A stretch of 53,495 nt of DNA from an uncultured Bacteroidia bacterium (GTDB lineage: Bacteria; Bacteroidota; Bacteroidia; Bacteroidales; CAJPTX01): the NCBI GenBank assembly GCA_938040915.1, contig CALHZE010000233.1:1-53495 (forward strand). Reading direction: 5' to 3'. A program made the position numbers and the translations under genes. The notes beneath the pieces were generated by a model. It worked only from the letters and a program-made list of their open reading frames with translations, was not told the origin of the DNA and ran no database searches. This document shows positions 1-53,495 of the stretch, in pieces (position 1 is the first letter of the stretch; each line of letters begins with the position of its first letter).

Positions 1-755
1 GGGTTGCTTTGAGGGATGAGCTCTGCCGCCTCTTTGCGCGAGAACGTATCTAAGTAGTTAGCATGATAGCGTGCAGCAAAGAGCCCATAGATAAGCGTCT
101 GCGCATACCAATCTGCAAACTCTACTTGCGAGACATTGCTCATCAGCACGTTCTTTATGCGCAAGAGCTGCTGGTGAAGGTCATACCCAGTCTCGCTGGT
201 GGGGTCGCCCAGTACGACGCGAACCGAGCGCGCCAAGAGTTGCGCCTTCCCTGCCATCAGCAGTGCCAACCGCTTAGCCGAGGTAATGGGCACGGGCTGC
301 GCATCGCGTAGATGTGCCACAAGTTCAGCAAACTTAGCCTCGGCATCGGGGAGAGGCGCTAAGCGATCGCCGTCCTGCTCCGCCACACGCACTTCGAGCA
401 GGCACTCCCCTTCTTGGTAGAGCAAAAAGTGGAGGAAGTCGGTAAAGACGATACAGTCGAGCCCTTGTTTGTAGCGATCGAACTGCTCCTTGTTCTGCCG
501 CGCGCCCCTCAGGTCGGGGTCGCCAATATCCTTAGTTTCGAGGTAAGCGACAGGGGTATTCTCTTGGTTAAGCAGCACGATGTCGGGCGCGCCACATTCG
601 ATGCGCTTCGGTTCGTTAAGTACACGAAAGCGGCTAAGTTCTGGCAAGGAAGAGAGTAACTCTACCAATGCAGGGCGGAGCGTATGTTCTGTTGTAATCC
701 CTGTCTTGTATTCTTGCGAAAGGCGTGCAAGGTAGGTTTGCAATGGGGTGGGCAT
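1..755 (-). CDS. Type IIG restriction-modification enzyme (nuclease + N6-adenine methyltransferase fusion); only the N-terminal ~251 aa are present, and the gene continues past the window start
   Basis: Edge-truncated ORF missing from the supplied track. Hand translation of the minus strand from ATG 755-753 gives MPTPLQTYLARLSQEYKTGITTEHTLRPALVELL..RIECGAPDIVLLNQENTPVAYLETKDIG (PD..ExK nuclease motif)..KEQFDRYKQGLDCIVFTDFLHFLLYQEGE..SAKRLALLMAGKAQLL..QVEFADWYAQTLIYGLFAARY..FSRKEAAELIPQSN, with no stop down to nt 1. From memory this layout matches the N-termini of Eco57I/AcuI-like type IIG enzymes. An alternative in-frame ATG lies at 785. Confidence 0.6.
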   Translation of the reverse strand, partial: MPTPLQTYLARLSQEYKTGITTEHTLRPALVELLSSLPELSRFRVLNEPKRIECGAPDIVLLNQENTPVAYLETKDIGDPDLRGARQNKEQFDRYKQGLDCIVFTDFLHFLLYQEGECLLEVRVAEQDGDRLAPLPDAEAKFAELVAHLRDAQPVPITSAKRLALLMAGKAQLLARSVRVVLGDPTSETGYDLHQQLLRIKNVLMSNVSQVEFADWYAQTLIYGLFAARYHANYLDTFSRKEAAELIPQSN

Positions 756-790
756 GGTTATGTCTTTAACAGGCGAGCTTTTCATCAAGT

Positions 791-798
791 CAAAGGTA
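791..798 (-). promoter_or_regulatory. Bacteroidota-type -7 promoter box (TACCTTTG on minus strand) upstream of the RM gene
   Basis: Matches TAnnTTTG. It lies 36 nt upstream of ATG 755 and only 6 nt upstream of the alternative ATG 785. Confidence 0.35.
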
Positions 799-834
799 GG
801 TAATAAGGAGGAACAAGGCTTTGCGAAATAGCGC

Positions 835-842
835 TATCTTTG
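835..842 (+). promoter_or_regulatory. Bacteroidota-type -7 promoter box (TATCTTTG) for aroD; would give a near-leaderless mRNA
   Basis: Matches TAnnTTTG only 4 nt before ATG 846. Arranged divergently to the RM promoter. Confidence 0.3.
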
Positions 843-845
843 GAT

Positions 846-1484
846 ATGAAAGCCCATTGCCTCTGCTTGGTGTTGAGCGAGCCCTCCCGCCCCGACCCTG
901 TCGTTTACCCCCCCCACACGACTTGGCTCGAGCTCCGTTGGGACAAGATCGGGGACGCCCCCACGGGGTGGCTTGAGGCGCTACGAAGCGCCTACGACAA
1001 GCTCATTTACACCTACCGAGGCGACGCAACTTCGGCAACAGCACGCGCCCAGCACTATGCTGCGTGGATCAGGGAGGGGGTTCCATTCGTAGACATTGAC
1101 TACCAAGAACCTTTTTTGAAAAGACTCTTGGACGAATGGGGAGACAGCGCGACACGCCTTATCCTTTCGCGCCACATCTGGGAATATACAGGCAACCTCA
1201 ACAGCTTACGCTCGGCGCTCGGCGTCATGGAGACGCTCCACCCCTACTTGTCAAAACTTGCGGTGCTATGCCAAAGCGCCGAAGAGGCGGCAGCGTTACT
1301 CTCGCTCTATAACGATTCGCACCACCGGCTCATTTTCGCCATGGGAGGCGTCGGGGGGTTTACCCGTCTTGCCGCCCCCTATCTCGGCGCACCTTACACC
1401 TACGCTGCCTATAGCGAGGCGGTAGCGCCTGGGCTACTCCCTGCCCCCCTGATGCAACAAATCTTCGACGCGTGGGATGATTGA
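846..1484 (+). CDS. aroD: 3-dehydroquinate dehydratase, type I-like
   Basis: ORF 840..1484 (TTG); the first ATG is at 846. LILSRHIW, SKLAVL, IFAMGGVGGFTRL and APGLL resemble the type I DHQase motifs (SxH, K-x-A, MGxxGxxSR, APGQ). It overlaps aroE by 8 nt and sits upstream of aroA. Confidence 0.5.
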   Translation: MKAHCLCLVLSEPSRPDPVVYPPHTTWLELRWDKIGDAPTGWLEALRSAYDKLIYTYRGDATSATARAQHYAAWIREGVPFVDIDYQEPFLKRLLDEWGDSATRLILSRHIWEYTGNLNSLRSALGVMETLHPYLSKLAVLCQSAEEAAALLSLYNDSHHRLIFAMGGVGGFTRLAAPYLGAPYTYAAYSEAVAPGLLPAPLMQQIFDAWDD

Positions 1485-2265
1485 CAACACCCTCCGGATG
1501 GGTCTATTGGGTTACCCCGTCGCCCATTCTCAAAGCCCCACACTTTTTGCCCAACTCGGCGAGAGGCACGGGGTGATCACCCACTACACCCTTTTCGAAC
1601 GAGCAGAGGTGACCGACATGCGCACCGAGCTGCAACGCCTCTTTACCGACCATAGCCTCGACGGTCTCAATGTCACCGCCCCCTACAAAGAGCGTGTAGC
1701 CGAGGTGATGACGACCCTCTCGCCTCGCGCCGCAAGCGTCAGAGCCGTAAACTTAGTCACACGTTCGGGCGACGGCTTCCACGGCGACAATACCGACCTC
1801 GTGGGGTGTCGTGTCATGTTAACTGACACAGGAAGTCTCATTTCTGTAAGGGCGCAACCTGACGCGCCCAATCAAGACGTGCGCCCGATGGTTGTCTTGG
1901 GCGCAGGCGGTGCCGCACGCGTCATTTTACAGACCCTGCGAGAGATGGGTTGTCCCGCTTACGTGCACAACCGGACGGAAGACACCGGACGACACGTTGC
2001 CACGGAATATGGTGCTACTTACCTATCTGCAGACGAATTAGCTACTATTCGCATAAGCTTTTCTCTATTTTCTGCTTTACCGGCAAGCGCTCCCCTCCCC
2101 GTCTTGCCGCGGGCAAACCTTCGGGCGTGCTATGATGTTGCCTATATTGATTCGCCCCTCAAGTGTCTTGCCGATGAGTGCAGACTCCCCTACTACGACG
2201 GCTATATGTGGCTCGCTGCCCAAGCTCGAGAGAACTTTGCCCTATTGACGGGGCGAAAAGGATAG
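1477..2265 (+). CDS. aroE: Shikimate dehydrogenase
   Basis: N-terminal LLGYPVAHSQSPTLF (xGxPIxHSxSP motif), NVTAPYKE, NTD, and a Rossmann motif VVLGAGGAARV. An alternative start lies at 1498. Confidence 0.8.
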   Translation: MIDNTLRMGLLGYPVAHSQSPTLFAQLGERHGVITHYTLFERAEVTDMRTELQRLFTDHSLDGLNVTAPYKERVAEVMTTLSPRAASVRAVNLVTRSGDGFHGDNTDLVGCRVMLTDTGSLISVRAQPDAPNQDVRPMVVLGAGGAARVILQTLREMGCPAYVHNRTEDTGRHVATEYGATYLSADELATIRISFSLFSALPASAPLPVLPRANLRACYDVAYIDSPLKCLADECRLPYYDGYMWLAAQARENFALLTGRKG

Positions 2266-2275
2266 CCGAAGAGAG

Positions 2276-3514
2276 ATGCGCACTGTTTCCCTCCCTTCTT
2301 CTAAAAGTATTGCCCTTCGCACACTTTTACTTGCTTCCGTGGCACAGGGCGTCTCTGTGATCGAGGGGATAACTCTGTGTGATGATGTACAGGCACTTCT
2401 GGCCAATTTCCAAGCACTGGGGATCTCCTACTCTGTAGGCTCAGAAGCGATCGAGATACGCGGAGGACGATGGCAGCGCGCCGAGCATCTTGATTGTGGC
2501 GAGTCGGGGTTCTTAGCGCGTACCCTCCCCTTCCTCAGTGCGCTCCAGGGGCATGAAGGGCGCATCGAGGGGCGAGGTTCTCTCGTTCGTCGCAACCTAG
2601 ACGATCTTTCCACTCTCTTTGCTGCTGCGGGCGGAAAATGCCATAGCCATAACGGCACACTGCCGATGACCTATAGCCCTCTCGTGCCGCAGGAAGAGAT
2701 CACGGTCAGCCATCTTAGTTCGTCACAGGGGCTTTCGGGGCTCTTAATGGGGTTGCCTCTTACAGACCGCGTAAAACGCCTCAAATTCTTCGACATTCCA
2801 AGTCGTGGGTATATTGATGCAACGATTCGCGTTATGCGGGAATTTGATGGTTTATTTGAGGTGAAAGAGGTATTAAACGGTAGAGAGGTAGAGGTGGTCT
2901 GTTCGAACCCCCATATACGGCATCACGGTTACCGCTGTTGGCACGGCAGGGTAGAAGCCGACTGGAGTGCCGCAGCACAGGTTATCGCGACCCTACAAGT
3001 GGGGGAAACGCTCTGTTTGTTAGGGCTAGATGCCGACTCTCTCCAACCCGACCGAAAGATCTTAGGCGTGGTTACCGAGGCGGGGTGGAACGCTCGTTGG
3101 GAGGAAGGGGCACTCTACCTTAAGGCGTCGGGGGCGCTTCGCCCCTTCGCTTTCGATGCAAGCGACTGCCCAGATCTCTTTCCTGCCCTCGCCGCATTGG
3201 CAAGTCAAGCCGTGGGGAAAAGTGAGATAAGGGGTATCCACCGCCTCCGCAACAAGGAGTCTGACCGAGCAGAGGCTCTCCAGACGATGCTCTCTCGTTA
3301 TGGGTTGCCATGCGCCATGACGGGTGATACGCTGTACGTCGACGGGGGGAGTCCGCTCGCCACAGAGACAATCCCCACCTTTCACGACCACCGAATCGCG
3401 ATGGCTGCCGCCGCCATCGGGTTACGTTGCCCGACCCCACCGGTACTAGACGATGTGGTGTGTGTGGCGAAATCTTACCCTAGGTTCTTTGACTGCCTAC
3501 CGAGGCGAGGATAA
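2276..3514 (+). CDS. aroA: 3-phosphoshikimate 1-carboxyvinyltransferase (EPSP synthase)
   Basis: 412 aa. Has LPSSKSIALR (LPGSKSxxxR-type motif), RLRNKESDRAEAL (KESDR motif), HDHRIAMA, and a C-terminal KSYPRFF. Confidence 0.85.
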   Translation: MRTVSLPSSKSIALRTLLLASVAQGVSVIEGITLCDDVQALLANFQALGISYSVGSEAIEIRGGRWQRAEHLDCGESGFLARTLPFLSALQGHEGRIEGRGSLVRRNLDDLSTLFAAAGGKCHSHNGTLPMTYSPLVPQEEITVSHLSSSQGLSGLLMGLPLTDRVKRLKFFDIPSRGYIDATIRVMREFDGLFEVKEVLNGREVEVVCSNPHIRHHGYRCWHGRVEADWSAAAQVIATLQVGETLCLLGLDADSLQPDRKILGVVTEAGWNARWEEGALYLKASGALRPFAFDASDCPDLFPALAALASQAVGKSEIRGIHRLRNKESDRAEALQTMLSRYGLPCAMTGDTLYVDGGSPLATETIPTFHDHRIAMAAAAIGLRCPTPPVLDDVVCVAKSYPRFFDCLPRRG

Positions 3515-3548
3515 CTCAAGCACCTGTAAGAGGTGTGTCAAAAGGGCG

Positions 3549-3588
3549 TACAAGCAAGCGCTTACTCAGATAGACACGCTTGCTTGTA
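3549..3588 (+). terminator. 12-bp stem hairpin downstream of aroA (weak U-tract)
   Basis: TACAAGCAAGCG (3549-3560) pairs with CGCTTGCTTGTA (3577-3588), leaving a 16-nt loop. No clear T-run follows. Confidence 0.3.
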
Positions 3589-3603
3589 GAGAAAACTCCA
3601 GAC

Positions 3604-3644
3604 AAAAAGCGAGCGGGGCAAACCCTAATGGTCTGCCCCGCTCG
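3604..3644 (-). terminator. Rho-independent terminator of the PD40/OmpA operon
   Basis: CGAGCGGGGCA (3610-3620) pairs with TGCCCCGCTCG (3634-3644). On the minus strand the hairpin is followed by TTTTT (3604-3608), about 50 nt after the stop at 3691. Confidence 0.6.
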
Positions 3645-3690
3645 TTGTCAATACGGGCAAATCAAGCCTTGCCCTTACAGGTCGTGGAGG

Positions 3691-5937
3691 TTAGATACCC
3701 ACAATGGTGAAGTCTACACGACGGTTACGCGCACGCCCTTCCTTGGTCTTGTTAGACGCCTTGGGCTTATCAGGACCGTAACCCTTAGCTTGGAAGCGAT
3801 CCTTGCTAATACCTTGCTCGATAATGTACAGCGCGACAGACTTCGCACGCTCTTGCGAGAGGCGCTTGTTGGTTGCTGCGCTCCCGACATTATCGGTGTG
3901 ACCACCGATTTCCACCTTCACGTTCGGGTACTCTTGGAAGAACTCTACCAAGGCATTCAACGAACGGTAAGACTCTTCCTTCAGCTTACTCTTACCCGTT
4001 TCAAAGAAGATGTTTTCAATGTCGACAGACTGACCGATTTCAAGCGGGGTTACAAAGAAGTCTCTCATCACGGTTTCGCGTGGTTTCGCGTTACGCAAGT
4101 CGACTACCTCGAGCTTGTTATAGAAGTTGGGCACGCTTGGCACAAGGTCATAGTCTGCCCCAGGGAGAAGCTTCAAGCTATAGGTCGCATCGGCTGGGTT
4201 GTAGACGAAGGCATCAGAGATTTGCTTGTTCACACGCATCTTAGCAATGATGCCAGCCTCAAGCGGCTGCCCTGTCTTGGTGTTAATCATGCGACCGCGG
4301 AGGGTAACAAGATTGTCAAGCTTGGGTTTCGCCGGTACGTTCTGCGAGATCGTCCCATACTCGTTGTGCTGAGTCAAGTCCAGCTCGGTCGGGATAGGCG
4401 TATAGTCTGTCGCCTGTACCGAGAGGTTATACTTACGCCCGTAAGGCAAGTTGACTGAGTAGGACGAGCGAGCTGGGTCAAACTTGAGCGAATCACACGG
4501 CTTACCGTCAATCAGGAGCACGGGGTTGTTCTTCGCTGGGATCGCGGTCTGCGATAGGCTATTGGTCAAGATACCCGAGACATTGAGGTAGGGCAAGGTC
4601 CTGAAAGTAATTCGGATTTCATGCTCGCTATAGAGCTTGTGCCCCGTGACATCTACGACAGCCGTGTCAGAAGTGTAGTGCTGAAGGTTGGCGGTAAACT
4701 CATAGCGCTGCCCCAAGGGGAGGAGCGCAAAGAAGGTAGCCCCGTCCATAACCACAGAGTCGCTCGGCACGCCATTGATACGCACCTCAATCTCCTTGTT
4801 CGCGGGCATCAACTCGCCATTCTTTGCGTTAACAAGATACCCCTTGACCTGAATCCACGGACGTTCCTCAACGAGCATTACACGATAGATGTCAGACTTG
4901 CCATACGTTTCGCGGTGTGAGCAGAAGTAAGCGTATGTACCCGCTTTGTGGGGCGAGAAGTAGGAGTCCCAGAGTTGCGAGTTCACCGTGTCAGAGATCG
5001 GGTGGAGATCCTTCCACTCGCGCATCCCCTTCTTCTTGTTGACAGGGGCTACTGAGTAGAGCTTGGCGGGGTCTTTGTCGGTCTTGTTGCGGCGACCGCT
5101 GAAGTAGAGACGACCATCATACTCAGACAAGAAGGGCGACTCTGCATGATAGAAGTCTTCGAATGGACCCTTGAGCTGACGCGGCTTAGAATACTTGAGG
5201 ATGATGGGCTTATAGGTCTTTACCACTTTCTTCCCCGTGGTCGGATTGATCTGGACGCTGTCGTGCTCCTGGATCGAGTCTTGCTGAAAGAACTTCTTGA
5301 GTTGTAACGTATCCTTAATCTCAGCGACATACATCCGCAAGCGCTTGCTAGCCCAGCGGTTTGAGAACGACATAAAGATATACCGCGCGTCGGGGGTAAT
5401 CATGGCCGTAGCCAAATCGCCCTCGTTCTTCCAACTATACCACGGCATCTTGATACGGACGGGCGTTCCCCACGAGCCGTCTTTGTTCCGCTTAATCAGA
5501 GAGAAGCCTTTCCGCAGCCAATGTTGCCCAGGTTGGTCAAAGATACCCGAGATAAGGTAGGTCTTGCCATCAGCCAGCACGCCATGCATAGAGTTATACT
5601 GGGTGAGGTTGATCGAGTTGGGGAGACGCTCTGGGTCTGTCCAGCCGCCATCTTTCTTTTTGGTAGACATCCAAATATCTTGGGAGTCATACTTGTAGCG
5701 ATTTTCCGGGTGATTCATTCGCCCAAAGTAAAGCGTATCACCGGTGATCGAGAGTACGGGGTTTACCTCTGCATACTCTGAGTTGATAACCGCTCCCAAG
5801 TTTACAGGAGGGAACGACTGCGCCGCTGCACGCGAGGGTGCAAAAAAGGGCACAAAGAGGAGTCCTGCCAAAAGACTCCAAAGGACGGATGTATGGTTTC
5901 GATTGCGCATCGTGCCTAATACTTTACTGGTATTCAT
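3691..5937 (-). CDS. OmpA-family envelope protein with TolB-like PD40 repeats and CarboxypepD_reg-like domains
   Basis: 748 aa with a signal peptide. Has PD40-like repeats (INSEYAEVNPVLSITGDTLYF), beta-sandwich segments (VKGYLVNAKNGE..), and a C-terminal OmpA peptidoglycan-binding domain (NIFFETGKSKL..GGHTDNVGSAATNKRLSQERAKSV..NRRVDFTIV). Confidence 0.8.
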   Translation of the reverse strand: MNTSKVLGTMRNRNHTSVLWSLLAGLLFVPFFAPSRAAAQSFPPVNLGAVINSEYAEVNPVLSITGDTLYFGRMNHPENRYKYDSQDIWMSTKKKDGGWTDPERLPNSINLTQYNSMHGVLADGKTYLISGIFDQPGQHWLRKGFSLIKRNKDGSWGTPVRIKMPWYSWKNEGDLATAMITPDARYIFMSFSNRWASKRLRMYVAEIKDTLQLKKFFQQDSIQEHDSVQINPTTGKKVVKTYKPIILKYSKPRQLKGPFEDFYHAESPFLSEYDGRLYFSGRRNKTDKDPAKLYSVAPVNKKKGMREWKDLHPISDTVNSQLWDSYFSPHKAGTYAYFCSHRETYGKSDIYRVMLVEERPWIQVKGYLVNAKNGELMPANKEIEVRINGVPSDSVVMDGATFFALLPLGQRYEFTANLQHYTSDTAVVDVTGHKLYSEHEIRITFRTLPYLNVSGILTNSLSQTAIPAKNNPVLLIDGKPCDSLKFDPARSSYSVNLPYGRKYNLSVQATDYTPIPTELDLTQHNEYGTISQNVPAKPKLDNLVTLRGRMINTKTGQPLEAGIIAKMRVNKQISDAFVYNPADATYSLKLLPGADYDLVPSVPNFYNKLEVVDLRNAKPRETVMRDFFVTPLEIGQSVDIENIFFETGKSKLKEESYRSLNALVEFFQEYPNVKVEIGGHTDNVGSAATNKRLSQERAKSVALYIIEQGISKDRFQAKGYGPDKPKASNKTKEGRARNRRVDFTIVGI

Positions 5938-5951
5938 CTTCGGCGTCCTCC

Positions 5952-7352
5952 TTACTTTTGAGTCAACTGACTATTGGGGTAGAGAGGACCGATCACGATA
6001 TTCATCCCGATCCGCAAATTGGTAGCCTTAAGGTCAATGGGGTTAAGGAGACCATAGAGGTTGTCGGTGATGAGATAGAACTGGTAAGCGCCTGGGCTAA
6101 AGACGAGCGCACCCCCGAAATTGAGGAACGAGCGCTGATTGTAGCTCACGGCAAACTGCCCCGAAAAGAGCGCACTATAGCCCTGTTGGATAGACGCCGT
6201 AAAGGAAGGATAAACTTGCCCTTGGTGGATCGTCATCGCAGCCGAGAGACCTGCGTGGGTCTGACGCGCCAAGCGGTAAGTCCCCATAAGGTAAAACTTC
6301 GGAGAGAGCCAAGTGTTGTAAGACTCACCCTTAGTGTTCTGCTCGTCAAGATCCATATGAAATTGTTTCTTGAAGTTGTCGCTAGAGAGGAAATCCCAGT
6401 CCATCTTTTTACGGAAAAGGATGGTGTTAAAGCCCGAGAGACCCATCACCCACGACTGGTCTTCCTTGAGTTTTGCCTGCCCGAGGCCTTGTCCCCAGTG
6501 TATCATACCGAGGTCGGTAAAAGCAAAGGTAAAGCGGAAACGATTGTCCTGTGGAAGGATGTAGGTCGCAGCACCCGAAAGCGCAAAACCAGGGTTGGTA
6601 AAGTTGATATACGTCCCCACCTTCTTGTAGTCGGGGAGCTTGGGCTCGCCATTTTCGATCGGGAGACCCGAGGTGCGCAACACACCCTTTTGGTCAATGA
6701 TGTGAGCAAAACGCTTCTCATTCTCCTCGGTAATCGTAAGCCCTAGGTTATCTGCCACGAGATTCCCATTGACCGAACCGCCAAGGAAGGAGATACGCCC
6801 CCCAAAAATCCAGTCCTCATAAGGGTGTGAAGCGCCGAGGGTAAGCTCATTATAGTTGGTTACATCAAATCGGAGGTCGTTCATATCCAAGCGATTGCCC
6901 ACAAGCCACTTATTCCCCTCGACACCAAGACGCACAAGTTCTGTGGGGTAAACCAACGACTGGGTAGTCTGGTTACGCCACCCAAACCAGAAGAACCACC
7001 GACGCCACGCCATCCGGAAATGGAGGATGTCAATCCCCATTTCAAAATACTCTTGCGAGGTCTTGTAGTTCTGCATCTCCGAAGAGAGCTTGTCGGGCAA
7101 GAGAAAACGCGTCGAGCCTCGAAGTTCGGAGACCGAACGCAACGAGAAGGCGTTGTTAATCAACCCCACTTCGATAGAAGAAAGCACGGGTACGCCGATG
7201 CTAAAACGATGCATTGGGCGTACGGCCGCATTAGCCCAGCTCGACTGGAAAGCCAAGTCGTTGTAGGGCAAAAGCATCTGTGTTTGCGCCTTGACACCTG
7301 CAGCAGCCAAGAGCCCGAGGAAGGCGCACGCTAATAGTTTTTTCATATTCAT
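5952..7352 (-). CDS. Putative outer-membrane beta-barrel protein of unknown family
   Basis: 466 aa with a signal peptide (MKKLLACAFLGLLAAAGVKAQ). It is rich in alternating aromatic/Gly beta-strand patterns (YQFYLITDNLYGLL, LRIGMNIVIG). It does not show the PorP/SprF N-terminal motif I remember. Only 13-14 nt separate it from both neighbours. Confidence 0.5.
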   Translation of the reverse strand: MNMKKLLACAFLGLLAAAGVKAQTQMLLPYNDLAFQSSWANAAVRPMHRFSIGVPVLSSIEVGLINNAFSLRSVSELRGSTRFLLPDKLSSEMQNYKTSQEYFEMGIDILHFRMAWRRWFFWFGWRNQTTQSLVYPTELVRLGVEGNKWLVGNRLDMNDLRFDVTNYNELTLGASHPYEDWIFGGRISFLGGSVNGNLVADNLGLTITEENEKRFAHIIDQKGVLRTSGLPIENGEPKLPDYKKVGTYINFTNPGFALSGAATYILPQDNRFRFTFAFTDLGMIHWGQGLGQAKLKEDQSWVMGLSGFNTILFRKKMDWDFLSSDNFKKQFHMDLDEQNTKGESYNTWLSPKFYLMGTYRLARQTHAGLSAAMTIHQGQVYPSFTASIQQGYSALFSGQFAVSYNQRSFLNFGGALVFSPGAYQFYLITDNLYGLLNPIDLKATNLRIGMNIVIGPLYPNSQLTQK

Positions 7353-7365
7353 TGTCGCCTCAAGG

Positions 7366-9093
7366 TTATTTCTTCTTACCGAAGTCGTCTCCCATCTTTA
7401 TCAAATCACTCGGCTTGCCGTATGCTTTGACATCTACAGCCACCTGTAAAAGGACGTTGTCGTCTTTCTTTACCCGCACATTCTTGCCCTCTGGGGTGAT
7501 AAAATAGTAGGTCGTACGGAGGGTTTTCGCATTGTTCGAGAGGTTCTCATACTGTTCCTTGGTCATCTGGTGCACATGTTCGCGGAAAGCAGGCTTATCC
7601 ACTCGCCCTTCGCCATTGACCTCACCACACGGGATGAAGAGATTCGCCCCCTCTTGCGCCTTACCGCCCTCATTGTTTATTGTGAGCTCCATCACCTTGT
7701 TCTTTGCTTTATCCAAGAACTCGAGCTTCGCATAACCGTCCATCGGGAGCGTGTTGAGAATGCCGATATGCAAGGCAATCGCCTGATCAATCCCCGCCGT
7801 ATTATCCTTGTTCTGGAGATAATCAGAGGCGTCCTTAGGGAATGTGTTGTCTGCGAGCTTCATCTCTGCGAGCATCTTGCTCGTCTTCAACATCCCGTAG
7901 AAGGGGATGCGCACCTCCATCTCATAGACGATCTTGCTGTCTAGCGGGAGGGGTTCATCATTTTGCGAAATACCCGTGTTCTCTAAAGCAAGCGCAACGT
8001 TAGAAACCTTCAGATCAAACAGAGCATTCCCGAAGATGTCGGCGATGTTCGAGTTCGAATTATTGAGAATAAACGTCTTCGACGCAGCATCTCCTAAGGA
8101 TTGCTCAGCCCCCCCAATCAAAAGGCTCTTACCCTTTTGTTCCTCAGAGAGCGCATCCAGATTTTGATTAACCACGTTGATTGGCGCTGGACTGTCTTCG
8201 CGGATTTCACTCGGGACAGCTTCTATCTTCGCCACAGATAACTTAGCAGGGGTCTTTGGGTCTTTGCTCACGCGTATCAACACTGACGACTCGGGCAAGT
8301 TGGCCTTTGCGACACGCATAGAAGAAAAGATATCAATCTTACGCGAGAACGAAACGACCGTCTTCGACGACGTGTTGAGCTTCGTATGCCCGATAGCTTC
8401 CTTGAGGATGAGGTTCATAAAATTGACCCCCACAGAGAGCTTTACCTTTTTGCTTCCCGCCGGTGCACCAACGACCTCTAGGTCAGAGACCATAAACGGA
8501 CACTTGTTATAGTAGGTTCCGTCATAAAATTGGAAACTCCGCCCCGATTTAATTTCCTCGGTAATATCAATCTCACCCTCTCCGTTGGCGGGGATGGCAA
8601 ACTCCTTGGTAATCGGCGTCGTGGGGTCTTGCCACGTGATTTTACCCTTGACTTGCGTCGCGTCAGCGCTCTCTGCCTTAGCGGTAATGACGATTTTGAA
8701 CTTATCAGCACTCCTAAACGAAACCTGCTTGACCTCACGAGCTGGTAAGATCTCCCACGGGAAAGCATAAACCTGAGAGGTCGTAGACTCTACGTCGATG
8801 TCTTGCGAATAAACGCCTGGTTTCAGGGTAACGCGGGAACTAAGCCCATGGCTCTCGATCTCTTGTTTGTCCCGATAGACTGCCACACAGGTTCCATCCG
8901 CTTCATATTCAAACGACGTGTGTTCCTGCTCGCGCGTCAACAGCTGTTCTACGCGGAGGGTATCTCGCAACACGGGTAGAATAAACTCCGGACGGATGGG
9001 GTCTACCTCCATATCCATCACGTCCTTATAACAGGAAGTGGCTCCCAAGAGCACCCCTCCTGCTAATAACCAAAAGGCTAACCTTTTATACAT
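7366..9093 (-). CDS. Lipoprotein of unknown function
   Basis: 575 aa. Signal peptide plus lipobox-like LLGATS-C (Cys21). I recognise no family motif. It is the first gene of the three-gene operon. Confidence 0.55.
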   Translation of the reverse strand: MYKRLAFWLLAGGVLLGATSCYKDVMDMEVDPIRPEFILPVLRDTLRVEQLLTREQEHTSFEYEADGTCVAVYRDKQEIESHGLSSRVTLKPGVYSQDIDVESTTSQVYAFPWEILPAREVKQVSFRSADKFKIVITAKAESADATQVKGKITWQDPTTPITKEFAIPANGEGEIDITEEIKSGRSFQFYDGTYYNKCPFMVSDLEVVGAPAGSKKVKLSVGVNFMNLILKEAIGHTKLNTSSKTVVSFSRKIDIFSSMRVAKANLPESSVLIRVSKDPKTPAKLSVAKIEAVPSEIREDSPAPINVVNQNLDALSEEQKGKSLLIGGAEQSLGDAASKTFILNNSNSNIADIFGNALFDLKVSNVALALENTGISQNDEPLPLDSKIVYEMEVRIPFYGMLKTSKMLAEMKLADNTFPKDASDYLQNKDNTAGIDQAIALHIGILNTLPMDGYAKLEFLDKAKNKVMELTINNEGGKAQEGANLFIPCGEVNGEGRVDKPAFREHVHQMTKEQYENLSNNAKTLRTTYYFITPEGKNVRVKKDDNVLLQVAVDVKAYGKPSDLIKMGDDFGKKK

Positions 9094-9180
9094 CGCAAAA
9101 GTGTTTAGTTTTCCAAAAACTTAGAAATGCCTAGTCGTTTCTGTTACGCAAGATTGACTAGATGTGTTCCAAAGGACGAA

Positions 9181-9212
9181 TAAAAAGAAAGCCTAGATTC
9201 CATCTAGGCTTT
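9181..9212 (-). terminator. Rho-independent terminator of ppiD
   Basis: AAAGCCTAGAT (9188-9198) pairs with ATCTAGGCTTT (9202-9212) with a 3-nt loop. On the minus strand it is followed by CTTTTTA. Confidence 0.6.
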
Positions 9213-9295
9213 ACTTTCGTTGATTAAAGCAATCTATTACGAGGTCTATTCCACAATAGCCGTTCCTCTGTCAAGAAAACAGGGTGCGGATACCA

Positions 9296-11458
9296 CTAAT
9301 AAAACTTGCCGCGACGGTCTTCGATAGTAGACATCTGCTCAAGCGCACCATACGCATCATAAGAGGCGCGACGCGACAACTCTTCACGCGCCTGTTTCAC
9401 ATCGAGCGGACGCGCATTGCTGTTAGGACTCACGTTCTCTGCTTGAAGGATGTATACACCCTGCGTACCAGCGACAGGAGAGGTTATCTTCCCCTTTTCG
9501 AGGCTAGCAACCACCCCAACCACAGCGGGCTCATAACCTTCAGAGCCGAAAGAGTAACTCTCATACCCGACACCACTAGCACGCTTCACACCATCACCTA
9601 ACTTCGAAGCGATAGCCTCCATGTCCGAAGCTCCCGCCGCAGCCTCTTTCATCTTAGCGATGATAGCCACAGTCTTCTTTTCCTTGATAACGCCGTCATG
9701 GAGCTCTTGCTTGACCGCCGTCCAGTCAGCATAAGTCCCGTCACTTTCCTGAATCCCTTTAAGCATCGCAACCACAAAGGTGTCGCCTAACTCAAATACA
9801 GAAGAGACATCCCCAATCTCTGCCCCAAAAGCCCAACGAATGATCTCGCGGGAGTTATCTAAACCTCGGATCTCAGTCTCCTTGTCATCGAGATCGTTAG
9901 ACGTCTGTATCGCAATAGATTTCGCTGCAGCGAGAGAATCAAAATTCTTTTGCGTACGAGCGACATAAGCCTTCACGTTCGACTCAAAAAGCGAAGAGAA
10001 CCAATTAGGACGTTGCTCGTGTACCGCCGTAGCAAACGAACTCGCCTCATTAAAGGCTTGCTGATAGGTGTGTTTCCCTGGGAGCACCTTGTGAACCAAA
10101 ATAGCAAGGTCTACGCACGGGGAGCTCCCCTTCTGTCCTAAGATCTCAATGATGTGCACCCCGAAATTGGTACGTACCACAACAATGTCGTCCTTCTTCC
10201 CTTCAAAACAAGCGTCGTTAAACTCCTTGACCATACGCCCCTGAGCAAACCAATCCAGATCGCCCCCCTTGCTCTTAGACCCTGGGTCATCAGAATATTT
10301 GTCAGCAAGCACGACAAAATCAGCCCCCTTGCGGATAAGTGCCGCCACACTGTCTGCCATGGCTTGTGCACGCTCTCCGGCATATTTATCTGACGAGAAG
10401 AGGATGTGACGCGCGTGTACCGAGTCGGGCATCGACTTGTGACGCAACATCCGTGCTACCTTGAACGCATCGTCGTCATACACCACTGGCGAAAGATCCC
10501 CATCCTGCGCATCAGAGAAAGCCCACGCAGCGAGCTCACCAGAAAGGTCTCTCTGTTTATACCAACGCCCCGTATAAGGCTCGTCCCCCAACTGAGTAGC
10601 ATATTGTGCTGGGTTGTCCGTAGTCCGGAACTCGGGCATATCTTTCTGAAGCGCCTTTTCTGCAGTCTCGCGATCTTCCGCCTGCGCCTTTACTGGGAAT
10701 TGTGCATAGACAATATTGCGACGCTCTGGACGACGGAACGATTCCTTGTGTTTTTCATAGTAAGCCTTTGCCTCATTGTCCATCACTTTGTAGAGGGAGT
10801 CGGGCTCAGAAGAGTAACGCTTGAGTACATAAGCCACGTCAGCTTGGTTTTCACGAAGCTTATGGAGCTGCTCTGCGATCTGCGTCGGCATCCACAGCCC
10901 CTTTGAGACAAGATTGGTGTACTTCTGCATGAGTCGCTCGTCAGCAATACCACGTTCGAGCTCATACCAGTATTCGCGTTGCTCGGGAGTTACGTTGTCG
11001 AGGTTTTGTAGGAAGGTGAGCATCCGTTCGCGATCAAACTCATTCGTCTCGGGGTTGGTAAACACCTGCTTCACAACCGGCATCGGGTCATCACCCAAGA
11101 TGAGTGACGAGAGTTCTGCATCGGTAACGGCAAGCCCGAGTCGCTCACATTCCTTGCCCATAACTTCCTTTTGCAAGAAGTTACGCCATACCATTTCGCG
11201 AATCTGTGACTGGAGTTGCTCGGTCGCTCCTTGGCCAGAAAGCGCCTGACGCATCTTAAGTTGTTTGTCGACCGTTGCTTGATACTCAGGATAGTCGTAT
11301 GCCACGCCATCGACACGCCCGACCTCCATCTCTCCACGATTAAAAATCGACTGCCCCGAGCCGAGCAAATCACCCAACACGAAGGCAAGCAACGCCAAGC
11401 CTAAAATTACCGTCACAAACACCCCTGCCTTATTTCTCAGGGTCTCCAAAGTAGCCAT
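9296..11458 (-). CDS. ppiD: Membrane-anchored periplasmic chaperone / parvulin-type peptidyl-prolyl isomerase (PpiD/SurA-like)
   Basis: 720 aa. Has an N-terminal TM anchor (GVFVTVILGLALLAFVLG) and a parvulin segment (ARHILFSS..GGDLDWFAQGRMVKEFNDACF). Confidence 0.75.
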   Translation of the reverse strand: MATLETLRNKAGVFVTVILGLALLAFVLGDLLGSGQSIFNRGEMEVGRVDGVAYDYPEYQATVDKQLKMRQALSGQGATEQLQSQIREMVWRNFLQKEVMGKECERLGLAVTDAELSSLILGDDPMPVVKQVFTNPETNEFDRERMLTFLQNLDNVTPEQREYWYELERGIADERLMQKYTNLVSKGLWMPTQIAEQLHKLRENQADVAYVLKRYSSEPDSLYKVMDNEAKAYYEKHKESFRRPERRNIVYAQFPVKAQAEDRETAEKALQKDMPEFRTTDNPAQYATQLGDEPYTGRWYKQRDLSGELAAWAFSDAQDGDLSPVVYDDDAFKVARMLRHKSMPDSVHARHILFSSDKYAGERAQAMADSVAALIRKGADFVVLADKYSDDPGSKSKGGDLDWFAQGRMVKEFNDACFEGKKDDIVVVRTNFGVHIIEILGQKGSSPCVDLAILVHKVLPGKHTYQQAFNEASSFATAVHEQRPNWFSSLFESNVKAYVARTQKNFDSLAAAKSIAIQTSNDLDDKETEIRGLDNSREIIRWAFGAEIGDVSSVFELGDTFVVAMLKGIQESDGTYADWTAVKQELHDGVIKEKKTVAIIAKMKEAAAGASDMEAIASKLGDGVKRASGVGYESYSFGSEGYEPAVVGVVASLEKGKITSPVAGTQGVYILQAENVSPNSNARPLDVKQAREELSRRASYDAYGALEQMSTIEDRRGKFY

Positions 11459-11512
11459 CTTTCTCGAACAGTTTCTTTATGAAATTCGGTGTTATACTCC
11501 AATTCAGCTGCG

Positions 11513-11520
11513 CAAATATA
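11513..11520 (-). promoter_or_regulatory. -7 promoter box (TATATTTG on minus strand) for ppiD
   Basis: TAnnTTTG match 55 nt upstream of ATG 11458. Confidence 0.4.
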
Positions 11521-11950
11521 CGCTTTTTGCCTTGAGTAGATAAGCCCCCAAGGCAAGAAGCCCTAGCGAGAAAACATAGCAAGAAAAACCGCCAGCTCCA
11601 CGCAACGCAACGGCAAAAGTAAAGAATAAAAAGACAACACCCGCCGCGAGGGAATATCTCAAAAAGAGAGGATCAAAGTTTTTGAGACACGCGTCACAAG
11701 AATTAGACGTGTATCAAAACGCTAAAGACTGGCGCATCACGTTGCCCCAGTACCTGTCATTTGTTGGGAAAATCGCACTAGCGTGGCAAAGCCGCACACG
11801 AAAGATCAACCGGCTGATTGAGAAATCAGCAAGGCGACGCCACCCTGCGCCACGAGTTACAGGCGCTCCTACGCGGACGAGCGGGCGCAATGTGTGGTAA
11901 TAGGATGCTCACACCGCCGACACGTGCCGCGTCGAGTTGAGACTTACCCC

Positions 11951-12385
11951 CTACTCGAGCAAACGCTTCGCCTCAACGATCAACGCACTGGGGTCATCAC
12001 CCCGCTCCACAGCCCTAGAGAAAAGATCAATCAAGAGCTTCGCTTTCTCTTCTGGAAAATGGAGTTTTGCCACCGTCTTGTAACAATAGTCAAGCTCGTT
12101 GGGGTCAATCACTCCATCTGCATACATCACATGCACATAATCAAACAAGAGGATCAGACGCTCTTCGACCGACTCGGGGATCTTAAAAGCAATCGAGTCT
12201 GGCTCTTGGAAGATTCGGTCAATTTCCGAGTCTGTAAGCCCTATGCGTAAGCCGATCTCAGAGATGCGATCGATCTCGGAGTCGTCAATATTTCCGTCCA
12301 CAGCAGCAAGCTCCATAAGCGCCTTGATATGAGCCAAACGCCGCTTAGAGTCGGCAGAACCGAAGAAATGAGTAAAAAACGTCAT
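11951..12385 (-). CDS. TerB-family (tellurite-resistance TerB / DjlA-N-like) protein
   Basis: 144 aa. Carries two acidic helical repeats typical of TerB domains: LMELAAVDGNIDDSEIDRI and VHVMYADGVIDPNELDY. Confidence 0.55.
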   Translation of the reverse strand: MTFFTHFFGSADSKRRLAHIKALMELAAVDGNIDDSEIDRISEIGLRIGLTDSEIDRIFQEPDSIAFKIPESVEERLILLFDYVHVMYADGVIDPNELDYCYKTVAKLHFPEEKAKLLIDLFSRAVERGDDPSALIVEAKRLLE

Positions 12386-12393
12386 GATGCTAG

Positions 12394-12744
12394 TTAGTTA
12401 GATTTCGTAGTGTTTTTACGCGCAAAGATCAAGGGGATGAGGACAAGCAACACCGAAAAAGTCAACACCCACGTGCTATATGCAAACGGGATGCTCAGGG
12501 TCGCAATAATGCACCCCGCTCCCCCTAAGAAACTCATCAAACGAAAAGGGAGGCGCTTCGTCCGAGCCCCTGAAAGGACTCCCACAAGCCCCAACATCAG
12601 AAAGAGGAGAAGAAGAACCTGCGAGGCATAAACGTCAAGCCAATCTGTCAGAAAATAGAGCAACACGACCACCACCACCAGCACCTCGCCGGCAAGGATA
12701 AATCGATCAACAAACTTCCCTAAGCGCTCGGTAATGCGGACCAC
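12394..12744 (-). CDS. Small integral membrane protein (3-4 TM segments)
   Basis: 116 aa, strongly hydrophobic (VLVVVVVLLYFL, LLLLFLMLGLVGVL, GCIIATLSIPFAY, VLLVLIPLIF). Packed 8-12 nt from both neighbours. Confidence 0.5.
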   Translation of the reverse strand: MVRITERLGKFVDRFILAGEVLVVVVVLLYFLTDWLDVYASQVLLLLFLMLGLVGVLSGARTKRLPFRLMSFLGGAGCIIATLSIPFAYSTWVLTFSVLLVLIPLIFARKNTTKSN

Positions 12745-12756
12745 AACAAGAGGCGT

Positions 12757-13683
12757 TTAATTGAAGCTCTGGAACTTCTTCAGAAGCGGATTGATGAACA
12801 TGACTGGGGTGTCGACATTCACGACCTTTGAGGAAAAGTAGGTAGAGAACTGATCGCTCATTAAGATGAGCAAATCTGCCTCGATCATGTTGACGAAATC
12901 GAAGACAGAATCCTCAAAACGCGACTTGCGGTTGCCCGTCTTCAAGCCGTAGACGATATCTTGTTCGTCGAGATACTTCTTCACAAAGTTGATGTTGGTC
13001 GAAAGATCAAACTTCTGTGCCGGATCGTTAAGCGCCGGAGGACGAATCAAGTTGACGTTGCAGTGATAGTAGCTCGAGATCTGAATAATCCAGCGCACGG
13101 TTTCCTTAAACGTCCGGTTGGGGGTGACAGGCACCACAAGGTCTGTGTAATAGTTGTGACTAGGCGCCTTATTGACGATAATGAAGGGGATTCCCTCCTG
13201 CCGCGACGACTTGACCTTGAGGAGAAAATCTACCATGTCATCTGGCTTTTTTCCCTCGTGCCCGACATACTGACGCGTCACGACCAAGTTTGCGTTGTTA
13301 GAGAAGTAATAGTCGCGGAAGTCGTTGCGCAAATTGTTGTAGCAGAGCACCTCGCCGGTGATCTGGACATGCTCATATACCCGCTCGCTCCCCCCCTCGC
13401 CGCTGACCGGCTCTTGAGAATGCTGGGCTAGGAAAGCCGCTTTATACTTCTCATTGAGTTGGTCGTTGTAGGAGGCAGCCTCACTCTCGATATGCTTCTT
13501 GAGCTCAATATGCTGCTCGGTAAACTTCTCTTTCTTACCGAAAAGTCCGGGTTTCTCAATGGTGGTAAGAAGGACGACATCGTCCCCTCGCACCTGCGCC
13601 AACTGGAAGGCATGGAGAAGAGCAATGTTAGTCTCCTCCCTGAAGTCCCACGGGACAATAATCTTCTTTTTTGGCTCGTCCAT
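12757..13683 (-). CDS. Tandem universal-stress-protein (USP)-like protein
   Basis: 308 aa in two halves. Each starts like a USP domain (KKIIVPWDFREETNIALLHAFQLAQ.. / YTDLVVPVTPNRTFKETVRWIIQIS..) and ends like one (ANLVV..IPFIIVN / ADLLILM..TPVMFINP). I could not see the canonical ATP-binding glycine motif. Confidence 0.45.
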   Translation of the reverse strand: MDEPKKKIIVPWDFREETNIALLHAFQLAQVRGDDVVLLTTIEKPGLFGKKEKFTEQHIELKKHIESEAASYNDQLNEKYKAAFLAQHSQEPVSGEGGSERVYEHVQITGEVLCYNNLRNDFRDYYFSNNANLVVTRQYVGHEGKKPDDMVDFLLKVKSSRQEGIPFIIVNKAPSHNYYTDLVVPVTPNRTFKETVRWIIQISSYYHCNVNLIRPPALNDPAQKFDLSTNINFVKKYLDEQDIVYGLKTGNRKSRFEDSVFDFVNMIEADLLILMSDQFSTYFSSKVVNVDTPVMFINPLLKKFQSFN

Positions 13684-13739
13684 TGTTACGTTACGCTACT
13701 GTTTACTTTTTCCAGCAAGAAATAGAAAGCTTGCTAGCA

Positions 13740-13747
13740 CAAATGTA
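13740..13747 (-). promoter_or_regulatory. -7 promoter box (TACATTTG on minus strand) for the USP / TM / TerB trio
   Basis: TAnnTTTG match 57 nt upstream of ATG 13683, inside the 124-nt gap after the cyclase gene. Confidence 0.4.
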
Positions 13748-13807
13748 CTCATTTTCCACACAAGAACGACACAGAAGCGCGCCTTAGTACGCCCCCCCTC
13801 CATCGGG

Positions 13808-15283
13808 TTACTTTTTTTCCCGAGCTCGGTTCTCCTCTTCGGCTCGGCGTTGCCACTCTCTTAGCTCTTTGAGCTGTTGTTGCTTGGGGAGCTCCCGTTT
13901 TTGCCTTGCCGTCTCTGTGTAATACTGATGTCTATTGATAAACTCTATTTGCTGCCCGACCCACGCGGCTTCGTCACCAACCATCCCACGTTCGCGTAAT
14001 TCTTGGTAGAGATTATGGGCGCCGTTAGAAAAATCGAGACGCCCGAGGTAGTCTAGGTCGGCATCACAGATAATCTTTTCCAAGAGATCGGTCGGGTGTA
14101 CGGGCATCTTAGTCGCCATGATGAGACGACTTATCACGTCGATTTGTTCCTTCGAGTAACCGAAATTGGGTAGGGTTTGACAAGCCATATCGACCCCCAA
14201 ACGTTCGTGCTCTGCGTATGAGATGACGTGCCCCGAATCGTGAAGGAGCGCAGCAGTTTGGAGTAATAAGAGCTCCTCTTCTGAGACACCCTCTGCACGC
14301 CCAATAATCTCAACCTGGATCACCACGTCTTGGGTGTGGCGCGTGTTGTGGTAATAAAGCGACTGGGGAAGTTTCTTTTCGAGCCAATCAAAGATATACT
14401 CACTCAAGTCGGCAAAACGAAGTTGCTGGTAACGCGTGTAAAAGAGGGCATTGGGGCGCTTCCCTTCGCCGTTTTCAGAGAGCTCGGGCACAATCCCTTT
14501 CACGAAATACATCACGAGTTGTTTGCCGTTCTTGACGGTCATTTTGCCTCGGTTTTCACACTCAAAGAAATTGTGGACAACGTTGTAGGTATCTTCCGAA
14601 ATATTGATACGCCCCTCGGCGCCCGCCGACTCCATACGTTTAGCATTGTTGACGGTTGCGCCCCAGATATCCATAGAGAGACGGTTACGCCCCAGCACGC
14701 CCGAGGTCACAGTCCCCGTGGCGATACCGATCCGTACGCCCCAGTGCGACTTTTCCATCCGAAACTCTTGATTGAGTTGATCGAGCGTTTCGAGCATCTC
14801 CATGGCCAAGAGCACCACACGCACAGGGTTTGCCTTGTCATACTGCTCCATACCCGCCACACACATATAGGCATCGCCTATGGTCTTAATCTTCTCTACG
14901 TGATGTCGTTCCGCAAGCCCATCGAGAGCAAAGATGTAATGATCGAGAAAGTCAAGAAGGGTCTCGCTGTTCTCCGCATCCACAATCGACGAAAACCCAA
15001 CCACATCAGAGAAGAGCACCGTAGATTGCGGACACTCCTTGTTATCTACGCGCCCCACACGCTGAAGCTCTTTGACAGTATTTTGAGGCAATACCCTGTG
15101 AATAAGGTTGAAAAGCTTCTCGCGCTCGTTAATAAGCTCGTGGGTGCGGAGGTGAAGCTCCTGCTCAAAACGAGCGTAGGTCTGCGATTGGAAAAAGACG
15201 AAAGCACAGCGCACTAAAATGAAAAACGAGTAAACACAATAGGCAACCGTGAGGATTAAGAGCGCGATGAGTAGATATTGCAA
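13808..15283 (-). CDS. Membrane-anchored class III adenylate cyclase fused to a C-terminal HD phosphohydrolase domain
   Basis: 491 aa with an N-terminal TM (LLIALLILTVAYCVYSFFILV). Cyclase motifs: VLFSDVVGFSS and KIKTIGDAYMCVAG (metal Asp residues plus adenine-specifying Lys), RIGIATG, and MDIWGATVNNAKRMES (specificity Asp, catalytic Asn/Arg). HD domain: YHNTRHTQDV, ALLHDSGH, CDADLDYLG. Confidence 0.8.
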   Translation of the reverse strand: MQYLLIALLILTVAYCVYSFFILVRCAFVFFQSQTYARFEQELHLRTHELINEREKLFNLIHRVLPQNTVKELQRVGRVDNKECPQSTVLFSDVVGFSSIVDAENSETLLDFLDHYIFALDGLAERHHVEKIKTIGDAYMCVAGMEQYDKANPVRVVLLAMEMLETLDQLNQEFRMEKSHWGVRIGIATGTVTSGVLGRNRLSMDIWGATVNNAKRMESAGAEGRINISEDTYNVVHNFFECENRGKMTVKNGKQLVMYFVKGIVPELSENGEGKRPNALFYTRYQQLRFADLSEYIFDWLEKKLPQSLYYHNTRHTQDVVIQVEIIGRAEGVSEEELLLLQTAALLHDSGHVISYAEHERLGVDMACQTLPNFGYSKEQIDVISRLIMATKMPVHPTDLLEKIICDADLDYLGRLDFSNGAHNLYQELRERGMVGDEAAWVGQQIEFINRHQYYTETARQKRELPKQQQLKELREWQRRAEEENRAREKK

Positions 15284-15310
15284 AACGAATCGTTGTTAGA
15301 GATATTCGGC

Positions 15311-16477
15311 TTAGTAGGATACGGGCGCAGAGCCTAAAAGTTCCTCTCCCACATACCATGCAGCAAATTGTCCGGGGGTCACCCCGCGCTGAGGGAGCTC
15401 AAAACGCAGAAAGTAGTCATTAGGCTCACGGTAAAGCCACGCCGACTGAAGGGGTTGACGATAACGCAAGCGAGCCGCTACGGGCAAGTGCTCCCCTACC
15501 TGAAGTTCGCGCGTAGGGTTGACCCAATGCACCTCGTTTGGCGAAAGTCTCACAACCTGCCGATTGAGATAAGGGTGGTCATGCCCCTGCCCCACATAGA
15601 CGATGTTTCGCGCCACATCGATCCCTAACACAAAGAGGGGGAGCTCTTTGCCCCCGACCCCGAGCCCCTTACGTTGCCCGACGGTAAAGAAGTGTGCGCC
15701 TGTGTGCTTGCCCACGACCTTCCCCATCGAGGGAGCTAGCGGATAAGGCTGCGCCTGCTCTGCTAGTGTCTCGCGCGACGCAGGCAAAGAGACATCTCGC
15801 GGCACCTCGATAATATCGCCATCGCGTGAGGCAAGACGTTGGGCAAGAAAGGTGGGGAGATCTATTTTACCGACAAAGCAAATGCCATAGCTATCCTTGC
15901 GTTGCGCGGTAGCCAACCCCAATTTACGCGCCAACTCGCGCACTTCGTGCTTTTGCATCGCGCCCACTGGGAAGAGCGCATGAGAGAGTTGCTCCTGATT
16001 TACTTGACAAAGGAAATAGCTCTGATCTTTCCCCTTGTCAAGCCCTGCCAAAAGAGAGTGTACTTCCCTTCCCGCGCTGAGCGAGGTCGCTCGGCGACAA
16101 TAGTGCCCCGTAGCCACAAACTCTGCACCTCGGGCACGCGCCACCTCCCAGAAGGCGGCAAACTTGATTTCTCGGTTACACAAGACGTCAGGATTGGGGG
16201 TGCGCCCACGTGCATATTCCTCAAAGAGATAGTCAATCACTGCGTCTTTATAGGCTTCGCTTAAATCAACGAGCTCAAACGGTATGCCCAATCGTCTGGC
16301 TACCATAGCGGCAAAGTCTCGATCTTCCTCAAACGGACAATCAGACTTGAGAAGCCCCACTCGCTCGGTCCAGTTCTGCATATAGATCCCCAACACCTCG
16401 TGCCCAGCCTCTAGCAACTGGTAGGCAGCGACGCTCGAGTCAACCCCTCCTGAAAGCCCAACGACAACCCTCGCCAT
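15311..16477 (-). CDS. mnmA: tRNA 2-thiouridine(34) synthase
   Basis: PP-loop VVVGLSGGVDSSVAA, followed by GIYMQNW, CNREIKF, TGHY, KDQSYFL. The track ORF starts at TTG 16501; ATG 16477 (MARVVVGLSGG) is the more likely start. Confidence 0.9.
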   Translation of the reverse strand: MARVVVGLSGGVDSSVAAYQLLEAGHEVLGIYMQNWTERVGLLKSDCPFEEDRDFAAMVARRLGIPFELVDLSEAYKDAVIDYLFEEYARGRTPNPDVLCNREIKFAAFWEVARARGAEFVATGHYCRRATSLSAGREVHSLLAGLDKGKDQSYFLCQVNQEQLSHALFPVGAMQKHEVRELARKLGLATAQRKDSYGICFVGKIDLPTFLAQRLASRDGDIIEVPRDVSLPASRETLAEQAQPYPLAPSMGKVVGKHTGAHFFTVGQRKGLGVGGKELPLFVLGIDVARNIVYVGQGHDHPYLNRQVVRLSPNEVHWVNPTRELQVGEHLPVAARLRYRQPLQSAWLYREPNDYFLRFELPQRGVTPGQFAAWYVGEELLGSAPVSY

Positions 16478-16510
16478 CTCGTCTCTATGAGCGATGAGCA
16501 ACGCGCGCCC

Positions 16511-18220
16511 CTAAGAGGCCTTTTTACGCGAGGATACGCTTTCTCTACGCATATCGACCGGCGAACGGCGAAGGTAAAACTGCATCGAGTCTGGCTGCTG
16601 AAGTAGCGAAACTCCGCGGAGGAAAACGCTATCACTATGGAGCGAAAAAGCCAAACGCCCCGCACGGTAGTAGTAGCGCGAGATAATTTCTTGTGACAAA
16701 AGCTCTTTTAACTCTGCCGCGTGGGTGTGATAATAGTGGAAAAAAGCAGAATCTAACCTAGCACGGAGGAGGGTGAGTGGCGTCGAGAGGAGCGAGTCAC
16801 TCAACTCCGCCTCTTTCCCCATCTTCTCAAGGCGGAGGATCTCGTCAAACATGGCGTTCTTTTTCGCATAGCCCTTCTCTTTCACCAGAGAGAGAAAGTC
16901 GCTCATATCCTGTTCCGTAAGCGTAAAATCCTTAAGGTCTGGGACGACCGTCTGCCGCTGTTGATACCGGTTAGCGTAATCATAAAACGCACTGTTGACA
17001 TAAAGAGAGGCAACGAGCGGGCTATACTCCGGTCCCGTGATGGGTATATCTGGCCAAATGCCACCGCCGTCATAGACCGTACGTCCGCCGCGCGTCTGAA
17101 AATCACGCATCAACGAGTCGGGGATCGACTCTACCCCCCCGTTGGCATTCCGACGGGCGTAATCGATGGCTTGGATACAGCGTCCGCTCGGGGTGTAATA
17201 CTTGGCCGTGGTGATCTTAAAAACGCCCCCGTGAGGGAGTGGGCGCGTGCTCTGCACCAGCCCCTTACCAAAGGTCTGCTCGCCCACAATGAGCGCGCGG
17301 TCTAGATCTTGGAAAGCGCCTGCAACAATCTCGCTCGACGAAGCCGACTCGCGATTGACAAGCACCACCACCGGCAGATCGCGATAGGGCGCACTCCCCG
17401 AACTGTAGACTGTATTGACATTCTCTGGGTCGCGCCCCCTCACATCGACCACCTTTGTACCTGGGGGAACAAAAAGACTCACGAGATCGACCGCCTCATT
17501 AAACAGCCCTCCTACATTTCCCCGCAAGTCCAAAATCAATCCGCTGAGCTTCTTTCCCGCAGGGGTCATCGCCGCCAGAGCGTGCTCAATCTCTTTCGCG
17601 CACCCATCGGTAAATCTATCGAGATTGACATACGCCAGATCGCCAGGCAAGAGGGTCGAGTACGCCACCGAGGGTATCTGTATCCGTTTCCGTTTCACCT
17701 CCACAGCGAGCCCTTGTTCCCCGTAGGGGCGGTTGAGGGTGATCGTGAGCTTTGAGTTTTCTTTTCCCTTGAGTTTCGCACTCACGTCGTTAACCGATAC
17801 CCCTTTGAGATTTTGCCCGTCAATCGCGACAATCGTGTCGCCGACTTTTATCCCCGCAAGCACCGCAGGCGTGTTGTCATAGAGCTGTGCTATTTGCGTA
17901 TAAGCGCCCGCCTTCTGGATCATTGCCCCAATACCGGCATACTCGCCCGTGGTGATAAACTGAAACGCCTCCTTCGAACTCTCGGGGATGTACTCTGTGT
18001 AGGGATCAAGAGAGCGTAACATACCGAGGATGCCGCCACTGATCAGCTGCTCAGGGTCAGGCTCATCAACATCCATGAGCATCGCATCTCGGAAAACAAC
18101 AAAAAGAGTCTCGAGATTCTTAGTAAGGTCGTGGTCAGAGTAGGCAGAATAGCCCAAGAAACTCCCCCCTGCGATACCAAGGGCAAGGAGGGAAGCCGAT
18201 AACCATTTTTTCCTACGCAT
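16511..18220 (-). CDS. S41 carboxy-terminal processing peptidase with PDZ domain
   Basis: 569 aa with a signal peptide. Has a PDZ segment (AGIKVGDTIVAIDGQNL), LILDLRGNVGG, and SASSSEIVAGAFQDLDRALIVGEQTFGKG (Ser/Lys dyad context). Confidence 0.85.
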   Translation of the reverse strand: MRRKKWLSASLLALGIAGGSFLGYSAYSDHDLTKNLETLFVVFRDAMLMDVDEPDPEQLISGGILGMLRSLDPYTEYIPESSKEAFQFITTGEYAGIGAMIQKAGAYTQIAQLYDNTPAVLAGIKVGDTIVAIDGQNLKGVSVNDVSAKLKGKENSKLTITLNRPYGEQGLAVEVKRKRIQIPSVAYSTLLPGDLAYVNLDRFTDGCAKEIEHALAAMTPAGKKLSGLILDLRGNVGGLFNEAVDLVSLFVPPGTKVVDVRGRDPENVNTVYSSGSAPYRDLPVVVLVNRESASSSEIVAGAFQDLDRALIVGEQTFGKGLVQSTRPLPHGGVFKITTAKYYTPSGRCIQAIDYARRNANGGVESIPDSLMRDFQTRGGRTVYDGGGIWPDIPITGPEYSPLVASLYVNSAFYDYANRYQQRQTVVPDLKDFTLTEQDMSDFLSLVKEKGYAKKNAMFDEILRLEKMGKEAELSDSLLSTPLTLLRARLDSAFFHYYHTHAAELKELLSQEIISRYYYRAGRLAFSLHSDSVFLRGVSLLQQPDSMQFYLRRSPVDMRRESVSSRKKAS

Positions 18221-18265
18221 TCTGTTTGGAGAGGTTGGGGTCAGGAGTGTTGATCGCGACGCCTT

Positions 18266-19660
18266 TTAGTTTCTACCGATCATTTTTTTGGGGTCAACCC
18301 ACTGGTCAAACTCCTCTGGGGTAAGAAGCCCCGACTCGAGGGCAGCTTGCCGTAGCGTAGTCCCCTCCGCATGGGCTTTCTTCGCGATCTTCGCCGCATT
18401 GGCATAACCGATGTGGGTATTGAGCGCCGTGACCAGCATCAGCGAGTTATTGAGATGCTCGGTAATTTTTTGCGTGTTGGGTAAAATGCCCGAGACACAG
18501 TGGAGGTCTAGCGAGACACACGCATCGCCCAAGAGGCGCGCCGACTGTAGGAAATTCGCCACAATCACGGGCTTAAAAACATTGAGCTCAAACTGCCCGA
18601 GCATCGCGCCCACCCCGATCGCCGCATCATTGCCCATGACTTGGGCGCAGACCATGGTCATCGCCTCTATCTGCGTGGGGTTGACCTTGCCGGGCATGAT
18701 ACTCGAGCCAGGTTCGTTCTCGGGGATCAGAATTTCGGAAATGCCACTCCGCGGCCCCGACGCCATCAACCGTAGGTCACTCGCGATTTTCATGAGCGAA
18801 ATAGCGACTTGACGTAGGGCAGCGTGCGCAGCCACCAACGCATCATGTGAGGAAAGGGCATCAAACTTGTTGGGGGCGGTCACAAACGGGTAACCAGTCA
18901 ACTCGGCAATCTTGCGCGCTACGAGCTCGGCATAACCCTTGGGGGTGTTGATCCCCGTGCCGACGGCCGTGCCGCCCAACGCCAGTTCGTAAAGACGAGG
19001 TAGGGAAGACTCCACGGCGCGAATCCCCGCAGTGAGCAAAGAGGCATACCCCGAGAACTCCTGCCCGAGGGTGAGGGGCGTGGCGTCCATCAGATGCGTA
19101 CGCCCAATCTTGACGATGTCAGTAAAGGCTTCGCTCTTTTGAGCCAACGACGTCGCCAAACGTTTGAGCCCTGGGAGAGTCACCTCAGAGAGTAAAGCGA
19201 CCGCCGCAATGTGCATCGCGGTGGGAAAGGTGTCGTTGCTCGACTGTGACTTGTTTACGTCGTCATTGGGGTGAATGAGGGGCGTCCCCTCGCCCAACAC
19301 CCCACCCATGAGCTGGTGAGCGCGGTTAGAGATCACCTCGTTAACGTTCATATTGCTCTGTGTCCCCGACCCCGTCTGCCAAATCACAAGCGGGAACATA
19401 TCGGCATGCTCGCCCGCTAGGATCTCGTCGCACACTTGGGCGATGAGGCGACACTTCTGTTCGTCTAATACGCCGAGCTCAAAGTTTGCCAGAGCAGCTG
19501 CCTTTTTAAGGAAGGCAAAGGCGCGGATGATTTCGCGTGGCATGCTCGCCGGAGCGCCAATTTTGAAGTTTTCAAACGAGCGTTCTGTCTGTGCTCCCCA
19601 GAGCTTGTCGGCGGGTACGCGTACCTCGCCCATCGTGTCGCGTTCGATTCTGTAGTCCAT
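18266..19660 (-). CDS. fumC: Class II fumarate hydratase
   Basis: 464 aa. Carries the lyase signature [13 protein letters not shown] and [11 protein letters not shown]. Confidence 0.95.
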
Positions 19661-19703
19661 CTGTCTTTCTACGGTTTTAGGTGATTGTTTGAGGTTGTTG
19701 GGA

Positions 19704-19711
19704 CAAAGGTA
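19704..19711 (-). promoter_or_regulatory. -7 promoter box (TACCTTTG on minus strand) for fumC
   Basis: TAnnTTTG match 44 nt upstream of ATG 19660. Confidence 0.4.
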
Positions 19712-19860
19712 AGAAATTTTAGGGGGGCGCTAAGAGGAGAGGCTGTGTGCAATTTTCTGTTCCCCTTAGAGGCGTAACACGCTATGCCGATCCCCTCGAC
19801 CATTCAGATTGTCTTTCCCTGCCACGCTCGTTGAAAATATATGGTGTGCGCCCGTAGCAT

Positions 19861-20070
19861 CTTTAGAAACTCCTAATTCTCTTTTTAAGGCGATAATCAA
19901 AAGAGTCACCAACGGAAATAAATGAAGTCGTCTAAAAATAGCGAAATGGGGGGCGTTTTTAGGGTAGGTAATTGCCCTAGGGAAGCCCTAGGGGAGCCCT
20001 AGCGCCTCCCTAGCAGCGCCCGTTGCGCAAGCACGCAGCACCGTACGAGGGTAAAGGAATTAAGGAAAAC
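19861..20070 (+). repeat. Copy A of a ~210-bp dispersed non-coding repeat (inverted partner at 41781-41999)
   Basis: Manual alignment with the reverse complement of 41781-41999. Shared blocks are CTTTAG.AA, TTTAAG..GATAAT.AAAAGA, TCGTCTAAAAA, a CCCTAG/CCCTAC-rich segment, and a 52-nt core (20019-20070 vs 41835-41784) with 45/52 identical positions. Confidence 0.75.
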
Positions 20071-20106
20071 GTAAAAACAAAAAGAGCCGCCCATATAGGC
20101 GGCTCT
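20071..20106 (-). terminator. Rho-independent terminator of pheS
   Basis: AGAGCCGCC (20083-20091) pairs with GGCGGCTCT (20098-20106). On the minus strand it is followed by TTTTGTTTTTAC, 20 nt after the pheS stop. Confidence 0.65.
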
Positions 20107-20126
20107 AAGGGCTCGCGACAAGCTCG

Positions 20127-21152
20127 CTATTCGTTGGTAAACTGCGATAGGAACTTGAGGTCGTTTTCAAAGAAGAGGCGGATGTCTTTAATGCCATACT
20201 TAAGCATTGCCATCCGCTCGATGCCCATCCCGAAGGCATAACCCGAGTAGACGTTGGGGTCGATACCACACGAGGCGAGGACGTTGGGGTCGACCATTCC
20301 ACAACCGAGGATCTCTAAAAAACCGGTTTGTTTGCAGACGTTACACCCCTTGCCTCCACAGAGGAAACAACTGATATCCATCTCTGCCGAGGGCTCGGTA
20401 AAAGGGAAGTAGGAGGGACGGAAGCGAATCTTGGTATCGACCCCGAAAATGCGGTGGACGAAGTAGAGAAGTACCTGTTGCAGGTCTGCAAAAGAGACCC
20501 CCTTGTCAACATAGAGCCCCTCGATCTGGTGAAACTGGCAGTGGGAACGCGCCGAGATGTCCTCATTGCGAAAGACCCGCCCTGGGCAAATAACCCGAAT
20601 CGGGGGTTTCTGCTGCTCCATGACGCGCACCTGTACCGAGGAAGTGTGTGTCCGCAATAGGACATCGGGGTCTCGCTCCACAAAGAAGGTGTCTTGCATA
20701 TCGCGCGCAGGATGCTCGGGCGGGAAATTGAGGGCTGAGAAAACATGCCAATCATCTTCGAGCTCAGGCCCTTGCTGAACAGAGAAGCCGATGGAACGGA
20801 AACACTCCTCGATCTCACGCTGCAGCAGCGCCAAGGGGTGATGTCCGCCAAAGGGGTGCGCATGGGGCGTGCGGGTGAGGTCGAGGTGCGCAGCACTGTC
20901 GGTCTTCTGACTCACGAGCGCCTCTTGCAAAGCATTAAAATGCTCTTGTGCCAACTGCTTTAACTGATTGATAGCAACGCCGAGCGCCTTCTTATCCTCA
21001 GGCGGGAGTTTCTTAAACTCGTCAAAGAGGGCAGGGATCTTACCGTTGCGCCCAAGGTAGGCAATGCGGAAGGCTTCGAGGTCTTGGGGCGTGGTGGGGT
21101 GTTGCGCTTCTATTTCCTGCGTAAGGGAGCGGATAGTTTCTAACATAGACAT
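20127..21152 (-). CDS. pheS: Phenylalanine--tRNA ligase alpha subunit
   Basis: 341 aa. Class II aaRS motifs: HPARDMQDTF, FRNE, YFPFTEPSAE, GFAFGMGIERMAML. Confidence 0.95.
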   Translation of the reverse strand: MSMLETIRSLTQEIEAQHPTTPQDLEAFRIAYLGRNGKIPALFDEFKKLPPEDKKALGVAINQLKQLAQEHFNALQEALVSQKTDSAAHLDLTRTPHAHPFGGHHPLALLQREIEECFRSIGFSVQQGPELEDDWHVFSALNFPPEHPARDMQDTFFVERDPDVLLRTHTSSVQVRVMEQQKPPIRVICPGRVFRNEDISARSHCQFHQIEGLYVDKGVSFADLQQVLLYFVHRIFGVDTKIRFRPSYFPFTEPSAEMDISCFLCGGKGCNVCKQTGFLEILGCGMVDPNVLASCGIDPNVYSGYAFGMGIERMAMLKYGIKDIRLFFENDLKFLSQFTNE

Positions 21153-21164
21153 CGCGCTTTGGGT

Positions 21165-22013
21165 TTACTTACCTAAGTTTTTAGGAGTATTGAGAATGGT
21201 CATCTTGTTGATAGTAACGCGATTCTTGGGGACATCGCCCGCCGCGGTCTCTACTGCCGCAATGGCATCAACCACGTCAATCCCCTCGATAACCTGCCCA
21301 AAGACGGTGTATTCGTTGTCAAGGTGTGGTGTTCCCCCGACGGTGGTATAGACTTGGCGCGCCTCGGGGGAAAAGTGAAACTCGTCGATGTGGCGGAGCT
21401 CTACCATCATAAGCGAGTCAAAAATCTTACGCATATCCTCTTGGTTCATCCCCTCCTTGACAAGGGTAGTGCGTTGCTCAGAGAAGTGTTGCATGGCGAG
21501 CTGTGCGGCACGGTTTTGCGTCATCCGCATCTCCATTTGCTCCATCTGCTCAGGGGTATAGACCGTCCCCTGCACAATATAGAACTGCGACCCCGACGAA
21601 CGCTTTTCTGGATTGGCTTGATCGCCCATGCGGGCAGCAGCGAGCGCCCCCTTACGATGGAGCTTGCCGGCGACGAACTCAGCAGGGACAGTATAACCAG
21701 GGTCACCCGTGCCCAGCATTTTCGTAGAATTGGGGTCTTTGGTGTTGGGGTCGCCCGTCTGGATCATAAAGTCTTTGATAACGCGGTGGAAAGAGACCCC
21801 GTCGTAGAAGTGTTGGTTGACGAGCTTGACGAAGTTATCGCGATGGAGCGGTGTGTCATTATCAAGCGTCACGACAATGTCGCCCATCGAGGTCTCCATC
21901 TTGACCACATACTGATCTTTTGGGTATTTCTTAGAGGCTGCACATCCACCGAAGGGCATCGCCAGCAGGGCAACGCCGAGGGCGATAAAAGAGAAACAAG
22001 TAAGACGATTCAT
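21165..22013 (-). CDS. Cyclophilin-type peptidyl-prolyl isomerase, probable lipoprotein, with an internal insertion
   Basis: 282 aa. Lipobox-like MPFGG-C; FHRVIKDFMIQTGDP, GALAAARMG, SQFYIVQG .. YTVFGQVIEGIDVVD. About 75 extra residues sit between the last two blocks compared with E. coli PpiB as I recall it. Confidence 0.85.
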   Translation of the reverse strand: MNRLTCFSFIALGVALLAMPFGGCAASKKYPKDQYVVKMETSMGDIVVTLDNDTPLHRDNFVKLVNQHFYDGVSFHRVIKDFMIQTGDPNTKDPNSTKMLGTGDPGYTVPAEFVAGKLHRKGALAAARMGDQANPEKRSSGSQFYIVQGTVYTPEQMEQMEMRMTQNRAAQLAMQHFSEQRTTLVKEGMNQEDMRKIFDSLMMVELRHIDEFHFSPEARQVYTTVGGTPHLDNEYTVFGQVIEGIDVVDAIAAVETAAGDVPKNRVTINKMTILNTPKNLGK

Positions 22014-22019
22014 ATTTGT

Positions 22020-22027
22020 TACCTTTG
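22020..22027 (+). promoter_or_regulatory. -7 promoter box (TACCTTTG) for the patatin-like gene
   Basis: TAnnTTTG match 28 nt upstream of ATG 22056. Confidence 0.35.
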
Positions 22028-22055
22028 TTAGCTACTGCTAAGATAGGGTATTTTG

Positions 22056-24401
22056 ATGGCACAAAGAGAAGGTTTGGGCTGGCACAGGTGCGCTTTTTGG
22101 TTATTGCTCGTTCTTAGCCTTCTTATTACTAATAGGCTAACGGCTCAAAGTGTAGGGCTAGCATTAAGTGGAGGAGGCGCGAAAGGGCTGGCGCATATCG
22201 GGGTGCTGAAGGCTCTAGAAGAACATGAGATCCCTATAGACTATGTTTCAGGGACCTCGATCGGCTCAATCGTCGGGATGCTCTACTGTGTGGGGTACTC
22301 GCCCGAGGAGATGATCGATATATTTAAGTCCCCAGAGTTTAAGGAGTGGCGTAATGGGGAGATACCAGAGAAGTATAAATATTACATCCGTCAGTATGCC
22401 AATGATCAGCGGATGTTGACCGTGTCGGTAAAAAAGGAAGAGCGAGACTCGGTCTTTAAGCTGGTCTTCCCTTCCCACCTACTCAATACCTCGCAAATGG
22501 ATTTGGCGTTTATGCGCTTTACAGCTGCGCCGAGCGGAATGGCAGGGCAAGACTTTAACCAACTCTTTCGTCCGTTTCGGTGCGTGGCGAGTGACGTATT
22601 TCACAAACGCGCGAAAGTCTTTCGTCGCGGCGACTTAGGGCAATCGGTGCGCGCGAGCATGACCTACCCCTTCCTCTTCCAATGTCAGGAGATTGACGAT
22701 GTGCTCTATTTTGACGGGGGGCTCTATAACAATTACCCGTGGAATGTGTTGCGCGACGACTTTCATCCGGAAGTAATCTTGGGAAGTAACGTTTCTGGGC
22801 TAAGCTCGCCCCCGACGAAGAACGACCTGTTAGGGCAAATCGAAATGCTGGTCATGAACCCAACCGACTATGCGTTGCCAGACTCGGTAGGAATATCAAT
22901 CAACATCCACTTTACCGACGTGGGGATTCTTGATTTTAACAAGTGCGACTCTTTAGTGTCAACGGGTTACACCCAAACCATCGCTTTAATGCCCGAGATC
23001 AAAGCACGGATAACGCGCCGCTATCCTCACGACTCACTGGTCGAGTCGCGGCGGAAGTATCGCGAGTCACTCCCTCAGCTGGTCTTTTCGCGCAACACGA
23101 CGGTAAGGGGCGTAAATCGGAAGCAGGAACGGTATATCGTAAAAGCGATCGACAAGACGCGGAACGCCTTTTCCTTCCAATCGTTTGAAGAGGAGTATTA
23201 TAAACACCTAGCTGATTGTAATATAGACCGAATTTTCCCGAAGGCTAATTATAACCCCTATACCCACCTCTTTCAGCTTGACCTGACGGTCGATCGCGCC
23301 CATCCGCTCGACTTATCGTTTGGCGGCAATATATCGAGCCGGAACTTAAGCAACATATTCCTAGGGATTGACTATAAAATCTTTTCCAACTTCTCAGCAC
23401 GGGCTTTTGCATACGGCACGATCGGTCACCTCTACTCTAATGCACAGCTAGGGTGGCGGCAAGACTTTCCGACCGCGATACCGTTTTACTACACCCTCGG
23501 CTACTCGTTTTCACGCTATGACTATCACACGACCTCGCCCATCGCGATCTTCGAAGACACCCGCCCCCCGTATGTAAAGATCAAGGACAACTATGTCTAT
23601 GGGCTGTTTGGCTTTCCGAGTTCGTTTAACTCACAGTGCAACATTATGGTACACGGTGGGGTGCGGATAGACAATTACTACCAAGGGATGCACTTTTTGC
23701 GCAACGACATCCCTGACGAGACCCTCACCCAGTACCTTTACGTGGGGAGCGAACTCCACCGGATGACGCTTAATTACAAGCAATTCCCCACGAAGGGACT
23801 CAAGTGGTTTTTACGCGCGGGCTTTTATGTGATGAGAGAGAATCATACGCCAGGGACGACCTCTATAATGAAACAGCAATTGAGCAATCGTCACCTTTGG
23901 TATAACATACACGGGTATTATGAAAACTACTTGCCCGTGGTGGGTGATTATGTCACGATGGGGGTGATGGGCGAGACAATGGCGATGTTAAAAGAGGCGT
24001 ATCGGAACTACACCTCTGATCTCCTGATGACCCCCAGCTTCTCACCTTCGTTCGCCACGCGCTCGATATTTATTTCACACCTTCACTCGCCGCTTTACTT
24101 AGCTGGGGGGCTTATGCCGACCTTTCAGATCTACCCCAACCTCTATCTCCAGGGGCGCGCGTTTGGATACCTGCCTATTTATAACTTGCGCGCCAACAGT
24201 GAACTCAAGAGCGTGTATGAGCTGAGCTTCCGAGAATATTACTTTTTTGGCGAGTTACACCTGTTTTACCAGACCTTGATCGGTCCAGTCAGTTTCTCGG
24301 TCTCCTACTTGCCCAATTGGCAAGCCAATCGGGTAGATAACTTCCTTGTAAGCGTAAACTTAGGGTATAGTATCTTTAACAATACAGGGCTACGATTTTA
24401 G
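22056..24401 (+). CDS. Patatin-like phospholipase fused to an Omp85-like beta-barrel region
   Basis: Has GLALSGGGAKGLAHIGVLKALEE (oxyanion GGGxxG), GTSIGS (GxSxG nucleophile), and DGG. The long C-terminal half is aromatic- and Gly-rich and ends ..NNTGLRF. The track start at 22053 is TTG; ATG is at 22056. Confidence 0.8.
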   Translation: MAQREGLGWHRCAFWLLLVLSLLITNRLTAQSVGLALSGGGAKGLAHIGVLKALEEHEIPIDYVSGTSIGSIVGMLYCVGYSPEEMIDIFKSPEFKEWRNGEIPEKYKYYIRQYANDQRMLTVSVKKEERDSVFKLVFPSHLLNTSQMDLAFMRFTAAPSGMAGQDFNQLFRPFRCVASDVFHKRAKVFRRGDLGQSVRASMTYPFLFQCQEIDDVLYFDGGLYNNYPWNVLRDDFHPEVILGSNVSGLSSPPTKNDLLGQIEMLVMNPTDYALPDSVGISINIHFTDVGILDFNKCDSLVSTGYTQTIALMPEIKARITRRYPHDSLVESRRKYRESLPQLVFSRNTTVRGVNRKQERYIVKAIDKTRNAFSFQSFEEEYYKHLADCNIDRIFPKANYNPYTHLFQLDLTVDRAHPLDLSFGGNISSRNLSNIFLGIDYKIFSNFSARAFAYGTIGHLYSNAQLGWRQDFPTAIPFYYTLGYSFSRYDYHTTSPIAIFEDTRPPYVKIKDNYVYGLFGFPSSFNSQCNIMVHGGVRIDNYYQGMHFLRNDIPDETLTQYLYVGSELHRMTLNYKQFPTKGLKWFLRAGFYVMRENHTPGTTSIMKQQLSNRHLWYNIHGYYENYLPVVGDYVTMGVMGETMAMLKEAYRNYTSDLLMTPSFSPSFATRSIFISHLHSPLYLAGGLMPTFQIYPNLYLQGRAFGYLPIYNLRANSELKSVYELSFREYYFFGELHLFYQTLIGPVSFSVSYLPNWQANRVDNFLVSVNLGYSIFNNTGLRF

Positions 24402-24416
24402 AGACTCTGCTGGGGG

Positions 24417-25877
24417 ATGGGCATACTTCGTAAATTGGCAAGCCAATCGGCTATCTATGGGCTGAGTAGTGTAGTACCTCGGTTGCTCAACTACTTTTTG
24501 GTGAGCCTTCACTCTCGAGTCTTTAACGAGGGGGAGTATGGGGTGATCACCGAGCTGTATGCGTATGTGGCGGTGCTATTGATCTTGCTGACCTTTGGTT
24601 TGGAGACGGGTTTCTTCCGGTTTGCGGGCAAGAAAGAGAGCCCTGCGACGGGCGATCGGGTCTTCAGCACAATATTTTACTTTTTGGGCGCGACGAGCCT
24701 GAGCTTCTTTGGGTTAGGTTGGCTACTGCTTAGCCCGATAGCCGATCTCTTAAACTATCAGGGGAGCGAAAGTCTGCTGCTAATGATGTTTGCCATTTTG
24801 GCAATTGACGCGTGGAGCGCCCCGCTGTTTAACCGACTGCGGTGGCAAGAGCGCCCCAAAGCCTATAGCGCGATCAAGATCCTCTCGGTGCTGGTTAATA
24901 TCGGTTTCAATGTGCTGTTCTTGGTGGGTTACCCTTACCTCGGGTGGTATGACCCATCGTTTGGTGTGGGGTATGTGCTCTTGAGTAACCTCTTGGGGAG
25001 TGGTGTGGCGTGGTTGCTCGCCTTTTTTGCCTGTGGTGGGCTACCGCGGGTATTCCGCTGGAAGATCTTGACCCCTATTTTAGCCTTCTCGTTCCCACTC
25101 TTGTTAAGCGGTCTGGCGGGAACAACCAACGAGTTTATGGATCGTCTCTTCATCAAATGGCTCACCCCTGCGGCAGACCCGATGAGTGAACTGGGGATTT
25201 ATGGCGCCAACGGTAAAATCGCCGTGCTCTTGGTGTTGTGTGTGCAGATGTTTAAGTTCGCTGCCGAACCCTTCTTCTTTTCGAGTGCTGACGAAAAGAA
25301 CGACCCGAGGGTGTATGCGATGGTCACGAAATATTTCTGGTACTTTACCCTCCTCGTCTTGGTGGGGATTATGTTTTACCTTCCCTTGTTCCAGTTCTTC
25401 ATCGGTCGGAGCTTTCGGACGGGGCTTGGGGTCATCCCCATCCTACTGGTAGCAAACTTGTTATACGGTCTCTTTTTCAATGTAAGCTTTTGGTATAAAC
25501 TCCAGAAGCGAACGTGGTATGGGGTATTGTTTACCGTAACGGGCGCGGTGGTAACCCTCGGTGTCAACCTGCTCTTAACCCCGATGCTCAGCTATTATGG
25601 CGCGGCTTGGGCACGGGTGGCAAGTTACTTAGTGATGTGTGTGGTGTGTGTATGGATCGGGCGTCGTTACTTTCCTGTCCCGTATGAGTATCGGAAGTTC
25701 TTCGTTTCGTTGCTCTTGGGTCTTTCGTTTCTAGGGCTCGGGAGCTTACTCTCAGACACGGCGTGGTGGCTCATGCTGGGGGTGCGCTCGTTACTGTTAC
25801 TTTTGTTGGTTTATCTGTTTATGAGATTAGAGGGTATATCGCCCTTGAGATTGGTAACATTATGGAGACGAAAGTAA
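24417..25877 (+). CDS. Polysaccharide/oligosaccharide flippase (MOP/Wzx-like, about 12-14 TM segments)
   Basis: 486 aa, polytopic and hydrophobic throughout, with a Wzx/RfbX-like N-terminus ([21 protein letters not shown]). Confidence 0.6.
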
Positions 25878-26302
25878 AAATCGTACTAAAGGTAGGGGCT
25901 CAACTCCCGAGCTATATGACGCCAGGGAGTGCTGGGGCAGATCTTTTCGCTCATCTAGAAAAGCCGTTAACAGTGTCGCCGATGGGCGGGGTAGTTGCCG
26001 TGCCGACGGGGGTCTCTATAGAGCTCCCGATTGGGTTTGAGGCTCAGATTCGCCCACGGAGTGGTTTGGCAAAAAAGCACGCAGTGACGGTCTTAAATGC
26101 ACCAGGGACGATCGATAGTGACTATCGGGGCGAGATTATCGTTCTACTGATCAACCACGGCAGAGAGTCTTACACCATAGCGCCACAAGAACGAATCGCG
26201 CAGATGGTGATCGCCCCCGTGACAAGAGCCGTGTGGGAAGAGGTAGAGACATTGGAAGAGACCATACGTAACAGACAAGGATTTGGACATACAGGAAAAT
26301 GA
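25862..26302 (+). CDS. dut: dUTP diphosphatase
   Basis: The track ORF 25763..26302 overlaps the flippase; the in-frame ATG 25862 (METKVKIV..) gives the usual ~146 aa. Motifs: [31 protein letters not shown]. Confidence 0.9.
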
Positions 26303-28068
26303 AGCTAGTGAAGCTATGGGGTATCCTACTTGGCGTAGGGGCAGTGTTATGGGGCGTGGGGTGTGCGACACACCCAAAGACAACGACCCCGAAGTTTGAG
26401 AAGGAGGTCGGTAATCCGTACTTTGATAGTTACTACCTTTTCCTGACCGACACCACAGAGGCGCTATTACCACGCCTGCGTGCAAAGTTTGCCCAATCGC
26501 AATCGCCCGAAATAAGCGACCTTATCGCCCAAGTATTTTACCGGAATGGTAGGTTAGACTCGGCGCAAGCCTATATAGAACGATCTTACCGACTTGACTC
26601 AAACAACGTCGACTATGCGAAGAGGTATTACGCGATATTAGAGGAGCAACAAAAAGACCCCGCGCGCCTAGTCTATCTTGCCGATCGGTTGATATCGCTA
26701 GACAGCGGGGATGCGAAGAACCAGTACTCACTTCTCATGGCTTACATCCGAGACAACCGCATTGGGGAGGCAATACGCTATGGTCGCTCGCGCCAAGAGT
26801 TCTTCCGCCGCTACTTCGAAATCGATCAAATGCTCATCAACCTCTACTTGCAATCGCAGATGCCTGATTCGGCGATGCGTGTGGCAGAGGAGCTTATCGC
26901 GCAAGACCCCAGCGAGTCAAATAGTTATTTCGTAGCCTCGACGGTTGCCGCGCGCAGTAACGACACCTTGAACTACAAACGCTATTTCAAGCAAGGGGTG
27001 AAATATGGATGCCCGAACGAGTTGTTAGTTGAGGCTTATGCGCAGTATTTGCTCATAGAGCAACGCAACCCGCGCGAGTTGCTAGGGACTCTCGATACCA
27101 TCTTTGAGCGCTGCCACTACCCCGAGTCATGGCTTGTGGAAATGCTCTCCAACCTCCGTTTTGTCTTCACCTCACCACGGATGAGTGACCCCACAGAGCG
27201 CCACCTCCTCTCAAGCTTTGAGAGACAATTATCCCACTCGTCAGAAGGGCAGTTTGTCCTCTTACAATATTACCGACGTAATTTCGACACCGCAGCGGCC
27301 TTAGCTTTGATAGCGCGCAACCAAAAGACGTTTGCACCGAGCTACATATGGGACATGATTTATGTGAGCGAGAGCTTAAAATTCCGCCCCAAACCGAGAG
27401 TAAGCCACTGGGGCGAAGAAACACGGGTAGCGCGTGAAAACATTACAAAATACCCTTTTGATCTTTTTTCTGCTTATGTCTATTTCGAGTGGGTGGGTGA
27501 GGCGACCGACTCTGTGCGACGCATCGACACGGTCGATCACTACATAGGTTACTATAAGGAGCTCTTGCGCCAAGCAAAGAAAGACGAGGTCTATCGGTTT
27601 GAACTCACCTTTGGCAAAGACACGACCGTGCAGCGCATCCCCATCTTGCTCGCCAACCTATCGCGCCTCTATGGGTATAAGGGGGATGTGAGTCGAAAAG
27701 ATCAAAAGGCGTTCGAAGCATACAAAGAAGCGTTGAAATATAACCCCTCTAACGAAGTGGCGCTGAATAACTATGCCTATAATCTGGCGCTGGTCGATGC
27801 GAAGCAGCTCAAGCGCGCCCTCAAGATGTCGGAAAAGAGTTTGACGATAGACCCTAATAACGAAAACTACTTAGACACGTATGGCTATATCCTCTATCGC
27901 TTAGGACGTTATAAGGAAGCTAAAGCGGTATTCACAAAGCTATTATCGATCAATCCGCGTCCGGGTGCGACCTCGCTCCTACACTATAGCGCACTATTAG
28001 AGGCGCTGGGGAATAAGGATGCGGCAGAGGTCTACCGTATGAAGGCAACACAAGCCGAAAGCGAGTAG
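26299..28068 (+). CDS. TPR-repeat lipoprotein
   Basis: 589 aa with lipobox VLWGVG-C. TPR-like helices occur especially at the C-terminus ([44 protein letters not shown]). The start overlaps the dut stop (ATGA). Confidence 0.55.
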
Positions 28069-28098
28069 AGGAAAAGGAAAAGATTAACTAACAAGAGG

Positions 28099-29286
28099 AT
28101 GACGCTCAAGAGTTTGATTCGTTGGCTGGTATACGGAGTCCTTTTCTTGATCTCCAACGCGAGTGTGGCACAAAAGCTCGTAGATCTGCAACGACAAAAG
28201 GCTCAGACCTTGGAGCGGATATCCACCACCTCGCTCCTTATCGAAGAAGGGAGCAAATCGCAAGCACAAAACACGCGCAAGCTAGATCTCTTGACGGCAC
28301 AAATAGAGACCCGTAACGACCTGATCAAGAATATCAATCAGCAAATCGAACTCTACAACCGAGAGATCTCTCATCGGGTACGGAACATCACACAACACGA
28401 GCGCGAACGCGACACGCTTTTAAGCCAATATGCGCAGTTCGTCAAGCGGACACAGTTTCTTCAAGGTCGTAATGAGGTACTCCTCCAGATATTGGCGTCA
28501 AAGAACCTCTCGCAGATGTATCGACGCATTCGGTTCTACCGCGAATATTTGCAATATCAACACTCACAACACGACACAATCGTGGCATTAAACCAAAGGC
28601 TACAAGGCGAACGCGACTCGCTAGTGGGGGCACAAAAGCGCTTAGTAGGGCTAAGAAACGAAGAGTATGCCTCTCGTAACCAACTTCTTTCAGAACAAGA
28701 ACTCTACAACAAAGAGCTGCAGCGCCTCCTGCAACAGGAAAAGGCGTGGAAAAACACGTTGCTAGAAGATCAAAAGAAAGTGAGAGAGCTCAACGTGGCG
28801 ATCAATAAACTCTTAGAGGAGGAGGCTGAGCAGAACCGCAAAGCCAAACACGACGCCCAGTATAAAAAACTTGGCAAGGATTTTGCTAGCAACAAGGGAA
28901 AGTTGCCTTGGCCCATCTTAACAGGGTCAATCATACGAGGGTATGGACAGCAAGAGAGCAAACTCCTCAAGGGGATCAAAACGACGAGCGAGGGGGTAGA
29001 TATTGCCGCCCAAAAGAACTCGGTGGTGCGGAGCGTGTTTAACGGTAAGGTTACCAAGGTCGCGCACATCCCAGGGGGTAATGACGTAGTGATCATCCGC
29101 CACGGGGAGTTTCTTACCCTCTACTCCAACTTGGTCAACTTGGTGGTGAGCACGGGCGATGAGGTCAAGGCGGGGCAGACGCTCGGGACGGTCTATACGG
29201 AGAAAAACGCCGTGCAAGGGACACTACACTTTGAAATATGGAAGGAGTTCCGTTCTCAAAACCCAAAAGTCTGGCTTCACCCATAG
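28099..29286 (+). CDS. Coiled-coil M23/LytM peptidase (EnvC-like murein hydrolase activator)
   Basis: 395 aa with a signal peptide and a long Q/E/R/L-rich coiled coil. The C-terminal LytM domain shows GVDIAA, VIIRHGEFLTLYSNL, GQTLGTV, LHFEIW. Confidence 0.8.
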   Translation: MTLKSLIRWLVYGVLFLISNASVAQKLVDLQRQKAQTLERISTTSLLIEEGSKSQAQNTRKLDLLTAQIETRNDLIKNINQQIELYNREISHRVRNITQHERERDTLLSQYAQFVKRTQFLQGRNEVLLQILASKNLSQMYRRIRFYREYLQYQHSQHDTIVALNQRLQGERDSLVGAQKRLVGLRNEEYASRNQLLSEQELYNKELQRLLQQEKAWKNTLLEDQKKVRELNVAINKLLEEEAEQNRKAKHDAQYKKLGKDFASNKGKLPWPILTGSIIRGYGQQESKLLKGIKTTSEGVDIAAQKNSVVRSVFNGKVTKVAHIPGGNDVVIIRHGEFLTLYSNLVNLVVSTGDEVKAGQTLGTVYTEKNAVQGTLHFEIWKEFRSQNPKVWLHP

Positions 29287-29417
29287 CTTATTTTCCTATT
29301 CTGGGAGATGAACGAGCGAAGGATAAACAACAGAGTGACTGTCGTCCGCTCATAAAGGGGCAGCAGGACTAGGTAAAATTACTCATTCTTGATTTAGAGA
29401 AATAGAAGAAAATAGCC

Positions 29418-29425
29418 TAACTTTG
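29418..29425 (+). promoter_or_regulatory. -7 promoter box (TAACTTTG) upstream of the kinase-ybeY-mnmG block
   Basis: TAnnTTTG match 84 nt upstream of ATG 29509. Confidence 0.3.
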
Positions 29426-29508
29426 ATTAGGAAATAGCTACTCCTCCTTCTATAGAGGAGAAATGTAGCGGTCGGATTTTTAGGAGAGACACAATATACA
29501 CGATACCG

Positions 29509-29907
29509 ATGGAGAGAATAGTCTTAGCGTCGACAGAGACAGCCAGTAACGAGCTCTTAGAGTTCTTGGATCGGCTGTTCATGAATGTTGACGGTTTGGC
29601 AGACCTCGAGGCGAATGTACAAGTTGCCATCTGCGAAACCTTCAATAACGCTGTGGTGCATGGCAACAAGCTAGATTTTAGAAAGCGCGTGACCTGCACC
29701 TTCGATATCACCGACACTGCCTTCGTCTTTACGATAGAAGATGAGGGAGAGGGGTTTGAGATTGAGAAGATCCCCGACCCGACGCTTCCTGAGAATATAG
29801 AAAAAACGCGTGGAAGGGGGGTATTTCTCACACAAAAGCTCTCAAGTAAGGTAGAATACCTAGATAAGGGGCGAAGAGTGATTATCAGCTTTTATAAAAA
29901 GAAATAG
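29509..29907 (+). CDS. RsbW/SpoIIAB-like HATPase (anti-sigma-factor-type serine kinase)
   Basis: 132 aa. N-box ICETFNNAVVHGN, G1 IEDEGEGF, G2 TRGRGVFL. Confidence 0.65.
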   Translation: MERIVLASTETASNELLEFLDRLFMNVDGLADLEANVQVAICETFNNAVVHGNKLDFRKRVTCTFDITDTAFVFTIEDEGEGFEIEKIPDPTLPENIEKTRGRGVFLTQKLSSKVEYLDKGRRVIISFYKKK

Positions 29908-29915
29908 GGGGTATT

Positions 29916-30344
29916 TTGAGTATCTTATTCCACACCCTGGGGGTTCGTTACCTTTTACGCCACAAACGCGAGATTCGCGCCACGGTAAAGCTCATGTGTG
30001 AGAGCAAGGGCTATCGCGTGGGAGAGGTCAACTACATCCTCTGCTCTAAGCGCGTGATCAAGGAAACTAATATCCGCTACCTCGATCACCATTACTACAC
30101 CGACATCATTACCTTCCCGATGTCTGAGGAAGCGGGGGTCGTGAGTGCCGACATCTACGTCTGTGTCCCCGTCGTATTTGAAAATGCCGTGCATTTCAAG
30201 ACGTCTGCCTACACCGAGTTGATACGGGTGCTCTTTCACGGCATATTACATTTGATCGGGTACGACGATCACACGCCCGAAGATCAGCGCGCCATGCGCG
30301 CTGCCGAGGAGGAGTGGCTCGGAAAATTCGCGGAAATGCTATAA
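29916..30344 (+). CDS. ybeY: rRNA maturation endoribonuclease YbeY
   Basis: 142 aa with the zinc motif HGILHLIGYDDH. TTG start. Confidence 0.9.
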   Translation: MSILFHTLGVRYLLRHKREIRATVKLMCESKGYRVGEVNYILCSKRVIKETNIRYLDHHYYTDIITFPMSEEAGVVSADIYVCVPVVFENAVHFKTSAYTELIRVLFHGILHLIGYDDHTPEDQRAMRAAEEEWLGKFAEML

Positions 30345-30362
30345 AAGCACTTTCTTTGCTTC

Positions 30363-32279
30363 ATGGAACGAAGCAGAGACATCATCGTAATTGGCGGCGG
30401 ACACGCGGGTTGCGAAGCCGCCTTGGCAGCGGCTAGTTTGGGCGTCAATACGCTCCTTATTACAACCGACATTACCAAGCTAGGTGTAATGAGTTGTAAC
30501 CCCTCAATCGGGGGGATTGGTAAAGGGCAGATCGTGCGCGAGATAGATGCCCTCGGGGGCTTTACCGCACAGTGTACGGATCTTACCACCCTTCAATTTC
30601 GGATGCTCAACCGCTCTAAGGGAGCAGCTATGCATAGCCCTAGGGCACAGTGTGACCGCGATCTCTTTAGTCTCACGTGGCGGAGAAAGTTAGAGGGGGC
30701 GACCAACCTAGCGATCATTCAAGACACAATTGAGGAACTCTTGTTAGAGGAACATGAAGGGAAGACGCTGTGTGTAGGCGTAAGATCAAAATTGCGCGGC
30801 GATATAGTCGCCCAACGCGTGATACTTACCGCCGGTACCTTCCTTAACGGACTCATCCACGTGGGGATGTATCACACCCCAGGAGGTCGCATCGATGAGA
30901 GCGCCGTGCCACGCCTCACCGCACAGTTAGTAGCTCACGGCATAAAAGCCGCACGATTCAAGACAGGCACTTCGCCGCGGATCGATCTCCGGACGATAGA
31001 TTTAGACGTCTGTCGCATACAGGCGGGAGACATCGAAGGAGGACACTTTTCCTACTCCACCACGTGCCCTTCCCCCCTCCCCCAACGCCCGTGCTATATC
31101 ACAGAGACGAACCCAGAGACCCACGCGATCTTACGCGCCAATCTCAATCGCTCCCCCCTTTTTCAACACGTGATACAGGGACGCGGACCGCGCTACTGCC
31201 CTAGTATCGAAGATAAGATTCACATTTTCGCAGACAAAGGCTCACACCCCATATTCCTAGAGCCAGAGGATAGCGAAGGCAACACCGTCTACATCAATGG
31301 ATTTAGCACCTCGCTTCCGTATGATGTGCAAGAGGTGGGGCTTCACTCAATACGCGGTTTAGAGGAGGCACACATCATCCGTCCAGGCTATGCGATCGAG
31401 TATGACTATTTTGACCCCTTGCAATTGGAACATAGTTTAGCCTCGAAGGTAATCAGGGGGCTCTACATCGCGGGTCAGCTCAACGGCACAACGGGGTATG
31501 AAGAGGCTGCCGCACAAGGACTATTAGCAGGGATCAATGCCGCACACACCTTGCTCGGGCGCACGCCCATTGTCTTGCGGCGCTCAGAGGCTTATATAGG
31601 TGTGATGATTGACGACCTCGTCACCAAGGGAGTAGACGAACCCTACCGGATGTTTACCAGTCGCGCTGAGCACCGTCTTTCGCTTAGAGAAGACAACGCA
31701 GACGAACGTCTTTACCAGCTATCTGTAGCGATTGGGTTACGGAGCAAGGAAGCTTTAGAAAAAACGGCGACAAAATATGAAACTGTAACCGCCTTGGCGC
31801 ACTACCTGACACAACTTTCGCTCACGCCCGAAATGGTGAATGAATACCTCTTAGCACAGGGGGGCACTCCCCTCCCCCAAGCCATCAAAGCGCATAAACT
31901 TCTTTTACGTCCCGAAGTTAAACTAGCGTCACTGCTTCCCCATATTCCCACCACAGCATTTGACAAAAGCACACTCTCTGCAGAGATAGTCCACAGCGCC
32001 GAGACGCGCATCAAGTATGCTAGCTACATAGAGAAAGAGGAACAGGAGAGTGAACAAACGTTGAAGATAGACACTATACACATCCCCGACACGCTAGACT
32101 ACACAACCCTAGAGAGTATTAGCATTGAGGGAAGACAGAAACTCCGTCAACACCGCCCCAAGACCTTAGGAGAGGCAAAACAGATACCCGGCATCAAACC
32201 TAGTGACCTAAAGGCGATCTTGATAGCGATGCGTTCGTTTGTTCCACGTGGAACAGTGGAAGGGACAGAGGATAAATAA
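30363..32279 (+). CDS. mnmG: tRNA uridine 5-carboxymethylaminomethyl modification enzyme MnmG (GidA)
   Basis: 638 aa. FAD motif IVIGGGHAGCEAA, then SCNPSIGGIGKGQIVREIDALGG, GPRYCPSIEDK, GQLNGTTGYEEAAAQG. The last 13 codons overlap parS site 1. Confidence 0.95.
   Translation: MERSRDIIVIGGGHAGCEAALAAASLGVNTLLITTDITKLGVMSCNPSIGGIGKGQIVREIDALGGFTAQCTDLTTLQFRMLNRSKGAAMHSPRAQCDRDLFSLTWRRKLEGATNLAIIQDTIEELLLEEHEGKTLCVGVRSKLRGDIVAQRVILTAGTFLNGLIHVGMYHTPGGRIDESAVPRLTAQLVAHGIKAARFKTGTSPRIDLRTIDLDVCRIQAGDIEGGHFSYSTTCPSPLPQRPCYITETNPETHAILRANLNRSPLFQHVIQGRGPRYCPSIEDKIHIFADKGSHPIFLEPEDSEGNTVYINGFSTSLPYDVQEVGLHSIRGLEEAHIIRPGYAIEYDYFDPLQLEHSLASKVIRGLYIAGQLNGTTGYEEAAAQGLLAGINAAHTLLGRTPIVLRRSEAYIGVMIDDLVTKGVDEPYRMFTSRAEHRLSLREDNADERLYQLSVAIGLRSKEALEKTATKYETVTALAHYLTQLSLTPEMVNEYLLAQGGTPLPQAIKAHKLLLRPEVKLASLLPHIPTTAFDKSTLSAEIVHSAETRIKYASYIEKEEQESEQTLKIDTIHIPDTLDYTTLESISIEGRQKLRQHRPKTLGEAKQIPGIKPSDLKAILIAMRSFVPRGTVEGTEDK
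32240..32255. promoter_or_regulatory. parS: parS-type ParB binding site 1 (TGTTCCACGTGGAACA), inside the 3' end of mnmG
   Basis: Perfect 16-bp palindrome matching the TGTTNCACGTGAAACA parS family, with a symmetric G/C change. Confidence 0.75.
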
Positions 32280-32292
32280 AGTTTCCCCCCTT

Positions 32293-32308
32293 TGTTCCAC
32301 GTGAAACA
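32293..32308. promoter_or_regulatory. parS: parS-type site 2 (TGTTCCACGTGAAACA)
   Basis: Identical to the B. subtilis Spo0J parS sequence as I recall it. Confidence 0.75.
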
Positions 32309-32337
32309 AGAAAGGTGTGAGTAAAATAAATAGAGGT

Positions 32338-32353
32338 TGTTCCACGTGGAACA
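32338..32353. promoter_or_regulatory. parS: parS-type site 3 (TGTTCCACGTGGAACA)
   Basis: Perfect 16-bp palindrome. Confidence 0.75.
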
Positions 32354-32555
32354 AAGGAAGGTATCAGAACCTCAAATAACGAGGGCATTACATTCTCCTT
32401 CCCTACACAACCACCTTTTAACGATTAAGGTCTCTAGAAAGGCGTATCTCTATACTACGCTACAGAAGATAGGAGTAAGAGTTTACTACTTATCTGATAA
32501 AAAAATGAGTGGCACTGAAACAAGAGGAAGGGTGGGGAAAATAAGGCATAAAATC

Positions 32556-32571
32556 TGTTCCACGTGGAACG
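32556..32571. promoter_or_regulatory. parS: parS-type site 4 (TGTTCCACGTGGAACG)
   Basis: 15 of 16 positions match the majority form. Confidence 0.65.
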
Positions 32572-32602
32572 AAGGGAAACAGAAAGGATAGATAAGAAAA
32601 CG

Positions 32603-32618
32603 TGTTCCACGTGGAACA
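32603..32618. promoter_or_regulatory. parS: parS-type site 5 (TGTTCCACGTGGAACA), 24 nt upstream of the uvrC ATG
   Basis: Perfect 16-bp palindrome. Confidence 0.75.
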
Positions 32619-32641
32619 GCGTTAAACGAAAATAAGCGGGG

Positions 32642-34459
32642 ATGGAACTCAAAGACGAACGCTATGCGGGGATTAAGGAAACCGTACAAATGCTCCCCCA
32701 CGTACCTGGAGTATATGTCTACAAGAATGCACAGAAAAAGATTATCTACATTGGGAAGGCTAAAGACCTACATAAACGCGTGCAGTCTTACTTCACCAAC
32801 ATAGAGCGACATAATGCCAAGACGCGGATACTGGTCAATCAGATAGCGTTTATCGATTTCATCATCGTCAATACCGAGGAGGAGGCCTTCTTGTTAGAAA
32901 ACAACCTTATCAAGAAGAACCAACCAAAGTATAACATCCTGCTCAAAGACGACAAGTCTTACCCTTGGGTCTGTATTACCAAAGAGGAATACCCGAGGGT
33001 ATTTCTAACACGCAACTACATTCCACGGAGAGGGAAATATTACGGTCCCTATCCCTCGGGCGGAGCAATTGATTCGGTACTCGCCACCCTACGTCAACTC
33101 TTTTTCTACCGAACCTGTAAAATGCCCATGACGCAAGCGTGGGTAGAGGCGCGAAGATATCGCGCCTGCTTAGAATACCACATCCACAACTGTCAGGGAC
33201 CGTGTATCAATGCCATTAGTAAGGCAGAGTATAACCGCGCTATAGAGAATATCGGCAATATTTTGAGTGGTAAGGTAGGGAGTGTCATTGCCACCTTACA
33301 ACGAGAGTATCGCGAGGCTCTCGAGCACCTTCACTTTGAGAAAGCCGAGGTGCTCAACAAGCAAATCGAAGCCCTGCAAGATTACCAGAGTAAGAATAGT
33401 GTCTTAAACCCCGAGGTGGGCGATTTAGATGTGATTACCATCCTCGAGCGCGAGGATCGCGTAGCGCTCAACTATATGCATATTTACAACGGTGCCGTCG
33501 TCCTCTCTATCAATCGCATCGTATCAAACCCACTTGGTAACTCATTAGAGGAGCTCTTAGAGACGGTCGTCTACCGACTCAAGGAGGAGTTTGGCAGCGA
33601 AGCCTCTACCCTGTTATGCAACCTAGCGCTCCCCTCCCCTATTCCTCCCTACAAGCAAGTAGAGTTACCACAGCGTGGCGATAAGCACAAAGTTCTTTTA
33701 CTCTCGACACTCAACACCGAGCGCTATCTTGAGCAAACCACAGCGCGCAGACAACTCCCCACCGAAGAGGCAATGTTGCAACTCCAGCGCCTCTTAAAAC
33801 TCCCCCGTCTGCCTCGCCACATAGAGTGTATAGACAACTCTAATACGCTGGGGACTTACCCCGTCTCCGCAGTGGTAGTCTTCATCGATGGGAAGCCGGC
33901 TAAAGAGCTTTACCGGATCTATAACGTAAAGACCGTTGAGGGACCTAATGATTACGCTACCATGGAAGAGATCATCACACGGCGTTACGAAGAAATGCCA
34001 TCCGAGGAGCTTCCAGACCTTTTGGTGATAGATGGAGGAAAGGGGCAACTGAGTTCCGTACAAGACGCACTGATGCGTATAGAGCGCATCACCGACATTC
34101 CGCTCGTAGGGCTCGCTGAGCGTATGGAGGAGCTCTATGTTCCACGTGGAACAGCGCCGATACGGTTGAGTAAAGATGCCCCCAACCTACGCCTCTTGAT
34201 TCAGATGCGTGACGAGGCGCATCGTTTTGGGGTAAAGCACCACACCCACCAGAGAGACAAAGACGTAAAGAACGTCCGGCTATTGGAAGTAAAAGGCGTA
34301 GGGGAAAAGAGCATCCAGAAACTCTATCAACAATTTGGCAGCAGACAAGCCATTCTTTCAGCAGGTCTCGAAGCCATAGAATCTTGCCTAGGAAAGAGTA
34401 AAGCCTCCTTGGTGTGGAAAGCATTAAAGGAAGAAGAAAGAGAGAAGAGAACACCCTAA
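32642..34459 (+). CDS. uvrC: Excinuclease ABC subunit C
   Basis: 605 aa. GIY-YIG domain (PGVYVYKNAQKKIIYIGKAKDLHKRV..N), the UvrC central region, an RNase H/Endo V-like domain (IECIDNSN..), RDEAHRFG, and a C-terminal HhH (VKGVGEKSIQKL). Confidence 0.95.
   Translation: MELKDERYAGIKETVQMLPHVPGVYVYKNAQKKIIYIGKAKDLHKRVQSYFTNIERHNAKTRILVNQIAFIDFIIVNTEEEAFLLENNLIKKNQPKYNILLKDDKSYPWVCITKEEYPRVFLTRNYIPRRGKYYGPYPSGGAIDSVLATLRQLFFYRTCKMPMTQAWVEARRYRACLEYHIHNCQGPCINAISKAEYNRAIENIGNILSGKVGSVIATLQREYREALEHLHFEKAEVLNKQIEALQDYQSKNSVLNPEVGDLDVITILEREDRVALNYMHIYNGAVVLSINRIVSNPLGNSLEELLETVVYRLKEEFGSEASTLLCNLALPSPIPPYKQVELPQRGDKHKVLLLSTLNTERYLEQTTARRQLPTEEAMLQLQRLLKLPRLPRHIECIDNSNTLGTYPVSAVVVFIDGKPAKELYRIYNVKTVEGPNDYATMEEIITRRYEEMPSEELPDLLVIDGGKGQLSSVQDALMRIERITDIPLVGLAERMEELYVPRGTAPIRLSKDAPNLRLLIQMRDEAHRFGVKHHTHQRDKDVKNVRLLEVKGVGEKSIQKLYQQFGSRQAILSAGLEAIESCLGKSKASLVWKALKEEEREKRTP
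34138..34153. promoter_or_regulatory. parS: parS-type site 6 (TGTTCCACGTGGAACA), inside the uvrC coding sequence
   Basis: Perfect 16-bp palindrome, read as Y-V-P-R-G-T-A in the uvrC frame. Confidence 0.7.
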
Positions 34460-34480
34460 GAAGAGACCTCTAACGCCATT

Positions 34481-34541
34481 ATACACAACGCCGCGCGACT
34501 ATAGAGTTTTCACTGCTGTATAGTCGCGCGGCGTTGTGTAT
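34481..34541 (+). terminator. 23-bp perfect-stem hairpin 22 nt after the uvrC stop (terminator-like, no U-tract)
   Basis: ATACACAACGCCGCGCGACTATA (34481-34503) pairs with TATAGTCGCGCGGCGTTGTGTAT (34519-34541), leaving a 15-nt loop. It is followed by CTTTCC rather than a T-run. Confidence 0.45.
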
Positions 34542-34582
34542 CTTTCCAAAGGAGTAACCTTCCCTATATTCTATTTTCTTTT

Positions 34583-34598
34583 TATTCCACGTGGAACA
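34583..34598. promoter_or_regulatory. parS: parS-type site 7 (TATTCCACGTGGAACA)
   Basis: 15 of 16 positions match the majority form. First unit of the tandem array. Confidence 0.65.
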
Positions 34599-34663
34599 CG
34601 TCTTCTCCTTCTTAGTTTCTCATTACTCAGGGTAAAACGATATTCTCTATTTATCTACCTCTT

Positions 34664-34679
34664 TGTTCCACGTGGAACA
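34664..34679. promoter_or_regulatory. parS: parS-type site 8 (TGTTCCACGTGGAACA)
   Basis: Perfect palindrome; second unit. Confidence 0.75.
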
Positions 34680-34745
34680 CGCCTTCGTCCTTCTTAGTTC
34701 CTCATTACTCAAAGTAAAACGACATTCTCTATTTATCTACCTCTT

Positions 34746-34761
34746 TGTTCCACGTGGAACA
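34746..34761. promoter_or_regulatory. parS: parS-type site 9 (TGTTCCACGTGGAACA)
   Basis: Perfect palindrome; third unit. Confidence 0.75.
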
Positions 34762-34826
34762 CGTCTCGTCCTTCTTAGTTTCTCATTACTCAGGGTAAAA
34801 TGATATTCCCTGTTTATCTACCTCTT

Positions 34827-34842
34827 TGTTCCACGTGGAACA
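34827..34842. promoter_or_regulatory. parS: parS-type site 10 (TGTTCCACGTGGAACA)
   Basis: Perfect palindrome that closes the array, 59 nt from the ruvB stop. Confidence 0.75.
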
Positions 34843-34900
34843 TGCATTCGCGCTCTGATAATCCTTGCTCTTTTCTTTCGCTCACATTAAGCACGCAGGG

Positions 34901-35902
34901 CTAGCCCCCCCACAAGCTAGAATAGTCAACTCCAAGGTGTTCGTAAGCAGTCGAGGTTGCAACCCGTCCGCGCGGCGTGCGCTTGAGTAAGCCCTCCATG
35001 ATAAGAAAGGGCTCGTAAACCTCTTCGATCGCCCCCGCATCCTCCCCTACCGCAGTTGCCAAGGTAGAAAGCCCAACAGGTCCCCCGTTAAATTTCGCAA
35101 TAATCGTAGAGAGAATACGACGATCCATCAAGTCTAAACCACGACTATCTATGTTGAGGGCGTCGAGAGCCAAACGCGCAATCTCTAGGTCAATCTCGCC
35201 ATTACCCTTTACTTGCGCAAAATCGCGCACGCGGCGTAATAGCGCATTCGCTATACGCGGCGTCCCACGACTCCGCGCCGCTATCTCTTGCGCGGCTTGC
35301 GTATGTATGGGGATGCGAAGAATCCCTGCCGAACGCTTTAAGATCGCTTGAATCGTCGCATTAGGGTAATACTCTAAAAGACACGAAATGCCAAAGCGCG
35401 CCTTGAGGGGCTTGGTCAGTAACCCCACGCGCGTGGTTGCCCCCACCAAAGTAAACGGATTGAGTTGAAGTTGTACACTCCGCGCCGCAGGACCCTTCTC
35501 TATCATGATATCTATGGTAAAATCTTCCATAGCCGAATAGAGGTACTCTTCCACCACAGGAGCAAGGCGATGGATCTCGTCAATGAAAAAGACTGTCCCT
35601 TTTTCTAAACTCGTAAGTATCCCCGCCAAATCACCAGGACGATCAATGACCGGTCCACTCGTCATCCGTAACGATACCCCGAGCTCGTGGGCTAAAATAT
35701 GTGCCAAAGTAGTTTTGCCTAAACCAGGAGGACCATGAAAGAGCACGTGGTCGAGGGGCTCGCCGCGTAATTTAGCAGCCTCCACAAAAACGTGAAGATT
35801 GTCCATCACTTTACTTTGCCCAGTGAAATCGGCAAAGCTTAACGGACGTATCGAACTCTCGACCTCTTCGCTTTCGTCTTGCCTATACTCGCGATCTGCC
35901 AT
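34901..35902 (-). CDS. ruvB: Holliday junction branch migration ATPase RuvB
   Basis: Walker [10 protein letters not shown], Walker B FIDEIHRL, sensor [23 protein letters not shown]. The track ORF starts at TTG 35932; ATG 35902 (MADREYRQ..) is more likely. Confidence 0.95.
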
Positions 35903-36314
35903 TCTACCTTCTTGAGTTTTGCTCGTTTTCAAACCCCTTTCTTCCTATCACCTTCTTCTTTTAAGAAAAAGAAAGAAGGTAGTTAGATAGGCTGTTCATT
36001 ATGTTTATAACCACGGCATAGGGGTATAGCGCCGTGGAAAAAAGGAGGGGAAGGGGCTTGCGAACTGATGTGGGAAAGTTACTGAAAAATAGGAGCTTAA
36101 TAGCGCTATTGAGAGTCTTTTCTAAGAGCGCCGCGGGGGAACGGAGTGAGCTCGTGGGGGTGTCTATAATTTGGGTCATTTCGTTGCAGTAAGAAGATAC
36201 GCTATTGTTCATAAAACAAGGAAAGGCGATAACGTGCAACTTATCGACACAACACTAAGACAACAAGGGGGCGTTTATAGACAAGTTGTGAACAGTTTAG
36301 ACTCGTGGCGCTCA

Positions 36315-37241
36315 TTACTCGTTGATAATTGCCTCGATGAGCCAAAGCGCATCATTTTCTAGCTCGGTGCGGCGCTTATTCATATCTCGGATGCCGCTTT
36401 TCTTGTCATAATACTTTCCCAAGGTCACGCGATACATCCCGTTGATCTTTCGCACCGTCGGTGTATACCCTTTTTGACGCAGCTCGCGTTCGAGCTTGTT
36501 GGCGTTTTCTATGCTAGAGAAGCTACCGGCTACGATAAAGAACACGGTATTTCGTTGCGGCTCTGGCTGCATTCGGAGGGCATTGACTTGCCGGTGACTG
36601 CTGTCAAGGGCTTGTTGGGTCTCCTGTAGCGTGAGGGTGGTGTCGAGCGGTGGAAGTGTGGGAGTGAGCAGGCTATCTTTCTTTTGCGTGGGAGCATTCG
36701 CCGCTTGACGTTTTTTGAATTGTGTGGGCGAGGCAAGAAAATAGGTCGCGATAATCCCGCCCCCTGCCACTAGCCCACAGATGAGCGCCACGACCCCGAG
36801 ATTGGTGCGGCGCATTTTCCGTTTACCAATCCCCTTGGCTTTGGGGAGTAAAAGTGGGAGTAACGGATTGCGCGTAAGGTGAAGCTCCCCCCCCTCCCCT
36901 ACCAATTGCAGAAGCCTTCCCTCTTTATGGAGCGTCCCCACGCCTTGAAAGTGAATCTTTTCGCCTCGCTCTATGCGTCCTCGCAGGGTTTCCAGCCAGC
37001 GCGCTAAGATTTTTTCTACTTCTTCGGGGGGGAGTGTGCTGTGGCTACGCAGATAACCTAATAGTGCTTCGTCGTCAAACTTCCGCTCGTTGGAGAAACG
37101 AAGTAGATGGGTCGTGGGAAGAAGCTGACCTTGCGCATCAAGGTGCGCCGGACGCACCTCGCGTACGAAACTCCCGATCCCTGGAAGACTGACGTACTGC
37201 TCCTGCAGCAAAACATACTGGACACACTCCTCTATCTGCAT
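36315..37241 (-). CDS. SPOR-domain protein with an HU-like N-terminal domain and one TM segment
   Basis: 308 aa. N-terminus: YVSLPGIGSFVRE.. / IHFQGVGTLHKEG (HU-fold-like pair). TM segment: LGVVALICGLVAGGGIIATYFL. C-terminal SPOR domain: VFFIVAGSFSSIENANKLERELRQKGYTPTV..YRVTLGKY. Confidence 0.6.
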   Translation of the reverse strand: MQIEECVQYVLLQEQYVSLPGIGSFVREVRPAHLDAQGQLLPTTHLLRFSNERKFDDEALLGYLRSHSTLPPEEVEKILARWLETLRGRIERGEKIHFQGVGTLHKEGRLLQLVGEGGELHLTRNPLLPLLLPKAKGIGKRKMRRTNLGVVALICGLVAGGGIIATYFLASPTQFKKRQAANAPTQKKDSLLTPTLPPLDTTLTLQETQQALDSSHRQVNALRMQPEPQRNTVFFIVAGSFSSIENANKLERELRQKGYTPTVRKINGMYRVTLGKYYDKKSGIRDMNKRRTELENDALWLIEAIINE

Positions 37242-37286
37242 TACCCTCGCCTTTACTGCGACAAAGTTAGTGGTAAATGTATTTTT

Positions 37287-37294
37287 TACCTTTG
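37287..37294 (+). promoter_or_regulatory. -7 promoter box (TACCTTTG) for the LtaS-like operon
   Basis: TAnnTTTG match 42 nt upstream of ATG 37336. Confidence 0.4.
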
Positions 37295-37335
37295 TTCTAG
37301 AGAAATAGCCTTAGCGAGTGCTGTGTCACAGGGGA

Positions 37336-39477
37336 ATGAATCGGAAAAAGACTTTTAGGCGTGCTGCAACTCAAAAATACAGTCACGCCTTTTTACATTT
37401 ACTACGTGCCACACTCTGGAGCTTTATGCTCGCCTTAGTAGGGCTCTTCTTATTTCGCTTGATCTTATTGTGTGCTCAGGGGTGTGAACTCCTTTCCACA
37501 GAGTGGCGGGGTGATCTCCTCGCCATGGTCTGGATGGGGGCGCGCTTTGACGCCAAAATGTTGAGTACTTTTTTCCTTCTTCCCCTTCTCCTCTTCCCCC
37601 TTGCTTATCTCTTTTCTGAGCGTAGTGCACCGCACCGCTGGGTGGGGCGCTTGTGGGTGGGGGTAGAAACACTCTTGTGCGTCGCCCTTTGGCTGGTCTG
37701 CGTCGTCGATTACTATTACTTCTCTTTTTTCCACTCCCATTTTGATGCCACGGCGTGGGGCATTGTTGACGATGATACGGCGGCGGTCTTACACTCTATA
37801 TTGACAGACTTTCCCGTCCTCCGCGTCGCTTTTTTTACGCTTTGTGTTGGTGTCGCGGCGGCGATCTGGGGATGTTATTGGGTGCATCGCCCTTATCGAG
37901 CCTACCACCCCTCGCGCCTTCTCTCGCGTTTACTCTTGAGTATCGCCGCTCTTGCGGGGATCTTTGTTCTCGCACGCGGAACGTTGGATACTCACCCCTT
38001 GCGTGCCATACATCTTAACGTCTCGCGCAACACACTGATCAATCAGCTGACCAACTCCCCCCTCTTTGCCCTTTATGATGTCGTGGCGCACGCCGACGAA
38101 TACCGTCTTGATCTTGATACCCTGTCGATCCTCCGCCGTTGGGGTTTTCAAAGCGAGGCAGAGGCGGTCGAGGCTTATACAGGAAAGCACGTACTTTCCA
38201 CCGACGCGCTCTTTGCCCCCTGTATCGACACGACGCCCTGTCGCGACTCCCTTCGCCAGCATCCACCCCACGTAGTCTTCTTGCAAATGGAGAGCATGGG
38301 GAGCTATTTCCTACAGTTCCAGCAAGAGCCTTTTAACCTCCTTGGGGCGCTGCGCGAACAACTTCCATATAGTTATTGCTTTACCCATACCCTCAGTGGC
38401 GGGAGTGGCACGCTGGCGAGCCTTGAGACCCTACTCTTTGGGGTCGTGCAAGGCCCCGTGGCACAGTCGGCATATTACCGCACTCCCCTCCCCTACTCCG
38501 TCGCTAACGTCTTTGCGCAACAGGGGTACACTACGCGCTATATCTCGGGGCAGCGTCTTGGGTGGCGCAATGTCAAAAACTTTCTCACGGCACAGAACTT
38601 TGACTATGTGGAGGGAGAGCGCGAACTCCGCGACTACGTCTCCCCCTCCGCACCACAAGGCACGTGGGGCTTGCACGACGAAGCGCTCTTTGAGAGGATT
38701 TTACAAGTACTCCGCTCCGCCACCTCCCCACAGTTTATCTATGCGATGAGTATTTCCCACCACACTCCGTATGACGTTCCCACGACAGACGCCAACCGCG
38801 CACTCGAAATCCCCGACGCGCTAGCACCCTTGATCGATATGACCCCAGAGGTGGCTCGCAAGAGCTTTGCGGCACTCGCCTACCAAAACGATCAGCTTGG
38901 GCGTTTTATTCAGGCTATCCGTGAGTCGGCGCTCGCAGATCGCACCATTATTGCCTTTACCGGCGACCACACCCTAAAACAAAACCTCAAACACTGTGAC
39001 GACCCCTTGGCGCTCTATGGTGTCCCGATTGTCTTTTTTGTGCCTAAATCCCTCTTGGTGGGACGAACGGTAGACACAAGCGTCTATGCCTCACACAACG
39101 ACATCTTTCCCACCCTCTTTCACCTCGCCCTTTCTGGGGCACGCTACTTCCGTACGGGGCGTAATCTTTTTGATCCGTCATCGCCTCTGCCGCAGGTCGC
39201 CCTCTATGATCGCAAGTTGCTCCTTACAGCCAAGGCACAAATCACACTCAATAACCCCCTCACGCATTCTCGAGGCGCGGAAGACAGCCTCCACCTTACG
39301 CTTGATCGTTTCGGGCGCGCTTACAACGCCGTGATGCAATGCTTCGTGGCTAACGAACTCCGAAAAGACGAGGCGCTAGACTCCCTTTTTACGCCCCTTC
39401 GTTGCACAGAGCTTGATACACTCGCCCTTCCTGTGACTTTGAAAAATGGTGCTCAGAAGGATGCGCACCGCCCGTAA
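37336..39477 (+). CDS. LTA-synthase-family sulfatase-fold membrane protein (phosphoglycerol/phosphoethanolamine-transferase-like)
   Basis: The N-terminal ~230 aa are polytopic. The extracytoplasmic domain shows VVFLQMESMG (metal/nucleophile region) and IIAFTGDHT. The track start at 37318 is GTG; the first ATG is at 37336. Confidence 0.65.
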   Translation: MNRKKTFRRAATQKYSHAFLHLLRATLWSFMLALVGLFLFRLILLCAQGCELLSTEWRGDLLAMVWMGARFDAKMLSTFFLLPLLLFPLAYLFSERSAPHRWVGRLWVGVETLLCVALWLVCVVDYYYFSFFHSHFDATAWGIVDDDTAAVLHSILTDFPVLRVAFFTLCVGVAAAIWGCYWVHRPYRAYHPSRLLSRLLLSIAALAGIFVLARGTLDTHPLRAIHLNVSRNTLINQLTNSPLFALYDVVAHADEYRLDLDTLSILRRWGFQSEAEAVEAYTGKHVLSTDALFAPCIDTTPCRDSLRQHPPHVVFLQMESMGSYFLQFQQEPFNLLGALREQLPYSYCFTHTLSGGSGTLASLETLLFGVVQGPVAQSAYYRTPLPYSVANVFAQQGYTTRYISGQRLGWRNVKNFLTAQNFDYVEGERELRDYVSPSAPQGTWGLHDEALFERILQVLRSATSPQFIYAMSISHHTPYDVPTTDANRALEIPDALAPLIDMTPEVARKSFAALAYQNDQLGRFIQAIRESALADRTIIAFTGDHTLKQNLKHCDDPLALYGVPIVFFVPKSLLVGRTVDTSVYASHNDIFPTLFHLALSGARYFRTGRNLFDPSSPLPQVALYDRKLLLTAKAQITLNNPLTHSRGAEDSLHLTLDRFGRAYNAVMQCFVANELRKDEALDSLFTPLRCTELDTLALPVTLKNGAQKDAHRP

Positions 39478-40897
39478 CGCCCTCGCCCTTGGGGCAATGC
39501 AGCTCTCTAATGTTGTGGTAGCGCTGATCTTAACCCCCTATATTACCCGCATCTTTGGGACGACGCTCCTCGGGGTCAATTCCTTTGGGCTCTCGGTGGC
39601 GACCAACTTTTCCATCTTTGGGCTCTTTGGTATTCAACTCTATGGGCTGCGGGAGGTGGCACGCGTGAGAGAGTCACCCCTGCAGTTGCAAACGGTCTTT
39701 GCGCGCTGTCTCACTTTCCAAGCCTTCTTCTCTGTCGTGGCGATCTTAGGCTACCTCCTTTGGGTCTTGACCACCTCAGATGGTTATACGGCTTATTACC
39801 TCCTCTTTTTGATCTTTCTGCTCAGCTCGGCGACTGACCTTACTTGGTTTTACGGCGGCTTCGAACGTTTTGATCGGGTGGCGCTCCGCACCCTCGCTAT
39901 GCGCTTAGGTGGGGCGGGGTTGGTCTTTTTGTGGGTGAGGCGTGCCGATCAATTGGCGCTTTTGATCTTGCTCCAACAGGGGACGCAACTTCTGAGCAAC
40001 CTCTTCTACTGGCTTCCCTTGCCCCGTTTCGGGGTTCGCGTCGCTTGGGCTGGGGTACGGACTACGTTGCGCGCGATGTTTCGCCCGAGTTTGGGTGTCT
40101 TTCTGCCTATCTTGCTTACGACCCTGCTCCTTACGCTTGATCGAATCTTGTTAGGATACCTCTCCACCAAAGAGCAAGTGGCGATTTATGACTATTCCGC
40201 TCGCCTATTACGGATTGCCGTGATCATGGTCTCTGTCCTTGGGAATGTCCTCTTGCCGCGTTATGCGCTTTTGTGGAAAAAGGGGGAAAGGACGGAGTTT
40301 AGGCGGATGTTGCGACAGCAGCAAACTTATAGTCTCCTCCTTGCGGGGTTGGCTGGGGGAGGGCTTTTCACGATTGCCGTCCCTTTTTGTTCGTTACTCT
40401 TGAGTGACGCATTTGTGGGAGCAGCCGATATCCTTCAGATGATGATTTTTACTGTCACCCTTACGGGGCTGTCATTTTACCATGCAGCGATGGCGATCGG
40501 GCGCGAGCGGCGTGTTTTCTATGCTCTGCTTGTGGCGAGCATAGTCAATGGGGCGAGCAATTGGCTTTTGATCCCTCACTTGGGGGCATGGGGTGCAGCG
40601 TGGAGTTATAATATTACTGAGCTACTTCTCCAAGTGGCTTATATTGTGATCTTGCGCGACGTTTTGTGCCTCCGTGCCTTGTTTAGAGATATCCTTTTGA
40701 TCGCAGCCCTTCTCTTCGCACTACTTTACCCCCTTTCCTACCTCAGTATGCCCTCGCCGTGGGAAACACTCTTGCTGCGCGGAGGGCTCTTTACTGTGGC
40801 TTACCTGCTCGGGGGGCTCTTGCTATTCCGCACCCCCCGTCTACTCATGAAACGCTTGATCGTATGGTGGAGAAGAAAACACGCACCGTCGGCGTGA
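39446..40897 (+). CDS. Polysaccharide flippase (MOP/Wzx-like)
   Basis: 483 aa, polytopic, with a Wzx-like N-terminus (NALALGAMQLSNVVVALILTPYITRIFG). It overlaps the upstream gene by 32 nt and the downstream gene by 34 nt. Confidence 0.6.
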   Translation: MVLRRMRTARNALALGAMQLSNVVVALILTPYITRIFGTTLLGVNSFGLSVATNFSIFGLFGIQLYGLREVARVRESPLQLQTVFARCLTFQAFFSVVAILGYLLWVLTTSDGYTAYYLLFLIFLLSSATDLTWFYGGFERFDRVALRTLAMRLGGAGLVFLWVRRADQLALLILLQQGTQLLSNLFYWLPLPRFGVRVAWAGVRTTLRAMFRPSLGVFLPILLTTLLLTLDRILLGYLSTKEQVAIYDYSARLLRIAVIMVSVLGNVLLPRYALLWKKGERTEFRRMLRQQQTYSLLLAGLAGGGLFTIAVPFCSLLLSDAFVGAADILQMMIFTVTLTGLSFYHAAMAIGRERRVFYALLVASIVNGASNWLLIPHLGAWGAAWSYNITELLLQVAYIVILRDVLCLRALFRDILLIAALLFALLYPLSYLSMPSPWETLLLRGGLFTVAYLLGGLLLFRTPRLLMKRLIVWWRRKHAPSA

Positions 40898-41571
40898 TCC
40901 TCGCGGCGGGAAAGGGCGAAAGGATGCGAAGGGGGCTTCCCAAACAGTTTCTCCCCCTCGGGGGAAAACCCCTTTTCTTACACAGTGTGGCGCTGTTTTG
41001 TGCCTCCTCTCTGATCGACGAGGTGTGTCTCGTGATCCCCCGTGATCGAGAGTCTGACTTGTGCGAATGGCTTGCCCCTTATGAAAAAGAGAAGTCTGTG
41101 CACTGCGTAGTAGGTGGCGTGACACGCGCCCTCTCGAGTTATAATGCTTATGCTTACTACCGAGCGTGTGGAGAGCGGGTAAACTTTGTGATCCATGATG
41201 CGGCGCGCCCGCTTCTCGCGCGGCAAGATCTTGAGGCAGTGACCGAGGCACTCTGCTCTGCGCCCGCGGCCGTTCTCGCGATTCCGACCCCAGACACTAT
41301 TTACGAAGTTGACGAAGGGTATACGATCACAAACATTCCTCCCCGTTCGTCGCTTTGGTGTGCACAAACGCCCCAAGCTTTCCGTGCCGAGGTTTTAGAG
41401 CGGATGTATGCCGCGCGTCCCGAAGAGGCTCTCGTAACCGACGATGTGGGGCTAATGCGTTCGTTGTGCCCTGAGTTGCCGATTCGTTTGATCGAGGCGA
41501 CCGCCCCTAACCCTAAGCTCACCACCCCGAAAGATCTGCCGTGGTTAGAATACCTGTTGGGGACGCACTAA
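40864..41571 (+). CDS. ispD: IspD-family cytidylyltransferase (MEP cytidylyltransferase, or a TarI-like CDP-polyol synthase)
   Basis: The track ORF 40759..41571 overlaps the flippase; ATG 40864 (MVEKKTRTVGVILAAGKGERM..PKQFLPLGGKPL) gives 235 aa. Also has VIHDAARPLL, QTPQAF, NPKLTTPKDL. Confidence 0.7.
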   Translation: MVEKKTRTVGVILAAGKGERMRRGLPKQFLPLGGKPLFLHSVALFCASSLIDEVCLVIPRDRESDLCEWLAPYEKEKSVHCVVGGVTRALSSYNAYAYYRACGERVNFVIHDAARPLLARQDLEAVTEALCSAPAAVLAIPTPDTIYEVDEGYTITNIPPRSSLWCAQTPQAFRAEVLERMYAARPEEALVTDDVGLMRSLCPELPIRLIEATAPNPKLTTPKDLPWLEYLLGTH

Positions 41572-41780
41572 GGGGGGATGCTCCGTGTAAGCTCTGAGCG
41601 ATAATACGCCGACGGAGGCGCTATGTGTAATTTTTAGTTCCCAGTACACGCTAGCCGGCTACACCCACAATGTGCGGTATTGACGCGCCCTCTCATTTCC
41701 AAATCACCGAATGCTCTTTGTAGGGATATATCACGTTGTCCCCATACAAAAGCCCCCCGCTGTCCGTGCTGTTTTCCATT

Positions 41781-41999
41781 TATGTTTTCCTTAATCTCCT
41801 TACCCTCATACCGTGCTGCGCGCTTGCACAACGGGCGGCGTAGGGTGGTGCTAGGGCTTTGGTAGGGCTTTGGTAGGGCGCTAGAATCTACCTAAAAGCG
41901 CACCCAGAAGTGTTTTTTAGACGAATTCCGTTATTCTATTTCCTTGTTCTTTTAATTATCCTCTTAAATGCGCGTTTGGAAATTCCTAAAGAAGAGTGC
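41781..41999 (-). repeat. Copy B of the ~210-bp dispersed non-coding repeat (inverted relative to copy A at 19861-20070)
   Basis: See copy A. It contains a short internal direct repeat, TAGGGCTTTGG x2 followed by TAGGGCG (41852-41879). Confidence 0.75.
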
Positions 42000-42202
42000 A
42001 TCATATCAACCGAATGCGCTTCGTATACCCGTAGTGGGGGGACGCCCCACAGCCCCATCCATTCCTTTCATGCTTCGACCTACAGCGTGAATAGCTCTTT
42101 AGGATACGAGTGACAGCGAAACCTACTATGCCGAGTTAGAAGACAGATAATCTTGCTTATCAACGTAGAGAACACTCAAAACAAAAAGGGGGCACAAAGC
42201 AC

Positions 42203-42210
42203 TATATTTG
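42203..42210 (+). promoter_or_regulatory. -7 promoter box (TATATTTG), 230 nt upstream of the activase-fusion gene
   Basis: This is the only TAnnTTTG match I found in the 868-nt gap before ATG 42440. It implies a leader of about 220 nt. Confidence 0.3.
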
Positions 42211-42439
42211 TCGCCAGAATTTGTGATAGGGAGTAGCGTGCTGCTTCAGAACTACCGAGCCCCCTCCCCTACTCCAAGTACGGTGTTCTGAACAAAGTAC
42301 CCTCGCTTGTGTTTGTCTAACGCAACCTCTGTGGAGGCGAATGGGCATAGAGTTTGTTTGGAAGGAAAAAGAATAAGAAAGTCACGACTGTCATAACAGT
42401 CTTACGAATTTTATAAAGCGCGCAGAGCGCAACGGGCTT

Positions 42440-45400
42440 ATGTTAGGTGAAATTATACGTGTGGGGCTCGACGTCGGCTCTACTACCTTGAAGGTGGTTT
42501 CCGTAGATGCGGCGGGGCACGTCTTAGATACGTTTTATACGCGGCACAATGCCGATGTCTCGGGGACGCTCGAGCGAGTTTTTTCAGAACTGGCACGTAA
42601 CCGGCAAGGCGAGCGCGTCCAGCTTGCCGTGACCGGCTCGGCAGGTATGGGGATCGCCGAGCGGTGTGGCTTACAGTTCGTCCAAGAGGTGATTGCGGCC
42701 TGTCGTGTCGCTGAGACCCACTATCCGGAAGCGGCGAGCTTGGTCGACATCGGGGGCGAGGACGCTAAAATGATCTTCTTCGAAGAGGGGCGTCCACCAG
42801 ACATCCGAATGAACGGGAGCTGTGCAGGGGGCACGGGGGCTTTTATCGATCAAATGGCCGTCTTGCTGGGCATCGAGGTCGAGCGCCTCGGTGAGCTCGC
42901 TGAGCAAGCCACCAAGAAGCACCCAATCGCCTCACGCTGTGGAGTCTTTTCTAAAACCGATATCCAAAATCTTTTGGCGCGCGGTGCACGGCGCGAAGAT
43001 ATCGCCGCCTCTATTTTCCATGCGGTGAGTGTCCAGGTGTTAACCACCCTGTCGCGCGGTTATACGCTACGCCCAAAGGTTATTTTATGCGGAGGTCCCT
43101 TCGCACACATTACCCCACTGCGAAAGGCCTTTCAAGAAGCCTCGGGCTTAAACCCCGAAGACTTCATCATCCCAGAGTGTGTACAGGCTATCCCCGCTTG
43201 GGGGACGGCACTTCACGTTAAAACCGAGGGAAAGAGCTACACCTTTGACGAGCTCTTACAACTCTTCAAAGATCAAAACCGTGTGAGCGTCGGCGTACGT
43301 CCCCGCGGCTTAACCCCTTTGTTTCGCGACAAAGAGGAGTATGACCGTTGGCTTGACAGTAAGTCGCAGTATAAACTCCCTGCTGCTCCCCTAGCCACGG
43401 CTACCGAAGGGGCGTGTTTCCTCGGCATCGATAGCGGGTCGACCACGACTAAGGTGATTGTCCTCAACGCGCGGAAGCAGATCATCTTTCGCGCCTACCG
43501 TAAGAATGCTGGTGACCCGCTCGGCGCGGTCTCGGCAAGTCTCGGCGAGTTGGTCGCACAAGCCGAAAAGGAAGGCGTCACACTTCGGATCGGCGGTAGC
43601 TGTGTCACCGGTTATGGCGAAGACTTGGTGCGCAAGGCCTTTGGGCTCAACCTCGGGGTGGTCGAAACCATTGCCCACTACGTAGGAGCCGCATACTTTG
43701 ATCCCGAGGTTTCTTTCATCCTCGATATTGGGGGGCAAGACATGAAAGCCGCCTTTATCGATCAAGGCACGATTGCGCGCCTTGAGATCAACGAGGCGTG
43801 CTCGTCGGGCTGTGGGTCGTTTATCGAGACCTTTGCGCGGAGTTTGGGGCAAGAGGTCTCTGATTTTGCTACCGAGGCGTGTAAGTCTCTTTCTCCGTGT
43901 GACTTGGGGACGCGCTGCACAGTCTTTATGAACTCGCGCGTCAAGCAGTCGTTGCGCGAAGGGGCTTCGCATGGCGACATATCCGCTGGGCTGGGTTATG
44001 CCGTCGTGAGAAACTGTCTGAACAAGGTCTTAAAGATCAAAGACTTTAACGTCCTCGGTAATCACGTGATGGTGCAGGGGGGGACGCTCCGTAACCCCTC
44101 GGTCTCCCGAGCCTTTGAGTTGGAAACAGGGCGCAAGGTGATCATTACCGATGCCCCAGAGCTTATGGGAGCTTTTGGGGCAGCGCTCCATGCCGCACAA
44201 GAGGCGGAGCTCAAACACTTCCCCGAGCGTGAGCTTCACGATGTGGCGCATGTCGCCGCACACACCACCCAACTCGACGGTTGTAAAGGGTGTTATAACC
44301 GTTGTGAGGTAACAACCTTCCAGTTTGAGAACGGCGAGGTTTATTTCGCCGGCAACAAGTGTGAAAAGGTCTTTAGTAACCAAGGCGAGGCACACAAGCA
44401 GGGGGAAAATACGAGTGAGTGGAAATATAAACGCCTCTTTGATTATGGCAAGCACGACGCGCCTAAGGCGCAGTCGCCACAAGAGCAAAAGAAGACGGCG
44501 CTTGTGATCGGCATCCCGAGGATTCTCGGGATGTACGAACACTTCCCCTTCTGGTACACACTCTTTACGAGGTGTGGGCTAGAGGTCAAGGTCTCTGCCG
44601 AGTCTACCATTCGTGTCAGTGAAAAGGGTGCACACACCGTCATGTCAGACAATGTCTGCTTCCCCGCCAAGATCGCACACGGGCACGTCCTCGATTTGGT
44701 GAAGCGTGGCGTGGATCGCGTCTTTGTCCCCTTCGTGGTTTATGAGGCGGAAGAGGTGAAAGGGGTAAGCAATAGCTTCAACTGCCCTGTGGTATCGGGC
44801 TACTCTGAGGTCTTGCGCAGTGCACTGAGCGGTCATCTCCCTGAGGGGGTAGCGATCGATGCTCCCTCGATTAGTTTCAAAGACGAGGGGTTGCTCAAAA
44901 AGCAGTGTTGGGGCTATCTCAAGGAGGTCGCCCGCGGACGTTTTGATCTTTCTAAGAAGCGCTTTGACCAAGCCTTTTCTGCCGCGACGACCGAGCAAGA
45001 ACAGTTCTTTACTGAGCTGATTGCCCAAAACCGAGCTGTCTCTGAAAAAGCACAAGCCGAGGGACGCACCCTCGTGATGTTGGCAGGACGCCCCTATCAC
45101 GCCGACCCGTTGATACAGCACAAGATCTCGCAAATCATTACCGAGTTTGGCGTTGACGTGGTGACCGAAGATTTGGCGCGTCGCGACAAGCTAGACCCAA
45201 AAGCCTCGGTAAGCGTCCATCAGTGGGGCTTTACTAACCGTATCGTCGCCGCAGCGCACTGGACGGCAGCCGCCCCCGCGAATGTCCACTACGTGCAGAT
45301 CACCTCTTTCGGTTGCGGACCTGACGCATACGTCGTGGACGAGGCTACGGAGATCTTGCGCCACGCGGGGAAGACCGCTACGGTGCTCAAGGTCGATGAT

Positions 45401-46771
45401 GTGAGCAATGTGGGGTCGCTCCGTTTGCGTATCCGCTCGTTGATCGAAAGTCTGAAACTGCGTGAGGGGGCGATATCCCAAGAGCCAGAAGCGACTCCGG
45501 TGAAGCACGCCATATTCGAAGACAAAGATCGCAACCGGACGATCCTCATGCCGTGGTTTGGTGACCCCTATTCTCCTTACCTCCCTACCCTGTTTGAGTT
45601 GGCGGGCTATAAGGCGGTAAACCTCCCCCCGAGCTCCGAGTCTACCGCTGTCTACGGATTGCGTTATAGCAACAACGAGATCTGTTACCCCGCAACCCTT
45701 GTCGTGGGTGACTTTATGCAAGCTATTGCGCGCGGGCAGTATAAACGCGAGGAAGTAGCCTTTGGGATTACACAGACCGGCGGACAATGTCGTGCGACCA
45801 ATTACATCTCGCTCGTTAAGAAAGCCTTGCAACAAGTCGGGCTTTCAGATGTACCCGTCATTGCGGTCTCTACGGGGGCTGGCAAGTTTAACGAGCAGCC
45901 AGGCTTTAAAATTTCGTGGAAGAAGCTCGCCTTGCCGCTCATCCACGCGATGGTCTATGCCGATATCTTGTCTACGCTTTTCCAAGCTTCGCGGGTGCGT
46001 GAGCGTCGCCAAGGGCTTGCCCAAGCGCTCTTTGACAAATACACGAAGCTCGGGGTGATGGCGCTCAAGCGTGGCGAGACCAAGCGCATGTACGAATTCC
46101 TTGAGCGTGCCGCAGAAGAGTTTAATCAGGGGATAACCCCTAAGGATATGCCACGGGTTGGGATCGTGGGCGAGATCTTCGTCAAGTACAACCGTTATGC
46201 GAATCGGGGGGTGGTAGATTGGCTCGCCTCGCAGGGGATCGAGCCCGTCGTACCGGCCCTGTGTGAGTTCTTCATCGAGGGGCTAGCGAGTGCACCGGTG
46301 CGGGTGAAAGACAAGATAGAGAAGTCTTCGTTTGGGGTGTCGATCCTCCCCATTATGGAGGCGATTCTCTTCAAGATTATCCGTAAGATGGAGAAGCGCG
46401 TCAAGTCCTTCCCCTTCTATCGCCCGATTGGGAGACCGAGCCACGAGTCAGAGCTTGCCTCGTCGGTCATCAATCTGAATGCCCAGTTTGGCGAAGGGTG
46501 GTTGATACCGGCGTCGTTTGTGCGTTTCGCGCAAGAGGGGATCAACAGTGTGGTGTGTCTTCAGCCCTTTGGGTGCATAGCCAACCACATCGTGGCCAAA
46601 GGGATCGAGCGTCGGGTGCGTGAGCTTTACCCAAACCTTAGTCTCCTTTTCCTTGACTTAGATAGTGGGGTGAGCGAGGTCAACTTCTTCAACCGCCTCC
46701 ATTTCCTCAAGGAAAATGCGAAGGCGATGGTGCAGAATCCTGTCCCTTTCACGATGGCGGGGCGGAGCTAA
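42440..46771 (+). CDS. Fusion of two BcrAD/BadFG-type activase ATPase domains with two 2-hydroxyacyl-CoA-dehydratase-like (DUF2229-type) domains
   Basis: 1443 aa. ATPase 1: GLDVGSTTLKV, GGEDAK, CAGGTGAFIDQ, SRCGVFSKTD. ATPase 2: GIDSGSTTTKV, GGQDMK, CSSGCGSFIE, TRCTVFMNSR. A Cys cluster follows (CKGCYNRC..NKC). The C-terminal ~800 aa carry conserved-looking Cys motifs: VCFPAKI, FNCPV, SFGCGPD, ICYPA, GGQCRA, QPFGC. Confidence 0.7.
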   Translation: MLGEIIRVGLDVGSTTLKVVSVDAAGHVLDTFYTRHNADVSGTLERVFSELARNRQGERVQLAVTGSAGMGIAERCGLQFVQEVIAACRVAETHYPEAASLVDIGGEDAKMIFFEEGRPPDIRMNGSCAGGTGAFIDQMAVLLGIEVERLGELAEQATKKHPIASRCGVFSKTDIQNLLARGARREDIAASIFHAVSVQVLTTLSRGYTLRPKVILCGGPFAHITPLRKAFQEASGLNPEDFIIPECVQAIPAWGTALHVKTEGKSYTFDELLQLFKDQNRVSVGVRPRGLTPLFRDKEEYDRWLDSKSQYKLPAAPLATATEGACFLGIDSGSTTTKVIVLNARKQIIFRAYRKNAGDPLGAVSASLGELVAQAEKEGVTLRIGGSCVTGYGEDLVRKAFGLNLGVVETIAHYVGAAYFDPEVSFILDIGGQDMKAAFIDQGTIARLEINEACSSGCGSFIETFARSLGQEVSDFATEACKSLSPCDLGTRCTVFMNSRVKQSLREGASHGDISAGLGYAVVRNCLNKVLKIKDFNVLGNHVMVQGGTLRNPSVSRAFELETGRKVIITDAPELMGAFGAALHAAQEAELKHFPERELHDVAHVAAHTTQLDGCKGCYNRCEVTTFQFENGEVYFAGNKCEKVFSNQGEAHKQGENTSEWKYKRLFDYGKHDAPKAQSPQEQKKTALVIGIPRILGMYEHFPFWYTLFTRCGLEVKVSAESTIRVSEKGAHTVMSDNVCFPAKIAHGHVLDLVKRGVDRVFVPFVVYEAEEVKGVSNSFNCPVVSGYSEVLRSALSGHLPEGVAIDAPSISFKDEGLLKKQCWGYLKEVARGRFDLSKKRFDQAFSAATTEQEQFFTELIAQNRAVSEKAQAEGRTLVMLAGRPYHADPLIQHKISQIITEFGVDVVTEDLARRDKLDPKASVSVHQWGFTNRIVAAAHWTAAAPANVHYVQITSFGCGPDAYVVDEATEILRHAGKTATVLKVDDVSNVGSLRLRIRSLIESLKLREGAISQEPEATPVKHAIFEDKDRNRTILMPWFGDPYSPYLPTLFELAGYKAVNLPPSSESTAVYGLRYSNNEICYPATLVVGDFMQAIARGQYKREEVAFGITQTGGQCRATNYISLVKKALQQVGLSDVPVIAVSTGAGKFNEQPGFKISWKKLALPLIHAMVYADILSTLFQASRVRERRQGLAQALFDKYTKLGVMALKRGETKRMYEFLERAAEEFNQGITPKDMPRVGIVGEIFVKYNRYANRGVVDWLASQGIEPVVPALCEFFIEGLASAPVRVKDKIEKSSFGVSILPIMEAILFKIIRKMEKRVKSFPFYRPIGRPSHESELASSVINLNAQFGEGWLIPASFVRFAQEGINSVVCLQPFGCIANHIVAKGIERRVRELYPNLSLLFLDLDSGVSEVNFFNRLHFLKENAKAMVQNPVPFTMAGRS

Positions 46772-46898
46772 AGTCGGCTTCGACCGTGCTTTCGACGGGC
46801 GAGTAAAAGAAACGGACGCATCATAATTGCGCTCGTGTATATGATGGGTCGTTGCAGGGAGGGGATCATGTCTCTCCCCTACTCAAAACCTAGCCATT

Positions 46899-46940
46899 GG
46901 GTTATTAGCCCCCCAGCCGCCCATAAGAGGCGCGGCTGGG
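46899..46940 (+). terminator. GC-rich hairpin terminator after the activase-fusion gene
   Basis: CCCCCCAGCCGC (46899-46910) pairs with GCGGCTGGGGGG (46922-46933), followed by CTTTCGT. Confidence 0.5.
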
Positions 46941-46974
46941 GGGCTTTCGTCTGCGTAGGACCAAACCTTTTTTC

Positions 46975-46982
46975 TATCTTTG
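46975..46982 (+). promoter_or_regulatory. -7 promoter box (TATCTTTG) for arcC
   Basis: TAnnTTTG match 27 nt upstream of ATG 47009. Confidence 0.4.
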
Positions 46983-47008
46983 TGCTTTACAAAGCCTAAA
47001 GATTGGTT

Positions 47009-47953
47009 ATGAAACGTACAGTGGTTGTTGCCCTCGGCGGAAACGCGCTACTCAGAGGCAACCAGAAAGGCACGGTGGAAGAACAGCTTGCCAATACTCT
47101 TGACACGATGGAGCACCTTGTGCCCCTACTCAAGGAAGGGTGTAACCTTGTGATCGGGCATGGGAACGGTCCCCAAGTCGGTAACATCTTGATGCAGCAG
47201 GCGGCAGGTGAGGAAACCTTTGCCATCCCCTCGATGCCCCTCGACGTCTGTGTAGCAGAGTCGCAAGGGTCGATAGGGTACATGATCGAGAGTGCGCTCA
47301 GAGAGGTCATGCATCGACACGGCATTTCGCGCGAGGTGTGTGTCCTCGTGAGCCCCGTCCTCGTAGACAAGCAAGATAAAGCCTTTGAGAACCCCACCAA
47401 ACGCGTGGGAAAGATCTATACGAAAGAAGAAGCCGACGCGCTCGCTAACAACCAAGGGTGGGTCTTTAAGGAAGAAGTCCGCACGACGGGTTCGGGCTGG
47501 CGTCGGGTAGTCCCCTCCCCTAAGCCTATTGAGGTGCTCAATGCCTCGCTCGTAAAGAAGCTGGCTGATGACGGGGTCGTGGTCATTGCGGCTGGCGGCG
47601 GCGGTATCCCTGTAGCTTACCGTGCTGACAAGACCCTCGAGCCGATTGAGGCGGTCATTGACAAAGATTCGGCAACCTCGCTCTTGGCACGTACGATTGG
47701 AGCAGAAGAGTTCTACATCTTGACCGATGTGCCCAACGTCTATATAAACTTCCGTAAACCAGATGAGCAGAAGCTCGAGTCGGTCACGACGGCGCAGTTA
47801 GCCGAGTATTCGACCAAGGGGATGTTTGGCGAAGGAAATATGGCACCTAAGATCCAAGCGGCGGTGGACTTTGTAACCCATGGCGGCAAGGTCAGTGTCA
47901 TTACCGATGCCGAGGCTTTGGGTACCAACGGCGGAACGCGCATTACGAAGTAA
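47009..47953 (+). CDS. arcC: Carbamate kinase
   Basis: VVALGGNAL, IGHGNGPQVG, VVIAAGGGGIPV, TDV. The track start at 47003 is TTG; ATG is at 47009. Confidence 0.9.
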   Translation: MKRTVVVALGGNALLRGNQKGTVEEQLANTLDTMEHLVPLLKEGCNLVIGHGNGPQVGNILMQQAAGEETFAIPSMPLDVCVAESQGSIGYMIESALREVMHRHGISREVCVLVSPVLVDKQDKAFENPTKRVGKIYTKEEADALANNQGWVFKEEVRTTGSGWRRVVPSPKPIEVLNASLVKKLADDGVVVIAAGGGGIPVAYRADKTLEPIEAVIDKDSATSLLARTIGAEEFYILTDVPNVYINFRKPDEQKLESVTTAQLAEYSTKGMFGEGNMAPKIQAAVDFVTHGGKVSVITDAEALGTNGGTRITK

Positions 47954-48005
47954 GAAGGTCTCCTTTCTAGGTAAGAGTTTTTCATTTTTATAACGTTAGA
48001 TAGTC

Positions 48006-49007
48006 ATGGCAGTCAATTTGCGGAATCGTCATTTCCTGAAGTTGTATGACTTCACTCCCGAAGAAATTCGTTTTTTCTTGCGCCTTGCCGCTGACCTCAA
48101 GAAGGCAAAGTATGCCGGCACTGAGCAACAGCTCTTGAAGGGCAAGAATATCGTCCTCCTGTTCGAAAAGGATTCTACCCGTACCCGTTGCTCGTTTGAA
48201 ACCGCCGCACACGATCAAGGTGCAGGGGTGACCTACCTCGGTCCTTCGGGGTCGCAGATGGGAAAGAAGGAGTCGATGAAGGACACGGCGCGCGTCCTCG
48301 GTCGCATCTACGATGGGATTGAGTACCGTGGTTTCGAGCAGTACAAGGTAGAGACCCTTGCACAGTACGCTGGCGTACCCGTGTGGAACGGTTTGACCAA
48401 CGAGTGGCATCCGACGCAAATCTTGGCAGACTTCCTCACAATGCAGGAGCACATAGACAAGCCCCTCCGTCAGGTGAAGTTCTGCTACCTCGGCGATGCT
48501 CGCTACAACATGGGTAACTCGCTCATGATGGGGGCTGCGAAAATGGGGATGGATTATCGTGCTGCTGCGCCTAAGGCGTATTGGCCAGACCCCGCTATCT
48601 TAAAGATGGCGCAAGACGTAGCCAAGACTACGGGGGCAAAGATCACCATTACCGAGAATGTTGCCGAGGCAGTAAAGGGTTGTGACTTCCTCTATACCGA
48701 CGTATGGGTATCGATGGGCGAACCCGCCGAAGCATGGGCTGAGCGTATCAAGCAAATGATGCCTTATCAAGTGAACGCGAAGGCGATGGAATTGACAGGT
48801 AACCCCGAGTGTAAGTTCCTACACTGCTTGCCGGCATTCCACAACCGCGAAACCACCATCGGTGAGGAAATCTATCAGAAGTATGGCGCAGATGCGCTCG
48901 AAGTAACCGAAGAGGTATTTGAGTCGCCCGCGTCGATTGTGTTTGACGAGGCAGAAAACCGCCTTCACACCATCAAGGCGGTGATGGTTGCCACCTTGGG
49001 TAAGTAA
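48006..49007 (+). CDS. argF: Ornithine carbamoyltransferase
   Basis: 333 aa. [13 protein letters not shown] (STRTR), HPTQ, DVWVSMG, HCLPAFH. Its position next to carbamate kinase suggests a catabolic role. Confidence 0.9.
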
Positions 49008-49033
49008 TCACGCTTACGTATTGCAAGACATGT

Positions 49034-49067
49034 GCCTTCCCTGTCGGGTACAGGGGAGGCTTTTTTT
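49034..49067 (+). terminator. Rho-independent terminator of the arcC-OTC unit
   Basis: GCCTTCCCTGT (49034-49044) pairs with ACAGGGGAGGC (49050-49060) with one G-U pair, followed by TTTTTTT (49061-49067). Confidence 0.75.
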
Positions 49068-49124
49068 GTGTTGACTATCGCGGCAAGATAAGCGTGTGGT
49101 ATCAAGTTGACAAGCTCGATACTG

Positions 49125-49132
49125 TATATTTG
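49125..49132 (+). promoter_or_regulatory. -7 promoter box (TATATTTG) for the AAA+ ATPase gene, followed by a bulged hairpin in the leader
   Basis: TAnnTTTG match 64 nt upstream of ATG 49196. The leader contains TACTGACAA (49133-49141) paired with TTGTCAGTA (49165-49173), and GACAGT (49149-49154) paired with ACTGTC (49159-49164). Confidence 0.4.
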
Positions 49133-49195
49133 TACTGACAAAACGGTCGACAGTTACGACTGTCTTGTCAGTAGGTCGCTTAAAAGCTGATAGCT

Positions 49196-50512
49196 ATGGT
49201 AATAGAACGGGACGAATACATCCGGCAGCTGCTTGCTAAAAGTTGGAATGGAAAAGTAAAGATCATTACTGGGATTCGCCGCTCAGGTAAATCATACTTA
49301 CTCTTTACGCTCTTCAAAAAAAAACTCATCGAAGGCGGTGCGCATGAAACCGATTTTATAGAGATAGCACTCGATCGGAGGTCAGATATCGCCTACCGAA
49401 ATCCCAACCTCCTGTATGAGTATATCGTGGGGCGGACACAAGATTTGCAGCGGAGGTTCTATGTGTTTATAGATGAAATCCAGCTTTCTTACAAGATAAA
49501 AAACGAAGGCGTGGACGAATCGCTAGTTCCTGACGAGGATAGGGAGTTGCTTTACACGACATTCTATGATACCCTAAACGAGCTTCTGGCACACCCCAAC
49601 CTCGATGTGTATGTTACGGGCTCTAACTCTAAAATGCTCGCGAAGGATATTGTAACCAATTTCCGCGATCGTGGCTCGCAGATTAGTGTCTATCCTCTCT
49701 CCTTTGCCGAGTATTTTTCCGTTTCGAACAAAGAAAAAGCTGATGCCTTGGAAGAGTATCTCATGTACGGCGGCATGCCGCTCGCCGTACTCGAGCCCTC
49801 AGAGCAAGAGAAACAGAAGTATTTGCGCGATCTATTTACCAATGTCTATATCAAAGATATTGTAGAACGCTACCAGCTCAAGGAAGATCTGGTCTTGAGT
49901 GCTATTATAGATACGCTCGCATCGTCTATCGGCTCGCTCACCAATCCGAACCGACTCACCAATACGGCAAACACGCTATTGAAGGAATCGATCTCGCACA
50001 ATACCACGAAGAATTATTTAGATTATCTGGAGGAGGCTTATCTCTTCCGCAGCGCAAAACGCTATGATGTCAAGGGGCGTAAATACTTTGATACACTCCA
50101 GAAGTTTTATGCTGTAGATCTCGGGCTACGTAATGCGCGCCTAAACTTCAGACAGCAAGAGCGCTCTCATTTGATGGAAAACCTCGTTTATAACGAACTC
50201 GTCAGACGAGGTTATTCTGTTGATGTTGGTATCGTGGAGCTTACACGCGTTGTTGATGGCAAGCGGAGGACGTCGCTGTATGAAATAGATTTTGTGGTAA
50301 ACGTTGAAAATAGTAAGCTTTACATCCAAGTGGCTCTGAATATAGATTCGCCGGAAAAGAAAGCGCAGGAGACCCTCTCACTTAGAAATACGGGTGATTT
50401 CTTTCGTAAAATCGTCGTGCTCGACGGCAATCAAAAACGCTATACGGCAGACGATGGTATCCAGTATGTTGGTGTGATTCCGTTCTTGTTAGAAGACCTC
50501 ATGGTGCAGTAA
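49196..50512 (+). CDS. AAA+ ATPase of the AAA_14/DUF4143 family (ATPase plus a C-terminal nuclease-fold-like domain)
   Basis: 438 aa. Walker A GIRRSGKS, Walker B VFIDEIQ. The middle winged-helix-like region and the C-terminal YEIDFVV..KLYIQV segment are typical of DUF4143 proteins. By eye the gene is visibly more AT-rich than the arcC/OTC genes upstream. Confidence 0.7.
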   Translation: MVIERDEYIRQLLAKSWNGKVKIITGIRRSGKSYLLFTLFKKKLIEGGAHETDFIEIALDRRSDIAYRNPNLLYEYIVGRTQDLQRRFYVFIDEIQLSYKIKNEGVDESLVPDEDRELLYTTFYDTLNELLAHPNLDVYVTGSNSKMLAKDIVTNFRDRGSQISVYPLSFAEYFSVSNKEKADALEEYLMYGGMPLAVLEPSEQEKQKYLRDLFTNVYIKDIVERYQLKEDLVLSAIIDTLASSIGSLTNPNRLTNTANTLLKESISHNTTKNYLDYLEEAYLFRSAKRYDVKGRKYFDTLQKFYAVDLGLRNARLNFRQQERSHLMENLVYNELVRRGYSVDVGIVELTRVVDGKRRTSLYEIDFVVNVENSKLYIQVALNIDSPEKKAQETLSLRNTGDFFRKIVVLDGNQKRYTADDGIQYVGVIPFLLEDLMVQ

Positions 50513-50627
50513 TGCGCGCTCAATAGATTGATCGACTTCTTTACGCAGCAGACGAAAAACAATCTGACATTTGCCTAGCCTCAGCGATATCTCTTGTAAT
50601 CGAAGAACTAGTGTTTATCATGTTGTT

Positions 50628-50635
50628 TATCTTTG
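50628..50635 (+). promoter_or_regulatory. -7 promoter box (TATCTTTG) for the surface-protein gene
   Basis: TAnnTTTG match 43 nt upstream of ATG 50678. Confidence 0.4.
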
Positions 50636-50677
50636 CCAGAAGAATTGTGACACAATTTAATAGAAAGGAAATTAGAC

Positions 50678-53495
50678 ATGAGAAAACGGAATTTACACAG
50701 ACTCCTGCTCTTTTGCACTCTAGCTCTCTTGTTCTCGCTCTGGATGGCTTCGGCGATGGCAGCGCAATACGAACTGTATATTGCCGGAGAGCCGGTGACA
50801 GATGAAAATTGCAAAGACCTGAGCAAGCTTGGTAACTTTGAGTTTATAGATATTACCGAAGGAGGCGAATTTAGCTACAACCCTAAGGAAAATATCCTAA
50901 AGATGAGGGGGGTGAACTTAGGGACAAAAAACTTCAATGCTATAGAAAATGGTATAGAAGGCTTGACCATCGATATCTCTGGAGAAAATGGTATGCTTGG
51001 AGGAAAATCTGCCTTCTTAGGAATTAGCGTAAACACAATAATCAAAGGGGACGGTATGCTCAATTTGCAGAGCTTTCCACCCTCTGCGATACTTATTGGA
51101 GCTAACTCGACCTTGACCATCGATCGCGTAACCATGAATTTAGAAGCAAGGCTGAGCGCTGCCATTTCTGGGCAAAACGGGACGTCTGGTGAAAAACTTG
51201 TTATCAGGAAGGCAAAGGTCAATGCTAGGGGAAAGGATGCAGCTATTGCCAACCTATCTCATTTGGAACTAGATCATTGCCAGATCCTAGAGCCTGTTAA
51301 GGGTAGGTTTCATCGCAACAAGCACGGCATCGTGGGGGAGGATGAAAATCTTGTAAATGAGGTGCATATAGCTCCAGGCGATTACCCCCTCACTATTGCC
51401 GGTGTGAGGGTGACCGATCTCAACCGCGACGACCTGATGAGTGCTATCCCTGGGGTGAATGTCGCTCCGGACGGAATATTCGAATTTGGGAAAGTAGGGA
51501 ATGCCTGTCTCTTGATCATGAAGGGGGTAGAACTCGCCTACGATGGTGGTAATGTCATTGTCTGTGACGGAGCAACCCCCATCGCTATTACCAACTTGGG
51601 TAAGAATAAGATTACTGCCTCAAAAGGTAGTGTGTTGGTCGCAAACGCCGTGTTTGTAGAAGGGTCGGGCGAGCTGGAGCTAGAAGGAGGAAAAGACTCT
51701 CCATGCATAGAAACCGATAGCTTTGGAATAGAGGGGGTTACCCTTACGGTCAACGGCAAATGGGGGATCGTAGGGAAGGATGCCCAAAGTGCGCAATTTG
51801 CCATCCAAAATGCTACCGCCTATATCCATGGGTCTGAGTTTGCTATTGGAAAGTGTAACCAATTTGCTTGGGTCGGAGGCGAGCTTGTAAAACCCGCAGG
51901 CGGTAATTTTGATACAGATAAACATGCCTTAGTAGCGAGCGATGGGAGCTTGGCAAAGGAGGTAGAGATTAAGGCTACGGAGTATAATCTGACCATTGCA
52001 AACGAGACAGTGACAAAGGAAAATTGTGCAGACCTGAGTCAAATTGCTCCAGGAGTTGTGGAGGTCGCCCCCAACGGCGTCTTGAAATACGACCACGACA
52101 CGAAAACCCTGACCATGAAAGATGTGAAGATCACAATGCCTGCGCAGCCGTTACTCCTTAGCAAAATAGACGGGCTTACGATCAACCTCTCTGGTGTCAA
52201 TACGCTGCAGGCAACTGGCGGCAGTGGACTTGCTTTTTTGGCTAGCACTTCGATCGAAGGCGATGGGACGCTTTCTGTGGAGAGCTTGCGTTCTGGAGTA
52301 GAGCTGAGTCGCTATAGCACACTGACTCTCTCTGGGATTACATTCAAAACCACAGGAGAGATCGGGATTGATGCTGAGCCGCATCTTGTAACGGCAAAAC
52401 TGGTGATTCGCAACGCTAAGGTGCAGATTAAGGGGACTCGGGGGGCAATAGCGAACTTGGCACAATTGGAGTACGACGGTCAGATCGTAAAGCCTGAGGG
52501 CGGCAAGTTTGACGAAAAAGAACACAGCATTGTGGACAAAGACGGCGCATTAGCCACGGAGGTCGAGATTGCCCCCGTGAAGGTCACAGGAGTAACCCTC
52601 GATCAGTCCACCCTCGCGCTCACCGTGGGCGGCGAAGCGAAGACCCTCACGGCAACCGTATCGCCCGACAATGCCACCAACAAGGCGGTAACGTGGACAA
52701 GCGATAAGCCCGCAGTAGCAACGGTAGCAGATGGTAAGGTCACACCCGTGGGCGCAGGCACGGCGACCATTACGGTAACGACCGTGGATGAGGGCAAGAC
52801 GGCAACGTGCACGGTGACGGTAACGGAAAATGCTGGTAGCGTAGCGGTCACAGGAGTAACCCTCGACCAGACCACCCTTGCGCTCACCGTGGGCGGCGAA
52901 GCGAAGACCCTCACGGCAACCGTATCGCCCGACAATGCCACCAACAAGGCGGTAACATGGACAAGCGATAAGCCCGCGGTAGCGACGGTAGCAGATGGCA
53001 AGGTCACACCCGTGGGCGCAGGCACGGCGACCATTACGGTAACGACCGTGGATGAGGGCAAGACGGCAACGTGCACGGTGACGGTAACGGAAAATGCTGG
53101 TAGCGTAGCGGTCACAGGAGTAACCCTCGACCAGACCACCCTTGCGCTCACCGTGGGCGGCGAAGCGAAGACCCTCACGGCAACCGTATCGCCCGACAAT
53201 GCCACCAACAAGGCGGTAACGTGGACAAGCGATAAGCCCGCAGTAGCAACGGTAGCAGATGGTAAGGTAGCACCCGTGGGCGCAGGCACGGCGACCATTA
53301 CGGTAACGACCGTGGATGGCAGCAAGACGGCGACGTGCACGGTGACGGTAACGGAAAATGCGGGTACTATAGTGGTCACAGGAGTAACCCTCGCCCCAAC
53401 CACCCTTGCGCTTACTGTGGGCGGCGAAGCGAAGACCCTCACGGCAACCGTATCGCCCGACAACGCCACCAACAAGTCGGTAACATGGACAAGCG
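50678..53495 (+). CDS. Large secreted/cell-surface protein: signal peptide, three ~200-aa homologous modules, then at least 3.5 Big_2 (bacterial Ig-like) domains; the 3' end lies beyond the window
   Basis: Edge-truncated ORF missing from the track. Hand translation from ATG 50678: MRKRNLHRLLLFCTLALLFSLWMASAMAAQ / YELYIAGEPVTDENCKDL.. / YPLTIAGVRVTDLNRDDL.. / YNLTIANETVTKENCADL.. / then repeated VTGVTLDQ(S/T)TLALTVGGEAKTLTATVSPDNATNKAVTWTSDKPAVATVADGKVTPVGAGTATITVTTVDEGKTATCTVTV. No stop codon up to nt 53495. Confidence 0.8.
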   Translation, partial: MRKRNLHRLLLFCTLALLFSLWMASAMAAQYELYIAGEPVTDENCKDLSKLGNFEFIDITEGGEFSYNPKENILKMRGVNLGTKNFNAIENGIEGLTIDISGENGMLGGKSAFLGISVNTIIKGDGMLNLQSFPPSAILIGANSTLTIDRVTMNLEARLSAAISGQNGTSGEKLVIRKAKVNARGKDAAIANLSHLELDHCQILEPVKGRFHRNKHGIVGEDENLVNEVHIAPGDYPLTIAGVRVTDLNRDDLMSAIPGVNVAPDGIFEFGKVGNACLLIMKGVELAYDGGNVIVCDGATPIAITNLGKNKITASKGSVLVANAVFVEGSGELELEGGKDSPCIETDSFGIEGVTLTVNGKWGIVGKDAQSAQFAIQNATAYIHGSEFAIGKCNQFAWVGGELVKPAGGNFDTDKHALVASDGSLAKEVEIKATEYNLTIANETVTKENCADLSQIAPGVVEVAPNGVLKYDHDTKTLTMKDVKITMPAQPLLLSKIDGLTINLSGVNTLQATGGSGLAFLASTSIEGDGTLSVESLRSGVELSRYSTLTLSGITFKTTGEIGIDAEPHLVTAKLVIRNAKVQIKGTRGAIANLAQLEYDGQIVKPEGGKFDEKEHSIVDKDGALATEVEIAPVKVTGVTLDQSTLALTVGGEAKTLTATVSPDNATNKAVTWTSDKPAVATVADGKVTPVGAGTATITVTTVDEGKTATCTVTVTENAGSVAVTGVTLDQTTLALTVGGEAKTLTATVSPDNATNKAVTWTSDKPAVATVADGKVTPVGAGTATITVTTVDEGKTATCTVTVTENAGSVAVTGVTLDQTTLALTVGGEAKTLTATVSPDNATNKAVTWTSDKPAVATVADGKVAPVGAGTATITVTTVDGSKTATCTVTVTENAGTIVVTGVTLAPTTLALTVGGEAKTLTATVSPDNATNKSVTWTS
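52583..53495 (+). repeat. Near-identical 264-bp (88-codon) tandem repeats encoding Big_2 domains; about 3.5 copies in the window, and the array continues off the end
   Basis: Repeat starts (GTCACAGGAGTAACCCTCG) lie at 52583, 52847, 53111 and 53375, exactly 264 bp apart. Copies differ at only a handful of positions. Confidence 0.95.

Follow-up and report, generated by a model that had tools for sequence, protein, structure and literature searches.

The DNA between mnmG (gidA) and ruvB in an uncultured human-oral Bacteroidia species carries ten copies of a 16-bp palindrome, which very probably are functional parS sites and would form the chromosomal partition centromere of this organism. The earlier note on this DNA had proposed a partition centromere here, and the proposal is supported by the identity of the sites, by selection on the DNA of intragenic copies, by a linkage to mnmG found throughout the phylum and by ParB-motif open reading frames (ORFs) beside the same sites in other phyla.

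Census of the palindromes around uvrC

A pattern search of the 53.5-kb window (the whole stretch of DNA analysed) for TGTTCCACGTGGAACA, allowing up to two mismatches as the earlier note had proposed, returned ten matches starting between 32240 and 34827, all with at most one mismatch (Table 1). Dinucleotide shuffles gave 0.00 matches expected by chance. The ten 16-mers within 2.6 kb that had been listed by hand, together with their variants, were thus all recovered, and their non-random occurrence was borne out. Seven copies are the perfect palindrome, in agreement with the description of the majority form as fully symmetric, and three are variants: TGTTCCACGTGAAACA at 32293, a copy ending in AACG at 32556 and a copy beginning with TATTCC at 34583. 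As had been claimed, the 32293 copy is letter-for-letter the optimal parS of Bacillus subtilis (PMC8299390), and the majority form is that of parS2 and parS3 of Pseudomonas aeruginosa (PMC4368675).

Table 1. Features of the mnmG-uvrC-ruvB region, in window positions
Feature	Position	Strand	Remarks
mnmG (gidA) CDS	30363..32279	+	Pfam GIDA (E=5.5e-147) and C-terminal domains
parS-1, TGTTCCACGTGGAACA	32240..32255		anchor site, inside mnmG 3' end, codons F626-V-P-R-G-T631 of 638
parS-2, TGTTCCACGTGAAACA	32293..32308		optimal B. subtilis form
parS-3, TGTTCCACGTGGAACA	32338..32353		pattern match
decayed parS relic, TGGCAC-TGAAACA	32510..32522		purine-rich flank resembling intact units
parS-4, TGTTCCACGTGGAACG	32556..32571		pattern match
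parS-5, TGTTCCACGTGGAACA	32603..32618		starts 39 bp upstream of uvrC ATG
uvrC CDS	32642..34459	+	Pfam UvrC_RNaseH_dom, GIY-YIG, HHH_5
parS-6	34138..34153		anchor site in uvrC, codons Y499-V-P-R-G-T504
26-bp inverted repeat	34481..34541		96% complementary, 9-nt loop; directly past uvrC stop, before parS array
81-bp tandem array, 3.3 units	34581..34850		TRF, 89% matches; convergent uvrC/ruvB spacer
parS-7 to parS-10	34583, 34664, 34746, 34827		starts; carried by the 81-bp tandem array
ruvB	34901..35932	-	Pfam RuvB_N, AAA_lid_4, RuvB_C; convergent with uvrC; right boundary of cluster

The reported absence of the motif elsewhere in the 53 kb held under relaxed settings: the whole window contained no further site at up to three mismatches to the consensus TGTTNCACGTGNAACA. 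Contigs of the same species extended the window by ~14 kb (~7.5 kb left, ~7 kb right), and no site at up to two mismatches occurred in this added flank, so the sites are confined to a single region of the ~68 kb examined. The half-site GTT[CT]CAC was not enriched outside the cluster either (6 occurrences outside, against ~12.5 expected for the whole window). The same cluster architecture recurs in independent metagenome assemblies of the species and is thus not an assembly artefact. Repetitive, palindromic and variable in copy number, the sites might instead be members of a MITE/REP-like family of selfish or mobile repeats, or descend from the partition locus of an integrated plasmid or ICE. 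We consider this exceedingly improbable in view of the lack of copies in the rest of the ~68 kb, the fixed orthologous positions in seven species and phylum-wide, the purely housekeeping context with conserved synteny (ybeY-mnmG-uvrC-ruvB), and Pfam scans that found no integrase, relaxase or plasmid genes in the window.

The predicted centromere begins in the last codons of mnmG, as the earlier note had stated, and its left part shows minor strain variation: position 12 of parS-2 is G in other strains, and parS-4 has the perfect form in strain L085. The decayed relic is present as previously described, in the context GTGGCAC-TGAAACA followed by AGAGGAAGGG, and every strain compared lacks an intact site at this position. 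On the right, the inverted repeat downstream of uvrC is probably a terminator. The regular four-site arrangement noted there is a true tandem array by TRF, with a period of 81 and 3.3 copies. Strains differ in the number of units, five sites being present in L082, and two assemblies are interrupted within the array. The idea of an RNA element was rejected, as no Rfam match was found in the window and the terminator-like matches in the cluster are the palindromes themselves.

Anchor sites and added copies

Besides having sub-clusters of sites on both sides, uvrC contains one site. In a codon alignment of uvrC from seven genomes (the window and L001-L006, 65-86% amino-acid identity), the longest invariant run is the 14-nt parS core GTTCCACGTGGAAC, whereas the next longest is 5 nt and the third base is constant in only 8% of the codons for invariant residues. 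The UvrC residues at this place are VPRGT in the clade and [FYTK]P[GEDN]D[PSQ] in more than 55 other Bacteroidota, indicating that the protein has been altered to carry parS. This uvrC-internal arrangement was found in exactly seven GTDB species, and by the alignment the DNA of the site is evidently under purifying selection in these relatives. The mnmG-tail site is likewise kept in all clade metagenome-assembled genomes (MAGs; L001-L006), with flanks that vary at synonymous positions, and it is also present in L018. MAGs of the clade include CAJPTV01, CAUUCP01, CAJPTC01, CAUTNK01, CBDEMG01, CAUVMY01 and CAJPTS01.

Both of these sites are retained across the seven related MAG species; the number of sites per locus ranges from two (L003-L006) through three (L001) and eight (L002) to ten in the window. 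The comparison shows the mnmG-tail site and the uvrC-internal site (codons 499-504) as ancestral anchors held by selection at the DNA level, and the remaining eight sites as lineage-specific additions that arose by local and tandem duplication.

The upstream units share 95% identity in the 16-mer and only 34% in the flanks, where 28% is expected at random; conserved cores within randomised flanks imply that each core has been maintained individually. Within the species, two of 80 parS columns are polymorphic, compared with 34 of 348 spacer columns, and both parS polymorphisms affect consensus positions that are degenerate or terminal. Against this stands the view that only the two ancestral sites function and that the other eight are neutral by-products of slippage or unequal recombination, the palindrome and its flanks being recombinogenic. 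It draws on the variation in copy number between strains (four or five array units) and species (two to ten sites), on the decay of one unit, on the youth of the 81-bp array units (89% matches) and on P. aeruginosa, where a single parS suffices for segregation (PMC4368675). We think this view unlikely: the older upstream units have kept their cores while their flanks approached randomness, the polymorphisms within sites lie solely at positions that the consensus tolerates, and a recurrent advantage is suggested by amplification having occurred independently in L002, in L007 and in many further taxa. A milder form, in which the eight non-anchor copies are partly neutral products of slippage and duplication, one unit having already decayed, could nevertheless apply within a functional centromere.

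That the mnmG tail gave rise to all units, and that the two sub-clusters are inverted relative to each other, is a weak possibility: once the parS sites were masked, just a 10-nt match (ATAAATAGAG, E=0.2) was left, and the ungapped flank identity of 0.36, with 0.17 for the control orientation, can be explained by purine-strand composition. Some unit-internal homology between species is nevertheless real, as ACTCAGGGTAAAAC is common to the downstream array of the window and the upstream cluster of L002 (E=7e-4).

Linkage to mnmG and the partner genes

Extending the comparison of the mnmG-uvrC-ruvB locus beyond the clade, a step the earlier note had suggested, placed the mnmG position in a phylum-wide frame. 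Of 80 mnmG loci sampled from Bacteroidota, 64 have a parS site within 600 bp of the gene; the clade MAGs were not among the matches listed for this sample. A scan for Box-II/HTH motifs found a ParB motif within 4 kb of mnmG at none of the 80. These sites resemble those of the window in occupying the mnmG 3' end, the ybeY-mnmG spacer or both, and in showing the same variants; three Bacteroidales (L018, L110 and L121) also share the order mnmG-parS-uvrC. The difference is one of number, most Bacteroidota genomes having one to three sites and the window species ten, including the intragenic uvrC site and the 81-bp array. At 45 of 120 loci from other phyla, such closely spaced pairs of these sites occur within an 8-kb block of ParB-motif (Box II-type) ORFs. 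Taken together, the arrangement in Bacteroidota is, by these comparisons, a phylum-wide one in which predicted parS sites bracket mnmG and parAB lies elsewhere, and the window locus is its local form.

These data also bear on the idea that the palindromes are operators for a regulator of mnmG, uvrC or ruvB, either a non-ParB helix-turn-helix protein or a repressor-only ParB paralogue, rather than a centromere. In its favour, the uvrC start codon has one site 39 bp and another 86 bp upstream of it, within the stretch that must contain the uvrC promoter, and promoters next to parS3 and parS4 of P. aeruginosa are repressed when ParB occupies these sites (PMC5521831). Such a role as the sole function is nonetheless very improbable, given that the pan-bacterial parS has exactly this sequence, that the same sites stand beside parB in other phyla, that an operator within a reading frame or in the spacer between convergent 3' ends makes little sense, and that the partner conserved throughout the phylum is mnmG, with sites on either side of the gene, and no particular promoter.

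The lack of nearby partner genes counts against the centromere reading. Pfam scans found no ParA, ParB or DnaA among the 38 ORFs of the window, and none were present in the ~14 kb that contig extensions added on the two sides; the ParB Box-II/HTH motif was absent from six-frame translations of the window and of all uvrC loci. The ParB of L104, an 'Alistipes' MAG, was dropped as a Bacteroidota query, as it lies on a contig of Firmicutes type (mnmG-rsmG-x-parA-parB) that is probably misbinned. For Bacteroidota, published work reports homologues of ParABS and places clusters of parS at the secondary-diagonal crossing of Hi-C maps (PMC10197239).

Markers of the replication origin were weak. DnaA-box matches in the window (11, against 8.2 expected) are scattered without a cluster, and the GC skew changes sign several times in 53 kb with no single clean switch; the only hints of an origin are mnmG itself and rnpA, ~5.5 kb past the left end of the window. 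As to SMC, whose recruitment or loading at the cluster would be an assumption by analogy, no SMC gene was found in the window, and two Bacteroidota studied by Hi-C, B. caecimuris and M. intestinale, have no recognisable condensin (PMC10197239).

Known centromeres and meaning of the locus

Several characterised systems share features with the window. The Spo0J/parS system of B. subtilis comprises 10 single sites dispersed over the origin region, whereas the window has ten within 2.6 kb, four of them in the 81-bp array. B. subtilis sites also occur within reading frames, spo0J being one case. The centromere sopC of the F plasmid consists of 12 units of 43 bp. Like the 3.3 units of the window array, these units are arranged head to tail with one 16-bp palindromic ParB/SopB site each; sopC, however, is located on a plasmid beside its own sopAB and has another recognition sequence, whereas the window array is chromosomal and carries the chromosomal parS consensus. 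A plasmid-type tandem-repeat centromere (sopC/parC-like) was therefore rejected: an array is present, but in housekeeping synteny and with no adjacent parAB.

Sites parS1-parS4 of P. aeruginosa, near oriC, are similar to those of the window in having the same 16-mer, in being clustered and in lying partly in or beside genes, but they are four sites spread over kilobases without a tandem array, compared with ten sites and an array. The gidAB-parAB operon of that species is itself origin-linked (PMC13438810). Myxococcus xanthus has 22 parS sites at genome positions 9108251-9111304, ~3.05 kb (PMC3899335), a consensus array even denser than that of the window. Its cluster lies ~4 kb upstream of parA, whereas no parAB occurs within the ~68 kb examined here; in M. 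xanthus, ParB binding was demonstrated by EMSA. Other MAG loci have 10 sites in 0.8-2 kb. The density emphasised in the earlier note is accordingly higher than in B. subtilis, as stated, but not exceptional.

If the locus works as established ParABS systems do, each palindrome would be recognised by a ParB dimer whose gene lies elsewhere in the genome; the dimer would bind CTP, close as a clamp and slide onto the flanking DNA, which here includes mnmG, uvrC and ruvB. Ten loading sites in 2.6 kb would then give rise to one dense ParB-DNA complex, which ParA would segregate and which may also recruit a complex that aligns the chromosome arms.

As a locally amplified version of the mnmG-adjacent parS position common to most Bacteroidota, the locus would be a real but essentially ordinary centromere, and neither the mnmG linkage nor the overwriting of UvrC alters what is known of ParABS systems. 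A broader interpretation is possible but doubtful: that the Bacteroidota centromere is anchored to mnmG, not to parAB, and evolves fast in this lineage by tandem amplification, as seen in the strain-variable copies, the sites in the mnmG and uvrC frames and the overwritten UvrC motif, with an array that might serve as a platform for the arm-aligning machinery of Bacteroidales without recognisable condensins or might couple ParB occupancy to uvrC/ruvB expression.

In this uncultured human-oral lineage of Bacteroidia, the locus offers a concrete predicted centromere that can help to find the origin region in MAGs, to read Hi-C maps of metagenomes and peak-to-trough estimates of growth rate, and to design work on ParB by ChIP or EMSA. 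More useful still are the comparisons: in ~80% of the sampled Bacteroidota, predicted parS sites bracket mnmG with parB not nearby, and a putative centromere site can be maintained in a DNA-repair gene so strongly that a conserved motif of the protein is overwritten. The mnmG linkage and the overwritten UvrC motif provide clean, testable cases of DNA-level selection.

Layout of the parS cluster

A mismatch-tolerant search of the window for TGTTCCACGTGGAACA recovered ten matches, against 0.00 expected in shuffled sequence. These are the ten copies claimed in the earlier note, with exactly the same letters in the three variant 16-mers, and the decayed relic that it described is also present; its further claim that none lie elsewhere holds even at up to 3 mismatches to TGTTNCACGTGNAACA over the whole 53.5 kb. 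The other seven sites are perfect palindromes. No parS, ParB or DnaA was found in the contig extensions (~7.5 kb to the left and ~7 kb to the right of the window).

parS sites, numbered left to right, and the genes that carry or flank them
Feature	Position	Strand	Basis or location
mnmG	30363-32279	+	Pfam
parS site 1	32240-32255		Inside the final mnmG codons, F626-T631 of 638
parS sites 2-5	Starts at 32293, 32338, 32556, 32603		Occupy the 362-bp mnmG-uvrC spacer
Decayed relic	32510-32522		Same spacer
uvrC	32642-34459	+	Pfam
parS site 6	34138-34153		Within uvrC, codons 499-504
parS sites 7-10	Starts at 34583, 34664, 34746, 34827		Cores of an 81-bp tandem array, 34581-34850, 3.3 copies, 89% matches
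ruvB	34901-35932	-	Pfam

The array is situated between the convergent genes uvrC and ruvB, and the uvrC start codon is preceded by two sites, at distances of 39 and 86 bp. The two coding-embedded sites, 1 and 6, share a reading frame and are translated as [F/Y]-V-P-R-G-T in MnmG and UvrC, which may be coincidence, three frames being possible. Directly after the uvrC stop codon is a 26-bp inverted repeat (34481-34541, 96% complementary, 9-nt loop), probably a strong terminator; it stands on the uvrC side of the array, so that read-through from ruvB would cross the entire array first. The arrangement recurs, with 10 or 11 sites, in independent metagenome assemblies of this species and so does not stem from faulty assembly.

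Conservation of the sites as DNA

The majority 16-mer is identical to parS2/parS3 of P. aeruginosa (PMC4368675), and that at 32293 is the optimal B. subtilis parS (PMC8299390). Selection on the DNA of the uvrC-internal site is supported by aligning, codon by codon, the uvrC genes of the window and of six metagenome-assembled genomes (MAGs). Among codons with an invariant amino acid, the third base is invariant in only 8%, indicating that synonymous sites are essentially saturated; GTTCCACGTGGAAC is invariant in 7/7 sequences and, at 14 nt, exceeds every other invariant run in uvrC, the next longest being 5 nt. More than 55 other Bacteroidota have [FYTK]-P-[GEDN]-D-[PSQ] at this position of UvrC, and V-P-R-G-T, the translation of parS, occurs there only in the clade formed by the window species and its close MAG relatives; the protein thus pays for carrying parS, its own motif having been overwritten. 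A collection-wide scan found the codon context in exactly 7 of 185,579 species representatives, all in the clade.

The parS in the mnmG tail is likewise invariant in the clade, with flanks that vary at synonymous positions. Among the older upstream units the 16-mers are 95% identical and the adjacent 24 nt only 34% (random expectation 28%), which shows that each core has been preserved in its own right rather than simply copied recently. Strains of the species differ at 2 of 80 parS columns, compared with 34 of 348 spacer columns; the parS changes affect positions 5 and 12, which are N in the consensus, or positions 2 and 16, close to the site ends. Identity to known parS, conservation at the DNA level and phylum-wide linkage to mnmG together support the earlier reading, and the ten sites are very probably parS forming a chromosomal centromere.

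Linkage to mnmG and variation in copy number

In a sample of 80 Bacteroidota mnmG loci (46-52% identity, +/-4 kb, parS at up to 1 mismatch), 64 carry at least one parS within 600 bp of mnmG: downstream only in 33, upstream only, in the ybeY-mnmG spacer, in 15, and on both sides in 16. Many overlap the final mnmG codons. No ParB box motif was found within +/-4 kb at any of the 80 loci, and the window cluster is therefore read as a locally amplified version of a centromere position that is conserved in Bacteroidota and not tied to parAB. The order mnmG-parS-uvrC(-parS) also occurs in some Bacteroidales (L018; L110, Ca. Aphodosoma; L121, Ca. Enterocola). In contrast to the 80% of other sampled Bacteroidota with mnmG-linked parS, all four sampled Saprospiraceae (L217, L250, L256, L257) and the endosymbiont Blattabacterium (L240) have none near mnmG; either their centromere has moved or ParABS has been lost.

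A separate scan for two parS 20-50 bp apart returned at least 120 loci from many phyla; among the matches listed, ~50 contain mnmG and 45 ParB motifs, and only one of these 45, L104, is labelled Bacteroidota. This contig (JAMPBI010000072.1, 'Alistipes sp.' MAG) carries a Firmicutes-type mnmG-rsmG-x-parA-parB block and is probably misbinned. Bacteroidota-type HATPase-ybeY-mnmG or uvrC synteny was seen on contigs labelled Limnohabitans, Lachnospiraceae, Ruminococcaceae and Ruminococcus (L185, L228, L272, L029), which also seem misbinned.

Within the clade, four relatives (L003-L006) have 2 parS, L001 has 3, L002 has 8 and the window species 10-11. The more distant L007 (UvrC 47% identical) has five in its ~2-kb uvrC-ruvB spacer (5264-7236), at intervals of 210-480 bp within longer repeat units; the 3.5 kb upstream of its uvrC, where the contig ends, contains no mnmG, and the L007 centromere seems to have remained beside uvrC/ruvB instead of mnmG. 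These differing counts indicate that amplification is recurrent and lineage-specific. A 14-nt match inside the units joins the window's downstream array to the upstream cluster of L002, showing that units moved or were converted across uvrC.

Genomic setting and proposed partition complex

The annotated window genes are all chromosomal housekeeping genes (aro genes, pheS, fumC, mnmA, ybeY, dut, ispD, arginine-pathway genes and others; Pfam); ParA, ParB and DnaA are not among them, and Rfam reported no RNA families in the window. Contigs labelled human oral metagenome carry the window's proteins as well. The closest genomes belong to seven uncultured 'Bacteroidia' MAG species (UvrC identity 63-86%), and the next relatives reach only 40-47%. 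Comparison of the mnmG-uvrC-ruvB locus among relatives, suggested in the earlier note, found the order kept throughout the seven, within a fully conserved synteny of patatin ... ybeY-mnmG-uvrC / ruvB-SPOR. The left extension contains rnpA, hemD, aroB and a type ISP restriction enzyme. The rnpA gene (RNase P protein; 460-909 of the same-species contig L287), ~5.5 kb past the window's left end, is a classical dnaA/oriC-neighbourhood gene in many phyla and gives a weak hint of the origin proximity claimed earlier; neither a DnaA-box cluster nor a single GC-skew switch was found in the window.

Several neighbouring features were also observed. A minus-strand gene at 36315-37241, which is syntenic with ruvB across the clade and lies 1.5 kb away from the parS array, encodes a fusion of HU-like DNA-binding domains (HU-CCDC81_bac_1, Bac_DNA_binding) with a C-terminal SPOR (septal peptidoglycan-binding) domain, and its product may be a candidate DNA-to-septum tether beside the centromere. 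The type ISP restriction-modification gene (N6_Mtase + Type_ISP_C) lies just left of the window in one strain (L287, 3686-6820). The right extension encodes Big_2 surface proteins; a 264-bp tandem repeat reaching the window end (52582-53495, 3.5 copies, 95% matches) is part of large plus-strand Big_2 (bacterial Ig-like) repeat proteins in a longer same-species contig (L290, 11483-17476). This repeat appears to be where the window and several assemblies break off, and a 290-aa minus-strand ORF (52603-53475) is probably spurious. A 575-aa minus-strand ORF without Pfam match (7366-9093), adjoining DUF5723 and OmpA-family genes, differs between strains, with 560 aa in one assembly and two pieces of 305 + 262 aa in another (L288, L289); it may encode a variable surface protein.

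The earlier claim of unusual density stands against B. subtilis, whose parS density is below 10 sites in 2.6 kb, but the cluster is not exceptional: M. xanthus has 22 parS in ~3.05 kb (PMC3899335), and several MAG loci among the matches listed are comparable to the window cluster: L170, L175 and L182 have 10 sites within 0.8-2 kb, and a Muribaculaceae MAG has 7 within 1.8 kb. The array resembles plasmid centromeres such as sopC in its tandem-unit architecture, whereas its recognition sequence and context are chromosomal. The phylum-wide mnmG-parS linkage without parAB, the intragenic parS overwriting a UvrC motif and the strain-variable array are modestly new; no paper describing the linkage in Bacteroidota was found in the literature searched, which did not include the 2007 survey of Livny et al., so priority for it is uncertain.

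What the computations show is the sites, the selection acting on them and their amplification; the mechanism is drawn from the established ParABS pathway. Hi-C in Bacteroidota identified ParABS homologues, parS clusters at the secondary-diagonal crossing and no recognisable condensin (PMC10197239). That ParB loads condensin here, as the proposed SMC-loading zone would imply, is speculative, as is modulation of the uvrC promoter by ParB at the two sites upstream of its start. ParB dimers, having nucleated at each palindrome and bound CTP, would close into clamps and slide outward, and ten loading sites in 2.6 kb would thereby build one high-occupancy partition complex over mnmG, uvrC and ruvB, which ParA would then move.
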